Shown piece after piece: positions 1-64,000 of a DNA stretch of 64,000 nt (positions are counted from its first letter, which is position 1; the number at the start of each line of letters is the position of its first letter). Origin of the DNA: a virus. Below the pieces are notes generated by a model. It was given only the letters and a program-made list of their open reading frames with translations. It was not told the DNA's origin and ran no database searches. The stretch is from IMG/VR virus record IMGVR_UViG_3300030117_007501, positions 32,001-96,000 of that record. One strand, given 5' to 3'. Both the position numbers and the translations under genes were made by a program.

Positions 1-1
1 T

Positions 2-205
2 ATCGACTCTGCAAAAGCTTGCCTGACTCAAGAAAGCACTCCGGAACTGATAAAGAAGGAGCTTGGTGCCTTAACTCAGGCAATGCAGGCAGCAGGGAAA
101 GAGATGTATGAATCAGCAGCGCAAAGCCAACAACCCCCAACAGAGGAGCCAAAGAATTCAAGTGAGGACGACGACGTTGTGGACGCTGAGTTTAAGGAAG
201 TTTAG
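2..205 (+). CDS. dnaK: Hsp70/DnaK chaperone, C-terminal end (partial)
   Basis: Frame 2 reads ...LTQAMQAAGKEMYESAAQ...EDDDVVDAEFKEV*, the typical bacterial DnaK tail (DDVVDAEFxEV). Confidence 0.85.
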   Translation: MDSAKACLTQESTPELIKKELGALTQAMQAAGKEMYESAAQSQQPPTEEPKNSSEDDDVVDAEFKEV

Positions 206-211
206 AAGCAG

Positions 212-445
212 GTGAAGCTCAAGACGTTGGACTTGCACAGGGTAAGGCATGCCGATGTCGAAAATCTTGTTTGCAATTTTCTAAATTGGACTGAGCCTCC
301 ATGCAGGATTATTACTGGCAACTCTGAAAAAATGAAAGCAATTGTCAAAGAAATTATTAAAAAATATAAGTATTCTTGCTATAATGAGAGCATGTACAAT
401 CATGGAAGTTTGATTGTTGTGGAGGAATCTGAATATGATTTTTAG
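212..445 (+). CDS. Small Smr (small MutS-related) domain protein
   Basis: LDLH near the N-terminus and IITG motif in 77 aa. Confidence 0.65.
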   Translation: MKLKTLDLHRVRHADVENLVCNFLNWTEPPCRIITGNSEKMKAIVKEIIKKYKYSCYNESMYNHGSLIVVEESEYDF

Positions 446-722
446 TAAGAAGTGTTGCGCATTGCTATTTATGCTTGTTTTGGCATGTGGGCAGGTTGAA
501 GGTGAAGTGGAGCATGTCCATACCTTCTCGGAGCCCGCAAGCGAGGAAGATACAGGCTGTGGTATGCCGGAGGTTCACGGGGCGGACGCATCCTTTCCGT
601 GTGAGGATAATTGGATATGTCACAGCCCCAGTACAAAGATGCACAATCAGGTGTGTACGTCAGAGTGTATGGTGCCTGGAGATAGTAGAACATACTGTTG
701 GCTTAAAGAGTGCCACAGATAA
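435..722 (+). CDS. Cys-rich putative lipoprotein
   Basis: Hydrophobic signal ending VLAC-G, followed by several further Cys. Confidence 0.5.
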   Translation: MIFSKKCCALLFMLVLACGQVEGEVEHVHTFSEPASEEDTGCGMPEVHGADASFPCEDNWICHSPSTKMHNQVCTSECMVPGDSRTYCWLKECHR

Positions 723-737
723 GAAAGGAGATGAAAA

Positions 738-1195
738 ATGGAAAAAGATATTAAAGTTCACGCAGAGCCGAGAGAGGATGTCAAGAGGAGCAATAGCCCG
801 ACTGATGCTCTGATGAGTACGTCATGTTTAGATATGTATAAATCCTTGACTTTGCCGCAAAAGTTTGCGTTCAGGGTTAAGCAAGTTTTGCGTCCACGCG
901 ACAGCTATGTTGAGAGGGTTTAAGAATGGCATTGAGTCGTCAGAAAAAAAGAAAGCTGGAGTTCTTGATGAACACTGTCACAATTGTGCTTCTCTTGGGG
1001 CTGGTTGGAGTTAGTTTTATGATAATGAAAACTACTGCGGAGTCCAATTCGCTTTCTATAGACGTAACAAACATGAGAAGCAAAAAGGAATCAAAGGTTG
1101 TTCAAGAGATGAGACTGATGACGTTGCAGATGAAAAACCTACAAAAAGATATTGAAGAGATAAGAGATAGAGTAGAAAATCAAAATAATAATTGA
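738..1195 (+). CDS. Two hypothetical ORFs: 738-923 and 926-1195 (single TM helix plus coiled coil)
   Basis: Tightly packed ORFs; AGGAG SD before 738. Confidence 0.55.
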
Positions 1196-1269
1196 TTTTT
1201 TAAAAACAATATGTTATTATATACAAGCAAAATTCGACATTAGGCTGTCGAACACTATAAGGAGCAAAA

Positions 1270-1707
1270 GTGAGTAATAAAACAGTAGAGACAGGAAACA
1301 AGGTTAAGGTACACTACAAGGGAACTTTCAACGACGGCACTGTGTTTGACAGTTCGTACGACAGAGGTACCCCTATTGACGTTGAAGTCGGCGCCGGACA
1401 GGTTATTGCAGGTTTCGATGAGGCTCTTGCCGGTATGAAGACTGGAGACACAAAGACTATCAACCTAACGCCCGACAAGGCGTATGGAGAGAGAAATCTT
1501 GAAGCAATCGTCGAAGTGTCAAAGTCTAACTTTCCAGAAAACTTTGTTTTCACTGAGGGTGAAGTTGTACAGGGTACTAACGAGGCAGGCTTTCCACTAG
1601 TTGGAACACTTCAGGAAGATAAGGGCGAAGCAGTCGTGGTTGACTTCAATCATCCCATGGCAGGAAAAACCCTAAATTTTGATATTGAGGTGGTTGACAT
1701 CGAGTAA
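1270..1707 (+). CDS. FKBP-type peptidyl-prolyl cis-trans isomerase (SlyD/FkpB-like)
   Basis: VKVHYKG...DGTVFDSS, GQVIAGFDEAL, DFNHPMAGKTLNF motifs. Confidence 0.92.
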   Translation: MSNKTVETGNKVKVHYKGTFNDGTVFDSSYDRGTPIDVEVGAGQVIAGFDEALAGMKTGDTKTINLTPDKAYGERNLEAIVEVSKSNFPENFVFTEGEVVQGTNEAGFPLVGTLQEDKGEAVVVDFNHPMAGKTLNFDIEVVDIE

Positions 1708-1721
1708 AACTACTTACTAAT

Positions 1722-1940
1722 ATGAAAGTAGGAGACTTGGTTAAAGTGCCAGGGGTGTCCCTTCAAACCTATGCACTCTTTAATAATTTGGGGTTTGTTT
1801 GCTCTGAAGAAAACGAGGTTGGCATTGTAGGAGTTTGGATAATGGGCGCCCGGCACTTTTTATTTAAATCAGACATAGAACTCATAAGCTCTATAGATAA
1901 GAGATACAATGGGAACAAATCATTATGGCAGAAGAAATAG
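1722..1940 (+). CDS. Small 'KVGDLV' SH3/KOW-like protein
   Basis: MKVGDLVKV...SDIELIS; ACTACTTA motif just upstream. Confidence 0.6.
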   Translation: MKVGDLVKVPGVSLQTYALFNNLGFVCSEENEVGIVGVWIMGARHFLFKSDIELISSIDKRYNGNKSLWQKK

Positions 1941-3517
1941 AAGAAAGCCAACCTAGTAGCTCGGAAGAACCCCCGGGCCCGCGCAAAGACTTAGTAAAAA
2001 TGATAGGGAGGTACGGCATCGAAAATGTGTTACAATCCTTCATTGATTACACTCAGCCGACAGAGCATCAAGAAAAGCATATTGCAGATCTTCACGCGCG
2101 GCTAGTTATGGCTCTTAAGACATATCAAAAAAGCTACGACAAGGACTGAGTTTGTACTGTGACTTACCAATCGATTGTAAAAGGTTCGTTGGTGAGGAAG
2201 TACATGTATGCCAATTTAAAAGATGTAAATCTTTACGGGATTGTGTTGGGATACGCGCTATCAGAGTCATACGGTGGGGACATATGCGTTAGAGTGTATT
2301 GGTTTAAGTCGGATAGCGACATACTAAGAAAAGTCCCCCATGTTCAGCTTGAGTTCGTCAGCATGCTCAATAAAGTAGAAATGGAATGAACATTAGGAAA
2401 TACGTCTTGTTTCCTCTGCCGCCTCGCAGGGTTGAAAAGATAAGAAAAATATCTGACAAAAAAGACAGAAATGAAGAAAAAAAGCACTTGAAAAATTAAA
2501 AATGATGTGATATCATAAAATATATGATTCACAGAGTAGTTATTAAGAAGTGTTAAGAGTTTTGTTAATAATGTTGATGTCTCCCGCCCTCGCGTACGGC
2601 TCTAGCCCATTGGGACTCCCATGGGGAAAAGAAATTCCCAATTCTTACAGCGAATATAAGGACTACAAGTACCTTTGGGGAGACACCAGCTGGGGAGCAA
2701 TGAGGTTCCTAGGCTGGCTGGGTGAAGATTTCCGTTCAGAAGTTCTTTTGACGTTTACAGGCAAAAAGATAGGAAAAGCATATCTCCTTTTGGGGCCCGA
2801 GGGCATCACTGACAGCAACTGCTTTAAGCAATATAGAAAAATAGTCAACGGACTTAATAAGAAGTACGGACAGTACTATCGAAGAAACTTAACTAAAGAG
2901 TCAATCATTGAAGACTTAGTGTTTGTTAATGAGTGTTACGCCATGCGAGTCGGCGTTGCTGAGATAGAAACAAAGTGGAGGATTGACAATTTTGAAATTA
3001 ACGCTTTCATGTTTTCTGACGAAAATGAATTGTATATAGAAGTGGAATACATTTATTTGCCTTTAAACAAAATACAGACAGAAAACATACACGAACATTT
3101 ATAGGAGAAATTAATTGTTTAGTAACGCAAAGAGCCTCTATATTGAAAGCGCCAGTGGGGACGTAGAGGCTGTAGAAATTTATGAACATCACGGAAAAAT
3201 CATGGTAGAAATCGGGGATAGCTTTCGCATCTCCATTGATCCAGACGATGCTTTTGATATCGCTGATGCTCTGACGTTGGTTGCGAATGGAACTCAATCA
3301 CATGTTGGAGGGGAGTGGAATGTCTAGAATGTACCTTTCAGGCCCGAAGGGTATGGAGCGTATAGCTCACTTTCCAACAGAAAAAATCAAGAACATAACA
3401 AAAGAGGAAGTATTCAAAAGGGTTAAGTGTCTGTTGGAGGACAACATAGACTTGACTTCTGGAAACGAATCTGATATAATTACAATTGCCAACGAAATCG
3501 CAGACATGTTTGAATAA
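1925..3517 (+). CDS. Hypothetical ORFs 1925-2149, 2159-2389 (KGSLV SH3-like), 2550-3104 (signal peptide, exported), 3115-3327, 3320-3517
   Basis: Co-directional, abutting ORFs with plausible starts; no recognisable catalytic motifs. Confidence 0.55.
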
Positions 3518-3537
3518 AACATAAGAAAGGTTTTAAA

Positions 3538-4293
3538 ATGAAGACTTATAATCAACTTGTTTCGTTTATGAGGACGAAGCAGTTTGCCATCGACGTGATG
3601 GCTTTGGTGGAGAGCGTTGTGGGTGATAACTTCAAGTCCCTTCGAAGGCTCGAACCGTCCATTAAGACTCTGAATGACTATGTTCAGCACGTGGAAGAGA
3701 ACAAGGGGCAGCAGACTGTCTTCCTGACTGTACGCTCGGCGTACGAATTCGAGTACGCCATTAAGAGGGTTTTGTCAGACAATGGTTTTGATACCGTGTC
3801 GAAGCTTCACAACGCACAAGAGCAGAAAAACGATTTCGGCGTCCGCGTGAGGGATAGGAGAGATGTCGTCTACTTTGAGGTGAAGACTAGCCAAAGTGAT
3901 AATGGCTGGACGGGCTCATCTCATTCGGAGGGCAGCGGAAAGATTGACAACTATGTTCTTGTCAACTATGAACTGGATAAGGATATGGACTTGCCGCCTC
4001 TGTCGACATCTGCAATACATGGGATGTTTAAGTCAGCTCACTTCTCAGTAGTTGATAGTTTTGATGTGGGATGGAAAGGGGAGGCAACAGACAAGAGCAG
4101 CTTCACCACAGCAAAGATTCACAAGTCACAGATACCAACTTATTCTAGCTATATTTCTCTCGGATCCGTGGAGCCTAAGAAGAAGTGGTGCAAGATTGTC
4201 AAAGAGTCTCTTGACAAGTATCGTGACAACAACAATAAGCTAATGAAAACCAATAACACAAACAAGGAGAAAATTAATGTCATTGCCGCTTAA
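3538..4293 (+). CDS. Putative PD-(D/E)xK endonuclease (candidate restriction enzyme)
   Basis: KNDFGV...YFEVKT motif; overlaps the downstream DNA methyltransferase. Confidence 0.5.
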   Translation: MKTYNQLVSFMRTKQFAIDVMALVESVVGDNFKSLRRLEPSIKTLNDYVQHVEENKGQQTVFLTVRSAYEFEYAIKRVLSDNGFDTVSKLHNAQEQKNDFGVRVRDRRDVVYFEVKTSQSDNGWTGSSHSEGSGKIDNYVLVNYELDKDMDLPPLSTSAIHGMFKSAHFSVVDSFDVGWKGEATDKSSFTTAKIHKSQIPTYSSYISLGSVEPKKKWCKIVKESLDKYRDNNNKLMKTNNTNKEKINVIAA

Positions 4294-5536
4294 TAGTATT
4301 TTATGTGGAAACTCAGTTGAAAAGCTCAAGCTTCTGCCTGACGGCAGTGTCGACTTAACTGTTACTTCTCCACCCTATGACGACATTAGATTTTATTCAG
4401 ATGAGTTCACCGCTGCATTTAACAAGTCTGTTGACGACTTTGAAAATGAAAAAGAATACAAGAGGGCACTCTCTGCCTTCAAGAGGGAGAGGATTGCAGA
4501 AAAACTCACAGAGAATAATGGATATTCGTTTCCGTTCGAGGACATTGCAGACGAGCTTCATAGGGTGACTAAACCTGGAGGAGTTGTTGTCTGGGTTGTC
4601 GGCGACGCAGTTGACAAGGGCAGTGAGTCTGGGAGTTCTTTCCGACAAGCTTTGTATTTCAAGGACATTGGATTCAACATTCACGACACTATGATATACG
4701 AGAAGAATGGTACGGCTTTTCCGGCTAGAAGGGACGGAAATAGATACTCTCAGATTTTTGAGTACATGTTTGTTTTCACAAAGGGGAAGCCAAAGACTCA
4801 TAAGCTTGTGTGCGATAAGCCCAACAAGTGGACTGGATGGGGAAGCTTTAACGATAAGTTTAACTTTGACTCCATCGATGAAAGCCATACAGAGAAGGAG
4901 AAGGAGGAGTTGTATGGACTCATTCGGAAAGCTCTTAAGTCAATGGGGTACAAGGAGACGCAAGACGGAGTGACAATCGACGACGATGGTTTCGATTTTA
5001 GAAAAGTAGATTATTCTAAGTTGGGGCTCGGCATCTCCTCAATGAGGGGTAAGGACGGAAAACTAAAAAGCAGAGTACAAAAGCCAGTGCCAGAATTCTC
5101 ACCAAGAAACAACATCTGGAAGTACAACACGGGAAAGAACTTCTCAACAAAGGATAAGATTGCGTTCGAACACCCGGCAATCTACCCAGAAAAGTTGGTT
5201 GAGGATCACGTCCTAACTTGGACTGAGCCTGGAGACGTCGTGTTGGATCCTTTCGTGGGCTCTGGTACAACTACGAAGATGGCTCACTTGAATGGTAGAG
5301 ACTGGATTGGGATTGATATCTCTCAAAAGTATGCTGAACTGGCAAGAGAGAGAATGAAGATTGCAGAGAAGCTTAAGCAAGAAGGGTATGTGAGAGAGAT
5401 TGTCACCAGTAGTCAAGAAACGATTACCAGTGATGGAAAGCTATCTCACAAGGAAATCAGTTCAATGAACAAAAAGACAATGGTTGAGACAATGCTTAAG
5501 TGGCAAGATGAAATAGCCAATCTTAAAAAGAAATGA
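4277..5536 (+). CDS. Beta-class amino (N4C/N6A) DNA methyltransferase
   Basis: Catalytic TSPPY precedes SAM-binding DPFVGSGTT; HPAIYP; two apparent insertions. Confidence 0.9.
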   Translation: MSLPLNSILCGNSVEKLKLLPDGSVDLTVTSPPYDDIRFYSDEFTAAFNKSVDDFENEKEYKRALSAFKRERIAEKLTENNGYSFPFEDIADELHRVTKPGGVVVWVVGDAVDKGSESGSSFRQALYFKDIGFNIHDTMIYEKNGTAFPARRDGNRYSQIFEYMFVFTKGKPKTHKLVCDKPNKWTGWGSFNDKFNFDSIDESHTEKEKEELYGLIRKALKSMGYKETQDGVTIDDDGFDFRKVDYSKLGLGISSMRGKDGKLKSRVQKPVPEFSPRNNIWKYNTGKNFSTKDKIAFEHPAIYPEKLVEDHVLTWTEPGDVVLDPFVGSGTTTKMAHLNGRDWIGIDISQKYAELARERMKIAEKLKQEGYVREIVTSSQETITSDGKLSHKEISSMNKKTMVETMLKWQDEIANLKKK

Positions 5537-5616
5537 CTCTTGATGACTACATTAGTGCTCTGGTGGTGGTTTCTTTAATATTGTTTCTGTATAGTTTTAG
5601 TGGGAGGATGTAGAAA

Positions 5617-6180
5617 ATGAGGCGCTGCCGAACAGAGGAAATGTGGAACGCGATAACGCACTCTTTTGGTTTAGGCATGTGCCTGTCTTTCTTCATGGTG
5701 GGAGACATCCAGACAAGAGTCATTACATCGATGCTATGTCTTACGTATTTGTTTTCGGTGTTGTATCACGGCACAGAGAAACAGTCAATAAAAAATACAT
5801 TTAGAATGATGGACATGGCTTCGATACATGCCACCATAGCATGCACTTCTGTCTCATATCTGATTATTGGCGACGCTGGTATCTTTCCGGCGATAGTGTG
5901 CCTTGTAGCCGGCGCAGCTGGAAGCCAGTTCGTAATAGCGAGCTATGGAACTACTTTCTTGGAAAGGACTGCCGTATTTTCGTTTGTAGCAAATGGTGTC
6001 TTGTGCTTGATGCTGATTGTCTTTTGTACATCATCGTTGTCTCCATACTTTGTTGTTGGATCCGTAGTGTACCTGTTGGGTTTGCGATTCTATGTACATG
6101 ATTACATAAGATTCTACCATACTGTGTGGCATGTTTTTGTATTGGTTGCGTCACTTATACATGTGCTCGGTACTATGTAA
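5617..6180 (+). CDS. Hemolysin III/PAQR family membrane protein
   Basis: EEMWNAITH, SVLYH, DMASI, HTVWHVFV motifs; multiple TM helices. Confidence 0.85.
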   Translation: MRRCRTEEMWNAITHSFGLGMCLSFFMVGDIQTRVITSMLCLTYLFSVLYHGTEKQSIKNTFRMMDMASIHATIACTSVSYLIIGDAGIFPAIVCLVAGAAGSQFVIASYGTTFLERTAVFSFVANGVLCLMLIVFCTSSLSPYFVVGSVVYLLGLRFYVHDYIRFYHTVWHVFVLVASLIHVLGTM

Positions 6181-6183
6181 TGT

Positions 6184-6381
6184 ATGGAAGAGTACGAAAT
6201 AGGGGATTTGGTAGTCTCGTATCTGTTCAACACGTCTATGCTTGAACCGGAGCTGTTGCAGTTTGGAGTCATAGTCAACGTCAATAGAAATCTCAGAGAC
6301 ATTATGGTTCTTGACAATGCTGGATACAAGAGATGGTACCCCTGTAGACGCTGGCGCATCTTAAGGAAGAAGAACACGTGA
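6184..6381 (+). CDS. Small IGDLV SH3-like protein
   Basis: YEIGDLV...GVIV pattern. Confidence 0.55.
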   Translation: MEEYEIGDLVVSYLFNTSMLEPELLQFGVIVNVNRNLRDIMVLDNAGYKRWYPCRRWRILRKKNT

Positions 6382-6463
6382 TGGATTTTTTGATATCGTA
6401 CGGACTGACGTTAGCTTTGTTAGTTCTGCTCGGAGAACTCTTTTTTGGTGTGTCAAAAAAGTC

Positions 6464-6492
6464 TTGACAATTTAAAAAAAATCATTTAAGAT
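6464..6492 (+). promoter_or_regulatory. sigma70-type promoter for uvsE
   Basis: TTGACA-17 nt-TAAGAT. Confidence 0.7.
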
Positions 6493-6516
6493 AATAAAAA
6501 AGTTTGGAGATTTCAT

Positions 6517-7443
6517 ATGAATTTTGGGTATGCATGTATCAACATGACGTTATCTGACTGTCCAAAGTCAAAGAGAGTAACGACAAACCGTTCGATGGTA
6601 AAGCGCACTTTCTTGTCGCGCGGGCTTCAATATGCTTCTGAGCTGGCATTGCAAAACGCAAAAGACTTGCTCAAAATACTAGAGTGGAATGAGAAAAACA
6701 ATATCAAGTTTTTTCGTATGTCGTCAGACATGTTCCCGTGGGCATCTGAGTACAGACTGTCTGACTTGCCAGACTACCATGACATAGCATACCATCTCGA
6801 CGTTGCTGGTGCATATGCGACTCGTAACGGACATAGGATTACTTGTCATCCCGGCCCATTCAATGTGCTCGGCTCCCCCCGCGCGGAAGTTGTAGAGAAA
6901 ACCATTCGTGAGCTGGAGTTGCACTCAGAAATCTTTGACTTGATGGGCTTCTATGATGCGACACCATACAACAAGATAAACATTCATGTCGGCGGCACTT
7001 ATGGCGGCGACTTTGGCAACACTGCCCTCCGCTGGTGCGAGAATTACTTAAGACTGTCTCCCAATTGTCAGAACCGACTGACACTGGAGAATGACGATAA
7101 GTCCAGCATGTGGAGTGTTAGAGACATCTATGACAGAATCTATAAGGTTGTTGGTGTGCCAATTGTGTTTGATTACCACCATCACAGATTTTGTACCGGT
7201 GGACAGACAGAAGAAGAGGCACTAAAGTTGGCAGCTTCTACGTGGAAGGGTGTCAAGCCTGTTGTGCATTTGTCAGAGTCTCGTGCTCTTGAGTTCGACG
7301 ACGCAACAATTCGTCCTCAAGCTCATTCAGATTTTATTAACAATCCTATAAAAAACTATGGACAAGAGCATGATATTATGTTAGAATGTAAGAAAAAAGA
7401 GTTAGCCCTTCTAAGGTACAGAAAGATAATGGAGAACTTATAA
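6517..7443 (+). CDS. uvsE: UV-damage endonuclease
   Basis: GYACIN, FFRMSSDMFPW, HPGPF, LENDDK, FDYHHH, HLSES, AHSD, MLECKKKE motifs. Confidence 0.93.
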   Translation: MNFGYACINMTLSDCPKSKRVTTNRSMVKRTFLSRGLQYASELALQNAKDLLKILEWNEKNNIKFFRMSSDMFPWASEYRLSDLPDYHDIAYHLDVAGAYATRNGHRITCHPGPFNVLGSPRAEVVEKTIRELELHSEIFDLMGFYDATPYNKINIHVGGTYGGDFGNTALRWCENYLRLSPNCQNRLTLENDDKSSMWSVRDIYDRIYKVVGVPIVFDYHHHRFCTGGQTEEEALKLAASTWKGVKPVVHLSESRALEFDDATIRPQAHSDFINNPIKNYGQEHDIMLECKKKELALLRYRKIMENL

Positions 7444-7664
7444 TGAATGTAGGAGACATGGTTCGTGCCCCAACCCCAGAGGGATGGAACGGATTTCCTT
7501 TGGAAAAGAATTACTATGGATGGGAAGGCAAGGTGGGCATACTCTTAAAGTTTGAAGACGCCTACGGAAAAAAGAATAGTCGCGCAAAGGTTCTCATCAG
7601 TGAAACAGGGCAAGTGTGTACTTTTGTAACTAACACTTTAACTGTGATTCAAAAAGCAGTATAA
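7443..7664 (+). CDS. Small NVGDMV SH3-like protein
   Basis: MNVGDMVR...GILL...LTVI. Confidence 0.6.
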   Translation: MNVGDMVRAPTPEGWNGFPLEKNYYGWEGKVGILLKFEDAYGKKNSRAKVLISETGQVCTFVTNTLTVIQKAV

Positions 7665-7673
7665 TATAGTAGA

Positions 7674-7750
<77 letters not shown>

Positions 7751-7752
7751 AT

Positions 7753-7825
7753 GCTGGCGTAGCTCAATTGGCAGAGCAGCTGATTTGTAATCAGCAGGTT
7801 GAGAGTTCGAGTCTCTCCGTCAGCT
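7753..7825 (+). tRNA. tRNA-Thr(TGT)
   Basis: Acceptor GCTGGCG/CGTCAGC, anticodon arm GCTGA-TTTGTAA-TCAGC; no encoded CCA. Confidence 0.95.
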
Positions 7826-7837
7826 TAGAGATGTTTT

Positions 7838-9309
7838 TTGATGATGTGTGAATTTGAAATAGGTGATTTGGTTCAGTTCAAGAACAACAAAGCACAAGTT
7901 GGTTTGATAATCGAAATCAGAGATTCTGCCGATAGCACGTTTCAACATCCATACGCCATCATTCTCTGGGCAAACACAGGTAAAAAATCAATTGAATTTA
8001 CTTCGGAGTTAACCTATGCTGAAAAAAGGTGATAAAGTTAGAATATATGATACCAACACCCACACTGAATGTTGTTATGGGGAGGGTGAAATACTCAGAG
8101 TCTTAACTAGAAAAAAGAGTAAGGCTTATAAACTATTGCACAAGGGACAAGTCCTTGTTTTAGATGAGAGGTTTTGGAGTTTAGAGAAATGCAAAAGTTA
8201 AAAGTATTGAAACCAGGAGACTTGGTTGTTCATCGACACAAGAAACTTAAGCATGGAGTGCTGATATCTGTGGACTCTCAACCCATTTTCGATGGCTCTG
8301 ATTGCGTGTGTCAAGTTCTCTTTGCGGGCAGTTCGCAATCAGTGCCAGCGTTGTTCTCGAACTTGGTAAGGTTCAACTCGTGAAAATTGGCGACTTAGTG
8401 ACGCTCTCTGCGTATGGCAAAAGCCTCAAGATGTTTGAGTGCATAGATAGGGACGACGTAGGGTTGATATATCACATGAATCTCAGTAGCTTCTTTGTAA
8501 GGTGGTGCAAGTCTGGCAAGCGCACATGGAAAGAGAGATTAGTCCGAAAAGATGTCAAATATGCAAAAAAGACATTTTGAGATAGGCGATATGGTTCTCT
8601 TCGACTCTCCTCTGCTGCCTTATGACAAAAAAATGGGGGTGGTTGTCGACAAGATACACTACATGCAGGAAACTCACTATCTTGAAATGCCGGCACACGG
8701 ACATCTATCAGAAGAATTGTTGCACAGTCAAGAGTATAGTTGCTGTGTTCTCCTACTCGGCACCTCAGAGAAAATAATGGTTAGATCGAAATGGATAAAA
8801 CTCGTTTCCCCAGTCAAAAAAACTTGACAATTCAAAAAAAATCTGATAAATTATAAAAACAATACAACTTCATCGGGAATAAAAAATGATAAAGAAAGGC
8901 GATTATGTTTCGTATGGTAGCGAGTTTCGTGCCATTGTTGTTGGGCATCCTCACACCGTTGAGAGGTTTGATTCCAATGGTTATGGAGGCTTGTTCGTTC
9001 CCGTTGCGAAGGTGCTTATAGTGCACACCCGTCGCCTCGCCGATTCAAAGTTTATTGGCAAAGAGAAGATAGCAAATTTACGCTCGCTAAGAAGGCTAAA
9101 GGCGTGAAGCTATGGGCGTGTACATGAGAGAGTCAGAGTTGCAAGTAGGCATGCTCATCCTGTACAACGGAGATCCTGCACTGGTGGTTAAGACATCCAG
9201 TGTGTGGGATGGTATGCTAACGCTCTTGAAGCGCGACGGAACCACAGCATACATTAATTCTCTATACATCAAGAGGGATTGGGTGCTTGGAAAAAATAAC
9301 AAAAAATGA
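7838..9309 (+). CDS. Run of small SH3-like ORFs: 7838-8032, 8016-8201, 8189-8383, 8380-8580, 8552-8827, 8886-9107, 9112-9309
   Basis: Each begins with a xxG(D/M)xV strand (IGDLV, KGDKV, PGDLV, IGDLV, IGDMV, KGDYV, VGMLI); 60-90 aa; mostly overlapping. Confidence 0.6.
8824..8852 (+). promoter_or_regulatory. sigma70-type promoter upstream of cassette array 1
   Basis: TTGACA-17 nt-TAAATT with TGn extension. Confidence 0.65.
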
Positions 9310-9473
9310 AACAGGGAGACTTGGTTAGATATATAGATGCAGTATCTCAACTTTTTGGCTTGGATGGCATCTACATTGTAAGAAGAGTCGAGCTTAAAAA
9401 TGATTGGGTGTTCGTCTATGGAGTCGACGTGCCAATCCAAATACAGGTTATGGAGGTTATAAGTGAGGCTTAA
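9306..9473 (+). CDS. SH3-like cassette protein (55 aa, absent from ORF track)
   Basis: MKQGDLVRY...QVMEVISEA*; ends in a junction variant. Confidence 0.7.
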   Translation: MKQGDLVRYIDAVSQLFGLDGIYIVRRVELKNDWVFVYGVDVPIQIQVMEVISEA

Positions 9474-9699
9474 GTTATTTTTCGTGGTACTCGCGAGTAT
9501 CGTCTTGTGTGGTTGTCCAGTAGAAGAAAACCTCTCTTCTTGCAGAAGAGTGATGGTGTGCGAGCAAGAAAAAGAAATGTATTGCGACAAGGCATTGAAC
9601 GGTTGCGGTGAGGACTGTCACTATTATGTGATGGAGAGCTGTTGGGAGAAGTGCGATGAAGGTGGGAGACTTGGTGAGGTGGGCGCCATCGTGCATTGA
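9463..9699 (+). CDS. Cys-rich putative lipoprotein starting at a junction
   Basis: Signal MRLKLFFVVLASIVLCGC followed by 7 further Cys. Confidence 0.6.
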   Translation: MRLKLFFVVLASIVLCGCPVEENLSSCRRVMVCEQEKEMYCDKALNGCGEDCHYYVMESCWEKCDEGGRLGEVGAIVH

Positions 9700-9847
9700 C
9701 GAGAGCGCATGGGAGAAATGGGTGGGAGTGATTGTAAGTATGCCGAAAGAAACTCCCCAAAGAGCTAGAGTCCTCTGGAACAAAGAAGGGGCGTTAGTAA
9801 CCCTTAGTTTTAAAAGAGACATGGAGGTAGTCAATGAAAGTCGGTGA
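9656..9847 (+). CDS. SH3-like cassette protein
   Basis: MKVGDLVRW...DMEVVNESR*. Confidence 0.8.
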   Translation: MKVGDLVRWAPSCIDESAWEKWVGVIVSMPKETPQRARVLWNKEGALVTLSFKRDMEVVNESR

Positions 9848-10043
9848 CTTAGTGAAGTTCGACCGTATTAACGGCCACACCCGCGATATCAATGACAAAG
9901 TGGCTCTCTATCTGGGTGAGGCTTTCATTCATCGCTACGACGGCGATGTCATCCAGAACCACAAGGTTCTGTTGCTTGGAGAATCAACGCCGAGAATCAT
10001 TGACGTTGGCTTGCTTAGGTGGATGAGGAGATACCCAGAATGA
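9834..10043 (+). CDS. SH3-like cassette protein
   Basis: MKVGDLVKF...; GGAGGT SD in junction. Confidence 0.8.
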   Translation: MKVGDLVKFDRINGHTRDINDKVALYLGEAFIHRYDGDVIQNHKVLLLGESTPRIIDVGLLRWMRRYPE

Positions 10044-10219
10044 AAGTCGGTGATTTAATAGCAGATAAAGAGTACACTGAAGATGTTGGCATCATTGTCT
10101 ATAAAGATGAGCATGGCGATGTTAATGCCTATAGGGTACTAACTCCCCAAGGTAAGCTGGATTATTTTTCAAAAGATTACATTGAAAATGACTGTGAGGT
10201 AATCAGTGAAAGTCGGTGA
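10040..10219 (+). CDS. SH3-like cassette protein
   Basis: MKVGDLIA...CEVISESR*; ATGA overlap with previous ORF. Confidence 0.8.
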   Translation: MKVGDLIADKEYTEDVGIIVYKDEHGDVNAYRVLTPQGKLDYFSKDYIENDCEVISESR

Positions 10220-10385
10220 TTTAGTGATGACTCCTCGGTATGGAACGTGGTATATTATCGTCGCAAAGCGTGAAGATCTTTCATCTTCTCACGGAGGACA
10301 AGTGTTCGACATTGTATCTACTGACTTAACGTATAGACAAGTGTTAAACGAAAGATTCTTGGAGGTGATAAGTGAAAGTCGGTGA
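10206..10385 (+). CDS. SH3-like cassette protein (59 aa, absent from ORF track)
   Basis: MKVGDLVMTPRYGTWYIIV...RFLEVISESR*. Confidence 0.8.
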   Translation: MKVGDLVMTPRYGTWYIIVAKREDLSSSHGGQVFDIVSTDLTYRQVLNERFLEVISESR

Positions 10386-10575
10386 TATTATTAAGTTAAC
10401 TCGGGGCACATATAATCACTTCAAACTGAAAAGTTATGTGGCTACCTTAATTAAAAAGCTACCAAGGGACGACGAATACGAATATGATTGGCTAGTCCTT
10501 GCTGACGGAAAATTCATCGCTCTCGGTAGACAAATAGAGTACAATGGTGCGGAGGTAATCAGTGAAAGTCGGTGA
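10372..10575 (+). CDS. SH3-like cassette protein
   Basis: MKVGDIIKL...AEVISESR*. Confidence 0.8.
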   Translation: MKVGDIIKLTRGTYNHFKLKSYVATLIKKLPRDDEYEYDWLVLADGKFIALGRQIEYNGAEVISESR

Positions 10576-10747
10576 TTTGGTAAAATATAACAATACCGCT
10601 TATCAATCAGAAGAAGTCGGTATCATTCTACAGAGGGACTCACTATATGACGAGGGTCGTCCACCTTATTCTTATAGGGTTCTTTGGAGAGATCATAACG
10701 AATCCAAGAGAAACTGGTACGGTTATGATGAGTTGAGAAAGCTGTGA
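10562..10747 (+). CDS. SH3-like cassette protein
   Basis: MKVGDLVKY...GIIL...YRVLW...ELRKL*. Confidence 0.8.
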   Translation: MKVGDLVKYNNTAYQSEEVGIILQRDSLYDEGRPPYSYRVLWRDHNESKRNWYGYDELRKL

Positions 10748-10896
10748 AAGTCGGTGATATTAGCGACTATGAGATGCAGAAACTGCGAGAGTTCGCACAA
10801 AAAAAGATAGTCAAAAATCTCAGAGAGATTAGCAAGCTGAAAGAAGAGATATACTGGTTGGCAAAGGAGAGGGACAAATATGCCAGAAAAGGATAA
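10744..10896 (+). CDS. 50-aa helical protein starting with the junction half-site
   Basis: MKVGDISDYEMQKLREFAQKKIVKNLREISKLKEEIYWLAKERDKYARKG*. Confidence 0.6.
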   Translation: MKVGDISDYEMQKLREFAQKKIVKNLREISKLKEEIYWLAKERDKYARKG

Positions 10897-12188
10897 ATCA
10901 ATTAGGGTTGGAGATTTGGTTGGAAAAAGATATAAGGGTTTGCCTGGAGTGCTTTGCCCTGGAATAGTAGTGAAAAAAGAAGCCGCATACCCAGGCAACC
11001 CCAATGACAGGTGTTTAGTAATGTTCTCTCATTGTCACCCGCGCGTCGCAACGCCGTTTGCCAAGAAGTATTGGCAACTTGAGAAAGACTTGGTGCTTTT
11101 GGCTCGATAAATTTATTTTTTTCTTGACTTAACTTAATATTTGTGTGATAATTATATCATTCTTTGGGAGGTTCCTACGTGAAACAGGAAGAGATTATAA
11201 AGTCGCTTTTAGATTTGAGTCCTTCGGATTCCGACATTTCCACTTGGCAAAGGGGGTTCTTGAAAAGCGTCCTTGAGCAAGTAAAAAGGGGTTTTACCCT
11301 TTCTCAGAACCAAGAGAAAATCTTGTCAGAAGTGTGTGTTCAGAATACCCCGGAAAGACTACAGTCAATACAGGATTGGAAAACGTCTTATTCAGCCAGC
11401 GAATATAAGCAGGAATCCTTTAGGGTTTGTGCGCACTATTACAACACGGTGGGATACTTTACGACTATAGTGGAGAACTTCTTTACAAAAAAGGATTATG
11501 TCCCCTCCGAGAAGGAGTACAAGAGGCTTTGTGACAATAAATATGCAAAGAGAGTCTTGGAGTCTCACTTCTCGGAACCTTTGTATCCAAAGGGAACGGT
11601 TGTGCAACTCAGAAAGGGACACAGGGTAAATCAGGACAACAAACTCTTGATGACTTTGAACAGGGAGCGTCTGAGCCCCGCTGCTGATTTCGCAGTTGTG
11701 CTAGAGAGCGACGCCCAACCGATACACCGATCAGCAAAGGGTTCAAAGATATACAAGATATTGCCCGTTGGCGTGTCCAAGTCGTATTATGTACATGAGT
11801 CAGATTTAAAGAGAGCAAGAGGAATCAAAAAATGATAGTATCTATATCATATTTGGTGTCGGAATCTGAAAGGGTGCATGTGAGAGCGCAACCTAGTGGC
11901 AAGTTCATGTTGAAGAGAAAGAGGAAAAATAGATATTCCACTAGTCCCGGTAGTTCTACAAAGACGTACTATGCAAAGGATTTTGTTGAGTATATGAAAC
12001 TCAGGGATCCCTACATAACGCTTGAGAATGGCACAAAGATGAGGGTTTACCGTGGGGGCAACTCCAGCGATGAGGTTATAGAGACGATTTGCATTATCGA
12101 ATCACACGACGAAAAAGCCAAAAAAAGAGTTGGAAAAGTTTTAATACCACCGCATGACTACCCTGATTCGGATTACTTAGGTTGGTAA
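10880..12188 (+). CDS. ORFs 10880-11110 (RVGDLV SH3-like), 11179-11835 (C-terminal SH3-like PKGTVV...ESDLK), 11832-12188
   Basis: Abutting ORFs; GGAG-type SDs before 10880 and 11179. Confidence 0.6.
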
Positions 12189-12195
12189 AAAAAAC

Positions 12196-12224
12196 TTGAC
12201 TTTTTGATAAAAATCATTTAACAT
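12196..12224 (+). promoter_or_regulatory. sigma70-type promoter
   Basis: TTGACT-17 nt-TAACAT. Confidence 0.6.
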
Positions 12225-12254
12225 GTAAAGACAATAACGGCTAGGAAATCTAAA

Positions 12255-13115
12255 ATGTCATACAACGGAACAGTTCATTGTAGTTGGTGTGGTACGCGGG
12301 GGCACAACAAGCTCAGTTGTCCCTCCAGAAGAGAGGCAGCAAAAAGCAATCAATGGCTAAAGAGGGAGTTGGCGCGAGAAGACGCCATGCGCAAAGCGTC
12401 TGTCTCGAATAGGACATGCTCATATTGCAAGCAAAAAGGGCACAACCGACGAAAATGTCCGGTGATTTCTAGGGACAGAGGTATTATCCTTAAGGATACT
12501 ATTCGTGCTCGTAAGAAGCTGCTGGAATCCATGCAGGAAAATGGACTTGGAAAAGGCGCTCTGGTTAAGACGTACCATAACAATGATTTTAACTATCCTA
12601 TCCTTCACTTGGTTGAATCGATAGATTGGAGAGCATTGGACGACGCTGCGCTGTATTCAGACAGAGCTGTCGCAACCCGCTCTTATGCTCGTCGTCCAGT
12701 GAAGACTCGAATTGCCAATGTTGACTCCACTAGGGGGATGGATACACGAAATGGTTGGTATCGCGCACCAACGGTTGGACAGGTTAGTCACTTGAGTATG
12801 TTCAATTTGGCTAGTATCTTGTCAGGCGCTATAGCCGTGAGTGCTAAAGGATATTACGACAGGGGTTCGAGCGAAACGAAAACTAACATAAATGATACTC
12901 CACACAGAGCGACAGTAGAGTGTTGGACGCAGACAAATCCAGCAAAAGACATGCCAAAAGATTGGCTTTCTCCACTGACACTCAGCCAACCTCAGTCCAT
13001 GTTTTGGCACTTCACTGTCCCCGACAGGGGCGACGAGTACGACAAGAGGAGGCTCTTCACCGCATGGAAGGAGCGAGAGAGCGAGACTGGAGAAGTAATT
13101 GAGGAGTTGTTATGA
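12255..13115 (+). CDS. Protein with two CCHC zinc knuckles
   Basis: CSWCGTRGHNKLSC and CSYCKQKGHNRRKC (CX2CX4HX4C). Confidence 0.75.
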   Translation: MSYNGTVHCSWCGTRGHNKLSCPSRREAAKSNQWLKRELAREDAMRKASVSNRTCSYCKQKGHNRRKCPVISRDRGIILKDTIRARKKLLESMQENGLGKGALVKTYHNNDFNYPILHLVESIDWRALDDAALYSDRAVATRSYARRPVKTRIANVDSTRGMDTRNGWYRAPTVGQVSHLSMFNLASILSGAIAVSAKGYYDRGSSETKTNINDTPHRATVECWTQTNPAKDMPKDWLSPLTLSQPQSMFWHFTVPDRGDEYDKRRLFTAWKERESETGEVIEELL

Positions 13116-13903
13116 GTGGTGTTAATCCATTTGAGGAGCATCCTGAAACTCCGAAAGAAGAACTAGAATCGGCAAAAAAAACCTTGACAAAGGAAAGGAT
13201 ATTTGTTATTCTAGATGAAGAAATAAGAAAAGCCGAAACCCGCCCGTCTTCTATATGGGGCTTAACCAGAGAAGACATCATTGAGGCTATTGAAAATGTC
13301 AAAGAGAAAATAGAGGAGGCTTAGATGTCTAGACTGCTTGCAAACCTTCCGCGTATGACGCGAGTAGAATGGAACAACCTGGCAAAGAACAGGTTTGTCG
13401 ACGACGAGATTCAAGTGTGGATAGCCAAGAACGGACACATTCAAGCGAGGTACTATCTAGCAGAGAATGAGTCTTTGTGCGAAGAGGCTATCGACATCAT
13501 CCTCAATGGTAGATCAAACATGGCAAAGGCTACACTAGTAACTACTGGATTGGTTGCCGATGGTGATGTGATTAGGAATATCTATGATTCCTGTAAGTCG
13601 AGACTAGCACACTGGAGAGTCAACAGTTTCTTCGTCCGAGCCTGGAGAGGCGGATGGGTTAACGGCACGCCTTCGGACGTCCTAGAGGATATTTACGACA
13701 GATACAAGGAGAGGTTGGCTAATTCAGGTGGAGGACTCTATAGTTATTATAGTACCGCTCTGCCCATAAACCTTGCCAGTCATCCTAACTGTAGTTTGAA
13801 GTTGGCTATTCAATTAAGCCAGCACGATAATTCAAATGTTTCTGCTGCCGGAAGAGATGCGCTTGTGGCTATCAGCAGAAGGCAAGATGACTCAAAAAGT
13901 TAA
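13112..13903 (+). CDS. Hypotheticals 13112-13324 and 13325-13903 (helical, LRV-repeat-like)
   Basis: LAKN/LAEN/LASHPN repeats in the second ORF. Confidence 0.55.
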
Positions 13904-13991
13904 ATTTAAATTTGACAAATTAATTTTTTTATGAGATGATATAAACACATCGAACGAACCAATAACTGCTAATTACTTTAGGAGATATATC

Positions 13992-15065
13992 ATGGCAGTT
14001 GACTTTAAGACTTTTTCCAATGTTGTCAAGCACGTAACGGCAGTAAAGAAGCCGGTACTTTTGCGTGGACGTCACGGCATTGGCAAATCTACCGTAGTCT
14101 ATCAGTACGCTGATAGCATTGGCATGCCTATCGTCGAGCGACGCGCATCGCAGATGACTGAGGGAGATTTAGTGGGACTGCCCTCAATTGAGAACAGCAG
14201 TACGCAGTTCAACCCACCAGACTGGTTCAAGCAGGCGTGCGATGAGCCTGTGGTTCTGTTTCTGGACGAGGTTGACAGGGCAACGCTCGAAGTCCGTCAG
14301 GGTATTTTCGAGCTTACTGATAGCCGCAAGCTGAATGGGCACATTCTTCACCCGGATACGCTTGTCTTCGCCGCTGTAAATGGCGGCGAGCACGGTGAGC
14401 AGTATCAGGTTGGAGAGATGGATCCAGCTGAGCTTGACAGGTGGACTGTGTTCGATATTGAGCCGACGACAGAGGATTGGCTAACTTGGGCTACAGGCAA
14501 GGTTCACGGCATGGTGTGGGACTTCATTAACCATAACCGTAATCACCTTGAGCATCTCGACGACTACGAGCCAAACAAGGTTTATCCTTCTCGACGTTCG
14601 TGGGAGCGACTGAGTGAGTGCCTCTCTGAGAGTGGTGTCTTGGATGCCGAAGAAACTTCGGTTCTCTATACTCTGACGAGCGCCTTTGTTGGCTTCGAAG
14701 CAGCGGTAGCATTTAACGACTTTGTTGCCAACTACGAGAAGCAGGTGTCTGTTGAGGATATCCTCGTGCACGGTAAGATTGAGAGAACAAAGGACTTCGG
14801 TATCAACGAGCACACTGCGCTCATTGACAAGTTCGACTCAGCCGCGTCGTTTGAGGAGGAGCTTGAGCAGGACAAGATTGACAATCTTGCTCGATACTTC
14901 TTGAACCTCCCTTCCGAGGTTGCGATGAAGTTGTGGACTGTGTTGGGTTCTGGTGAGATTAATAACACGATTAAGCTGCACCAGGCAACTGTTGACGGCA
15001 AGTCTGTCAGCGATTACATTGTTACGATTCTTGCTGGAGAGCAAGAAGAAGAGAAGGGGAGTTGA
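13992..15065 (+). CDS. MoxR-like AAA+ ATPase
   Basis: Walker A GRHGIGKS, Walker B LFLDEVDR, sensor FAAVN, DPAELDR. Confidence 0.9.
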   Translation: MAVDFKTFSNVVKHVTAVKKPVLLRGRHGIGKSTVVYQYADSIGMPIVERRASQMTEGDLVGLPSIENSSTQFNPPDWFKQACDEPVVLFLDEVDRATLEVRQGIFELTDSRKLNGHILHPDTLVFAAVNGGEHGEQYQVGEMDPAELDRWTVFDIEPTTEDWLTWATGKVHGMVWDFINHNRNHLEHLDDYEPNKVYPSRRSWERLSECLSESGVLDAEETSVLYTLTSAFVGFEAAVAFNDFVANYEKQVSVEDILVHGKIERTKDFGINEHTALIDKFDSAASFEEELEQDKIDNLARYFLNLPSEVAMKLWTVLGSGEINNTIKLHQATVDGKSVSDYIVTILAGEQEEEKGS

Positions 15066-15066
15066 T

Positions 15067-15288
15067 ATGAGGATGTTTTTACTGTCTGCGTCTCTGTTCT
15101 TGGCATCGGGGTGTTCTCTGGGAACTAACCCCTCCTATGTAAAGCTGAATGACAGAGGTGGTTGTGGCGACTTCATTCTTAAGCAGGCGTTTAGGGACGA
15201 CATCCTTTGCGTGAAGTCGAAAAAGAAGAAGAGCGGCGTCGACTGCTTTTACGTACAGAACGGCAGTCGAGTTATCTCTGTTCGATAA
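15067..15288 (+). CDS. Small lipoprotein
   Basis: Lipobox LASGC after a hydrophobic stretch. Confidence 0.6.
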   Translation: MRMFLLSASLFLASGCSLGTNPSYVKLNDRGGCGDFILKQAFRDDILCVKSKKKKSGVDCFYVQNGSRVISVR

Positions 15289-15362
15289 AATATTTCTTGA
15301 CTTCTTAAAAAAAGTCTGTTATTCTTATTACATAATCAAAAACAACTGAGAGAGAAATCGAG

Positions 15363-16595
15363 ATGGAAGAGAAAAATCACTTCGATTTGAACCTGCACAT
15401 GGCTAGGTTGCTCATGGACGAACCGTTCTTTGCAGCAATCTCCCGACGTGTGGACAAGCGTCCACATACCGGGATACCAACAGCAGGAGTTAGAGTCAAT
15501 CCTGATACAGCTCAGTTTGAGATGCTGTATAATCCTGAGTTCTTTCACAAGTTGACTGACGATGAGCGCATCGATGTGCTTAAGCACGAGTTCTATCACA
15601 TTGTCTTTCTCCACGTCACTGACAGGATGCCTGTCGTAGAGGGAGATAAGAAGATGACAAAGTTGTGGAATATTGCGACAGACTTGGCTATCAACAGCAA
15701 TCTTCACAACTTGCCAGAGGGCTGTTGTAAGCCAGGTGTCCCTGATACCCCTTTTGCTGATTTGCCTTCCGGCAAGAGCGCGGAGTGGTATCTCAAAAAT
15801 ATGCCACCGATGCCAAAAAAGAAGTCGAACCCGAATGGAGAGCCAAACGGAGAGGGCGGCAACGGTTCCGGGCAAGGCGAGCCCGGAGAAACCGAGTACG
15901 ACTCTTTCGACGATCACAGTGGTTGGGGTGAGGTTTCGGAAGATGCCAAGGAGATTGCCAAGGAGAGGCTTAAGGACATCATTAGGAAAGCGGCAGATGA
16001 GGCATCAAAGTCCAACAGTTGGGGCTCTGTCTCTGCTTCATGTAGAGAGGAGATTCTCAAGGGAATCAAGAGTACCCTGGACTGGCGAAAAGTGCTCAGG
16101 TACTTCATAAAGACGTCTCAGAAGTCCAGCAGGAAGTCGAGTATTAGGCGTATCAACCGTCGTTACCCGTACGTTCATGCTGGAAAAAAGTCAGACAGGG
16201 TTGCAAGGGTTGCAATCTCTATCGATCAGTCTGGCTCGGTGTCTAACAAGATGCTTGCTGCTTTCTTTGCGGAACTGAACAAGTTGTCTGAGATTGCAGA
16301 GTTTACGGTGATTCCGTTTGATACTGTGGTTGTCGAAGACAAGGTGTTTGACTGGAGAAAGGGAGAGAATCGCAAGTGGGAGCGCGTATCGTGTGGAGGA
16401 ACATGCTTTAACGCTCCTACGAAGTGGGTTAACGAGCGTAGTTATGATGGACACATTGTCTTGACGGACTTGATGGCACCGAAACCAGTGCCTTCCAAGG
16501 CTCAGAGGATGTGGATAACTACTGAGTATTATGCTCAGCGCCCATACTTCACTACTAACGAGAGGGTTATCGCGATACCAGACAAGGATATGTGA
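15363..16595 (+). CDS. Putative metallopeptidase plus VWA-like protein (AAA+ partner)
   Basis: HEFYH zincin motif, NIATDLAIN, MIDAS-like IDQSGS, GGT, LTD. Confidence 0.85.
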   Translation: MEEKNHFDLNLHMARLLMDEPFFAAISRRVDKRPHTGIPTAGVRVNPDTAQFEMLYNPEFFHKLTDDERIDVLKHEFYHIVFLHVTDRMPVVEGDKKMTKLWNIATDLAINSNLHNLPEGCCKPGVPDTPFADLPSGKSAEWYLKNMPPMPKKKSNPNGEPNGEGGNGSGQGEPGETEYDSFDDHSGWGEVSEDAKEIAKERLKDIIRKAADEASKSNSWGSVSASCREEILKGIKSTLDWRKVLRYFIKTSQKSSRKSSIRRINRRYPYVHAGKKSDRVARVAISIDQSGSVSNKMLAAFFAELNKLSEIAEFTVIPFDTVVVEDKVFDWRKGENRKWERVSCGGTCFNAPTKWVNERSYDGHIVLTDLMAPKPVPSKAQRMWITTEYYAQRPYFTTNERVIAIPDKDM

Positions 16596-16603
16596 TAGCT
16601 CTT

Positions 16604-16757
16604 GTGCGCCGGAAAGTCTTATATTATATAAAATGTGGAGCGTATGCCTAAACCGCGCCAAAATGAACCTCGCAAGGCTCTTGCGAGAGCGAAGTAAATT
16701 AGATTAGGCTGGTGGTGGCTTCCCGGCGAGGACAGGGATGCCGTCTTTCCGGCGCAT
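16604..16757 (+). ncRNA. Candidate rod-shaped structured RNA (6S-like)
   Basis: Nested stems TGCGCCGGAAAG/CTTTCCGGCGCA, GCCTAA/TTAGGC and CTCGCAAG/CTTGCGAG, all centred near 16678-16680; strand assumed. Confidence 0.5.
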
Positions 16758-16777
16758 TTTTAACAAGAGGGGTGTTT

Positions 16778-17195
16778 ATGTTTTTTGCGAAAGTTAGAGA
16801 GGTGGTGTCTAGACTACCTGCCGAAAAGAGGATAGCTCTTCATAATATGCTCGCACTGCCGCTGATTACTATCGGCAGCACTTTCTTAGCAGGGGGTAGG
16901 CTAATATATGAGCCGACTAGCAGAACCAAGAGGATTGGTTTCCGTTCGGAGCAGACGAATGATTGAATATGCCCGAGGCATGATTGTGGAAATCACAGAA
17001 GACTATGATGTTTTCGGGCAAAATGCTAGAGGCATGAGAGGAGAGATTCTACGCCCCTATAGCATAGACAGGACAGAGAAAAATAAACATGAAACGGTGA
17101 GAGTAGTAAAGCACCTAATTTACATCGAGGAGATTGATGCGTACTGCGAACCGCGTGAGGAATGGCTCATAATCATAGACAGGGATGTGCCCTAG
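16778..17195 (+). CDS. Hypotheticals 16778-16966 and 16959-17195 (RGMIV SH3-like)
   Basis: SD-preceded ATGs; overlapping ORFs. Confidence 0.55.
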
Positions 17196-17296
17196 TGCGC
17201 CAGTATTGACGTCTAACGAGAGTTTCTATGGTGATTCGTCTCTAGGTATGCACTCTGGGCAACAAAGCCTTAAAAGCATCAAATTTCATTTTTTTC

Positions 17297-17325
17297 TTGA
17301 TTTTTAAAAAAAAGAAATATATAAT
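17297..17325 (+). promoter_or_regulatory. sigma70-type promoter heading cassette array 2
   Basis: TTGATT-17 nt-TATAAT. Confidence 0.75.
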
Positions 17326-17350
17326 TGTTTTAATGGTTGAGGGGGCAAGG

Positions 17351-17557
17351 ATGAAAGTTGGTGACTTGGTTCAATGGAGCGACACCAGCATTGCCTGGCA
17401 CCTCGCTAAAGGTTACCCTGTGCAGGATTTTCTTCACCATCGTCAACGAGGGATAATTTTCAGCGAGAACAAGAAGTATGTTTTCGTGTATTGGGGCGAC
17501 GGAGAAAGAATGGCAGAAGAGCGGGATTGGCTGGAGGTTGTCAGTGAAAGTAGGTGA
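17351..17557 (+). CDS. SH3-like cassette protein
   Basis: MKVGDLVQW...WLEVVSESR*. Confidence 0.8.
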   Translation: MKVGDLVQWSDTSIAWHLAKGYPVQDFLHHRQRGIIFSENKKYVFVYWGDGERMAEERDWLEVVSESR

Positions 17558-17702
17558 TTTGGTGAGACACAAGCGTAGAAACTGGAACGCTCTTATCGTG
17601 ACTGTTGATCAGCCTCGAAGACACATTAAGATTCTCGATGAGGAGGGCAGTGTGTTCTGGGAAAGAATGAGAGATTACGAGGTTATCAGTGAAAGTCGGT
17701 GA
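17544..17702 (+). CDS. SH3-like cassette protein
   Basis: MKVGDLVRH...DYEVISESR*. Confidence 0.8.
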   Translation: MKVGDLVRHKRRNWNALIVTVDQPRRHIKILDEEGSVFWERMRDYEVISESR

Positions 17703-17907
17703 TTTAGTTATAACTAAGGCATCTATCGGAGACGGGAATCGTCGGCTTGCGCTGCGAGAAGGCGTAGGCGTCTTGTTTCAAGCTGATTACAACCTAATGA
17801 TACTCTGGCCAAATGGCTTCATAGAGAACTCATGCGTCTATTTTGAGCACGAATTGGAGGTTGTCAGTGAAAGTCGGCGATTTAGTAAAATACAGGATGT
17901 ATCATAA
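17689..17907 (+). CDS. SH3-like cassette protein with junction stop lost (TGA>CGA)
   Basis: MKVGDLVIT...LEVVSESR-RFSKIQDVS*. Confidence 0.8.
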   Translation: MKVGDLVITKASIGDGNRRLALREGVGVLFQADYNLMILWPNGFIENSCVYFEHELEVVSESRRFSKIQDVS

Positions 17908-18049
17908 CAACCTACAGTCACTCTTGGGAATTGTTTTGCGCACGAGTAGGGACAAAGAGAGAGTAAGAGTTCTTTGGAATCGAATCGACAGAAATGATGA
18001 CGTGATGGATTGGGTAGAAGATTTGGAGGTTGTCAGTGCAAGTCGGTGA
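17867..18049 (+). CDS. SH3-like cassette protein
   Basis: MKVGDLVKY...DLEVVSASR*. Confidence 0.8.
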   Translation: MKVGDLVKYRMYHNNLQSLLGIVLRTSRDKERVRVLWNRIDRNDDVMDWVEDLEVVSASR

Positions 18050-18227
18050 TTTGGTTAAGTGGACTGATGGACATGGCGAAGAGTTTTACGCCCTAGTGGT
18101 TAAACGTGATGGCTGGGCGACACTAATAAAGTGGACTTCTTCCGGCGAAGTAGAAGACGCTGACTACTATATCGAAAGCGACGTCGCAGAGAATGAAGTA
18201 TGGGAGGTAATCAGTGAAGCTCGGTGA
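18036..18227 (+). CDS. SH3-like cassette protein
   Basis: MQVGDLVKW...WEVISEAR*. Confidence 0.8.
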   Translation: MQVGDLVKWTDGHGEEFYALVVKRDGWATLIKWTSSGEVEDADYYIESDVAENEVWEVISEAR

Positions 18228-18411
18228 TATGGTTCAGCCGCTTGGCTCATGCTCTGGCATGCTCGGCGCTGTTCGGTGCAAACTAGCACTGGTTGTGGAG
18301 AAGGTTAACCCACACCATGATCAGGTTAAGATTGCCTGCCTATGTGGTTCTAAGTGGGCAATGAAACATAATGTACGCTCTATAGAAAAAAGAGAGGATA
18401 TCTGGGAATGA
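18214..18411 (+). CDS. SH3-like cassette protein (last of array 2)
   Basis: MKLGDMVQP... Confidence 0.75.
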   Translation: MKLGDMVQPLGSCSGMLGAVRCKLALVVEKVNPHHDQVKIACLCGSKWAMKHNVRSIEKREDIWE

Positions 18412-18897
18412 GTCGTAAAGAAACTGTAGATTATGATAGGCTATTGGTTGTCGCAGAAAAGGCTGAGTTAGCGTTCTGGGAGGTTGTGGGAAAAAGCTAC
18501 CCAGAGGCTACGTACGGATGCTTTCCCTTTGATGCTCAATTTGAATTCAGCATGGCATTAGAGACAGCAATTGAAATTTGGGTGGACGCGAACGTGCCCC
18601 CTGCGCGGGAGGACTAGTATGTACGACATTGAAGTACCAACAGAAAAAGAATTACGCCGCAACGTGCTCGGGCAAGGTGTGAAAATCCTTCATGCCCTGA
18701 TGCGACACTACAGTTCGGGTTCTATCGAAGTGCCTGAGCACAACGATGTGTTCATGGGACTAATGGTTCTGCTGTGCGAGGGCAAAATCAAGGGAGAGTA
18801 CACCGACGATGGTGAGGTTCGGTGGGTAATGACAGAGAAAAAGGAAGCCAACTACGGAAACGTAATCAGGTTTCCACTAACCAAAGGGGTAGAGTGA
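18408..18897 (+). CDS. Hypotheticals 18408-18617 and 18619-18897
   Basis: Abutting ORFs; GGAGG SD before 18619; C-terminal NVIRFP motif. Confidence 0.6.
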
Positions 18898-19122
18898 TGG
18901 ATAGTTTTATTGGTACCGTTCTAGCAATTGCGCTCGGCTTGTTCTTGGGGCAGAAGCTCACTGAATGGTGGAACAAGAATTGACAAAAGAAGAACTTGAG
19001 GCTTTCAACGAGACGTGGGGCATCGGAGCAGCCCCACAGAAAAAAGATTCGTCTGTGCTCCCCTTCGCGGGAGCAATAAGAAAGTATATCAGAGAGAAAA
19101 TTGAAAAATTGAAAAAAACTTC

Positions 19123-19151
19123 TTGATTTTTTGATTTATATTTCTTATAAT
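19123..19151 (+). promoter_or_regulatory. sigma70-type promoter for tRNA-Lys
   Basis: TTGATT-17 nt-TATAAT. Confidence 0.75.
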
Positions 19152-19166
19152 AGGTGAAGAAATCAA

Positions 19167-19238
19167 GGAGCGCTGGCGCAATGGTAGCGCATCGGACTTT
19201 TAATCCGCTGGTTCAGGGTTCGAGTCCCTGGCGCTCCA
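19167..19238 (+). tRNA. tRNA-Lys(TTT)
   Basis: Acceptor GGAGCGC/GCGCTCC, anticodon loop CTTTTAA, T-arm CAGGG-TTCGAGT-CCCTG. Confidence 0.92.
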
Positions 19239-19425
19239 CATACACGAGGAGAATGGTGAATGGGGCTTTCGAGCGTAGCTAGTGTGAGGAGATTGGCGAA
19301 CATGTGGGTTGATTTATCACCCAAGAGACAAGACGAACTCTTAAGCGAACTTGATGCCCCACTGAGAGAATCAGTTGTAGAGAGAATGAGAGAGATAAAG
19401 AATGAAAGAAAGAGGAGCAGCAAAG

Positions 19426-19638
19426 ATGATGCCTAGTGTAGATGATATCATCCGTTACGAGAACGGAGAGATGGGAGAGGACGAAGTTATCGACTTCTTT
19501 CAGGACTTGGTTGATACCGGCATGGCGTGGAGACTACAGGGTTCTTACGGTAGAACCGCGAAGACTCTCATCGAGTACGGATGGGTGAAGACGCCACATG
19601 AGGAGATTTTCGGAGATGATAAAGAATATCTTGATTAG
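19426..19638 (+). CDS. Phage-type hypothetical protein
   Basis: FQDLVDTGMAWRLQGSYGRTA motif, recalled from small phage proteins. Confidence 0.65.
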   Translation: MMPSVDDIIRYENGEMGEDEVIDFFQDLVDTGMAWRLQGSYGRTAKTLIEYGWVKTPHEEIFGDDKEYLD

Positions 19639-19733
19639 AGGCGCGTGCCTCGGTGCTGGGCTCGGTTTGGTTGCTTTGGTGATTGCGCTCCCGTATATTG
19701 TGAGAGAAAAAAAGAACTAAATTTAATTTTTTC

Positions 19734-19762
19734 TTGACTTCTTGAAAATCATTTCATATAAT
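19734..19762 (+). promoter_or_regulatory. sigma70-type promoter
   Basis: TTGACT-17 nt-TATAAT. Confidence 0.85.
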
Positions 19763-19788
19763 GGTTACACAAGATGAGGAGAAAGCAA

Positions 19789-19938
19789 GTGAGCCGCACT
19801 AGAAAAAAGATTCCTGTGCGTAACCCGTACGCAACCGCCCTGCAAAAACGACACGGTGGAGGCGTCAAGGTACACAGGGATAAGAAGCGCTACACACGCA
19901 AAGTAAAGCACAGGGGGAAAAATGATGAGCAGTTGTAA
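19789..19938 (+). CDS. 49-aa basic peptide, ArfA-like motif (absent from ORF track)
   Basis: GAGGAG SD then GTG; RNPYATAL...GVKVHRDKKRYTRKVKH. Confidence 0.65.
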   Translation: MSRTRKKIPVRNPYATALQKRHGGGVKVHRDKKRYTRKVKHRGKNDEQL

Positions 19939-20675
19939 TCTTTCGCCTGGTGACATGGTGCATCTGAAAATTGATTGTCCTGCGTCCTGGTGGCGCGACA
20001 AGATGGGTATCGTCGCCTCGGTTGGTGAGCCACGAGGCACCGAGCTGGAGCGCGAAAATTACCCGATAGAGTTGGCAGTGATTGACGGCGGCACAGTCCG
20101 CACCCTATACAGTTGCTCAGTCTACCTTAAGGACTGCGCAGTAATCAAGAGGAGCAAGTGAGAATGAGAGTATCAAACAGAGAAGTGCCCCGGTGTTGGG
20201 CTCACGGTGTCGAAGCGTCTTCACACACCGGCAATTTTTGGACGGATGGAGAGAAGCTTTATTCGTATAACCTTTGTATCGGCGACACGTCGAACAAGCT
20301 CGGTAAGGTTCTTCGCGACTACACCGCTGGTTCGGACAAGTACAGCTATTACTCACAGACAACCTCTTGTCACGTAGGACAGGCGCGACAGTGGGCGGAC
20401 ATCATCGACGGTTAAAAAGCGCTTGACATCCCGTCCCCCGTTTGTTACATTATATATACAAACAAACCCAACGAAGGGGGGACGCGATGACAGAGCGAAT
20501 CAGAGTCGGTGACAAGGTTCTTTACAGGGCACCTCGTATCGTAGACAGGAAACGAGACACTCAGCCGGTATACACGATTCGCCGTCTTTACTATGGCGGC
20601 ACGATGGCAGAGGTTGAGAGTCCAGCCGGCTACGTTTACAAGGGGTACATCGTGGCTAGAATGACGAAGGTTTAA
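19922..20675 (+). CDS. Early small ORFs 19922-20161 (PGDMV), 20158-20415, 20487-20675 (RVGDKV)
   Basis: SD-preceded ORFs downstream of strong promoters. Confidence 0.6.
20423..20451 (+). promoter_or_regulatory. sigma70-type promoter embedded in an RBS-occluding hairpin
   Basis: TTGACA-17 nt-TACATT; 20427-20439 is complementary to 20477-20489. Confidence 0.75.
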
Positions 20676-20704
20676 AACTTTTTTAACTTTTTTTTAAAAA
20701 CCTC

Positions 20705-20733
20705 TTGACTTGTTGAATTCTATTTTATATAAT
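20705..20733 (+). promoter_or_regulatory. sigma70-type promoter
   Basis: TTGACT-17 nt-TATAAT. Confidence 0.85.
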
Positions 20734-20792
20734 GGGTTCACAAGTTGAGGGGAGCGAGTTCGGCGCGATTTTTTTCAACCGAATTTTTTTTC

Positions 20793-20821
20793 TTGACAAA
20801 CACATTTCGCCTTGATATTAT
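20793..20821 (+). promoter_or_regulatory. sigma70-type promoter
   Basis: TTGACA-17 nt-TATTAT. Confidence 0.8.
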
Positions 20822-20875
20822 AGAGGCACAATCAAGAACGGTGCAGACAACGCACCACAACACGAAGGGGACATC

Positions 20876-21163
20876 ATGTCCAAGAAGAACACCGCAGCAA
20901 CCGCAACCAATAACAACGACGCTATTCTTTCGCGACTCGCTGAGCTTGAAGCGCAGCAGGCTGAACTCAAGGCGCTGCGCGAGCAGGCTAAGAACATGGT
21001 GCGTCTGGGCATCACGAAGAACGGGCACCTTGCGATTTATGGTGTGCGCAAGTTCCCCATTACCTTTAAGACTGAGGAGCTGCCGAAGGTGTCCGAGATG
21101 TTCACCTCTGGCAAGGTTGCCGAGTTCGTCGCCGCTAACGCCTCCAAGCTGACGCGGGCATAG
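20876..21163 (+). CDS. Small protein, coiled coil plus xGxxxYGxRKFPIT domain
   Basis: GC-rich biased codons; resembles a recalled bacterial family with an SVYGLGRFPVTLY motif. Confidence 0.7.
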   Translation: MSKKNTAATATNNNDAILSRLAELEAQQAELKALREQAKNMVRLGITKNGHLAIYGVRKFPITFKTEELPKVSEMFTSGKVAEFVAANASKLTRA

Positions 21164-21227
21164 TCCGCCCGCGATGTTCTTGCGGCATCTGTCCCGCCCG
21201 TCGCAAGTGGAGACGCACAGCGTCATT

Positions 21228-21261
21228 GATATCGCAGAGGTTGGGGCGATATCGCTTTTTT
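21228..21261 (+). terminator. Probable intrinsic terminator
   Basis: GATATCGC/GCGATATC stem followed by GC and a T6 run. Confidence 0.6.
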
Positions 21262-21433
21262 ACTTGACAGAGGAGAGATATTTTGAAAGACTTGTTTGAT
21301 ATGTTCAGTGATGATGACTACAGTCGGATTCGCTCATATACTGATGATGATGAATGCGCGACAGTCGACGTCGACGACAGTGAAGAGCTGGACATCACGC
21401 AACTTGAAGAACTAGACACGGAGGGCATGAGCG

Positions 21434-22949
21434 ATGAAGGCTAGCCAGTACGCGGACACGCTCGACATGACGCCCGATTCTGTGCGCATGCATGCAGCGT
21501 TTGAGCTGACACAGTTCATTGATTATCTTATTGACAACAACCGACAAGCCGGGCGCTCGATCGAGACGATGGTGGCAGTCGAGAACACGTTGCGCCAGGT
21601 TCAGCACGAGTTGAACGATATCGATGCATATTATGCGGACGGGGGTTCGCTATGAGTCGACGCAAGAAGCGAGCGAGTTTGTCGAAGGTATGGAAGAAAA
21701 CAAAGAAGGGATAAGCCGCATGATGCACCGTCACGAGCCCGCCATGAACCCGATTAATGATGTTCCCGCTGAGTATACATCACGCGAACAGGTGAAGGCA
21801 TGGAAACGCGCGAGAGTAAGAAGTTTTATCAATCGTGAAAGAAACCACTTGACAAGGACTGTGCGCCTTTGATATAGTGTGTATAGAGGTTGAGGGAACA
21901 GGAACAATAAACAAGAAAGGTTCAGCATGAACAACCCCTATACAGCACGATGCGGATGTGTCACACCTTGCGCTATTACAAAGGAGCAAAGGCGATACGC
22001 TAAGCGCTCCCTTACGATGGCTTACAGCATGCGAGACTTTAACGCAGTCTCTAAGATTAAGGACGCATTGCGCGGATGCCCCTCGATGCATCGTTCAAAC
22101 GGACAAGCATCGGCGGCACTTTCTAAGACTGCCGAAGCTATCATCACATGGGCAGAAGGTAACGGCGCGAAGGTTGTGCGCTAATGCCCTTGGTGGTTCA
22201 GTTGTTTTTCCTTGTGGGCTTTATTGTCTGCGCTTGGCTGTTCTTCTGGCTTGTCTTCTCTGTTTTGAAGTTCACCGTTGAACATGGGTTCTTTTTTATT
22301 CTTTTCGCGGTTGGTTGTGTTTTTTACTGGACATTCCGCGATGAGCTTGCTATAATGTTTTTATGAAGTGAGCGGTACGGTGGTTGACACTGAATGTCCT
22401 TATACACCACCGCATCACACTTGGCAACACTTAAATCAAGCGTTAACTTTCTAACGCCGCGATGTAAAGGGGAATCAATGCGAGGGAGTGACGAGATATT
22501 CCGAGCGATTGAGGTTGTGTGTCTGTCGATTATTGCCGGCACTGTTCCCCTTTTGCTCTTATTGGCTATCGTTGACTATTTCAATTGACATGCGCGAGTG
22601 CTCTGCGACTAATGTGAGCGCACAACTTAACACGAGAGGATGAGAGATGGAGTTTATCAAGGGACTGCAAAGAATCCGAGACAAGGAAGAAAGAATAAAA
22701 GAAGTTTATTCAGTACGCAATGATTTCTTTCTGTCCGGGTTAGACGAGGACATCAACCCCATTGATGAGGGTTTAGCTTTCCCTGTAGTAGAGGAGAGCG
22801 AACCAGTAACGCTAGAGCATGACGACGCCCCTGATTATGACATCGCGCGAGGTGATGCGAGCGTTGCATGTCCTCAAACGTATACGTCCAAACCTACCAG
22901 CGAGCCAAGCGATCCACACGCTGCGCTACTCAAGGCGCTAGGGCTTTAA
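21434..22949 (+). CDS. Early small hypotheticals: 21434-21655, ~21720-21872, 21927-22184, 22184-22366 (membrane), ~22478-22588 (membrane), 22647-22949
   Basis: Short ORFs, several SD-preceded, interspersed with TTGACA-type promoter elements. Confidence 0.5.
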
Positions 22950-22980
22950 ATCATTTTTCTGTGAGCGTTCAAGAGACGCA

Positions 22981-23019
22981 CCCCCCTCCCCCCCCGTACC
23001 CGGAATATAAGTCCCACCC
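22981..23019 (-). other. C-rich tract (G-quadruplex-competent on - strand) at the early/late boundary
   Basis: C6-T-C8-GTA-CCC-...-CCC-A-CCC in an intergenic gap. Confidence 0.55.
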
Positions 23020-23096
23020 GTGCCTATAGCGCTTCTGAGCGCGCTAAGGACATGTTCAATAGCGCTGAGAAATTTTGAGATTTAAGAAACAGGTAA

Positions 23097-23104
23097 ACTA
23101 GTTA
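23097..23104 (+). promoter_or_regulatory. Putative late promoter motif HTA-N-TTA (representative copy)
   Basis: ACTAGTTA; other copies at 1709, 24647, 26028, 27223, 29101, 35244, 35864, 39180, 41016, 44397, 50817 and 50565-50572 (- strand). Confidence 0.6.
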
Positions 23105-23127
23105 TAATACCAATATTGGGAGCCGGT

Positions 23128-24204
23128 ATGAAAATCACAAAGAAAAACTTAATGAATATGATTAAAGCACAACTTGAAGAGGTGCTTAGCGACGATGATA
23201 GATTTAGAGATTTGCCAGGATATGAAGAGTATACAGATGGCGAGAAATTGAAAAGAAGACGCAAGAAAAAGCCGGCAGATGATAATCCAGACGAAAGATG
23301 GCGCGAAGACGATCCGATATTCCGGAGCCACCTAGAAGAAGAGCTAACATCGGAAGGTTGGATAGATTCAGTTAAAAGCGCCATGGGATTCGGAAGCCCC
23401 AAGAAAGGAAAAAGCCTAGAAGAGCTAATGCAGGAAACAATCGAGGCAGCAGAGCCGCTCGAGCCAGTAGGCAGAGAACGAATGGATCCAGCAGGGTACC
23501 CAGGATTTAACGCTATAGCATCAGCGTTTGGCAGAGGAGCATATGCCGGAGCGGGACATGATGCAGTACTAGAGCTAGATACAAAGATTCTAACTATAGC
23601 CGGCATGGTAGAGGGCGTATACGCAGCTGCAGCCGGTGCGCAAAAGGAAGCTGTCGCGGCAGGAGCTAGTGAAGAAGACGCTCAGCGCGCATACCAAGAG
23701 GCATGGGCAAACATATCAAACGACGTACGTACAAAGTTCATGCACGTCGAATTGAGTGTTAAGACATACGAGATGGTATACCGAAACCAGTACATAATCC
23801 CTTATATAAAAAAGAATTCTCCTGACGGCATTAAGAAAGCCGCAAAGGAAAGAGAAAAAGCCAGAAGAACGTTCGAGATAAACGCCGCATGGATATCAAA
23901 CTTAGAGTTGGGCAAATCTTTAAGATTGGGCGCTGCAGCGCGCGGACAAAAATTAGAGGAAAATATCATGAAAATTTCGAAAAACAAGCTTAAGAATATG
24001 ATTAAAGAAGAATTGGAAGAAGCTATGGCGCAACCTTCCCTAAGAGACGTGGCAGCTAGCTTGCAAGACGCAGCTGCAATATTGGTAACCGGCAAAGTAC
24101 TCGAGGCACTGCAATCCAGCGGTAACATGGAAGAGTACCTCGAGGCAGATATGATATTCAGAAAACTGCTAGACTTAAAAGATGCGGTAAGGAATAAAGA
24201 ATGA
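23128..24204 (+). CDS. Leader-bearing (MKITK...) putative virion protein, with internal second leader at 23968
   Basis: MKITKKNLMNMIKAQLEE; internal MKISKNKLKNMIKEELEE preceded by GAGGA. Confidence 0.75.
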   Translation: MKITKKNLMNMIKAQLEEVLSDDDRFRDLPGYEEYTDGEKLKRRRKKKPADDNPDERWREDDPIFRSHLEEELTSEGWIDSVKSAMGFGSPKKGKSLEELMQETIEAAEPLEPVGRERMDPAGYPGFNAIASAFGRGAYAGAGHDAVLELDTKILTIAGMVEGVYAAAAGAQKEAVAAGASEEDAQRAYQEAWANISNDVRTKFMHVELSVKTYEMVYRNQYIIPYIKKNSPDGIKKAAKEREKARRTFEINAAWISNLELGKSLRLGAAARGQKLEENIMKISKNKLKNMIKEELEEAMAQPSLRDVAASLQDAAAILVTGKVLEALQSSGNMEEYLEADMIFRKLLDLKDAVRNKE

Positions 24205-24647
24205 GAGCATTGATTGCAGCATTAGTTATAATCATGATGGCTGCTGCAACAGTAATTAGCTGCTCTTCTGCTCCCCCAACACCTAGAAATGCCGAATTAA
24301 CAGTTACATACTACGGCAAAGAAATCAAAAAAGAAAAACCCACATGGACAAATGAATCACGTTTAAGAGAAGTGCTTAAAAAACCCGGAAAAAAATTTCT
24401 GGTTTTTGGAGCTGATTGGTGTGACGCATGCAAGTTTTTGCGCCGCGCATTGCGCGAGGGAAATCTCCACAGCGCAGTCGAAAACCTGAATATCGATGTA
24501 CGCTGGGTTAATGCTATAGCAAGTATATACGGAATTAAATCAGTACCTACACTGCTAGCCTTAGACTCAAATAACAATATTGTTGCTGTTCGCGAAGGCG
24601 CCGGCCCAATAACTGTTTATCTTTTATTGAATATCGACATTAAATAA
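24201..24647 (+). CDS. Thioredoxin-fold lipoprotein
   Basis: Signal ending VISC; FGADWCDAC; cis-Pro loop SVPT. Confidence 0.8.
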   Translation: MRALIAALVIIMMAAATVISCSSAPPTPRNAELTVTYYGKEIKKEKPTWTNESRLREVLKKPGKKFLVFGADWCDACKFLRRALREGNLHSAVENLNIDVRWVNAIASIYGIKSVPTLLALDSNNNIVAVREGAGPITVYLLLNIDIK

Positions 24648-24682
24648 CTACTTATACTGTACGCTTAAGGAGCTTAACTATC

Positions 24683-26941
24683 ATGAAAATCACAGAATCA
24701 AAACTGCGCTCTATCATTAACGAAGAAATCAAAAAAGCGCTGGTTAAAAATATCGAAGAAGGAAGCTTTGATCCCGGACATCTTAAGACTGTCCCTTCGG
24801 GCGTTGATCCCGCCGTTGGCGAGTGGGTTATCGACGAGCTTAACCTTATATGGAGTAAAATAAAGGAGCTGCAAAGCAGAGCTTAATTATGAAAATTAAA
24901 AAAGAACAACTAGATCAAATTATTGCTGAAGAAATCAATAGTGTTGTCGAAGAGAGTGAAAACCTCGAAGAAGGCTTTTTTAGTACTATCGCCGGGCTTG
25001 GCTTGGCTTATTGGCTTGTCAAAACTTTACTGGGTAAAAGAATCGCTGCGCAGATAGAAGAAGATCCTGAACTTCGAGACGCTGTTGATCAAGGCAACAA
25101 AGAAATTGAAAATGCAATGAACCAAATTTCATCTCCTGAGTCTCGTCAACGCCTTAAAGACGATGTTTCCGGTTTGTTGAGTGATATTGCCGCTGCAATC
25201 AAGAAGAGGCTCGGCTAAGATGACGTCATCGCGACTTCAAGCTATAATTGAGGAAGAAATCGGCAAGTATCTCATTGAAGCCGGTGCTTCTCAACTTATC
25301 GGCGATTACAATATCGATGTTATAACTGAAGACAAAGAATGCATATACGCATTAAACGTTGTCAAGAAGTATGTCGATCGACGCGGAGGATGGCAGTTTA
25401 GTGAACCTGAATACGCTCAAATAGGTAATATATTATCTGAGGCTATCTCTCTCATCAAAACTATAATCGACAAAAAGGAGGCTGCTAAGCCTCCTGTTTC
25501 CCCTCCACCTTTAAGGATGCCTGCTGATCCTGATGCGCAGGTGGCTCCTCTGCGTCTGACGCGTTCAACGAAATTCGCTTAATTAATTTAATTAACTTAT
25601 AGTTATTTCCATGTCAACATTGCTAATAATTATTAACTGTGCTATAATGTCCATATGGACTGCTTGCTTGGTATACACACACATCAAGCTTGTCAATAGC
25701 GCTATTAAGCAATTCGAAGAGCAAAACAACAATCTAACTAAAGAACTTGAAAAGCAAAGAAAAACAAAAACATTCAACATGCGTAATACAACTATTGCCG
25801 AACCTGAAGGCAAAGAGTTTTATTATTAAGGAAGCACACCATGAAGATTGAAATTGGTACCCTCATAACCATCATCACCCTAAGCATTGCTATCGGTGGA
25901 GCATATTATTCAATGTCTGATAATATCTCTGATCTCGAGACTAAAGTCGCCATTTTGGAAAAAACAATCAAAAAGTGCAAATGTGGGCATAAAAAAATTT
26001 CCCCGCGAAAAAAATCAAAATTTCGCGACTAATTACAACATAACTTAAGGAACTCATTAATGAAACTCAAAACTTCATATATTAAAAAAATTATCCGCGA
26101 AGAAATCGATTCGAATCTTCCCGACTCCAACAGGTGGCGAGACTTTTGGCTAAATGGGCCGGGTGGGCAATTTGCTGATTCTGATGATACCACCCGGCGC
26201 ATTGTCGAGCTTTTTGTTCAAGACTTGCGCAAAATGACTGCGCATGCGGATGCTGTTATTGAGAAGTCTGAGTGGAGTAGCGGGCCCGACAATGCTGCTT
26301 TCTTTCGCATGCGTGAGTTTATGAGAAGCAAGTGGTTTGGCAAAACGGGGATTCTGTCCACCAACATGCCACCCCGCTCTTCGGAGTTTCTCCAGAACTA
26401 TAAAGATTGGGGCATGCCATCGTGGGGAGAGAGTCGTTCCGCAGCTCAGTGGGCTCAGACAGACTTTTTTCACAATTGGTTGGGAGAATAACATGTGCAT
26501 TATATGTATTGAGCTTGAAAAAGACAAACTCACAGCTTCAGAGGCGTTTCGAAACTTTTGGGAAATGAAGGACTCAATTGAAGAAGAGCATATCGAGGAA
26601 GTTACCGAAGCTATACTTACAGCATTTCACGAAGAACTTGGAGAAGAACAATGAAAAAAGAAGATATAATTAAAATGATTCAAGAGGAAGTAACTCAAAT
26701 TTTGAATGAACATTCTCCTGATGACTTCTCAGATCTGGAAGGGCGAGAGGAGACTAGCTGGGAACCAGATGAGGTTGGTGATGTTATACAAGCTGGAGTG
26801 ACTGCTGTTGTTGAAGCTCTTTACTCATATGATCCAAGCCAGGATGCTCTCGATGCATTAGAATTACAGGTTAAAGAAGCTTTGTCATCCATTAGGGGCG
26901 GAGTTATCGAAGACATTGTGTCAGGTAAAGCGAGGATATGA
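24683..26941 (+). CDS. Small ORFs 24683-24886, 24889-25218, 25220-25582, 26060-26491, 26651-26941 (class-A leader) and 25611-25829, 25841-26032 (TM), 26493-26654
   Basis: Shared MKITxxxLxxIIxEE-type N-termini in five ORFs. Confidence 0.65.
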
Positions 26942-27192
26942 AGTGGGGCGTTAAAATATTAACGCTTTTATTTATTTTCTCCTTCCTGCCTATCTCTGCG
27001 TCTGCTCAAAATAAAGATGCAAAAACAAAATTTTATAACTTCGACGACTTACTTATCGACGGTAAAGTGCAGAAACCAAAAGTACTTTGGGTGGATGCAC
27101 GCCAGAAAGTCAAATTCGAAAAGCTTTTAAAGCTAAAAAAAGATTTCATGCCCAAGCTCTTAGGCACAAGAAAAGACATGTCTCTTCGATAG
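26938..27192 (+). CDS. CglF/GltF-like (myxobacterial gliding motility) exported protein
   Basis: Signal peptide then YNFDDLLIDGKVQKP...KFEKLLKLKKDFMPKL, matching the recalled CglF pattern DF-D--IEG---KP...F--LI--R-NF-PEL. Confidence 0.65.
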   Translation: MKWGVKILTLLFIFSFLPISASAQNKDAKTKFYNFDDLLIDGKVQKPKVLWVDARQKVKFEKLLKLKKDFMPKLLGTRKDMSLR

Positions 27193-27263
27193 CCGATTTT
27201 ATTCAAGATTACAGAAAAACAAACTAGTTATTATATTAATATTGAAAAGGAGTTCATAATATT

Positions 27264-28078
27264 ATGAAAATTACCAAGAAAACACTTGAGAAAATGATAA
27301 GAGAGTCTCTCGAGGATAGATTTAATGTAAGCGAAGAAGCAGCACCTGACGTGGTTGACATGTCTTCTTCCTCGCTTCCCGGAGAAGTTAAGAGAGTCCT
27401 CAATATACCGAGAGCAGACGAGATACTTGCTTCGCTAGCAGATGCCATTGAAGCTCAAAAGTCTCCTCAAATAAAGGCAAACGTATACACTCTTATATTA
27501 CAAGCCATCGGATTGGATACTGTAGACGAACTGCAGGCATTTCGCAGTCTCATCCAAACCCGACTAGCTAAGGCAGAAAGCGAAGGCGCGAAAGAATCAG
27601 AACTAGCACAAGCAGAGACGTCAGCACCACCACCGGTTGATAGCGCAGCAGACTTAGAAGAGAATAAGCAATTTGCCGCCGTACTCAAAAAACTAGTGCA
27701 GCAGGAAATTAAAAACACTACTAGAAAGTAATCGGAGATATAACAGTGAATATAACAAAAAACACGTTAAAGTATCTGATAAAAGAAACAATGTACGATA
27801 TGGTTAATGCTAAGACTCCCGATTCCTCATCGTACATAGAAGACGAAGTTTCCAAAGAAGCTGAACGAGAAATCTCTTGGGGGAAAGTTCTGGACTCCCT
27901 TAACCCCCAAAGAGAAGAAAATAGCGAGCATTTTAGAAACATTGTCCTTAAAGCTATGACTCTCGCAGCTGAAGAAAATTCAGAATTTTTGTTGGACATG
28001 ATGGAAGATATCACAGATGATTCTGAGGTTAGAAATATACTAATGAATCATATCGAAAAGATATTTAAAAATGAATAA
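27264..28078 (+). CDS. Class-A leader proteins 27264-27731 and 27746-28078
   Basis: MKITKKTLEKMIRES and MNITKNTLKYLIKET. Confidence 0.7.
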
Positions 28079-28099
28079 ATTTAATGTAATATAACACTT

Positions 28100-28588
28100 A
28101 TGTTGCATGCTCTCGAACAATTTAAGTGGCACACTGGTTCCGATAAAGATACTACGTTCGATGAGATTATTAAAAAAGCAAAAGCATGTATATCTGACGG
28201 CGGCAAACTCTTTGTTGGATCCGATTCTTTTATATCCAAAAATAAAGTTAATTTCGCCACAGCCATATGTCTCTATGGTGATGGCAAGGGAGGTAGATAT
28301 TTCTTTCATAAGGAATGTTTGCCAAAAAAGAAATTCAATGTTCTCGTGTATCGAATAACAGAGGAGGTTCGTCGCTCTGTTGAGATAGGCGAATACTTCA
28401 TGAATACGCACAACATCGAACCATCTAATATAGAATTGCATATTGACGTTTCTCCGTTTCACGCAAAAGCTGCTACGTCTAGCTTTGCTGACATGTTGAG
28501 TGGCTATGTAACCGGCGCAGGCTTTGAATGCAAGATTAAACCCGACAGTTGGGCTGCTCAATCTGTAGCCGACAAACATTCTAAATAA
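28100..28588 (+). CDS. RNase H-like YkuK family protein
   Basis: FVGSDS, GKGGRYF, RITEEV, ELHIDV, AAQSVADKH motifs. Confidence 0.8.
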   Translation: MLHALEQFKWHTGSDKDTTFDEIIKKAKACISDGGKLFVGSDSFISKNKVNFATAICLYGDGKGGRYFFHKECLPKKKFNVLVYRITEEVRRSVEIGEYFMNTHNIEPSNIELHIDVSPFHAKAATSSFADMLSGYVTGAGFECKIKPDSWAAQSVADKHSK

Positions 28589-28597
28589 GAGAGTAAC

Positions 28598-29098
28598 ATG
28601 GACGCACCAAACAAAATAATGCACTTATCTTATACCGTCAGTCAGCACGACTTGGTGCAAACTTGGCTGGATATGATGCATCCAGGCGAAAACATAGTCG
28701 TTATGCATGATCCAGGAAAACACGTAAAGATGCTTGAAAAGATGGGATTTGCTTTACCCGACGAAGAAATGTGGGAAAGTAAAATATTGGTTATTCAGGT
28801 TTCAGAGATAGATGAAGCGTTATGGATAATTAAAAATGTCAGCCATGAGGTTGGGCCATACTGCCAGGCTTGGATCAATGGTAGATATATAACAGACAAT
28901 ATAGATTGTTGAGGGGGTACCATGATAGACATTATTGACATTTTGATACGAAGCATCAAGCAGAAAATAAAGAAAAGAGAAGAGGAAACGCCCCGAGAAC
29001 AACCGAGAATAGAACCTCCGCCTCCCCCGCCTCCAAAAACCAAAACACCAAACACAGAAAAGAAGCCAGAGAAAAGAGTTATTATAATAGACATTTAA
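28598..29098 (+). CDS. Hypotheticals 28598-28912 and 28922-29098 (Pro-rich, ends RVIIIDI)
   Basis: GAGGGG SD before 28922; 58-aa ORF not in the track. Confidence 0.55.
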
Positions 29099-29112
29099 AT
29101 ACTATTTATTGT

Positions 29113-29523
29113 ATGAAACTTATTATGAAAGGCTGGAGACTTTTTGTGAATGAGAGCAAGGATAGTAAGATAGTGGCAAAGATTGTTCTTATTGACGAAG
29201 ATAACAAGGTATTGTTTCTTAAGAGAACAAACTATGTGAAGAAATATGCCGGAAAGTGGGATTTGCCTGGTGGACATGTGCACGAAAACGAAGCCGTAAT
29301 TGATGGACTTCGAAGGGAAGTGAAGGAAGAGACAGGACTTGACATAAAAAACGTCGAAAAAATAAAAGATGTGGGAAACCACAAGTACTTCAAGGCTACT
29401 TTACCCAAAGGTGAAGTTAAATTAAGCTCTGAACATTCGGAATCTAAGATGAGAGACGTAAAAAACATCAAAAATCCTAACAAATATGAAAAAATAGTAC
29501 AGGAAATTTTCGAAAATGACTGA
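29113..29523 (+). CDS. NUDIX hydrolase with class-B leader
   Basis: Nudix box GGHVHENEAVIDGLRREVKEETGL; N-terminus MKLIMKGWRLFVNE. Confidence 0.9.
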   Translation: MKLIMKGWRLFVNESKDSKIVAKIVLIDEDNKVLFLKRTNYVKKYAGKWDLPGGHVHENEAVIDGLRREVKEETGLDIKNVEKIKDVGNHKYFKATLPKGEVKLSSEHSESKMRDVKNIKNPNKYEKIVQEIFEND

Positions 29524-30352
29524 TTTTAAAAACAAGTGGAACAAATATCTCACCGAACAAGAGTTCGATGCTTCAAAATTGACTATCAAGGATAAACTTA
29601 ATTCAAAATTTTGGAACAGAGGTAGGCTTGAGCCCGAAGTAAGAGGCAGATTGGCTGAAATAGCAGAAGAATTTTACTCTTCCGTGCAGGAATCTGCTCC
29701 GAGTGCTCCAAATTTCGAAGATATAACGTTCACAGGCTCTCTCGCCAGCTACAATTATCACGGCGCTAGCGATATAGACTTGCATTTGTTGGTAGACTTT
29801 AGCGAAATAGGAGAAACTGAAGAAATTTTATCGGAATTTTTCGCCCTTAAGAGAATACAATGGAACAATAGCCACAATATTCGAATATTTGGACACGAAG
29901 TTGAGATTTATATACAAGATATAAACGAAGAGCACTTTTCAAACGGGGTTTATTCAGTCCTTCTCGGCGAGTGGCTTGAGATGCCAGTCAGAGAAGAGAT
30001 AGATATTGATTTCGAAACTACAAAAAAGAAGTACGAAGCATTATCTCTTGAAATTTCTCAACTTTCGAAACTTTTCCAAAAGAAAGAGTACAAAAAAGTC
30101 TATGATCATGCCTCTAAACTAAAGGAAAAGATTAAAAACATGCGCGTAGCAGGATTAGAGGATGAAGGTGTCTATTCTGCGGAGAATTTGGCGTTTAAAA
30201 TGTTAAGAAACAATGATGAAATCAAAGATTTGATGTCTTTGAGGACAACCTCATATGATATGATGATGTCAATGAGTAAAGAAGAGACAAAAAAAATAAA
30301 CATATCTGAAAATTGGAAACTATTTCGTAAAGGAGGCTTGGTAAATGGATGA
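29516..30352 (+). CDS. Pol-beta-superfamily nucleotidyltransferase with class-B leader
   Basis: TGSLASYNY...SDIDLH and EVEIY motifs. Confidence 0.75.
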   Translation: MTDFKNKWNKYLTEQEFDASKLTIKDKLNSKFWNRGRLEPEVRGRLAEIAEEFYSSVQESAPSAPNFEDITFTGSLASYNYHGASDIDLHLLVDFSEIGETEEILSEFFALKRIQWNNSHNIRIFGHEVEIYIQDINEEHFSNGVYSVLLGEWLEMPVREEIDIDFETTKKKYEALSLEISQLSKLFQKKEYKKVYDHASKLKEKIKNMRVAGLEDEGVYSAENLAFKMLRNNDEIKDLMSLRTTSYDMMMSMSKEETKKINISENWKLFRKGGLVNG

Positions 30353-30680
30353 TTCAATGAAAAAATGGAAAAATTTTCTTTTAAAAGAGGAAAATGAGTT
30401 GGATGTAGTCGACAAAAGCCCCGTAGTAGATGCGAGAAGAGGAGATTCGGAAATTCTTGGCGAATATTTGCAAGAAATTCAAAACATGGCAATGAGAATT
30501 TTAGAAATGGAGAAAGAAATTAAAGAAAAAGAGCTTTCTTATTATCCTGGGTATGAATTTCGAAATGCCGCAAAGCAACTAGCTGACGCTGACGAGTTTG
30601 GTAGCCTCGCCAACAGACTCAGTAGGTGGATATCCAACGAAACTAGGATGAAAACCCTCCGTCACGAACTCGAAAAGTAA
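30345..30680 (+). CDS. Class-B leader hypothetical
   Basis: MKKWKNFLLKEE. Confidence 0.6.
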   Translation: MDDSMKKWKNFLLKEENELDVVDKSPVVDARRGDSEILGEYLQEIQNMAMRILEMEKEIKEKELSYYPGYEFRNAAKQLADADEFGSLANRLSRWISNETRMKTLRHELEK

Positions 30681-30682
30681 AA

Positions 30683-31024
30683 ATGACTAAATATAAGGCA
30701 AAACTAATCCGGATTGTCGACGGAGACACCATCGATGCAGAAATCGATGTAGGTTTTGACGTATTTGTTAGAAAAAGGATTCGTTTATGGGGAATTAACG
30801 CCCCTGAGACGCGTTCTACGGATAAAGATGAGGTTAAGGCTGGGGAGATGACTTTACGTCGCCTGAGCGAGATTCTAGCCCTCTCAAATGGCGAATTTGA
30901 GCTGATAACTCATGGTGATGGCAAGTTCGGCAGGTGTTTGGGGGAAATATTCGTAAAAGATCATAAGGAAAGCGTGAATCAGGTACTAATTAATGAAGGA
31001 TTCGCTACGGAGTACGAAAAATGA
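30683..31024 (+). CDS. Thermonuclease (SNase-like)
   Basis: RIVDGDTI, RIRLWGINAPE, GKFGRCLG, NQVLINEGFA. Confidence 0.9.
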   Translation: MTKYKAKLIRIVDGDTIDAEIDVGFDVFVRKRIRLWGINAPETRSTDKDEVKAGEMTLRRLSEILALSNGEFELITHGDGKFGRCLGEIFVKDHKESVNQVLINEGFATEYEK

Positions 31025-31329
31025 AAAAGCTTTTTGAAAATTGGTATGGGTACCTCGAAGATCACCCGGATGCACCAACACCAGGGGAGATTGCAGATGA
31101 AAAAAGATATAACGAGAGGATTGGAAAGCTACAAGACATGGTTATGCAAATCGCGCCCGATATTGTTGCCCGTTTAATAGGGCTTAAGAGCCCCGGACAG
31201 TTTATAGACTCTGAAGATTTCGCCGCTGACGTTGCCTTTCAAGCGGAAGGTAACAACCTTGACGAATTGTGCGAATGGCTACTAGAAGAATTTAACGTCG
31301 ATATATCAGATGTAGACGAAGAGGGGTAG
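31021..31329 (+). CDS. Class-B leader hypothetical
   Basis: MKKLFENWYGYLE. Confidence 0.65.
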   Translation: MKKLFENWYGYLEDHPDAPTPGEIADEKRYNERIGKLQDMVMQIAPDIVARLIGLKSPGQFIDSEDFAADVAFQAEGNNLDELCEWLLEEFNVDISDVDEEG

Positions 31330-31333
31330 TCGC

Positions 31334-33796
31334 GTGCCAAATTCGTTTCATAAAATTTGGAAACAGTTCCGAACAGATCCAGCACTACTCCTAGAAGCAA
31401 GAATAAAGGACATAAAAGCAAAATACCCCGATTTAGATCTATCTGGTTTCATAAATTACGGCCGCGATCAAATACAGAGCGAACTTGGGCCCAAGGGAGT
31501 TTCGAAATATCTCTTATGGTTTGCCCGTGAAATGCACAATAATTTTAAAGACGACATAGAGGAAGATCAATATTGGCACTCGAATGCTCGTTTCGACGAA
31601 GACGTTTTCGCTGTCGCGCGAGAAATACTAAGCACTATTGAATTGTTTCATATTAGACATCAAAGGTTAGAAGATAAAGATATTTACAACTATAACTCGG
31701 CAGAAATTCTTTCTATGCTCGAAAAAATGGGCCCGTCTGAGAGAGAGAAGAGACAGCGCAAGAAAGAAGAAGCGATGGAAGGATCTGAAGTCGTGTATGA
31801 TGATAATAATATATTTGCAATTCGCCCATATACAAAAGAGGCTTCTTGCTTTTATGGCAAAAACACCAGATGGTGCATATCCGCTACTGAATCTCGAAAC
31901 TATTTTCAACAATACACTTCAGAATATCAAGCATTTGTGATGGCGAGATTTGATAATATCCCTACTACCAACGAGCTTCACAAGCTTGCTCTTGTTTATA
32001 GTCGCGATGGTGATTTACAGCAGGTGTTCGACGCACCAGACGATGAAGTAGGCGAGAGAGCTATCTATAAAGCAGTGACAATAAATACTTTCGGGAATGA
32101 CAAGGATTACGATATATTAGGTGAAGAAGAGAAGGAAAAAATAGATGAAATAGCTGCAGATATTGTCCACAGTGGATATATAAACGTCCTAGACAATCCT
32201 CCGGATCCTACAGGAAGCTGGGAAGAGGAAATCACAAACCTAGAGGCGGAATACCAAGAAAAAATCAAGCATGCATACTACAGCGCTGAAGTTGAAGACT
32301 ACGGTGAAGGCAATTATGTATCGTTTAGTGGGGGATTTACAGTAGAGATTGATGAAGGGAAGTTCAAAGGAGGAGAGTACGAGTTTCCTGACAATTATCG
32401 GGATTTGACTGAAGTCACGCGTGATATATCTAGCAGACTTGAAAGGGCTCAAATATATCATGAAGATGTAGAAATCTCAGACTACGATGGAAAAGTAATA
32501 TTTGAAATTAGAGCAAGTACTGATGGTTTTGAGCTGGATCCACAAGGGTATGACTCTTTTCTATATCAACTTTCCGGTTACGACAAGAATTATGGCACGA
32601 TACAACGAATCATAAACAAGTATTTGGCGCAAAAAGGATATATCGCAAAAGCAGCGTTCGACACATTTCAAGCAACGCTTGAAGAGTTACAAAAGAAGCT
32701 TAAGAACTTTAAAATCACCGATTATAGTGAATATGCTGGTGAAGAGGAGATAATATTTGCTAGCAAGGAAAATCTAATAATAACAGATTTTAGCCCGTTC
32801 TTAGTTAAACAAATATCTGAATATGTTGGTGGCAAATATGTCAGCGAAGAAGTTAATCAGAGAATGTTTGAAAAATTAAAAGAACTCAACCAAGCGATAC
32901 AAACTTATCTCTCACAACAGCTCGAATTACCTCTGCAGGGAGCCGATCCTCGCGTTGTCAGAAAACTAGCTATACCAGAGACATTGCGAGTTGTCCTTTA
33001 CGACAGCCTCAATCTAAATGATGAAAACTCCACCTTTGCCAAAATCTCCGTAAGGATAGATAACCCAGAGGCTAGCCAGGAAGAGATAGATATGGTTGTC
33101 GATGTTGTTCAATTTCTGGATGAGAATTACGAAAGAGTTGTTGGTGCTGCCATTGAATCTGCACAAGAGTTGGCAGCTGAAGTCTGGAGTGCTCAGAAAG
33201 AGTTTATGGATAACTTGCCCCCTGTTGCAAAAGAGGTGCTTGAACTGGGCAAAAACTCAACCGATCATGATGCAAAAAGAAGGATGGATAGAGTCAAAGA
33301 CATATCGATAGGGGCGTGGAGAAACGAAAGAGACGAAATATCTACAATGTCAATACTAGTAACTCAGGTGCTATCACCTCTTTTTAGAATACTCAAGTTT
33401 AACGGAGACGTAGGCCATGAAGTTCAAAACCCATTCACCACAGCAGAGATAGATGATTTGATGCGCCTAACAATGGAGTCCAATGATATGAACAGCAACC
33501 TTAACAGAAGAATTAAAGAAATTTATATAAAACGAAGTTGTACGAAGAAAACAACTGGGGAGAAAGGCGACTGTGCCGTACTTAGCCCCTCCACGAAGAA
33601 GCAAACTGCTTGCTATGATGATTGCGATACTGCGAGGGCTGCAAAACACATGAATGAAGAAGCAGAAGAGTTTTTCTCAAAAATCAAAAAAGAATCAGAA
33701 CTAGATGATAAAGACAACATAATAAAAAACAGAAAGTATGATATCATAGATATTATGGATCCAGACTTTAATCTGTGGGAGGTAAATGATGAATAG
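31334..33796 (+). CDS. Large acidic protein with PcfJ-like segment
   Basis: IRPYTKEASCFYGKNTRWCIS motif; N-terminus WKQF...LLLE. Confidence 0.7.
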   Translation: MPNSFHKIWKQFRTDPALLLEARIKDIKAKYPDLDLSGFINYGRDQIQSELGPKGVSKYLLWFAREMHNNFKDDIEEDQYWHSNARFDEDVFAVAREILSTIELFHIRHQRLEDKDIYNYNSAEILSMLEKMGPSEREKRQRKKEEAMEGSEVVYDDNNIFAIRPYTKEASCFYGKNTRWCISATESRNYFQQYTSEYQAFVMARFDNIPTTNELHKLALVYSRDGDLQQVFDAPDDEVGERAIYKAVTINTFGNDKDYDILGEEEKEKIDEIAADIVHSGYINVLDNPPDPTGSWEEEITNLEAEYQEKIKHAYYSAEVEDYGEGNYVSFSGGFTVEIDEGKFKGGEYEFPDNYRDLTEVTRDISSRLERAQIYHEDVEISDYDGKVIFEIRASTDGFELDPQGYDSFLYQLSGYDKNYGTIQRIINKYLAQKGYIAKAAFDTFQATLEELQKKLKNFKITDYSEYAGEEEIIFASKENLIITDFSPFLVKQISEYVGGKYVSEEVNQRMFEKLKELNQAIQTYLSQQLELPLQGADPRVVRKLAIPETLRVVLYDSLNLNDENSTFAKISVRIDNPEASQEEIDMVVDVVQFLDENYERVVGAAIESAQELAAEVWSAQKEFMDNLPPVAKEVLELGKNSTDHDAKRRMDRVKDISIGAWRNERDEISTMSILVTQVLSPLFRILKFNGDVGHEVQNPFTTAEIDDLMRLTMESNDMNSNLNRRIKEIYIKRSCTKKTTGEKGDCAVLSPSTKKQTACYDDCDTARAAKHMNEEAEEFFSKIKKESELDDKDNIIKNRKYDIIDIMDPDFNLWEVNDE

Positions 33797-34240
33797 TGAT
33801 TCTCTACTATATCTTATAACTGGTTTTACCCTTGTTAACTCTTTTCTATGTTTGCTGTTACCTTTCCTCTTGTCCAAGCAATTATTGCAACTAAGAGAGG
33901 ATATAGAGATGACAGCTCGAAACCCAATGGCAGCTAAAAAAGAATTCATTAAAAGAAAAAGAGAAGGAAAGTGAAAAAAAAGAAAAGAATCGTTTTCCCC
34001 GATCTTTTCTTACAAATTGTCAACTCCTTCACAAAAGAGCCGCGAAGCGATATACCCGACAACACTAGAGATGAAACAGACACACTCTTGTCTCTCTTGG
34101 GTGTGGAACCCACATTAGCGCTAGACTATCTAAACTGTTGGCTTATATTAAAAAAAATATCCCCGCTACCCGAAGATGTCTTAAAGACTTTTGAACAATC
34201 TGTTACTATACTGTTGTCTTCTAAAAATAAAAAGGACTAA
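33786..34240 (+). CDS. Hypotheticals 33786-33974 (TM) and 33971-34240
   Basis: Overlapping start/stop codons. Confidence 0.55.
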
Positions 34241-34242
34241 TC

Positions 34243-35241
34243 ATGATAGCAGATGTAATTGTTGACTTGCAGTACGGTGACTGTGGCAAAGGTAAGGTTG
34301 CGCACCACCTAGCTAGAACTGGTGAGTATACTCACGTAATAAGATATAATGGTGGATGTAACGCTGGGCACACGATTTATCACGAAGGGAAGAAGTTTGT
34401 AACACACCATATACCGTGCGGAGTGTTCTTTGGTATCAGATCTATTATCGGGCCCGGGTGTGTGATTAACGTAAAGAAGTTTTTTGATGAGATTGATGAA
34501 TTGGAGTCTCACGGAATTAATGCACGTGGGCTAATAGGGGTGGCATCAAATGCTCATATCATCACTGACTTTCACATGGCTCAAGATGGGCAAGACGAAA
34601 TCATAGGTACGACAAAGAGGGGCAATGGACCGGCATATAGAGATAAGTACGCAAGAAGAGGAGTTCGAGCAATTGAGATACCTGAACTTGAGCCCTTCAT
34701 TGTCGACATGTATACGGAATTGCACGATAGTCCATTCTATGAAGAGAGTGTAATACTTTTTGAAGGAGCACAAGGGTTTGGGCTGGATATTGATTGGGGT
34801 GATTACCCCTACGTAACTTCTAGTCATTGCACGGTTGGTGGTGCTATATTAAATGGAGTACCAGCTAGAAGTATTCGTGATGTCTGGGGTGTAGCTAAAA
34901 TTTATGAAACCTATGTCGGAAATAAATTGTTTGAAGGCGTCGATCCAATCTTTGCAAAGATTAGAGAAGCAGGTGAAGAATTTGGCGCAACAACGGGACG
35001 CCCAAGACAAGTAAATTGGATGGATTTTGATAACATGATTAAAGCTATTGATATCAATGGTGTTAACAAGCTAGTGATAAACAAGGTAGATGTACTAGAA
35101 GAGGTAGGCAGGTGGTGTGTTTATTCTGGAATTAACCAATTCGAATTCGACAAATCTGCAGACATGCAATTCTGGATAGAGGAAAATCTTAAAGATAAAG
35201 ATGTGGAAATAATGTTTTCTTCTTGCAAAGATGCTATATAG
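34243..35241 (+). CDS. purA: Adenylosuccinate synthetase (short form)
   Basis: QYGDCGKGK, GGCNAGHT, GTTKRGNGP, EGAQG, YPYVTSS, EFGATTGRPR, NKVD. Confidence 0.92.
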   Translation: MIADVIVDLQYGDCGKGKVAHHLARTGEYTHVIRYNGGCNAGHTIYHEGKKFVTHHIPCGVFFGIRSIIGPGCVINVKKFFDEIDELESHGINARGLIGVASNAHIITDFHMAQDGQDEIIGTTKRGNGPAYRDKYARRGVRAIEIPELEPFIVDMYTELHDSPFYEESVILFEGAQGFGLDIDWGDYPYVTSSHCTVGGAILNGVPARSIRDVWGVAKIYETYVGNKLFEGVDPIFAKIREAGEEFGATTGRPRQVNWMDFDNMIKAIDINGVNKLVINKVDVLEEVGRWCVYSGINQFEFDKSADMQFWIEENLKDKDVEIMFSSCKDAI

Positions 35242-35255
35242 GGGCTATTTATAGT

Positions 35256-35846
35256 ATGTCTTTCAAACGAAAAAGAAAACCAACCTTCGAAAATACCTAT
35301 ACTAGCAACAAGTTGGATGATATTAACGAACAATTTGCAAAAACTACCGCAATTGCCGGAAACACTACAATAACCATAGGTTCATCAGCCAGTACTGATA
35401 TTGGAATGAGCGGAGTTAATTTGCAAGATGAACAATTCAGCGTTAGCGATGGTACCGTATCTGTGACATATACATACTTGCAGGCATGCAACTCAGACAA
35501 TTCAGATTGTCCGTCAGCTACACAACTCAAGACAGGATCTGGTAGGACAGCAGCGCAGGCTGCAGCTGAAATAGCTACAAAAATCAATGCTAGCTCTCTA
35601 AGCATAACAGCTAGCGCTTCTTTGAACGTTGTAACTCTCACACCTGCCACTGGCGTTACAATAACCGTTACAGAATTAAATGATGGACAACTAGGCGGAA
35701 ACGCCAGTGACTGGGTTGCCGCTACTGCAGCTGATAGCACAACCACAACTACATCAAAAGCTGTTCCATTTGTGTATGGAGTTTGTGGCGCCTTCAATAT
35801 AAGAAAACGTTCTACTGCAATACCCTATAAAACCACTTTAAAGTGA
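35256..35846 (+). CDS. T/S/A-rich putative virion structural protein
   Basis: Beta-strand-like composition; AAEIATKIN...VVTLT; late motif GCTATTTA upstream. Confidence 0.55.
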   Translation: MSFKRKRKPTFENTYTSNKLDDINEQFAKTTAIAGNTTITIGSSASTDIGMSGVNLQDEQFSVSDGTVSVTYTYLQACNSDNSDCPSATQLKTGSGRTAAQAAAEIATKINASSLSITASASLNVVTLTPATGVTITVTELNDGQLGGNASDWVAATAADSTTTTTSKAVPFVYGVCGAFNIRKRSTAIPYKTTLK

Positions 35847-35903
35847 CATAAACGATCAAAACCTCTAATTACTAAGTATTATTGTTATTTGAGGCGCCAT
35901 ATT

Positions 35904-36800
35904 ATGATAGATGATATAAAACCGCTAGCTGAAGAATTCATGTCTTACTGTCAAAAGAAGCATGGGTTTGAAAAACCTCCTGTAATGAATTTTATAGAAG
36001 ACGAAGAGAATGCCATGGATCCCATGGGTAAGACTGCATATTACGATCCTCAAAAACAAGAAATAACTCTGTACATAACCAATCGCCACCCGAAAGATAT
36101 ACTTCGCTCTTTGGCACACGAACTCACTCACCACCTACAAAACCTTAGAGGGGAGTTTGATAATATTGGTGAACTAGGAGAGGATTACGCCCAGACAGAT
36201 GATCATATGAGAAAAATGGAATTTGAAGCATATGCCTCTGGATTGGACGTACGAGATTTTGAAAATGATAGAAAAAAAGCTTTACAAAAGGAGTCAAGTA
36301 ACATGAGCACCAGTATTAAATCATTGCTGAGAAAAATTATTAAAGAAGTTTTAGACGAAAACAAGGTTGAAGAGGGATTCAAGAGTCTCGATGATCTTCC
36401 TCGCGCGCCCGAGGAGGCAACAGACATGTTTGGACGCAAGGAGGAAGAAGACGAGGAGTACGTAAAGAATCCTAAAGATCCTCGTACACACTTAAACAGG
36501 TACGGAGATCCTATCTGGCCGGACGGTTCGCCTAGGCTACATTCAAAATCTTGGCGCCCCGACGAAGAAGAATTAACAGAAGAAGAAGAGGCTTTGTTAG
36601 ATTCTGTTCTTAATGAGACTGAAGAAGAAACACTTGAAGAAAATGAAGAAGAAACTCTCGAAGAGGAAGCTTCGACAGATACAGAAGAGACAACAAAGGT
36701 TCAGACACCAGAACAAGAAAACGCCATTTACGAAAGCAGGTTCACAAGCAGAGACAACAAACTTTTTGAAAGACTGCTTAACAAGTGGGCAAAAAAGTAG
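35904..36800 (+). CDS. Zincin-motif protein with acidic C-terminus
   Basis: TAYYDP...RHPKDILRSLAHELTHH...MEFEAY; internal IKSLLRKIIKE at 36303. Confidence 0.7.
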   Translation: MIDDIKPLAEEFMSYCQKKHGFEKPPVMNFIEDEENAMDPMGKTAYYDPQKQEITLYITNRHPKDILRSLAHELTHHLQNLRGEFDNIGELGEDYAQTDDHMRKMEFEAYASGLDVRDFENDRKKALQKESSNMSTSIKSLLRKIIKEVLDENKVEEGFKSLDDLPRAPEEATDMFGRKEEEDEEYVKNPKDPRTHLNRYGDPIWPDGSPRLHSKSWRPDEEELTEEEEALLDSVLNETEEETLEENEEETLEEEASTDTEETTKVQTPEQENAIYESRFTSRDNKLFERLLNKWAKK

Positions 36801-36815
36801 TAGGATAATCATATT

Positions 36816-39188
36816 ATGTCTAACAAGCAACTTCTAACAGAGGGTGGTGCTGCAGGACACATGTCCCACCCCTATGAAAACGTAGGTTTGACGTTCGCGA
36901 AACTTAAGGAGATGTTTAAAATAGCATCACAGGGGTTTCCCGGACTCAAGGTTACTGAAAAGCTTGATGGGCAAAACATTTTTATTTCCTACAACCCTGT
37001 TAGGCAGGAGGCTCTGGCAATAAGGAACAAATCTCATGCCCAAGCCGGTGGCATAAATAAGAAAACATTAATAGCTGCCCTCACAACTGACAGGCCTGTC
37101 GACAAAAGAGTTCCCCAAAGTGTTGTTGAGGCTTATGTTGACGCTCTCACTAATTTCGAAACTGTCGCAAACCTTGTTCCTGGCGAGTATTTTGTTCGGG
37201 AAGACGGAGGACTAATCTTTTACAATGCAGAAGTTATGGATCCTAGAAGCCCAAATGTAGTCGATTATGATGCTCAGACTCTTGCAGTTCATAGAGTTGG
37301 ACACGTAGTTGTGATAGACGGCGTGTCTCATAAACTAGAATCAGAAGAGGCGGAAAGACACGCGATACAGCTAGAAGAAATATTAGACAACATGGCTGAT
37401 GACTCTAGTATGCCTTCTGTCAAAGTAAATGCCATTAATGATTTTAAAGACTTTGTAGAAAAGAAGGATGCATATAAAAGAGCTATATCCAATGTCGATA
37501 GTATAATACGCGACGTTGGAATATCTCATGGACAGACTCTCGGCGATTATCTTAAAACAAGAGTTTTTATTATATTAAGTAGAAAGTTGGCAAACATGAA
37601 CTTCAGTCAAGAGGCTGTCGACGCCATGGCTGAAGCTGTTGTTTTTTATGGTAGTGAAAAGAAGATGCCTAGAGTGAAGACTGAAATCGCAATTGCGCTG
37701 TCTGAAATTCCAGAACATCTAACTCAGGAGAGGGAAGTATGTGTTAATATATTGAGAGACAGGGTGGCTCTCAAGGAATTATCAGACGCAGCTTCACAGC
37801 CGTTAATTAATGTAGTGCATAAATTTGCAGTTGAAATACTTGAGAATTTTACAAGCGCTTACATCATGCAAGCTGACGTTACAGTCGGAAAGCTCCGAAA
37901 GAAAATAGGACAGAAAATGAAGGATATCAGAGCATCTGCTGATCCTGATGATCTTCAAAAACTTCAAATAGGGCTGCAAAAGATACTAGGTGGTGAAGTA
38001 TCGGCAGAAGAGGTTCTCAGCGATGCTTCAATTGCTGCAGCACTAGAAAAAATAACGACAGCTGTAGAGGGGATTGTTTTCGAATTCGAAGGTAAGACAT
38101 ATAAGTTTACAGGCAACTTCGCACCGATAAACCAAATAATGGGATTGGGAAGGTACAGTAGAGGATCAAAGAAAGAAGTTTCAGAAGACATTCTAGGTGA
38201 AGATCCGACTCCAGAAATAGAAGAAGAGTCTCCTGAAGTTTCTAGAAAAATAGCAGTTTTTCCTGGAAAATTTAAACCTCCTCATCGCGGACATCTTCAT
38301 TTAGTGAAGGAGACTCTAGCAAAGGGAGCAGACAAAGTAGTTATATTTGTTTCTCCTCTTTCAAAGGGAGATATATCAGCTGAAGAATCTATATCAGTTT
38401 GGAATCTTTATCTTCGCTCATCAGCGATAGATCCTAACAGGGTTGTGGTAATGAGATCTCCATATAACTCCCCAGTAATGGCAGCGTATTCAATAATGGA
38501 TGAGGCAATTCCTGGCTTACGCAATCAAGGTATACCTCAACCAGGGGACATGATAATACCAGTCGCTAGCACCAAGCCAGACGAGCGAGGAATTTCTGAT
38601 ATTCAAAGATTTGCTAAATTTTCTCAATACAGTCCAAAACTAGAAGGTGTGGTGCCAGCTGATGTGCGGGATTGGGCGGTAGATCCAGAACTGGATTCGC
38701 AGGGAACTTATAATGCTAGTGATTTTCGAGCCGCGCTAGATAGCGCACAAGATATATCTAGGTTTATACCTGATGGTGTTTCGCAAGATGAGGTTCGGCA
38801 GCTGTTGAACTTTTTCTCCAGCGAAGAGGAATCTCCGTCAAACATTAACGAAACTTTATTTTCAATGATAGAAAAGATACTAGTTTCAGAAGGTGATTGG
38901 CAACCGGTTGCGAAAAAGAGATTGAGAAAGGGTATGAAAAGAATTTTTGGTGGAAAAAAAGATATCATCAAACATGGAAAACCATTCACCATCGATCCAA
39001 ACATAGGATCATCAAATGCGTTTTTGGCAAAAGAGTCGGACTGCGCCGATGAAGAGACTGAAGAGCTTGAAGAGATATCTGCAATGGGCGGCGCCGGTGG
39101 CGGCGCAGTGCAAGGATATTCTGCTCCTATCGGCAAAAAAGAAGACGAAGAAGAATTAGACGAAAACCAAGAAGAAGAAACTAATTAA
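36816..39188 (+). CDS. Fusion of an ATP-dependent-ligase-like (KxDG) domain and an HxGH cytidylyltransferase-like domain
   Basis: VTEKLDG, EGIVF, YKFTG (ligase motifs I/IV/V-like); FPGKFKPPHRGH; ASDFR. Confidence 0.7.
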   Translation: MSNKQLLTEGGAAGHMSHPYENVGLTFAKLKEMFKIASQGFPGLKVTEKLDGQNIFISYNPVRQEALAIRNKSHAQAGGINKKTLIAALTTDRPVDKRVPQSVVEAYVDALTNFETVANLVPGEYFVREDGGLIFYNAEVMDPRSPNVVDYDAQTLAVHRVGHVVVIDGVSHKLESEEAERHAIQLEEILDNMADDSSMPSVKVNAINDFKDFVEKKDAYKRAISNVDSIIRDVGISHGQTLGDYLKTRVFIILSRKLANMNFSQEAVDAMAEAVVFYGSEKKMPRVKTEIAIALSEIPEHLTQEREVCVNILRDRVALKELSDAASQPLINVVHKFAVEILENFTSAYIMQADVTVGKLRKKIGQKMKDIRASADPDDLQKLQIGLQKILGGEVSAEEVLSDASIAAALEKITTAVEGIVFEFEGKTYKFTGNFAPINQIMGLGRYSRGSKKEVSEDILGEDPTPEIEEESPEVSRKIAVFPGKFKPPHRGHLHLVKETLAKGADKVVIFVSPLSKGDISAEESISVWNLYLRSSAIDPNRVVVMRSPYNSPVMAAYSIMDEAIPGLRNQGIPQPGDMIIPVASTKPDERGISDIQRFAKFSQYSPKLEGVVPADVRDWAVDPELDSQGTYNASDFRAALDSAQDISRFIPDGVSQDEVRQLLNFFSSEEESPSNINETLFSMIEKILVSEGDWQPVAKKRLRKGMKRIFGGKKDIIKHGKPFTIDPNIGSSNAFLAKESDCADEETEELEEISAMGGAGGGAVQGYSAPIGKKEDEEELDENQEEETN

Positions 39189-39209
39189 AATAAATTGGGA
39201 GACTTTTAA

Positions 39210-40022
39210 ATGTTATCAAGAGAAGAAATGGCAAAAGAAATGGTTTTGAGAGAAAATATCCAAAAAGCCGTATCGATAGTTAAGAATCGACACATTCAGG
39301 CTAGAACTACAGAAATTTTGCAAGAAATCAAGCTCCGCTCCATTATACAATCTCTGATAGTTGAAGCTGCAGCTGATCCAGAAGAGGATCCTCATGAGAA
39401 CACAGGAATCAATGTATTGAGAGATATGTTGAAGAACTCCAATATATTGAAAACACTATCGCAGGCATTCAAGTCTCTAACAACCGACAAAAACCAAAGA
39501 GACTCATTTAGAGCGCACATTGTTAATGCTGTACAGAGCACTTTGGCGCCAATAATGGCAAACGATGAAGCTTCTACTGAACCTTCATCAGATTTAGAAG
39601 AAGAAATCGAAATTGACATAGAAGATGACAAGTTCATACCCACCGATGATGTCGAAGTAGAAGAAGAGCCTGAAGAGGATCCGAAAGCAGATTTTTCACT
39701 AGATGGTGAAGATGAAACCGGAAGAAACAGAGCTTTTGAAGTTTATAATAAAATAGAACAATCAATAATAGATTACTTTAGCGTACTTGGAAATGAGCAA
39801 GATAAAGAAATGTTCTATGACTATCTTATAACTAACATTAAGTTATATTTCGACAAATTTGAAGAAGAATTGTCGACAAAAATTCAAGAACCCACCAACC
39901 CAGAATACGAAGACGCTAAAGATGCCGTATCTGATGAGGCGCTAGCTGATGAAGAGCCTCCACCAGAAGAGCCAGGCGCAGAAGAAGAAGCAGACATAGA
40001 TATCGACTCCTTGCTAGCTTAA
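39210..40022 (+). CDS. Acidic hypothetical (scaffold/core-like)
   Basis: EIKLRSIIQSLIVE; very D/E-rich. Confidence 0.65.
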   Translation: MLSREEMAKEMVLRENIQKAVSIVKNRHIQARTTEILQEIKLRSIIQSLIVEAAADPEEDPHENTGINVLRDMLKNSNILKTLSQAFKSLTTDKNQRDSFRAHIVNAVQSTLAPIMANDEASTEPSSDLEEEIEIDIEDDKFIPTDDVEVEEEPEEDPKADFSLDGEDETGRNRAFEVYNKIEQSIIDYFSVLGNEQDKEMFYDYLITNIKLYFDKFEEELSTKIQEPTNPEYEDAKDAVSDEALADEEPPPEEPGAEEEADIDIDSLLA

Positions 40023-40229
40023 TTTTTTTCTTTACTTTTCCTGAAATATATGCTATAAATACTTTGTATTAACGAAGCATTTGTTGAGTTAATTAAAACA
40101 AAGAAGCTTAAAGAAATTGTATAGAAAAAAATTAATATGAAAATTAAAATATTATGATTACTGAAAAGTTAAGAAACTACCTTACGTTAAGGGTATAGCT
40201 ATGTCTTATGTTAAGACGTGTGATTGAAT

Positions 40230-40580
40230 ATGCAGAACCCTAGATCTAAAAACAATAAAACACACCAATATAGTCTTGCTAGAGAACTCAGAAATTCTAG
40301 AAAAACAACTGAGCAATTTGAAATGATGCTTTCTAATCTAAAACTAGAAGAGATAATAGCTCTTAAGTTAGAATTGTCAGCTGGCCCCTTAAAAGGTAAA
40401 TTGTTTGGGTTTCCATTGTGGAATTCTTCTTTTCATATTGTTAAAAGCGCATTAATTAATTTTGCTCTGTCAGCTGCCTCATCTCATAAAGAGGCAGCAA
40501 ACATACTTGGAATAAGCCTCTCAGAATTAAGAAAAAGCATTAAACAATTTAATATTAAGCAATCAGGAGATGAGAAGTGA
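40230..40580 (+). CDS. Protein with Fis-like HTH
   Basis: ALSAASSHKEAANILGISLSELRK. Confidence 0.6.
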   Translation: MQNPRSKNNKTHQYSLARELRNSRKTTEQFEMMLSNLKLEEIIALKLELSAGPLKGKLFGFPLWNSSFHIVKSALINFALSAASSHKEAANILGISLSELRKSIKQFNIKQSGDEK

Positions 40581-41020
40581 CAAATTTATTTTTATTAATA
40601 TCGCTATTGGTGCCTACGTTAGCACCGCCAAAAGTTGAGGCTGTTAAACCACCAAAAATCCCAACTATTAAAGAAGCTTCATTGGACGAGGTTTTTAAGT
40701 ATTGTCCAGTTTTATCAGAAAGTTATTCAATGCCAAAAACAATATATGATCCGGGCCCGGCGGTGCACTTGATCAAGCTTGATAATTGCTTAGAAACAAA
40801 GTCACTACTAGTGGTTTCCTGGGTAGGTAAAAGCAGAAATTTAGAAAGAATTTTTACAGAATTGGTAGTCACTCATTATGCGTTGTTTGTGGCAGAAAAA
40901 ACAAAGGAAAAGACAACAGTCGAATATGTCAACACTAAATCTCAAAAGCCTGTAGATCCTAGATTGCCAGCTGACTTTGAGGGTATGGCTAATTTTGCTT
41001 TTTACATTTTAAAGAACTAG
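40577..41020 (+). CDS. Exported hypothetical
   Basis: N-terminal signal peptide. Confidence 0.55.
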   Translation: MTNLFLLISLLVPTLAPPKVEAVKPPKIPTIKEASLDEVFKYCPVLSESYSMPKTIYDPGPAVHLIKLDNCLETKSLLVVSWVGKSRNLERIFTELVVTHYALFVAEKTKEKTTVEYVNTKSQKPVDPRLPADFEGMANFAFYILKN

Positions 41021-41119
41021 TTAATTATGAAAGCTTTCAGACAGCTTTCAAGCAAGTTTTTATAGTTCTTTTTGTTTTGTCGCTAATAGTCTCGAGCCAA
41101 AAAAAGATTAAATCATATT

Positions 41120-41145
41120 AGGCACGTCGATTGGCGTGCCTTTTT
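41120..41145 (+). terminator. Intrinsic terminator
   Basis: GGCACGTC-GATT-GGCGTGCC followed by T5. Confidence 0.7.
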
Positions 41146-41205
41146 ATGTTTGCTGAAATAATTACTATACAACGTTGAAGACGAAGACACAAGGAGAGGA
41201 TATAA

Positions 41206-41535
41206 ATGCCAAAATTCAATGGACAAAACAAAAAGAAAATAGATCCAAGATACTTCATGGACGAAAAGAAGGAAACTATCTCAGAGTCAAAAGAAGAGGT
41301 AAAAGCCGAAGGGCAATATCCATCCCCCAGTGGAGATTCAGTCACAGACGAAGACGTGGTAAGATCAGTATACAATCTTTTAAAAGATAACCAAAGTTCA
41401 GGTTATCGAGCACTTGCCGGCAGGTTCATGGAAATGATGAAAGAGCGGGGAGTGATATCACAAGAATCAGGAGAAGAAATGGACAAGAGTTACAAAGCTC
41501 GTGCTGCCCGCCTAGCGGGTATACCAGGAATCTAA
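41206..41535 (+). CDS. Hypothetical (KKIDPRYF motif)
   Basis: GAGGA SD upstream. Confidence 0.65.
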   Translation: MPKFNGQNKKKIDPRYFMDEKKETISESKEEVKAEGQYPSPSGDSVTDEDVVRSVYNLLKDNQSSGYRALAGRFMEMMKERGVISQESGEEMDKSYKARAARLAGIPGI

Positions 41536-41561
41536 AACAACACCCTAGGGAGACTATTAAT

Positions 41562-41660
41562 ATGAAGAATTTTATGCACAAACTATTGAACCTTTTTAAC
41601 CCAAAGCACTGCTGCTGCTGTTGCGGATGTTGCGCATGCGAGAAGGCTTGTTGTAGTTAA
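41562..41660 (+). CDS. 32-aa Cys-rich, metallothionein-like peptide (absent from ORF track)
   Basis: MKNFMHKLLNLFNPKHCCCCCGCCACEKACCS*; GGGAG SD; fills the gap between neighbouring genes. Confidence 0.6.
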   Translation: MKNFMHKLLNLFNPKHCCCCCGCCACEKACCS

Positions 41661-41662
41661 TA

Positions 41663-42821
41663 ATGAAACTCATAGTAGAAAACTGGAGACGCTATATCAA
41701 GGAGGGCTTGGAAGAGAGGAGAGCAGATGCAAAACTTTTTTTCGATGCTCAAGATGGTACGTTGAGAGAGTTGATATTAGCATGGATAGAAGAATCCCTT
41801 CCTCCAGAAGGAGTGAAGAGATATCATTCTCGAGATGATAGGTGGGCTGGTTCCGATTTTGCTCGAGCAGAAGCTCAAAGATATATTTCAGAGTATTTTC
41901 CAAACTCCCCAATAGAAGGTATGATGAACACCAACGCTGCCGACAGTGAGGGTGATAATTGGAGATCAGTTGGTATAGAGCCGCTGGACTATGATGCATT
42001 CTTAAGTTTTGACACCCTAATACAAACTATAAAAAGTATGTATGAAGACAGTCGAATGAGCATACTTCACAACGATTTGATGAAATTGGGGAGTCATAAA
42101 TACCCTGGAGGTATCGTACACTATTCGTTGTTGTATTTTGGCAGAGAACTGATATCAGCAAAGAAAAGATATGAAAGGAGAAGGCAATGAAAGATATAAT
42201 GGAAAATTTCCGAAATAACGTAATCAATGAGAAGATAGGTGAAGCTAGGGGTTCTACTGCCGGCGAAGGTATGCCTCTCAAGCGCGCTTTTGAGTATGCT
42301 ATAGAATACGCCGCCTCAAAAGGACAGAATTTCTCAGGAGCGTTAGGGCATGCTCAAAAGGTAAGACTTAGAAATTGGGTTCGAGATAACGTTGCAAATG
42401 AAAATATGTCAGATCCAGTTGCCGAGGAAGCTATTAGAGCGGCTATAGATTCTAAGGTAGCTTATAGATAATGAAAATGAAACTCATAATGGAAAGTTTC
42501 AGAGCAAACATGGGGCTTACTCAGTCTATGGGTATCGGAGGCAATTACGATAATGAGTCAGAGGCAGCTATAGATCCTAATGCAAGGCAGATTATTCATG
42601 GCGAGGTTACCACAAAAATAGAGGAAATAGGCATGGATTGGATTCTTGACGATATAAGCGATGATTTATTTGCTCTTGGGGATCAGTCAAAAAGCTCTGG
42701 AGAATACAGAGAAAAAATTAAAGATTACCTAAACAGCAAGGCTGATGAATTTGGATATTCTAATTTAGGTGATGAAGTGTTTGAAGAGAGGGGGACTAGT
42801 GATCAATCCATGGATGTCTAG
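41663..42821 (+). CDS. Class-B leader proteins 41663-42190, 42187-42471, 42471-42821
   Basis: MKLIVENWRRYIKE, MKDIMENFRNNVINE, MKLIMESFR. Confidence 0.7.
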
Positions 42822-43344
42822 ACTAGAAATAGAGACGATAGAGAAATATCTAAAACCTAGCTTTAAAATGCTTGAATACGGCTCAGGCGGGAGCACTCTT
42901 TACTTTTCGAGATTGGTACAAGAGTATTATAGTGTCGAGCACGATGCGGAGTGGTACGAAAAAATAACAAAAATCTTAAAAAACACAGAAAACAAAATCT
43001 GCAAGTACAGCCTAGTGGAAGTAGCAAAAGAGGATATCAAACCAGCGCCTGTACAGCAAACACCAGTGCCATGGTCCCAACTTGAAACTTCAGACTATTA
43101 TTATCTTTTTGAAAAATATATCAAAGAGCCTTCTAAATTTGGTGCCAAATTTGATGCTGTTTTGATCGATGGCCGTGCTCGCCCGGAGTGCGCAAAATTT
43201 ATTTACAATTTTTTATCCCCGAACGCATATGTTTTTATACATGATTATTGGCCGCGGCTTTATTATCATGTTGTAGAGGATCAATATAGAGTAATAGATC
43301 ACGTGAAAGCCGGTCAAAGCTTGGTGGTATTGCAGATAAGATGA
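42799..43344 (+). CDS. Class I SAM-dependent methyltransferase-like protein
   Basis: MLEYGSGGST, SVEHD, FDAVLIDGRAR, FIHDY. Confidence 0.8.
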   Translation: MINPWMSRLEIETIEKYLKPSFKMLEYGSGGSTLYFSRLVQEYYSVEHDAEWYEKITKILKNTENKICKYSLVEVAKEDIKPAPVQQTPVPWSQLETSDYYYLFEKYIKEPSKFGAKFDAVLIDGRARPECAKFIYNFLSPNAYVFIHDYWPRLYYHVVEDQYRVIDHVKAGQSLVVLQIR

Positions 43345-43358
43345 GGATAAACAAATAG

Positions 43359-43661
43359 GGGGGTGATCAGGTTTCGACAGGGTAAGGATAATAATACGTG
43401 CAAGGATGTGTGGGTAGGCACAGTAAAAATACCCAAAACTATAAATGCAAACGATGATATCGAAGCAATGGGGGAGGTGGCATTAGCCGCATAACCCAGA
43501 GGGTTTTCCAGATACCCTTCTAACCCAACATCTGGATTTGTTATATTTGATAATTTACATATTTGTGACTTATAGCTGTCTGAAGCTAGAATCAGACTAA
43601 CCTTGTGAATGACGTATTATTTGAGATGTTCTGGACGCGGGTTCGACTCCCGCCACCTCCA
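43359..43661 (+). ncRNA. ssrA: tmRNA
   Basis: Acceptor GGGGGTG/CACCTCC-A with G3.U; TTCGAC; T-arm GCGGG-TTCGACT-CCCGC; tag ORF 43447-43494 ANDDIEAMGEVALAA* after ATAAAT. Confidence 0.95.
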
Positions 43662-43671
43662 CTAACTTTTC

Positions 43672-43700
43672 TTGACATTATAATAATTAATTATTATAAT
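43672..43700 (+). promoter_or_regulatory. Consensus sigma70 promoter; probably a leaderless iscU transcript
   Basis: TTGACA-17 nt-TATAAT, then ATG 6 nt later with no SD. Confidence 0.8.
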
Positions 43701-43706
43701 TAAAGT

Positions 43707-44096
43707 ATGGCATATTCAAAAGAAGTAATAGAGCACTTCGAAAATCCTAGGAACGTAGGATCATTAGATAAAGATGACAACTCTGTGGGAACAGGTATTG
43801 TTGGTGCCCCTGCTTGTGGGGATGTCATGAAGCTTCAAATCAAAGTAAATAATGACGGTGTAATTGAGGATGCAAAATTCAAAACATACGGTTGTGGTTC
43901 TGCTATAGCCTCTTCATCTTTGGTGACGGAATGGATAAAAGGTAAAACACTGGATGATGCCAAAAAAATAAAAAACAAAGATATAGCAAATCACCTTTCG
44001 CTTCCGCCTGTAAAAATACACTGCTCTGTTCTGGCAGAGGATGCCATAAAATCTGCTATTGAAGACTACAGGAGCAAAAATGATAACATTGACTGA
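43707..44096 (+). CDS. iscU: Fe-S cluster scaffold
   Basis: MAYS...ENPRNVG, GAPACGDVMKLQI, KTYGCGSAIASSS, LPPVKIHCSVLAEDA. Confidence 0.97.
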   Translation: MAYSKEVIEHFENPRNVGSLDKDDNSVGTGIVGAPACGDVMKLQIKVNNDGVIEDAKFKTYGCGSAIASSSLVTEWIKGKTLDDAKKIKNKDIANHLSLPPVKIHCSVLAEDAIKSAIEDYRSKNDNID

Positions 44097-44394
44097 ATTT
44101 GCAGCGAATAAGATTAAAACACTTCTTGCCGAAAAGCAAGAAACCGGCATTCGTGCCGGCATCAGGGGCGGGGGATGTTCTGGTTTTACTTATAAATTGG
44201 AATTTGATAATCAAGCCGAAAATGACAGAGTAATAGAAAGCCATGGGGTTAGTCTCTATGTGGATGCAAAGAGTTACTTGTATTTAATGGGAACTGAGAT
44301 AGATTTTGTAGATGAGCTGAACCAGTCTGGATTTCGGTTTGTGAACCCAAACGCGAAAAGAACGTGCGGCTGCGGTGAGTCTTTCTCTGTTTAG
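44080..44394 (+). CDS. iscA: A-type Fe-S carrier (HesB/IscA)
   Basis: GGGCSGF, NPNAKRTCGCGESF. Confidence 0.95.
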   Translation: MITLTEFAANKIKTLLAEKQETGIRAGIRGGGCSGFTYKLEFDNQAENDRVIESHGVSLYVDAKSYLYLMGTEIDFVDELNQSGFRFVNPNAKRTCGCGESFSV

Positions 44395-44409
44395 GTACTA
44401 ATTAATAAT

Positions 44410-46079
44410 ATGAAGCTTATAATGGAAAATTGGCGAAAGTTTGTTAACGAGGCTGAAAAAGATAATCCCTGCTGGGATGGGTATGAAATGATTGGCACTA
44501 AGATGAAGGATGGAAAAGAAGTTCCAAATTGTGTGCCAAAAGAGGATTCCTTAACTGAAGAAGATGAGCCCATTGAAGAAAAAGTCGACAAAGACTCCAT
44601 GCCATGTAACGAGCCTCGCACAACAAAGAGTCACAAAGGAAAATCACACGTCGTAAAAGCTTGTGAGGATGGTGTAGAGAAAATAATACCCTTCGGAGAG
44701 AAAGGCGCTAAAACAGCGGGCAAGCCAAAAAAGGGTGAAAGCGAAAAAATGAAAAAAAAGAGAAAGAGTTTTAAGTCCCGTCACGCCAAGAATATCAAAA
44801 AAGGTAAAATGTCCGCTGCATATTGGGCTGACAAGGTGAAGTGGTAAATACATGAAACGTATAATGGAAAATTTTCGAAAATTCATCGATGCCGGTGGAG
44901 AAGCAGCTGCCAACCCAGAAGCGAATTTACCAGAAGAGGCTAAGCAAGCGGTTGCAACTATCTCATATTTTCTTGGTTATATAGAAAAATTACAAAAAGA
45001 AATAGAATTGTATGGGCGCGATAGCGCTTCAGAAAGGCCTGTGGCATTTCCTAGAGGCATGCATGAATTGTATAAGGTTCTTAAGTCTGTAGCCTACAAT
45101 GTGAGAACGTTTCATTATGATTTGTTTAGTGGAGAATATCCCCTTATTGAAGATATTTCGTTTGAATTTAAAGAACTCGGCTACCTCGACGCCGAGGATA
45201 AAGTAAGGAATGATGTCTTTGTCTCGCTTTTAGACTTGGAGAGTATGTTCTTTCAAGAGGTTGTTGAAACTGGTATGAGTTTTGATAGTGCCGTAGGCAT
45301 AATGAACGATGAACTCTCTAGTGAAAGATTTCAAAGATACGAGGCGGGATCCCACGAGAACACTAAAGGAAAAGTAAGAGAAATTTCAAATATTGTCAAA
45401 AATGACAATGAAGCACAGCTGGCTTTAGATGATTTTATGCATGATAGCCAGAGGAGACATCGAAGGAACTAGGGGTTCGACTTTTAATGTTTCCGTTAGC
45501 GAGGTTATTTAATATATGAAGATTATAATGGAAGGTTGGAGAAGCTACTTGAATGAATCTAGATTCAAGGGGTTCGAGAGAGAGCTTAAGAACAAGGTGT
45601 TTCCTCATTTACCGGATTTTGTGTTTAACGACATGTACGGACACGAAGGCGTAAAAGATTATGCTGTTGAAAGGACTGAAGACATAAACAAGATAGGGTT
45701 AGAAAAGTTCTTCAAGACAGATGAGTTTGCAAAAAGTGTTTACGATAGATACAACCTGCAGTGGACTAAGAAGCCTGTTGTTTTGGAGTTGGAATGGGAA
45801 GATATAAACTCAGAAGAGAGAAACTTTTTGATGAACAAACACTTGGGTAAAAATCCAAACTTTCCTATGGATAAATACAGAGAGAAAATTAACCGCATTC
45901 AGACAACCACCCCAGGTTTGGGAGCCGGCGATCATGAGCCTGTTATATTCAAGATGGAGGGAGATAGTGTCGTTGATATTTTAGGCGGCCGCCATAGAAC
46001 TTTTGCTTCTTTTCTTGATGAAGAAGGAGAAATTAAACCGGGCCCAATTAAAATAAAGGCTTATATCGGAAGAGTGTAG
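44410..46079 (+). CDS. Class-B leader proteins 44410-44847 (CWxGY...VPNCV; SAAYW), 44852-45472, 45516-46079 (ParB/Srx-like PV...GGRHR)
   Basis: MKLIMENWRKFVNE, MKRIMENFRKFI, MKIIMEGWRSYLNE. Confidence 0.7.
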
Positions 46080-46236
46080 CTGTATCATGTTTGAGTTGAA
46101 TGAAATTATCTTTTGGACAATAATCTTTGTTACCCTTTACGTTACGAGGGACAGTTGCAAACATAGGTAGCTGAAAATATTGCCTATAAGTCACCTACAC
46201 GTAACACCATCTCTCTTTCTATTACATACTTAAAGT

Positions 46237-46527
46237 ATGAAGCTTATTTTATACATAATATTGTTAATCTTGCCTTGTTCCGTTGGCGCTGAGCCAAAAC
46301 TTTGGTTTTCTAATAAATTTGAGGTTGGCTATGATAAGGTATTTGTGGGTGAAAAGGTAACAATCGATAATGGCGTGTTCGTAAAGAATTCCTTATGTGC
46401 AGGTTTAAAATTCAAACTATCAGATGCCGTGCAGTACAAAACGTTCTACCTACTGCAAAATTCAAAAAAACAAAAATGGGCAAACGAACACTTTCTTGGT
46501 GCTGAAATATCTTTTAAGATGAAGTAG
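46237..46527 (+). CDS. Exported beta-strand protein
   Basis: Signal peptide; alternating beta pattern ending GAEISFKMK. Confidence 0.5.
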   Translation: MKLILYIILLILPCSVGAEPKLWFSNKFEVGYDKVFVGEKVTIDNGVFVKNSLCAGLKFKLSDAVQYKTFYLLQNSKKQKWANEHFLGAEISFKMK

Positions 46528-46554
46528 AATTTTGCGCTTAGCCATAATTAAAGT

Positions 46555-46947
46555 ATGCAATTAACAAAAAACTTTCATATTGACGAATTTAAGTGCAGAG
46601 ACGGCTCGCCAGTGCCCGATGAATATTTGGAAAACGTAAAGCTGTTGGCAGAAAATTTACAGGCACTAAGAGATAAAATAGGAATACCTATAAAAATAAC
46701 ATCAGGTTATCGATCACTGGAATACAACACAAAGATAGACGGCGCAAAAAGAAGTCAGCACTTGCTGGCTAAAGCTGGAGATTTAATAGTAAGAGGAATA
46801 ACAACAACAGAGCTAAGAGATGTTATTTTAGAACTAATAGAAGATGGGCAGATGTTGGAGGGTGGAGTTGGACTTTACAGACATTTTGTACATTATGATG
46901 TTAGAGGGTATAAGCGCCGCTGGTACGGCAAGGGAATGAGACCCTAG
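46555..46947 (+). CDS. Peptidase M15A (candidate endolysin)
   Basis: NFHIDEFKC, TSGYRS..YN, SQHL..KAGD, FVHYDVRG. Confidence 0.88.
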   Translation: MQLTKNFHIDEFKCRDGSPVPDEYLENVKLLAENLQALRDKIGIPIKITSGYRSLEYNTKIDGAKRSQHLLAKAGDLIVRGITTTELRDVILELIEDGQMLEGGVGLYRHFVHYDVRGYKRRWYGKGMRP

Positions 46948-46958
46948 AGGCTTAAGGG

Positions 46959-47621
46959 ATGGCAAAAACAAAAATCAATCCAAAAACTTTAGACTGGGAC
47001 GAGGTGCCAGACGGAACTATCGCATCTGGTGCAAATCTAGGGCTAGATTCGAACGACAACTTAGTTAAAGCCTCCGTCAGCGGCGGTGGCGGTGGCGGAA
47101 CAGATACTCAAAACATTACACTTGTCGGCTCTGCATATGGGTATAATAATTATACACACAGATACACCGTGCATGAAAACGGCTCTTCAACATCGACATT
47201 GGGGACTAAGTGGACGGAGTACAAGGCTGGTTGGGGCGGCCCAACCAGTACGAGCGTTTCTACTACGGGTGTGGAGGCATTAGCAAACTGGGCATGCTGG
47301 ATAGCGCCAGAGGATTGCACTCTTAAGGATTTTTATGGGGCGTATACATCAGATAACGGAAGTATTGACGTTTACCTGTCTTTGTGGCAGGCATCTCCCT
47401 CGAATCAGGACACCAGCGTTACTTGGACTAGAAGAGCTTTTGTCACTAGATCTGGCGGCTCAATAACTTCTGGCGGCTTAACGCCCGTATCTAGTACTGG
47501 TATGAGCGTGAGTGTCACGGCAGGAGACTTGTTCGCTGTGGCATTATCGGGTGAAACAGGTTCAGATTCTGGAGCTTTAGGGAATGTATTTTTTACTGCT
47601 GCCATTAAGGTAGAGGTGTAA
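46959..47621 (+). CDS. G/S/T-rich putative virion/fibre protein
   Basis: Gly linker followed by a beta-sandwich-like C-terminus (VTAGDL). Confidence 0.5.
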   Translation: MAKTKINPKTLDWDEVPDGTIASGANLGLDSNDNLVKASVSGGGGGGTDTQNITLVGSAYGYNNYTHRYTVHENGSSTSTLGTKWTEYKAGWGGPTSTSVSTTGVEALANWACWIAPEDCTLKDFYGAYTSDNGSIDVYLSLWQASPSNQDTSVTWTRRAFVTRSGGSITSGGLTPVSSTGMSVSVTAGDLFAVALSGETGSDSGALGNVFFTAAIKVEV

Positions 47622-47627
47622 AAGTAT

Positions 47628-47656
47628 TTGACATTTTATTATACATGAAGTATAAT
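47628..47656 (+). promoter_or_regulatory. Consensus sigma70 promoter for the tilS region
   Basis: TTGACA-17 nt-TATAAT. Confidence 0.85.
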
Positions 47657-47679
47657 ATATTACATTGAAAAGGTACGCT

Positions 47680-47856
47680 ATGAAAACAAGAAAATACATT
47701 GCAACATTTTACAACAAGTCTAGCGAAGAGCGTAGAGACATCGATTACGAAAGACTAACTTTCCCTGAAGCCTTTACTGCCGCAAACCACCAAAGGCTGG
47801 TTTGGGGTTACGGGTGGGAAATAGAGAAAATCTCGAAGGAACTATTAAGCAACTAA
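47680..47856 (+). CDS. Hypothetical
   Basis: AAGG SD; lies between the promoter and tilS. Confidence 0.5.
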   Translation: MKTRKYIATFYNKSSEERRDIDYERLTFPEAFTAANHQRLVWGYGWEIEKISKELLSN

Positions 47857-47874
47857 TGGACGAAGACTTTAGAT

Positions 47875-48492
47875 ATGATTCGAATTATAGGAAAAATACC
47901 ACGAAGAGTGACTGTTGCTTGCTCTGGTGGAATCGATTCAATGTCGATAGTCAACTTTCTACTGGAAGGTAGGAGAAAGGTGCATTTAGCCTATTTTAAT
48001 CACGACACTCCCCACTCTCGAGAAGCTGAACAATTTGTAAAAAGATATGCCGCAAAAAATAAATTAACATTAACTGTTGGAAGAGTTAAGGGTTCTCGCG
48101 GCAAGCAGTCCCTTGAAGAGTTTTGGAGAAATGAAAGATATAATTTTCTTACAAGCTTGGGAGATAATTTTGTTATAACATGTCACCATCTGGATGATGT
48201 TGTGGAAACATGGTTGTTTAAGTGCCTGCATGGAAATCCAGGCTTAATTCCTTACAGGAGGGAACCGAACATATATCGCCCATTCCTGATGACGGATAAA
48301 AATTCAATAATCTCATACGCAGAGAGAAAATCAGTTGAATGGATTGACGATCCTTCCAACAGGATGACAAAAAACATAATGAGAAATCACATTAGGCACA
48401 ATGTTATGCCTCAAATTTTAAAGGTTAACCCTGGAATAAGAACAACTATTCGTAAAAAATTAATTGAAAGTCACACTAAAGATAGTGTATAA
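47875..48492 (+). CDS. tilS: tRNA(Ile)-lysidine synthetase (catalytic domain only)
   Basis: PP-loop SGGIDS, NH, E..R..RY, HHLDDVVET, RPFL, WIDDPSN, RNHIRH. Confidence 0.9.
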   Translation: MIRIIGKIPRRVTVACSGGIDSMSIVNFLLEGRRKVHLAYFNHDTPHSREAEQFVKRYAAKNKLTLTVGRVKGSRGKQSLEEFWRNERYNFLTSLGDNFVITCHHLDDVVETWLFKCLHGNPGLIPYRREPNIYRPFLMTDKNSIISYAERKSVEWIDDPSNRMTKNIMRNHIRHNVMPQILKVNPGIRTTIRKKLIESHTKDSV

Positions 48493-48501
48493 TAAAACAA
48501 T

Positions 48502-48578
48502 GGACCTCTAGCTCAATTGGTTAGAGCATCCGGCTCATAACCGGCAGGTTCACGGTTCAAGTCCGTGGGGGTCCACCA
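48502..48578 (+). tRNA. tRNA with CAT anticodon, most likely tRNA-Ile2
   Basis: Acceptor GGACCTC/GGGGTCC, loop CTCATAA, encoded CCA; lacks initiator features; 9 nt after tilS. Confidence 0.85.
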
Positions 48579-48606
48579 AATATTATGTAGGAGAAGAAAA
48601 AAAGCA

Positions 48607-49245
48607 ATGGAAGACTTATATTGGACATCTGGTGGTCGCAAGAGAGACAAAGAGTTTCGAGACTCTGATGGAGGCTACGGTTCCGGCGGCGCGAATGGAG
48701 GAAACAGCAATAACATTGTAGATGTTTCAAATAATAGAATATTCTTCTATTCAACAGTCGATAGGGGGAAAGTGCTAAAGTTGAATAAAGCACTGCTTAG
48801 CTTGGGAATTAGCATGTCACATAGGGCACTTCACTTGGAGACAGACGTCGTACCGATTAGGCTCCACATTAATAGCTATGGAGGTTCCGTCTTTTCGGGA
48901 TTTGCAGCAATTGATTATATCCTACAATCAAAGGTGCCGGTACATACTGTCATTGATGGTTGTGCTGCCTCCGCAGCCACACTGATGAGTGTAGTGGGAG
49001 CAAAAAGATATATGCACAGGAATTCGTTTATGCTTATTCACCAATTGTCCAGTGGGATGTGGGGAACTTATCGACAACTTCAGGATGATATGGAAAATTG
49101 TGACGTTTTGATGGATAGGATTCGTGAAATATATAAGAGACACACTAAGATTCCTAAAACAAAGCTAAATGAACTACTTAAACATGACTTGTGGTGGGAT
49201 GCCGAGACTTGCCTCAAGTATGGAATGATAGATGAGATTATCTAA
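48607..49245 (+). CDS. ClpP-family (S14) protease
   Basis: HINSYGGSV, CAASAATL, MLIHQ, HDLWWDAETCLKYGMIDEI. Confidence 0.85.
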   Translation: MEDLYWTSGGRKRDKEFRDSDGGYGSGGANGGNSNNIVDVSNNRIFFYSTVDRGKVLKLNKALLSLGISMSHRALHLETDVVPIRLHINSYGGSVFSGFAAIDYILQSKVPVHTVIDGCAASAATLMSVVGAKRYMHRNSFMLIHQLSSGMWGTYRQLQDDMENCDVLMDRIREIYKRHTKIPKTKLNELLKHDLWWDAETCLKYGMIDEII

Positions 49246-49262
49246 GAAGAGGTAAAAAGCAA

Positions 49263-49559
49263 ATGTCTAGATCAATAACAGAAGAAGAATCAAAGAATCT
49301 CCTAAAAGATATCATGGGTGATTACTTAAATGAGCTGGGGATTAATTGGGATAATCATAAGAGAGTGCCAAAAAAGGATGATACCTTCCGCATAACTGCC
49401 GAAGCGCTGTCTTTGCCCGCGCTCATCCACCTTTCGGAACACAAGAACGTAAGAAATGTTTATTTCCATCCATCAGTTTCTCCACCCGGCAAGGGCGACG
49501 TGATATCAATGCGATATCGAGTTTATATTGAATATAAGAAGATAGAAGATGAAAAATAG
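49263..49559 (+). CDS. Hypothetical
   Basis: GAGG SD upstream. Confidence 0.55.
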   Translation: MSRSITEEESKNLLKDIMGDYLNELGINWDNHKRVPKKDDTFRITAEALSLPALIHLSEHKNVRNVYFHPSVSPPGKGDVISMRYRVYIEYKKIEDEK

Positions 49560-49702
49560 AGACAAGAGCATCGAAAAGCTCAAGATGGAGATTGAGGAAT
49601 TGATACGAGAGATAGACAGTGCAAAAAAGAAAAATTCACCTGCACACGCAAAGCGACTTAACTTAATTAAAGAAATGAAAGAGCGCAAGTTGCAAAATTG
49701 GA

Positions 49703-50560
49703 TTAACGCCAGCTAGAAGTTTCTTTTGTTTTCCCGATATGTTCTCTTTTTCCTTTTGAATAAGCCTCAAGCGCCTCCCGGAGAAACAAGATAATATTAT
49801 CATATGTTGTGGATATCGTCATGTGTGTATATATCGTAGAAGCCGCAAAAACATTTCCAACCAACTCGAATCTAGAATTTAAAATAGGGCTCCCGGAACT
49901 ACCCCCGATGGCGGGGATAGTATACATCGATGCACCTATATCAGCCATGTAGCCGCTGTAATGTCCGGATAATATCGGAACTGCCGGTGGATGAAATATT
50001 CCACCCGGCGCCGCTATATTGTAGTACACATCTCCAAGCTCTGGGCCCTTGTTGGCAATTTTAAGAGCTTTTGATTCAGTCATCGATGGCGAGTGAATTA
50101 AGCACAAGTCAACACCTTCATCGAGCTTCATGAAGACTACGTAGGCGTCGTATACTTCGTTGTGGATAGACTTGAGCTTTATAGAGAAATTTAATTCTTG
50201 TATTGCCATTCCTGTTCTGTCAATCCCCTCACTAACATCGCATACATGAGCAGCAGTCAATATGAGGCTTCCTTTCTTCTTGTCGTTTAGAATAACGCTT
50301 CCGGAAGCACTAGATTTAAACGTTGCTCCCTTGATACAAGTGGTTCCGGAAACGGGAGTGCACTTCGAAACAGTGGCGTATTTGATTATTTGAACGAAAG
50401 ACTCAGTAGGGACTCTTTTCTTTTTTGGTAGTATATCCGCAAAGACATCGACTGAAGAATGGCATCCCGTGCAACTACCTGCAAAAATAAGACAAATCAA
50501 AGATGATAGTGTAATGTATTTGATTATTTTTTCAAATTTATTGGTAGTTTTTCCTTCCAC
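49703..50560 (-). CDS. Trypsin-like serine protease with N-terminal signal/TM
   Basis: LTAAHVC, DLCLI, GGSSGSP triad motifs; GTG start 4 nt after TATAGTTA on the - strand. Confidence 0.85.
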   Translation of the reverse strand: MEGKTTNKFEKIIKYITLSSLICLIFAGSCTGCHSSVDVFADILPKKKRVPTESFVQIIKYATVSKCTPVSGTTCIKGATFKSSASGSVILNDKKKGSLILTAAHVCDVSEGIDRTGMAIQELNFSIKLKSIHNEVYDAYVVFMKLDEGVDLCLIHSPSMTESKALKIANKGPELGDVYYNIAAPGGIFHPPAVPILSGHYSGYMADIGASMYTIPAIGGSSGSPILNSRFELVGNVFAASTIYTHMTISTTYDNIILFLREALEAYSKGKREHIGKTKETSSWR

Positions 50561-50852
50561 AATATAACTATAGGTTATAATCATTAAAATATTAATGTTT
50601 TTCTTGACGGAGAGATTAAAAGTGATAGAATTTGTGAAAATATGCATGTTTTTGGTGTCCCCCATTACACTCAGCAACACGCCATGTGAAAAAATTGAAA
50701 AGTATTCCTATACCATTGATTTTATGGAGCAGGAGAGAAAACAAAATTTCAAAAAGAATCATCTAATAAAATTGCCTACTGAGTGGGCTAGAATTGAGAA
50801 AAAGCCAGTTAAAGCCTCTAATTAATATAGATTGGAAAAAAAGAGGTAACAA

Positions 50853-52166
50853 TTGGCAAAATCAACTTACGTCCTCGACACTAGCGTCTACCTAACAGAT
50901 GCAAATGCTATAGAGTCCTTCGCGAACAACGATGTTGTAATACCCCTAAAGGTGTTGGATGAAATCGACATGCACAAGAAGAGACAAGATATGGTAGGTG
51001 TTCAGGCTCGATCGATAATAAGAAAATTAGATAATCTTCGTTCAAAAGGAAATTTAGTAAAAGGAATCAGGCTTGGCAAAGGAAAGGGCATAGTGACTGT
51101 TCGCGGTTATGATCCTTTTGCGCTACCAGACGACTTAGAACTAGATGACTCAGATAACCAAATAATAGCAACGGCATTATCTCAAAAAGCAATTAACGGC
51201 AGAAGAAAAGTCATAGTCGTCTCACGCGATATTAACATGAGAGTAAAATGCGATGCTCTAGGATTACTTTGTGAAGACTACAACATGGAGCAAGTTGTCG
51301 ACACGGCAGACGGGCTTTACGATGGGTTAAAGCACTACTTGGTAGACGATCAGGTTGTCGATACGTTCTACGAAGGTGGTGATGTATTTCTAGATAAAGA
51401 AAAGATTAAAATATTCCCAAATCAGTTTATAATGTTGATATCGAACTCAAACGAGAAAAAAACAGCATTAGCAAGATTTCGAAATTACAACTCTCCCTTG
51501 AAGCCGCTTCAGGACTATTCCAAACGCGGAGTATGGGGCATTCGCCCGAGAAACAAGGAGCAACAGTTCGCTTTAGAATTGTTGATGGATCCCGAGGTGT
51601 TGGTTGTTACTCTTGTCGGTAAAGCTGGGAGCGGAAAAACATTGAAAGCATTGGGTGCGGGATTGGAGCAGGTGTTGGAGCAGCCGACATATCAAAAGAT
51701 ATCAGTCATGAAGCCAGTCGAACCTGTTGGTAAGGACATTGGGTTTCTGCCTGGTACTTTAGAAGAAAAGCTTTTACCATGGTTAGCGCCCATACAAGAC
51801 AACCTACAATTTTTGTTTGCCGACGACAGGGTTACTCTTGAGATGCATGTAGAGGAGGGCAAAATAGAAATAGAAGCCCTAACATACATAAGAGGTAGAT
51901 CAATAGCAAACGCCTATATGATAATAGACGAAGTACAAAACATGACTCAGCATGAGATAAAGACTGTGCTGACACGTGTCGCTGAAGGAACAAAAATAGT
52001 TCTTACCGGCGACGTTGATCAAATAGATAATGTATATGTCAATGCAACCAACAACGCCTTAAGTTATGTTGTGGAAAAATTTAAAGATCAAGAAATAGCA
52101 GGGCACGTCACTTTGCAGAAAGGTGAGCGCTCCCGTGTCGCCTCCATAGCGGCAAAAATACTTTAG
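50853..52166 (+). CDS. phoH: PIN-PhoH protein
   Basis: YVLDTSV (PIN), GKAGSGKT, IGFLPG, YIRGRS, IIDEVQN, GDVDQID. Confidence 0.93.
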   Translation: MAKSTYVLDTSVYLTDANAIESFANNDVVIPLKVLDEIDMHKKRQDMVGVQARSIIRKLDNLRSKGNLVKGIRLGKGKGIVTVRGYDPFALPDDLELDDSDNQIIATALSQKAINGRRKVIVVSRDINMRVKCDALGLLCEDYNMEQVVDTADGLYDGLKHYLVDDQVVDTFYEGGDVFLDKEKIKIFPNQFIMLISNSNEKKTALARFRNYNSPLKPLQDYSKRGVWGIRPRNKEQQFALELLMDPEVLVVTLVGKAGSGKTLKALGAGLEQVLEQPTYQKISVMKPVEPVGKDIGFLPGTLEEKLLPWLAPIQDNLQFLFADDRVTLEMHVEEGKIEIEALTYIRGRSIANAYMIIDEVQNMTQHEIKTVLTRVAEGTKIVLTGDVDQIDNVYVNATNNALSYVVEKFKDQEIAGHVTLQKGERSRVASIAAKIL

Positions 52167-52177
52167 AAAGGAAAAAC

Positions 52178-52432
52178 ATGAATACTGACGATAATATAAA
52201 CTCTGAACTTAAAGACATTATAGTAGAGTATGTTGGGAAAAAGAAAAATCCCGCAAATGATGAAATAACGGTGGAACTTATAGTCGAAACGATGGCTGAT
52301 GAGTTTCCGGAATTCTTGATGGCTATAGCGGAAGAGAACTGGATACTTGGATACCGCCAGGCTCTTAGTGATGTCGAGCAGGGAGAGAAGCTTTACAAGC
52401 AAAGAAAAAATGAAGAATTATTTGCAGAATAG
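52178..52432 (+). CDS. Hypothetical
   Basis: AGGA SD; FPEF...EENW..GY.QAL.D. Confidence 0.6.
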   Translation: MNTDDNINSELKDIIVEYVGKKKNPANDEITVELIVETMADEFPEFLMAIAEENWILGYRQALSDVEQGEKLYKQRKNEELFAE

Positions 52433-53075
52433 AAGGAACAGCTTCATAGAGAAGGTTCTGGGCAACACAATTGTGATAGCCAAAGATAAACTTCCCGACA
52501 ATGTTGACATTGACGTCGTGCTGTCAACACTGAAAAAGCTTGTGCCCTTGAGCTTCTTTCGCGATATTGATTCTATATATATAGGACAATTTCAACATCT
52601 GATAGACAGAGAAGTGCACGCTATGTATAGTGACGGCGCAATATACGTAACAAACAATCAGGCTAGCAGCACAGACTTGGTTGAAGACATAATTCATGAA
52701 GTAGCTCACTCTTTGGAGGAGAGCCACACTTCTGAAATATATGGCGATGGGAAGATAGAAAAAGAATTTCTTGCAAAAAGGCAAAAGTTGTATTTTATTT
52801 TAAAAGAAGAGGGGTACAACACTGAGCTAAGTTATTTTTTCGAAACTGAATACACGGAGGAGTTCGACTCTTTCTTATATAAGGAGGTTGGGTATCCGAT
52901 GCTTTCCGCCTTATCAGTTAATCTTTTTTATTCTCCGTATGGGGCAACATCTTTGCGAGAATATTTCGCAAACGGGTTCGAAGCCTTCTTTTATCATCGC
53001 GATGTGCACTATTTAAAAAAGGTGAGTCCAAATTTGTTTGACAAACTGCAAATAATAGCTTATAATAAGGAGTAA
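52410..53075 (+). CDS. Zincin-motif (HEXXH...E) protein
   Basis: IIHEVAHS and REYFANGF. Confidence 0.7.
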   Translation: MKNYLQNRRNSFIEKVLGNTIVIAKDKLPDNVDIDVVLSTLKKLVPLSFFRDIDSIYIGQFQHLIDREVHAMYSDGAIYVTNNQASSTDLVEDIIHEVAHSLEESHTSEIYGDGKIEKEFLAKRQKLYFILKEEGYNTELSYFFETEYTEEFDSFLYKEVGYPMLSALSVNLFYSPYGATSLREYFANGFEAFFYHRDVHYLKKVSPNLFDKLQIIAYNKE

Positions 53076-53080
53076 ACACG

Positions 53081-53476
53081 ATGAGTAAAACAACAACCAC
53101 TCTAGAGAATGGAACAACAATAGAGATAACAGAGAGTAATAATACCATAACTGTTGAGGCAGAGGTGCCTCGTAGAGCTTTAGCGACACAGGAAAAGGTA
53201 ACTTGCAATAATAGTACGATAACTGAAACTCTTAAAAATGCGGGTATCGAGGTGGGAAGCCTTATATCTGGTACAACTATTTCAAACTCCAAGAGTGATA
53301 CGGAATTAAATGGAAGGTGGACTTTTGAAGCACCAAGAACCACAACAACTACAAAGAAAACAACCACAAAGAAAACAACTACCAAGAGAACAACTCGTAC
53401 AACTGGTGGAACCAAAACAACAAAAGCAAAAAAAGAAGAGGAAGTATCCAAGTCGGGGACGGATAAGTTACTCTGA
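53081..53476 (+). CDS. Hypothetical with T/K-rich repetitive tail
   Basis: AAGGAG SD; TTTKKTTTKKTTTKRTT. Confidence 0.65.
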   Translation: MSKTTTTLENGTTIEITESNNTITVEAEVPRRALATQEKVTCNNSTITETLKNAGIEVGSLISGTTISNSKSDTELNGRWTFEAPRTTTTTKKTTTKKTTTKRTTRTTGGTKTTKAKKEEEVSKSGTDKLL

Positions 53477-54227
53477 ATTAAAAATGTGGAACGACTGTGC
53501 CTTCAAGCACAAGCTGAACTACTTGGACGAAATTCAAACGTTTTTTGGAAATGAATATACAGCTTTCGGAACAGCGATGCACTCTGTATGTGAAAATTTT
53601 CTCTTAGAACAAGAGTTTAATCCAGCAGAGTTTTTTCAGCTAACCTTTCTAGAAGAGTTGTCAAAACTAAAGTCTAAAAATGTCCCTCTTCGGAAAGACA
53701 TGGTTTTAGAAATGAGGCAGCAGGGGCAAAATATATGTGATTATGTAATGCCGGCTGTTAACGATTACTTCGAAGAGTATGAGGTAGTATCAGTTGAAGA
53801 GCAGTTGATGGAAGGCATTGAAGACTTTCAGTCAGAAGGGCTTAAATTTAAGGGATTTATTGACTTGGTGGTAAAAACACCAGATGGTAAATACCATATT
53901 ATTGATTGGAAGTCTTGTAGTTGGGGGTGGGATATGAAACGCAGAAGCGATAGCATCACGACGTACCAGCTTACTTTGTATAAACACTTTTTTGCAAAAA
54001 AACACAACATAGATTTAAAAAACATAGAAACACACTTTGCGTTACTCAAGCGCACAGCGAAAAAAGAAAACGTAGAATTCTTCAGAGTTACAAGTGGGGA
54101 CAGAAAAAGAAATAATGCCTTAAAACTTTTGGAAAAAGCTGTTAAAAATATAAATGAGGAAAATTTCTTTAAAAACAAGATGTCTTGTGCAAGATGCGAT
54201 TACCACAAGACATCCCACTGTCCGTAA
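53310..54227 (+). CDS. PD-(D/E)xK RecB/Cas4-like nuclease (start uncertain)
   Basis: SYSELK.W..C, FGTAMH, GFIDL, IIDWKS, YQLTLY, C..C......C. Confidence 0.85.
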   Translation: MEGGLLKHQEPQQLQRKQPQRKQLPREQLVQLVEPKQQKQKKKRKYPSRGRISYSELKMWNDCAFKHKLNYLDEIQTFFGNEYTAFGTAMHSVCENFLLEQEFNPAEFFQLTFLEELSKLKSKNVPLRKDMVLEMRQQGQNICDYVMPAVNDYFEEYEVVSVEEQLMEGIEDFQSEGLKFKGFIDLVVKTPDGKYHIIDWKSCSWGWDMKRRSDSITTYQLTLYKHFFAKKHNIDLKNIETHFALLKRTAKKENVEFFRVTSGDRKRNNALKLLEKAVKNINEENFFKNKMSCARCDYHKTSHCP

Positions 54228-54241
54228 CAGCAGGAGAACAA

Positions 54242-55498
54242 ATGACTGACAAAATGAAGATTCTAACTATTTCTGATAATCCATATTCCCCATCTGGAGT
54301 CGGAATGCAGACAAGGTACATGATTGAGGGGCTACTAGATACTGGAAATTATAATTTTATATCTCTCGGAGGAGCGATTCGCCACGCGGATTATCGTCCA
54401 ATAAGGCAAGAGAAGTACGGGGAAGATTGGGTGACGTACCCAGTAGACGAATTCGGAACTCCGGAGGTTATTCGCGCTCTTTTGGCTAATGAGAAGCCGG
54501 ATGCTGTTTGGATTATGACAGATCCAAGGTTTTGGGAGTGGCTCTGGATGATGGAGAATGAAATACGCGCAAACGTTCCTTTGGTGTATTATCACGTATG
54601 GGACAACTATCCTTATCCAAAATTTAATAAGTTTTATTATGATTCGAATGATGTAGTAGTTTCAATAAGTAAATTAACAAATGACATAGTGGCAAATGTA
54701 TCCCCAGGTGTGGAGCTTCACCATATCCCTCATTCGGTACCAACAGATATTTTCTACAAGAGAGAACCAGTGGATTCTCAGGTTTCAGACTTCAAGAAAA
54801 ATATTGGAGATAAGGTGGTTTTCTTTTGGAACAACCGAAATGCCAGAAGGAAGCATAGCGGTACATTGATTTTCTGGTTTAAAGAATTTTTAGATATGGT
54901 GGGCAGGGATAAAGCTATGCTGATTATGCACACAGAGCCCGGCGATCCTCACGGACAGGATTTGGAAGCCATCTTGGGAGAGCTGGGGCTGCTTAATGGG
55001 GAAGTGATGCTTTCCACCGAAAAGGTTGGACTCGAGAAGCTAGCGGATCTCTATAATATAGCAGACTGCACAATTAACATATCGGATGCCGAAGGTTTTG
55101 GTTTGGGTACTTTGGAGTCTCTTGCATGTGAAACTCCAATAATTGTGACTATGACTGGAGGACTGCAAGAGCAGGTTACTGACGGCAGTGAGTGGTTCGG
55201 AGTGGGGCTAGAGCCATCCGCAAAGGCAGTTATAGGCTCACAGCAAGTACCCTATATATACGAAGATAGAGTATCAAAAGAAGACTTTCTGAACGCCATA
55301 AACAAGATATACAGTATGACTGCAGAGGAGAGAGCGGAATTGGGAAGAAAGGGAAGGGAACACGTTTTGACTAACTATGGGTTCGACGACTACAAAAAGA
55401 AGTGGGATGACTTGTTTAAGAGTATAAAAGAGAATCATGGATCTTGGGAAGCTAGAAAGGGATATAAATCATGGGAATTCAAGGAGATAGCAGCATGA
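54242..55498 (+). CDS. GT-B (family 4-like) glycosyltransferase
   Basis: NRNARRK, EGFGLGTLESLACETPII. Confidence 0.88.
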   Translation: MTDKMKILTISDNPYSPSGVGMQTRYMIEGLLDTGNYNFISLGGAIRHADYRPIRQEKYGEDWVTYPVDEFGTPEVIRALLANEKPDAVWIMTDPRFWEWLWMMENEIRANVPLVYYHVWDNYPYPKFNKFYYDSNDVVVSISKLTNDIVANVSPGVELHHIPHSVPTDIFYKREPVDSQVSDFKKNIGDKVVFFWNNRNARRKHSGTLIFWFKEFLDMVGRDKAMLIMHTEPGDPHGQDLEAILGELGLLNGEVMLSTEKVGLEKLADLYNIADCTINISDAEGFGLGTLESLACETPIIVTMTGGLQEQVTDGSEWFGVGLEPSAKAVIGSQQVPYIYEDRVSKEDFLNAINKIYSMTAEERAELGRKGREHVLTNYGFDDYKKKWDDLFKSIKENHGSWEARKGYKSWEFKEIAA

Positions 55499-56766
55499 AA
55501 AAAGTATTGATAGAGGGCCCATTGCTGACTCAATCTGGTTATGGTGAACATTCCAGATTCGTTCTTAGGGCACTACAAAAGAGAGGCGATGTAGACTTAT
55601 ACATCCAGCCCTTAGCGTGGGGGACAACTAGTTGGCTATCGGAAGACAACGAAGAAAGAAGAGAGATGGACAAGCTGGTACAGAAGACAAGCAGCTATGT
55701 TATGCAATTTGGAGAAAACCCACAGTATGATGTTCATATTCATGTAGGTATACCCAGCGAGTTCGAAAAGAAAGCGCCGCATGCTATTCATGTAACTGCG
55801 GGAATTGAAACAACAAGAATATCTGATTTGTGGCTGCAGAAAACTTTTGAGATGGATAAGATAATTGTACCGTCTAATCACTCTAAGTGGGCGTTTGAAA
55901 ATACAACTGTTGAGGTGGAGGATAGAGGAAGAAGGTTTGGAGTCACCTGCAAAACGCCAATTGAGGTAGTTCCCTATCCCGCAAAGCAGATAGAGGAAGA
56001 TAAAGACTTCTCTATAGATTTGGATTTTGATTTCAACTTCCTCTCAGTTGCGATGTGGGGCGTTAGAAAGAACATGGAAAACACCATTAAGTGGTTCCTT
56101 GAAGAGTTTAAAGACGAAGAGGTTGGCTTAGTACTCAAGACGGGATTATCAAGAGGTTCCATATTGGACAGGAAGATGACAGAATTCAGAATCCAGAGAA
56201 CTCTCGAAACAGTACCAGATAGAAAGTGCAAGGTGTATCTGCTTCATGGAGACTTAAGCGAGTCAGAAATGACATCTCTCTACAAGCATAAAAACATAAA
56301 AGCGATAATCTCAGCATCCCATGGCGAGGGGTTCGGACTGCCTTTGTTCGAGGCTGCAGTCAATGGCTTGCCTGTACTAGCTCCAGCGTGGAGTGGGCAT
56401 GTTGACTTTCTTACTGCACCCGTCAAGACTACATCTAAAACTAGAAAGGTGAAGGAGAAAGAGTTGTATGCAAAGGTGGAATACACAATTCAGCCGATAC
56501 AGAAAGAGGCTGTGTGGAATGACGTTTTGGTAGATGGTTCTATGTGGTGTTACCCAAGAGAGAAGAGTTTCAAGAATCAGCTAAGGAACGTGTACAAGAA
56601 CCATGGCATGTACAAGTCTTGGGCTAAGAAGCTGCAAAAGCACATTGTTGGCGAGTACGAACAGGAAAAAATACTAGACAAGATGAGTCACACTTTGCTC
56701 GGAGATGAATCAGCTACATCGATAGAGGAGCAGTTGGCTGCGCTAACAATTAGGAAATTTGAATGA
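55495..56766 (+). CDS. GT-B (family 4-like) glycosyltransferase
   Basis: SGYG, RKN, SHGEGFGLPLFEA, WSGHVDF. Confidence 0.88.
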   Translation: MKKVLIEGPLLTQSGYGEHSRFVLRALQKRGDVDLYIQPLAWGTTSWLSEDNEERREMDKLVQKTSSYVMQFGENPQYDVHIHVGIPSEFEKKAPHAIHVTAGIETTRISDLWLQKTFEMDKIIVPSNHSKWAFENTTVEVEDRGRRFGVTCKTPIEVVPYPAKQIEEDKDFSIDLDFDFNFLSVAMWGVRKNMENTIKWFLEEFKDEEVGLVLKTGLSRGSILDRKMTEFRIQRTLETVPDRKCKVYLLHGDLSESEMTSLYKHKNIKAIISASHGEGFGLPLFEAAVNGLPVLAPAWSGHVDFLTAPVKTTSKTRKVKEKELYAKVEYTIQPIQKEAVWNDVLVDGSMWCYPREKSFKNQLRNVYKNHGMYKSWAKKLQKHIVGEYEQEKILDKMSHTLLGDESATSIEEQLAALTIRKFE

Positions 56767-58394
56767 ACATCCTTTTTATATCTGATTTTTTTCTTAGAGA
56801 TGGGGTTACTGGCGGCGCCGAGTTGGTTGACGACGAGCTAACTACATTACTGTCGAAAGAGAATGATATCGATATGATAAACAGTTATCTGGTAGACATC
56901 AAACTCTTGGAGTCTGAAAAATATGATTCGATATTGGTGTCTAATTTTGTCAACCTTTCTGAACAATGCAAGGAGTTCCTCTCCTCTAATAAGAATTATT
57001 TTATCATGGAGCATGATCACAAATACTTAAAAAGCAGAAATCCGGCAACATACCACAACTATGAAGCTCCAACGGACGAAGTTGTAAATGTGGAGTTTTA
57101 TAAAAATGCAAAAGCTGTATTTTGCCAGACAAAGATGCACACCGAGCTACTCAGAAAAAATATAATGTTGGACAACATAGTAAATCTTGCCGGAAGCTTG
57201 TGGTCGGAAGAGGAGTTTGAGGTAATAGAGAAATACTCAAACACTGAAAAGGTTAATGAAAATTTGGTAATCTCCAGTGAGAACCCAATAAAGAATACCA
57301 AATTCGCAATACAATATTGTGAGAGATATGATATGCCATACAGTCTGGTGCCTGCTGCTGAGTTTGAAACATTTATCTCTAATTTGTCCACTGGAAAGAC
57401 AGTAGTATTTTTTCCTCTCACTTGTGAGTCTTGCTGTCGCGTGCTGGTTGAAGCTAGGATGCTTGGTTGTTCGGTGCTGACGTCAAATTTGGCAGGAGCA
57501 ACTTCAGAGGAGTGGTTTAAACTTTCTGGCACTGAGTTGATAAACGAAATGCGAGAAAACAAGAAAAGAATTTTAAAGAAAATAACTGATGCAATGAATC
57601 TCTCGAAGGAACACTTTGTTGAGTTTGATATCCCCAAGGTATCGATAATAACTTCCGTCTACAATGGGGACAAATTCATAAGACAGTTCATGGAAGACAT
57701 GACTTCTCAAACCATGTTTCACAATAGCGAATTGATATTGATAGATTGTAATTCCCCCGGCAACGAGAAGAGTGTCATTGACGAGTATTTGGAAAAACAT
57801 GACAACATAATATATGAACGACTGGACAGTGATCCAGGCATATATGGGGCGTGGAACAGGGCAATTGAAATTTCCACAGGAGAGTTGTTGACAAACGCAA
57901 ATCTGGACGACAGAAGAAGCAAAAATCAAATAGAGGAACTAACGCGATCGCTGGTTAATAATCCTGACATTGATTTGGTTTATTCTTCGAATTATATCAC
58001 AACAAGGCAAAACGAAACGTACGAGAATAATTCTTCATCAGGTAGGACGTATGATACTTACGAATTTTCGAAAAGCAATATGGTAAAGTGTCTCCCTGGC
58101 GCAATGCCTGTTTGGAGAAAGAGTATGCACGATAAGGCTGGCAGTTTCGATGAAAGTCTTAAGAGTGCTGGCGACTGGGAAATGTGGCTCCGTGCAGTGG
58201 ACTCTGGATCTAAGTTCAAGAAAGTGCCCGGCGTACATGGGTTGTATTTTATGAATCCCGAGGGAATGTCCACTACGAATGATAAGGAAAAAGCAATAGC
58301 CCGATTCTCAGAGGAGAAGGACGTGTTTTGGAAGTACTCTCATATTTTTGGAAAAGAAAATGTTGAAAAATACAGGAGACACTTCTCTCAATGA
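56763..58394 (+). CDS. Two-domain glycosyltransferase (GT-B-like plus GT2)
   Basis: GGAE...ESCCRVLVEAR; KVSIITSVYN, NANLDDR, GDWEMWLR. Confidence 0.85.
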   Translation: MNILFISDFFLRDGVTGGAELVDDELTTLLSKENDIDMINSYLVDIKLLESEKYDSILVSNFVNLSEQCKEFLSSNKNYFIMEHDHKYLKSRNPATYHNYEAPTDEVVNVEFYKNAKAVFCQTKMHTELLRKNIMLDNIVNLAGSLWSEEEFEVIEKYSNTEKVNENLVISSENPIKNTKFAIQYCERYDMPYSLVPAAEFETFISNLSTGKTVVFFPLTCESCCRVLVEARMLGCSVLTSNLAGATSEEWFKLSGTELINEMRENKKRILKKITDAMNLSKEHFVEFDIPKVSIITSVYNGDKFIRQFMEDMTSQTMFHNSELILIDCNSPGNEKSVIDEYLEKHDNIIYERLDSDPGIYGAWNRAIEISTGELLTNANLDDRRSKNQIEELTRSLVNNPDIDLVYSSNYITTRQNETYENNSSSGRTYDTYEFSKSNMVKCLPGAMPVWRKSMHDKAGSFDESLKSAGDWEMWLRAVDSGSKFKKVPGVHGLYFMNPEGMSTTNDKEKAIARFSEEKDVFWKYSHIFGKENVEKYRRHFSQ

Positions 58395-59215
58395 TTATTC
58401 ATGCAAATGTACAGGTTAAGAACGAAGAAGTTCTTTTAGAAAAGATATTGCCCATATGGGAGACTTATCCTATAGATAGGTGGGTATTCTTCAACGACGG
58501 CTCCACAGACAATACGTCAAATCTGATAAGAAGCGTGCTGGGTACGAAGGCGCACATCATAGAAGGCGAAAATAAAAAATACAATCCAGCAAAAAACAAG
58601 TCTGAAATGCTCAACTACAGCCGCGAGAGCGATGCCTCTCACGTGGTAGCTCTTGACGCTGATGAATTAATTTCCTCTAATATAGTGAACGAATTTCATA
58701 AAATGGTAGAACTAAGCAGCAAGTATAATATATTGTATTATAGGTTCGAAGCGGTAGGGGACATAAACCACCACAGAGCAGAACCCGCATACGAGAAGAA
58801 TTTTAGGAATTTTATTTTTCCACTCTCGTTCACAGGAGAGTTCACGAATGAAGGCATGTCTGCACACAACCTTAAGAGTCCTCCCGTGTATTTGCCTCCC
58901 ACCCTGACAAGAGATGCAGGAATAATACACTTATCCTCAATTAACAAAGAGCATTATGCACTTAAGAATTTGTGGTATAAGCATAAAGAATACAAAGAAG
59001 AGCTAATGTCAGTCAGCGAGATAAACTCTGCGTACGATAAGTTGATAAATAATTTAGAATTTAACATAGAAGAGACACCGAAAAAAATAACAAAAGGAAT
59101 ATCTTTCGACGCTTCAGTGTTTGAAGAAGTAGCCCGCGCCAAAAGATATAAAGAATATGTTGTTCAAAATTCTGTCCCTGATTTAATAACGTTTGGAAAG
59201 GAATACCTGATATGA
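58391..59215 (+). CDS. GT2-like glycosyltransferase
   Basis: VKNEE, NDGSTDNT, LDADE. Confidence 0.85.
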   Translation: MIIHANVQVKNEEVLLEKILPIWETYPIDRWVFFNDGSTDNTSNLIRSVLGTKAHIIEGENKKYNPAKNKSEMLNYSRESDASHVVALDADELISSNIVNEFHKMVELSSKYNILYYRFEAVGDINHHRAEPAYEKNFRNFIFPLSFTGEFTNEGMSAHNLKSPPVYLPPTLTRDAGIIHLSSINKEHYALKNLWYKHKEYKEELMSVSEINSAYDKLINNLEFNIEETPKKITKGISFDASVFEEVARAKRYKEYVVQNSVPDLITFGKEYLI

Positions 59216-59895
59216 AAAAAGTTATAAGCTTCAGCCTGTGGGGTAAAAATTCCAGATACACCATCGGCGCAATAAGAAATGCAGAACTGGCACAAAGAAC
59301 ATATCCGGGCTGGGTTTGTAGATTTCATGTTGGGAGAAACACTCCTTATTTAATAGTGGAAAAACTCAAGAGCTTTCAAAATGTGGAAGTAATAGAAAGA
59401 AGCGACGCTTGTGACTGGACTAGTACGCTCTGGAGATTGGAGGATGCTTCAAATCCAGAGATTGACGTAATGATATCTCGAGATACAGACAGTCGTCTAA
59501 CATTGAGAGAGAAGTCGGCAGTAGATGAATGGCTGTCCGGTAGCAGGGGGTTTCATATCATGAGAGATCATCCGTACCATGCAACGCAAATACTGGCGGG
59601 CATGTGGGGAGCCAAAAAGGGCGCAGTCCCCGAAATGAAAGAAATGATACAGGAATATATCAAGGGTGATTTTAAGCAACTTGATCAGAACTTCCTTAAA
59701 GAAAAAATATACCCGCTGGTTAAAGACAACGCGCATGTTCATGACGAGTTTTTTGAGAAAAAGCCATTTCCGTACCCTCGTGACGAAGAGCATTTTGTAG
59801 GGCAGGCATATGCCGGCGATGATAAGATACTGGATGCTGACGGATACTTTCGTGACTACTTGTGGGAGAACTTACTGTATGATTGTCCACGCTAA
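59212..59895 (+). CDS. Glycan-cluster protein (GT-A-like DxD)
   Basis: ISFSLWG, SRDTDSR, HIMRDHPYH, AGMWG, DQNFL. Confidence 0.7.
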   Translation: MKKVISFSLWGKNSRYTIGAIRNAELAQRTYPGWVCRFHVGRNTPYLIVEKLKSFQNVEVIERSDACDWTSTLWRLEDASNPEIDVMISRDTDSRLTLREKSAVDEWLSGSRGFHIMRDHPYHATQILAGMWGAKKGAVPEMKEMIQEYIKGDFKQLDQNFLKEKIYPLVKDNAHVHDEFFEKKPFPYPRDEEHFVGQAYAGDDKILDADGYFRDYLWENLLYDCPR

Positions 59896-60700
59896 TGTGA
59901 TGGTGAAAAATGAAGAAGTGCTTTTAAGTGAAGTACTTCCTATCTGGAAAGAATATCAAATAGATAAGTGGGTATTCTACAATGACAATTCGACAGATAA
60001 CACAGAAGAACTTATAAGACAAGAGCTTGGCAAAAGGGCTGTCGTGTTGAATGATAATTTGCCAAAGTTTCACGAAGCACACCACAGATCTAGGATGCTG
60101 GAATATAGCAGGGATAACGGAGCAGACTACGCCATAGCCATCGACGCTGACGAGCTTATGTCCAGAAATCTTGTCGATAATTTTGAGGAAGTATTGGAGA
60201 TGAATTCAAAGTACAATATAATGTATTATTGGTTCAATGTTGTCGGAGACATAAACCACATGCGCCAGGATCCTTCCTATATAGAAAATTATAGAACGTT
60301 CATAATGCCACTAGCAAACACTGGAAAGTTCGACATGAGAGGGTGGAAGTACCACACACCGAGAACTCCAGTTATTAATCTACCTCATGTTGCAACAAAG
60401 GATGTTGGGTTTATCCACCTGCAATCAATCAATAAAGAGTTTTATGCCCTCAAGCAACTTTGGTATAAGCATTTTGAATTCAAAGAATACAATCACTCGA
60501 TACACGAAATAAACCACAGATATGATACTGTGGTTAACAATATGAACTTCATGGAGAAAGAAGTGCCTAGAAAGATAGTTGAGGGCATTGAATTTGATGC
60601 GTCTGTATATGATAAACTAGCAGAGGTAAAGGGATACAAAGATTATATTTTGAAAAACAAGGTAAACGATTTGATGACGTTTGGACAGGAGTATTTATGA
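59879..60700 (+). CDS. GT2-like glycosyltransferase, paralog of 58391-59215
   Basis: VKNEE, NDNSTDNT, IDADE; colinear similarity along the full length. Confidence 0.85.
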   Translation: MIVHANVMVKNEEVLLSEVLPIWKEYQIDKWVFYNDNSTDNTEELIRQELGKRAVVLNDNLPKFHEAHHRSRMLEYSRDNGADYAIAIDADELMSRNLVDNFEEVLEMNSKYNIMYYWFNVVGDINHMRQDPSYIENYRTFIMPLANTGKFDMRGWKYHTPRTPVINLPHVATKDVGFIHLQSINKEFYALKQLWYKHFEFKEYNHSIHEINHRYDTVVNNMNFMEKEVPRKIVEGIEFDASVYDKLAEVKGYKDYILKNKVNDLMTFGQEYL

Positions 60701-61410
60701 CAACGACAATTAGGGAAGTCTGTATTCATCACCATCTTGGCTTGGGAGATCAGCTGGATTGCAATGGTTTGGTGAGACATTATGCAAAAACGAGAGACAA
60801 GGTGTATGTGTTTGCTAAAGAGCACCACCATGAAATGATATCGTACATGTATAGAGACAACAAAAAGATAGCAGTTGTACCGATAAATCCATCAGAAAAC
60901 GAGTACAAAGAAGTAGAAGATTTTCTAGATACCAAGCCTGGAATAGAGTTCAGGGTAATAGGGCATAAAAATTATAATCCTATGCTGGAAAAGATTCATA
61001 ATTTAAATTGCTGGCAGCAATTTTATTTATTAGCAGATATCTCCATGGAGGAAAGGTGGAGAGGCTTTTATTTTATGAGAAACGAAGAGGAAGAAAAAAG
61101 AGTATATGAGAAATTGAATCCAACGGGGGAGCCCTACATTTTTCTTCACGATGATCCTGAAAGAGGGTTCGAGATAGATAGGAAAAAGATAAATTCCGGA
61201 GAACTTAGGGTTATAACAAATGATGTGTCTGAAAACATGTTTCATTTTGTAGAGGTACTGAGGGGTGCCGAAGAGATACACTGTATGGAGAGTAGCTTTA
61301 AGTCCTTGGTAGAGCTTGTGGGAGTGGAGTCTAAGTTATATTTTCATGATTTTCGCAACCACCCTCTAGGGGACGCAAGAGCCGGATGGGAGATTGTTGA
61401 ATATGAGTGA
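60697..61410 (+). CDS. GT-B-like protein
   Basis: HHHLGLGDQ..CNG, AEEIHCMESSF. Confidence 0.6.
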   Translation: MTTTIREVCIHHHLGLGDQLDCNGLVRHYAKTRDKVYVFAKEHHHEMISYMYRDNKKIAVVPINPSENEYKEVEDFLDTKPGIEFRVIGHKNYNPMLEKIHNLNCWQQFYLLADISMEERWRGFYFMRNEEEEKRVYEKLNPTGEPYIFLHDDPERGFEIDRKKINSGELRVITNDVSENMFHFVEVLRGAEEIHCMESSFKSLVELVGVESKLYFHDFRNHPLGDARAGWEIVEYE

Positions 61411-62308
61411 GATAACAAGAGAAAGTATCCTTTGCTACAACTATATGACATTGGAAGCAGATCATTGCTTGGATCATCCGTTGGATTATTACAAGAGAGC
61501 TGGATGCGGCAGGATACATAATAAGGACGTCCTAGATCCACTAGAAGTCAAAAAAGGAGATTCGGTATTTGTCAAAACGGATTATATATTTCACGGGATA
61601 TTTCAAAAAGATATATTGGAACAAATAAAGAATCCATTCATACTAATAAGTGGAGTGTCCTCATATCAGCCTGGAGCGAACGGAGACAACAGTTATCTTA
61701 AGATACTCCAAGACAGCAGGGTGATGAAGTGGTTCTGCACAAACCCTCCAGACATCAAGTCTGAAAAAATAGTTCCCATTCCCATAGGGTTTGAAGAGCC
61801 AGAAAGAGAGGGTGGGAATCAAGAAGTTCTCTCCCACTATAACAGAAAGATACATGATTTCGACAAAAAAGAAAATAAACTTTATTTGCCATATCACACC
61901 GTTGGGAACAATCCTTCTCGAGATAGGTTTATACGACATCTGTCATCTTTGGATTTTGTCGAAGTGGAAGAAAATAGGTTACCATTTCAGGAGTATTTAC
62001 AAAAACTAGAAAAATTTAAATATATTATATGCCTAGAGGGGGCAGGGTATGACACTCATAGAAACTATGAGTCTCTCTTGGTTGGTTCTGTGCCCATAAT
62101 GAAAACTAGTACCGTCAAGGGAGTGTACGATAGAAATGAGCTACCCTCTGTGTTTGTTGACGATTGGCTCAAGGTTGACGAGAGTTTCTTTTCTCATATT
62201 AATTCCAAGACATATGACTTTAAAAATGTTAAAAATTTTATGGAAATAGGTTATCATATGAGAGATATTGAAAAAACTAAAGAAAGGCTTATGAACGATG
62301 AAGGTTGA
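61403..62308 (+). CDS. Exostosin/GT47-like protein
   Basis: PIPIG, ICLEGAGYDTHRNYESLLVGSVPI. Confidence 0.7.
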   Translation: MSEITRESILCYNYMTLEADHCLDHPLDYYKRAGCGRIHNKDVLDPLEVKKGDSVFVKTDYIFHGIFQKDILEQIKNPFILISGVSSYQPGANGDNSYLKILQDSRVMKWFCTNPPDIKSEKIVPIPIGFEEPEREGGNQEVLSHYNRKIHDFDKKENKLYLPYHTVGNNPSRDRFIRHLSSLDFVEVEENRLPFQEYLQKLEKFKYIICLEGAGYDTHRNYESLLVGSVPIMKTSTVKGVYDRNELPSVFVDDWLKVDESFFSHINSKTYDFKNVKNFMEIGYHMRDIEKTKERLMNDEG

Positions 62309-62672
62309 GGTATCAAACGGAGAACTGCTTGACAAACTCTCTATCTTGGAGGTAAAGAAGGAGAAAATAAAGAAAAAAGAAAAGCTCCTACATGTCGAAA
62401 GAGAGCATGCCCACCTCAAGAGCCTGGCTGGTTCATTAGAGTTTTCTCTCGAAGACTCTTCCTATGTAAGACTTAGAGAAATAAATTATCAACTCTGGGA
62501 CATTGAAGATGAGATAAGAAAGAAGGAAGAGGAAAATGACTTCGGAAAAAGATTCATAGAGTTGTCGCGTTCGATATACATTCTAAATGACGAAAGGTTC
62601 AGAATGAAGAACGACATAAACAAGAGAACAAACTCCCTCTTTCAAGAGCAAAAGGATCATAAAAATACATGA
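62298..62672 (+). CDS. Conserved helical protein (DUF6165-like)
   Basis: VSNGELLDKLSILEVK, LWDIEDEIR, NDERF..K..IN, EQK. Confidence 0.75.
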   Translation: MKVEVSNGELLDKLSILEVKKEKIKKKEKLLHVEREHAHLKSLAGSLEFSLEDSSYVRLREINYQLWDIEDEIRKKEEENDFGKRFIELSRSIYILNDERFRMKNDINKRTNSLFQEQKDHKNT

Positions 62673-63769
62673 CAGAGTTTATACCGCAAATCGAACCATG
62701 GATAGATGCGTCAGAACTCGATCAGTTTAAAAGAATTATAGAATCAACATATGTTGTGGAACATGCTCTAACGGAGGAGTTTGAGCAAGAGATAATCAAA
62801 CTGACTGGATCTAAGTATGCCATGGCAGTAACCAATGGCACTGCTGCACTATTTTGCTGTCTTAAGTCATTGGGCATCGGCACTGGTGATGAAGTTATAG
62901 TGCCGGATTTGACATTTGTGGCAACAAGCAATTCTGTAATAATGGCAGGCGCAATTCCTGTTTTTTGCGATGTAGATCCAGACACACTATGTATTGACGT
63001 TTCAGCAATAGAATCTTTAATAACCGAGAACACAAAAGCAATAATGCCAGTTCACTTGTATGGCAATTCAGCTGACATGGAAAGCATAATGAGTTTGGCT
63101 CGACGACACAACATTAAGGTTATCGAAGACGCCGCACAAGGCGTCGGCGTGAAGAGGAAATCTAGACATGTTGGGACGATGGGGGATTGCTCTATATTAT
63201 CTTTTTACGGAAACAAAACTATCACTTGCGGTGAGGGTGGAATCATCTTGACAGATGATGAAGAGATATATAGAAAGTGCGGCATATTGAAGAATCACGG
63301 TAGACCGGAAAGAGGCACCTTCATTCATCATGAGATAGGGTATAATTTTGCTTTCACCGAAATGCAGGCAGCAGTGGGGTTATCTCAACTTCAAAAGTTA
63401 GATAGAATAATATCGAAAAAGAAAAAGATAAGGGAAACCTACAAAGAGCATTTGGGTGGAATGTTTGAATTCATGAAAGTGGACAACGATACTAACCCAG
63501 TGCATTGGTTTACTTCCATATATACCGATAGCAAGGAGGCTTTGGCGGCGCATCTTGCCGCAGCTAATATTGGAAGCAGGAGCTTTTTTTATCCACTACA
63601 CTTGCAGCCGTGCTATATTAACAATCCAAGTTTGGTTAAAATGTCGGGGACATACGAGAACAGCACTAGCGCATATTCTAGGGGATTGTCACTCCCGTCT
63701 GCATATGGAATGACAGAGCAGCAGCAAATGAGAGTTATTAAGGAAGTGCGGAAATTTCATGAAAGTTAA
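62669..63769 (+). CDS. DegT/DnrJ/EryC1/StrS sugar aminotransferase
   Basis: NGTAAL, TFVAT, PVHLYG, IEDAAQ, SFYGNKTITCGEGG. Confidence 0.93.
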   Translation: MTEFIPQIEPWIDASELDQFKRIIESTYVVEHALTEEFEQEIIKLTGSKYAMAVTNGTAALFCCLKSLGIGTGDEVIVPDLTFVATSNSVIMAGAIPVFCDVDPDTLCIDVSAIESLITENTKAIMPVHLYGNSADMESIMSLARRHNIKVIEDAAQGVGVKRKSRHVGTMGDCSILSFYGNKTITCGEGGIILTDDEEIYRKCGILKNHGRPERGTFIHHEIGYNFAFTEMQAAVGLSQLQKLDRIISKKKKIRETYKEHLGGMFEFMKVDNDTNPVHWFTSIYTDSKEALAAHLAAANIGSRSFFYPLHLQPCYINNPSLVKMSGTYENSTSAYSRGLSLPSAYGMTEQQQMRVIKEVRKFHES

Positions 63770-64000
63770 ATTAGCAGAAGATACAATAGACGAAGGCGAT
63801 ATTGATTACTTAATAGACTGGCTTAAGACTTATCCTAGATTAACAAAGGGTGAAGTCACAATTCAGTTTGAAAAGAAGTGGTCAGAATATCTGGGTGTAA
63901 AGCATTCTGTGTTTGTAAACTCAGGATCATCAGCGAACTTGTTGATGCTATATACTCTGGTGGAGAATGGCTCTTTATCTCCAGGAGACACGGTGGTAGT
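63759..64000 (+). CDS. Second DegT-family PLP enzyme, N-terminal part (truncated by window)
   Basis: FEKKWSEYLGVKHSVFVNSGSSANLL. Confidence 0.85.
   Translation, partial: MKVKLAEDTIDEGDIDYLIDWLKTYPRLTKGEVTIQFEKKWSEYLGVKHSVFVNSGSSANLLMLYTLVENGSLSPGDTVV

Follow-up and report, generated by a model that had tools for sequence, protein, structure and literature searches.

The window analysed here is a 64,000-nucleotide stretch of an uncultured marine phage genome of about 180 kb, represented by a virus record of 158 kb that is 87% complete (IMGVR_UViG_3300030117_007501). It carries two arrays of very small genes in which successive genes are joined by one shared junction of about 30 nt. The first array, on the plus strand, contains ORFs A (9656-9847, 63 aa), B (9834-10043, 69 aa), C (10040-10219, 59 aa), D (10206-10385, 59 aa), E (10372-10575, 67 aa), F (10562-10747, 61 aa), and G (10744-10896, 50 aa). 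Full junctions are found at 9822-9853 (A|B, with a Shine-Dalgarno (SD) sequence, the start of B at 9834 and the stop of A at 9845-9847), 10194-10225 (C|D), 10360-10391 (D|E), and 10550-10581 (E|F), and they produce a 14-nt overlap between neighboring genes. Half-sites at 10040-10059 (B|C) and 10744-10763 (F|G) keep only the right half, which contains the core, and give a 4-nt overlap. Start-to-start distances are 178, 206, 166, 166, 190, and 182. A degenerate 24-nt pattern derived from the junction has nine matches in the window and none in 100 shuffled sequences. Four of these matches are in the first array (9824, 10196, 10362, and 10552) and five (17534-18204) belong to a second array, not included in the initial annotation, of six units at 17351-18411 (+), with starts at 17351, 17544, 17689, 17867, 18036, and 18214. 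In this second array, the junction at 17867 has lost the upstream stop, so that unit J reads on to 17907. Sigma70-like promoter matches, based on consensus only, are found upstream of each array, at 8824-8852 (+), the inferred driver of the first array, and at 17297-17325 (+).

The initial annotation described the first array as gene cassettes joined by a repeat combining SD, start and stop, and its junctions are confirmed. However, some points need to be corrected. The element at 9451-9473 (+), listed as a variant junction, is a left half only. The next gene does not begin with MKVGD and is kept in place in the closest distinct relative (locus L119, about 80% nucleotide identity), and the longest exact match of this element to other junctions is 8, so that it is not a mobile junction. 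ORF G is not a barrel protein but a helical ORF that has acquired the MKVGD start, since its orthologue in L119 lacks it; it forms the right anchor of the array. The cores of the units share no DNA similarity, as noted initially, but they are remote protein relatives, with a shared Gly-hydrophobic strand and a shared Trp. Finally, the observation that units ending in a full junction are 1 mod 3 long is correct but is an arithmetic consequence of the 14-nt overlap rather than separate evidence.

Upstream of the array, a run of small related ORFs with degenerate starts (7443-9473 (+), 3-8 exact letters) has kept its order in L119 and serves as an internal control; unit A itself has a degenerate start junction. 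Between the two arrays, a conserved block (11179-16595 (+)) encodes a 218-aa protein with a predicted helical domain and a C-terminal SH3 domain (11179-11835), a protein with two invariant CCHC zinc knuckles (12255-13115), and a MoxR-type AAA ATPase together with a DUF2201 metallopeptidase-vWA protein (13992-16595), the latter pair being consistently next to the arrays across the clade. No cultured phage is close. The junction occurs in at least 118 IMG/VR stretches, always on one strand per genome. Moreover, among 81 loci retrieved via the neighboring AAA ATPase, that is, without using the junction, 65 hold two or more cores. Several near-complete relatives begin or end inside the arrays, as expected if populations are mixed there.

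Comparison with relatives shows that the units move. In L119, every flanking gene is syntenic, including the run of small genes with degenerate starts, yet the first array shares only C and E, the latter in a different neighborhood, as blocks that start and end at junctions, and the second array shares only its last unit. Near-identical strains (90-100% identity) were then retrieved through exact protein matches. In L212, B is replaced by a 358-bp unit encoding a hydrophobic 114-aa ORF (L212 2643-3001, with relatives in L007, L126, L137, L206, and L210) and F is precisely absent, giving the order A'-[358 bp]-C-D-E-G, although this sequence has an N gap at C|D. In L214, B is absent and a 169-bp unit is present between D and E (A'-C-D-[169 bp]-E-F). 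B is also absent in L215 (A'-C-D). In L217 and L218, F is followed by a different unit, of which only 42 nt are seen past the junction. In the second array, L224 and L226 keep the stop at 17867 and carry there an extra 181-bp unit that is 88% identical to a unit of L119. Independently, Logan contigs from two sequencing runs (X3 and X4, one study, two samples) skip F exactly, with 15 shared letters and 98-99% identity on each side, and go from 91% identity in A to 100% in C across a replaced B, thus forming a recent mosaic. Elsewhere in the clade, L008 and L010 are 100% identical except for one 176-bp unit, and L026 and L050 share single-unit blocks in permuted order. One assembly (ERZ839095) holds both F followed by G (L230) and F followed by a new unit (L217), suggesting two haplotypes in one sample.

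For the first array, the six crossover intervals that could be mapped are 9-20 shared letters long and all lie in junctions, which cover 15% of the array, though the events are not fully independent. Because these data come from assemblies only, and because repeats confuse assemblers, artefactual joining had to be considered. This explanation, like that of an ancient tandem duplication with stable order, is now very unlikely. The shared letters are shorter than the 31-mers used by Logan, variant contigs carry their own flanking substitutions and novel intact units, and independent assemblies agree (L212 with X3/X4, L214 with L215, and L224 with L226). In addition, the best relative of a unit is adjacent in only 2 of 1165 cases and is in another genome in 804, which argues against tandem duplication as the source of neighbors.

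Controls at the scale of the clade agree with these strain comparisons, although the genomes are related and the pair counts, not being independent, are descriptive. Among AAA-anchored loci, for genes 75-97% identical in amino acid sequence, the downstream neighbor is kept in 6 of 121 comparisons across junctions, as compared to 201 of 295 for other small genes and 22 of 23 for family members with degenerate starts. Retention is 4, 6, 21, 17, and 34% for 0, 1, 2, 3-4, and 5 or more mismatches to the 15-nt core, respectively. Local order is inverted in 29% of unit pairs, vs. 10% of other small-gene pairs and 6% of large-gene pairs. In pairs sharing only the upstream unit or only the downstream unit (72 and 90 pairs), alleles up to position 0 travel with the upstream unit and alleles from +15 with the downstream one, with a gradual change in between. 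In contrast, units are not shared between distant genomes much more than other small genes are, so that long-range transfer is modest. Overall, the central inference of the initial annotation, that recombination between junctions would excise, insert or reorder whole genes, is supported.

Is the junction more than an SD sequence combined with dual coding? In part, it is exactly that. Wobble positions -5 and +20 vary freely, and the flanks encode strands 5 and 1 of the predicted barrel. It could therefore be argued that the array is merely an expanded small-gene family in a plastic region, whose conserved coding ends happen to be the only homology, and that turnover at junctions is a by-product without selection for mobility. 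The same breakpoints would be seen whether or not mobility is selected, and selection for intact genes alone would also push surviving breakpoints to gene ends. However, base +8, where both choices keep Val and Arg, is a C in 254 of 277 cases (92%), against 41% in N-terminal control codons. Where no 14-nt overlap exists, as at half-sites, the Lys, Val, and Gly codons still follow the consensus (81, 65, and 67% against 64, 22, and 51%), in loci not chosen by the pattern. Thus, the core is homogenized as DNA, and dual coding alone does not explain its conservation. Moreover, non-barrel cargo is captured between cores, as seen with the hydrophobic ORF of L212 and with ORF G. We consider the by-product view unlikely, but recombination-driven homogenization can give this pattern without any host-level benefit, so that this view overlaps in mechanism with the one we favor and differs from it in purpose.

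Which machinery carries out the exchange was then addressed by profile searches. No tyrosine recombinase (PF00589) was detected in 25 records, nor in the 19 complete genomes, whereas the control was positive in 14 of 14; a host-encoded enzyme is not excluded. No resolvase (PF00239), reverse transcriptase (PF00078), IS110 (PF01548), Erf (PF04404), or RecT (PF03837) was detected in 20 records, 19 of them complete. RecA was found in 25 of 25. Folding suggested a hairpin, at best -3.6 kcal/mol, formed by a weak imperfect palindrome in the core, but no covariation of its arms was observed in 807 junctions (odds ratio 0.98, p=1), and mutual information between the two halves is at null level. This independence of the two halves is what frequent crossing-over between them would give. 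Five of the six crossover intervals overlap at about 0..+8, but one lies at -15..-5, outside the core. In-place duplications of the core, 21 and 24 nt long and giving a doubled N-terminus, exist in L036 and L068.

With moderate confidence, we therefore favor homology-guided exchange by general machinery, either RecA/UvsX-type strand invasion in recombination-dependent replication or template switching on repeats of 9-20 nt, largely between co-infecting relatives and with no dedicated integrase. In this view, exchange also homogenizes the core, and junctions that mutate become frozen. Any crossover between two in-register junctions gives the upstream gene a complete end and stop, and the downstream gene an SD sequence and a start, so recombinants keep intact genes. 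Identical runs between junctions are mostly 10-20 nt, which is probably short for efficient exchange by RecA-family enzymes and leaves room for a helper; a low rate may be offset because every product is viable. Alternatively, a dedicated but unrecognized sequence-specific factor, from the phage or the host, may bind the 15-nt core. The strong fixation of the core across a diverse clade, the enrichment of recombined junctions in the consensus core, the five intervals overlapping at 0..+8, and the presence of two unknown genes beside the arrays in 60-62 of 81 loci would fit with such a factor. However, no known recombinase family was found in the records searched, the palindrome shows no covariation, and one crossover falls outside the core. 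This possibility appears less likely but remains open. Of the two neighboring genes, the 218-aa protein (60 of 81 loci) has invariant Tyr88, Tyr93, and Asn120 in its helical domain. Its model matched only SH3-type domains and no recombinase, although its N-terminal part, with no clear fold match, was barely tested; a search for related loci with this protein returned nothing. The knuckle protein (62 of 81 loci) matched only unnamed viral clusters and could, speculatively, bind or anneal single strands. A role of this block in shuffling is not shown.

Concerning the proteins, unit C is confidently predicted (pLDDT 91) to fold as a five-stranded barrel of the SH3/Tudor/KOW type, and the other units are assigned to this type by sequence pattern, in agreement with the SH3-like fold proposed initially. 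Structural comparison returned Bacillus subtilis YorP, PsaE, the KOW domains of NusG/Spt5, and the C-terminal Tudor domain of UvrD (TM 0.6-0.7, Z 5.5-6.8), without a standout. Searches against Pfam (including Phage_tudor, PF24144), PHROGs, and PADLOC gave nothing above cut-off. The cores evolve under purifying selection (dN/dS 0.12, 118 independent pairs), so they are working proteins. The sample contains 876 distinct units in 584 families, with a Chao1 estimate of about 1800, and the system accounts for a very large pool of unannotated marine phage ORFans. Position behind sigma70-like matches, small size, and fast turnover suggest early host-interaction modules. The proposal that the barrels are variable protein- or nucleic-acid-binding modules for host takeover or counter-defence, kept diverse by host-specific selection, remains tentative and is the weakest step of our interpretation, the anti-defence role put forward initially being unproven. 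A stronger version, in which a dedicated phage-encoded factor recombines the dual-coding site to assemble arrays from an open pool of over a thousand small binding-protein families, giving an integron-like, antibody-like library against host proteins, is not excluded but is unlikely.

The system works like the PeSL (promoter-early stem-loop) cassettes of the T4-type phages RB49 and phi1 (Arbiol et al., 2010, PMC2839356), in which single small genes of a plastic region are gained, lost, or replaced by recombination between repeated boundary elements, with neighbors kept intact and no dedicated recombinase found. However, the PeSL element is intergenic, about 100 bp long, carries a promoter and a terminator hairpin, and flanks unrelated ORFans; mini-circles were shown for it, whereas circles are not shown here. 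Here, the linker is about 30 nt with a 15-nt core, is fully coding in two frames, has no supported hairpin and no promoter (only weak 9/12 matches near two junctions, at chance level), and the cargo is nearly all one hyperdiverse fold. The arrays are also an unusually clean natural case of the Botstein-Campbell linker, or boundary-sequence, model of phage mosaicism (discussed in PMC2839356 and PMC3029335). Such boundaries are said to be unidentifiable at most mosaic joints, whereas here one boundary is repeated up to about 20 times per locus and is built from the proteins' own termini. The likeness to integrons and CRISPR arrays suggested initially holds for layout only. As in integrons, single-gene units lie in an apparently promoter-driven array with a repeat at each joint, and decayed joints go with fixed units, but no tyrosine recombinase was found in the records searched, there is no covarying hairpin and no single crossover site, and the joint lies inside coding sequence. 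As compared to CRISPR arrays, the units are protein genes of 133-220 bp under purifying selection and the repeats vary at wobble positions. We found no description of this family or junction in a partial survey of the literature.

With respect to the host, matches in GTDB were scattered over unrelated MAGs and were read as mis-binned phage contigs. A CglF-like gliding-motility protein encoded at 26938-27192 (NF033764, E 7e-11, below cut-off) hints at a Myxococcota-type host, but this is a lead only. The window also contains a UvdE UV-damage endonuclease and a hydrophobic membrane protein, haemolysin-III-like as judged by eye, upstream of the first array (5617-7443), as well as a tmRNA and four tRNA genes (Arg, Thr, Lys, and Met) at 43359-43662, 7674-7825, 19167-19239, and 48502-48578.
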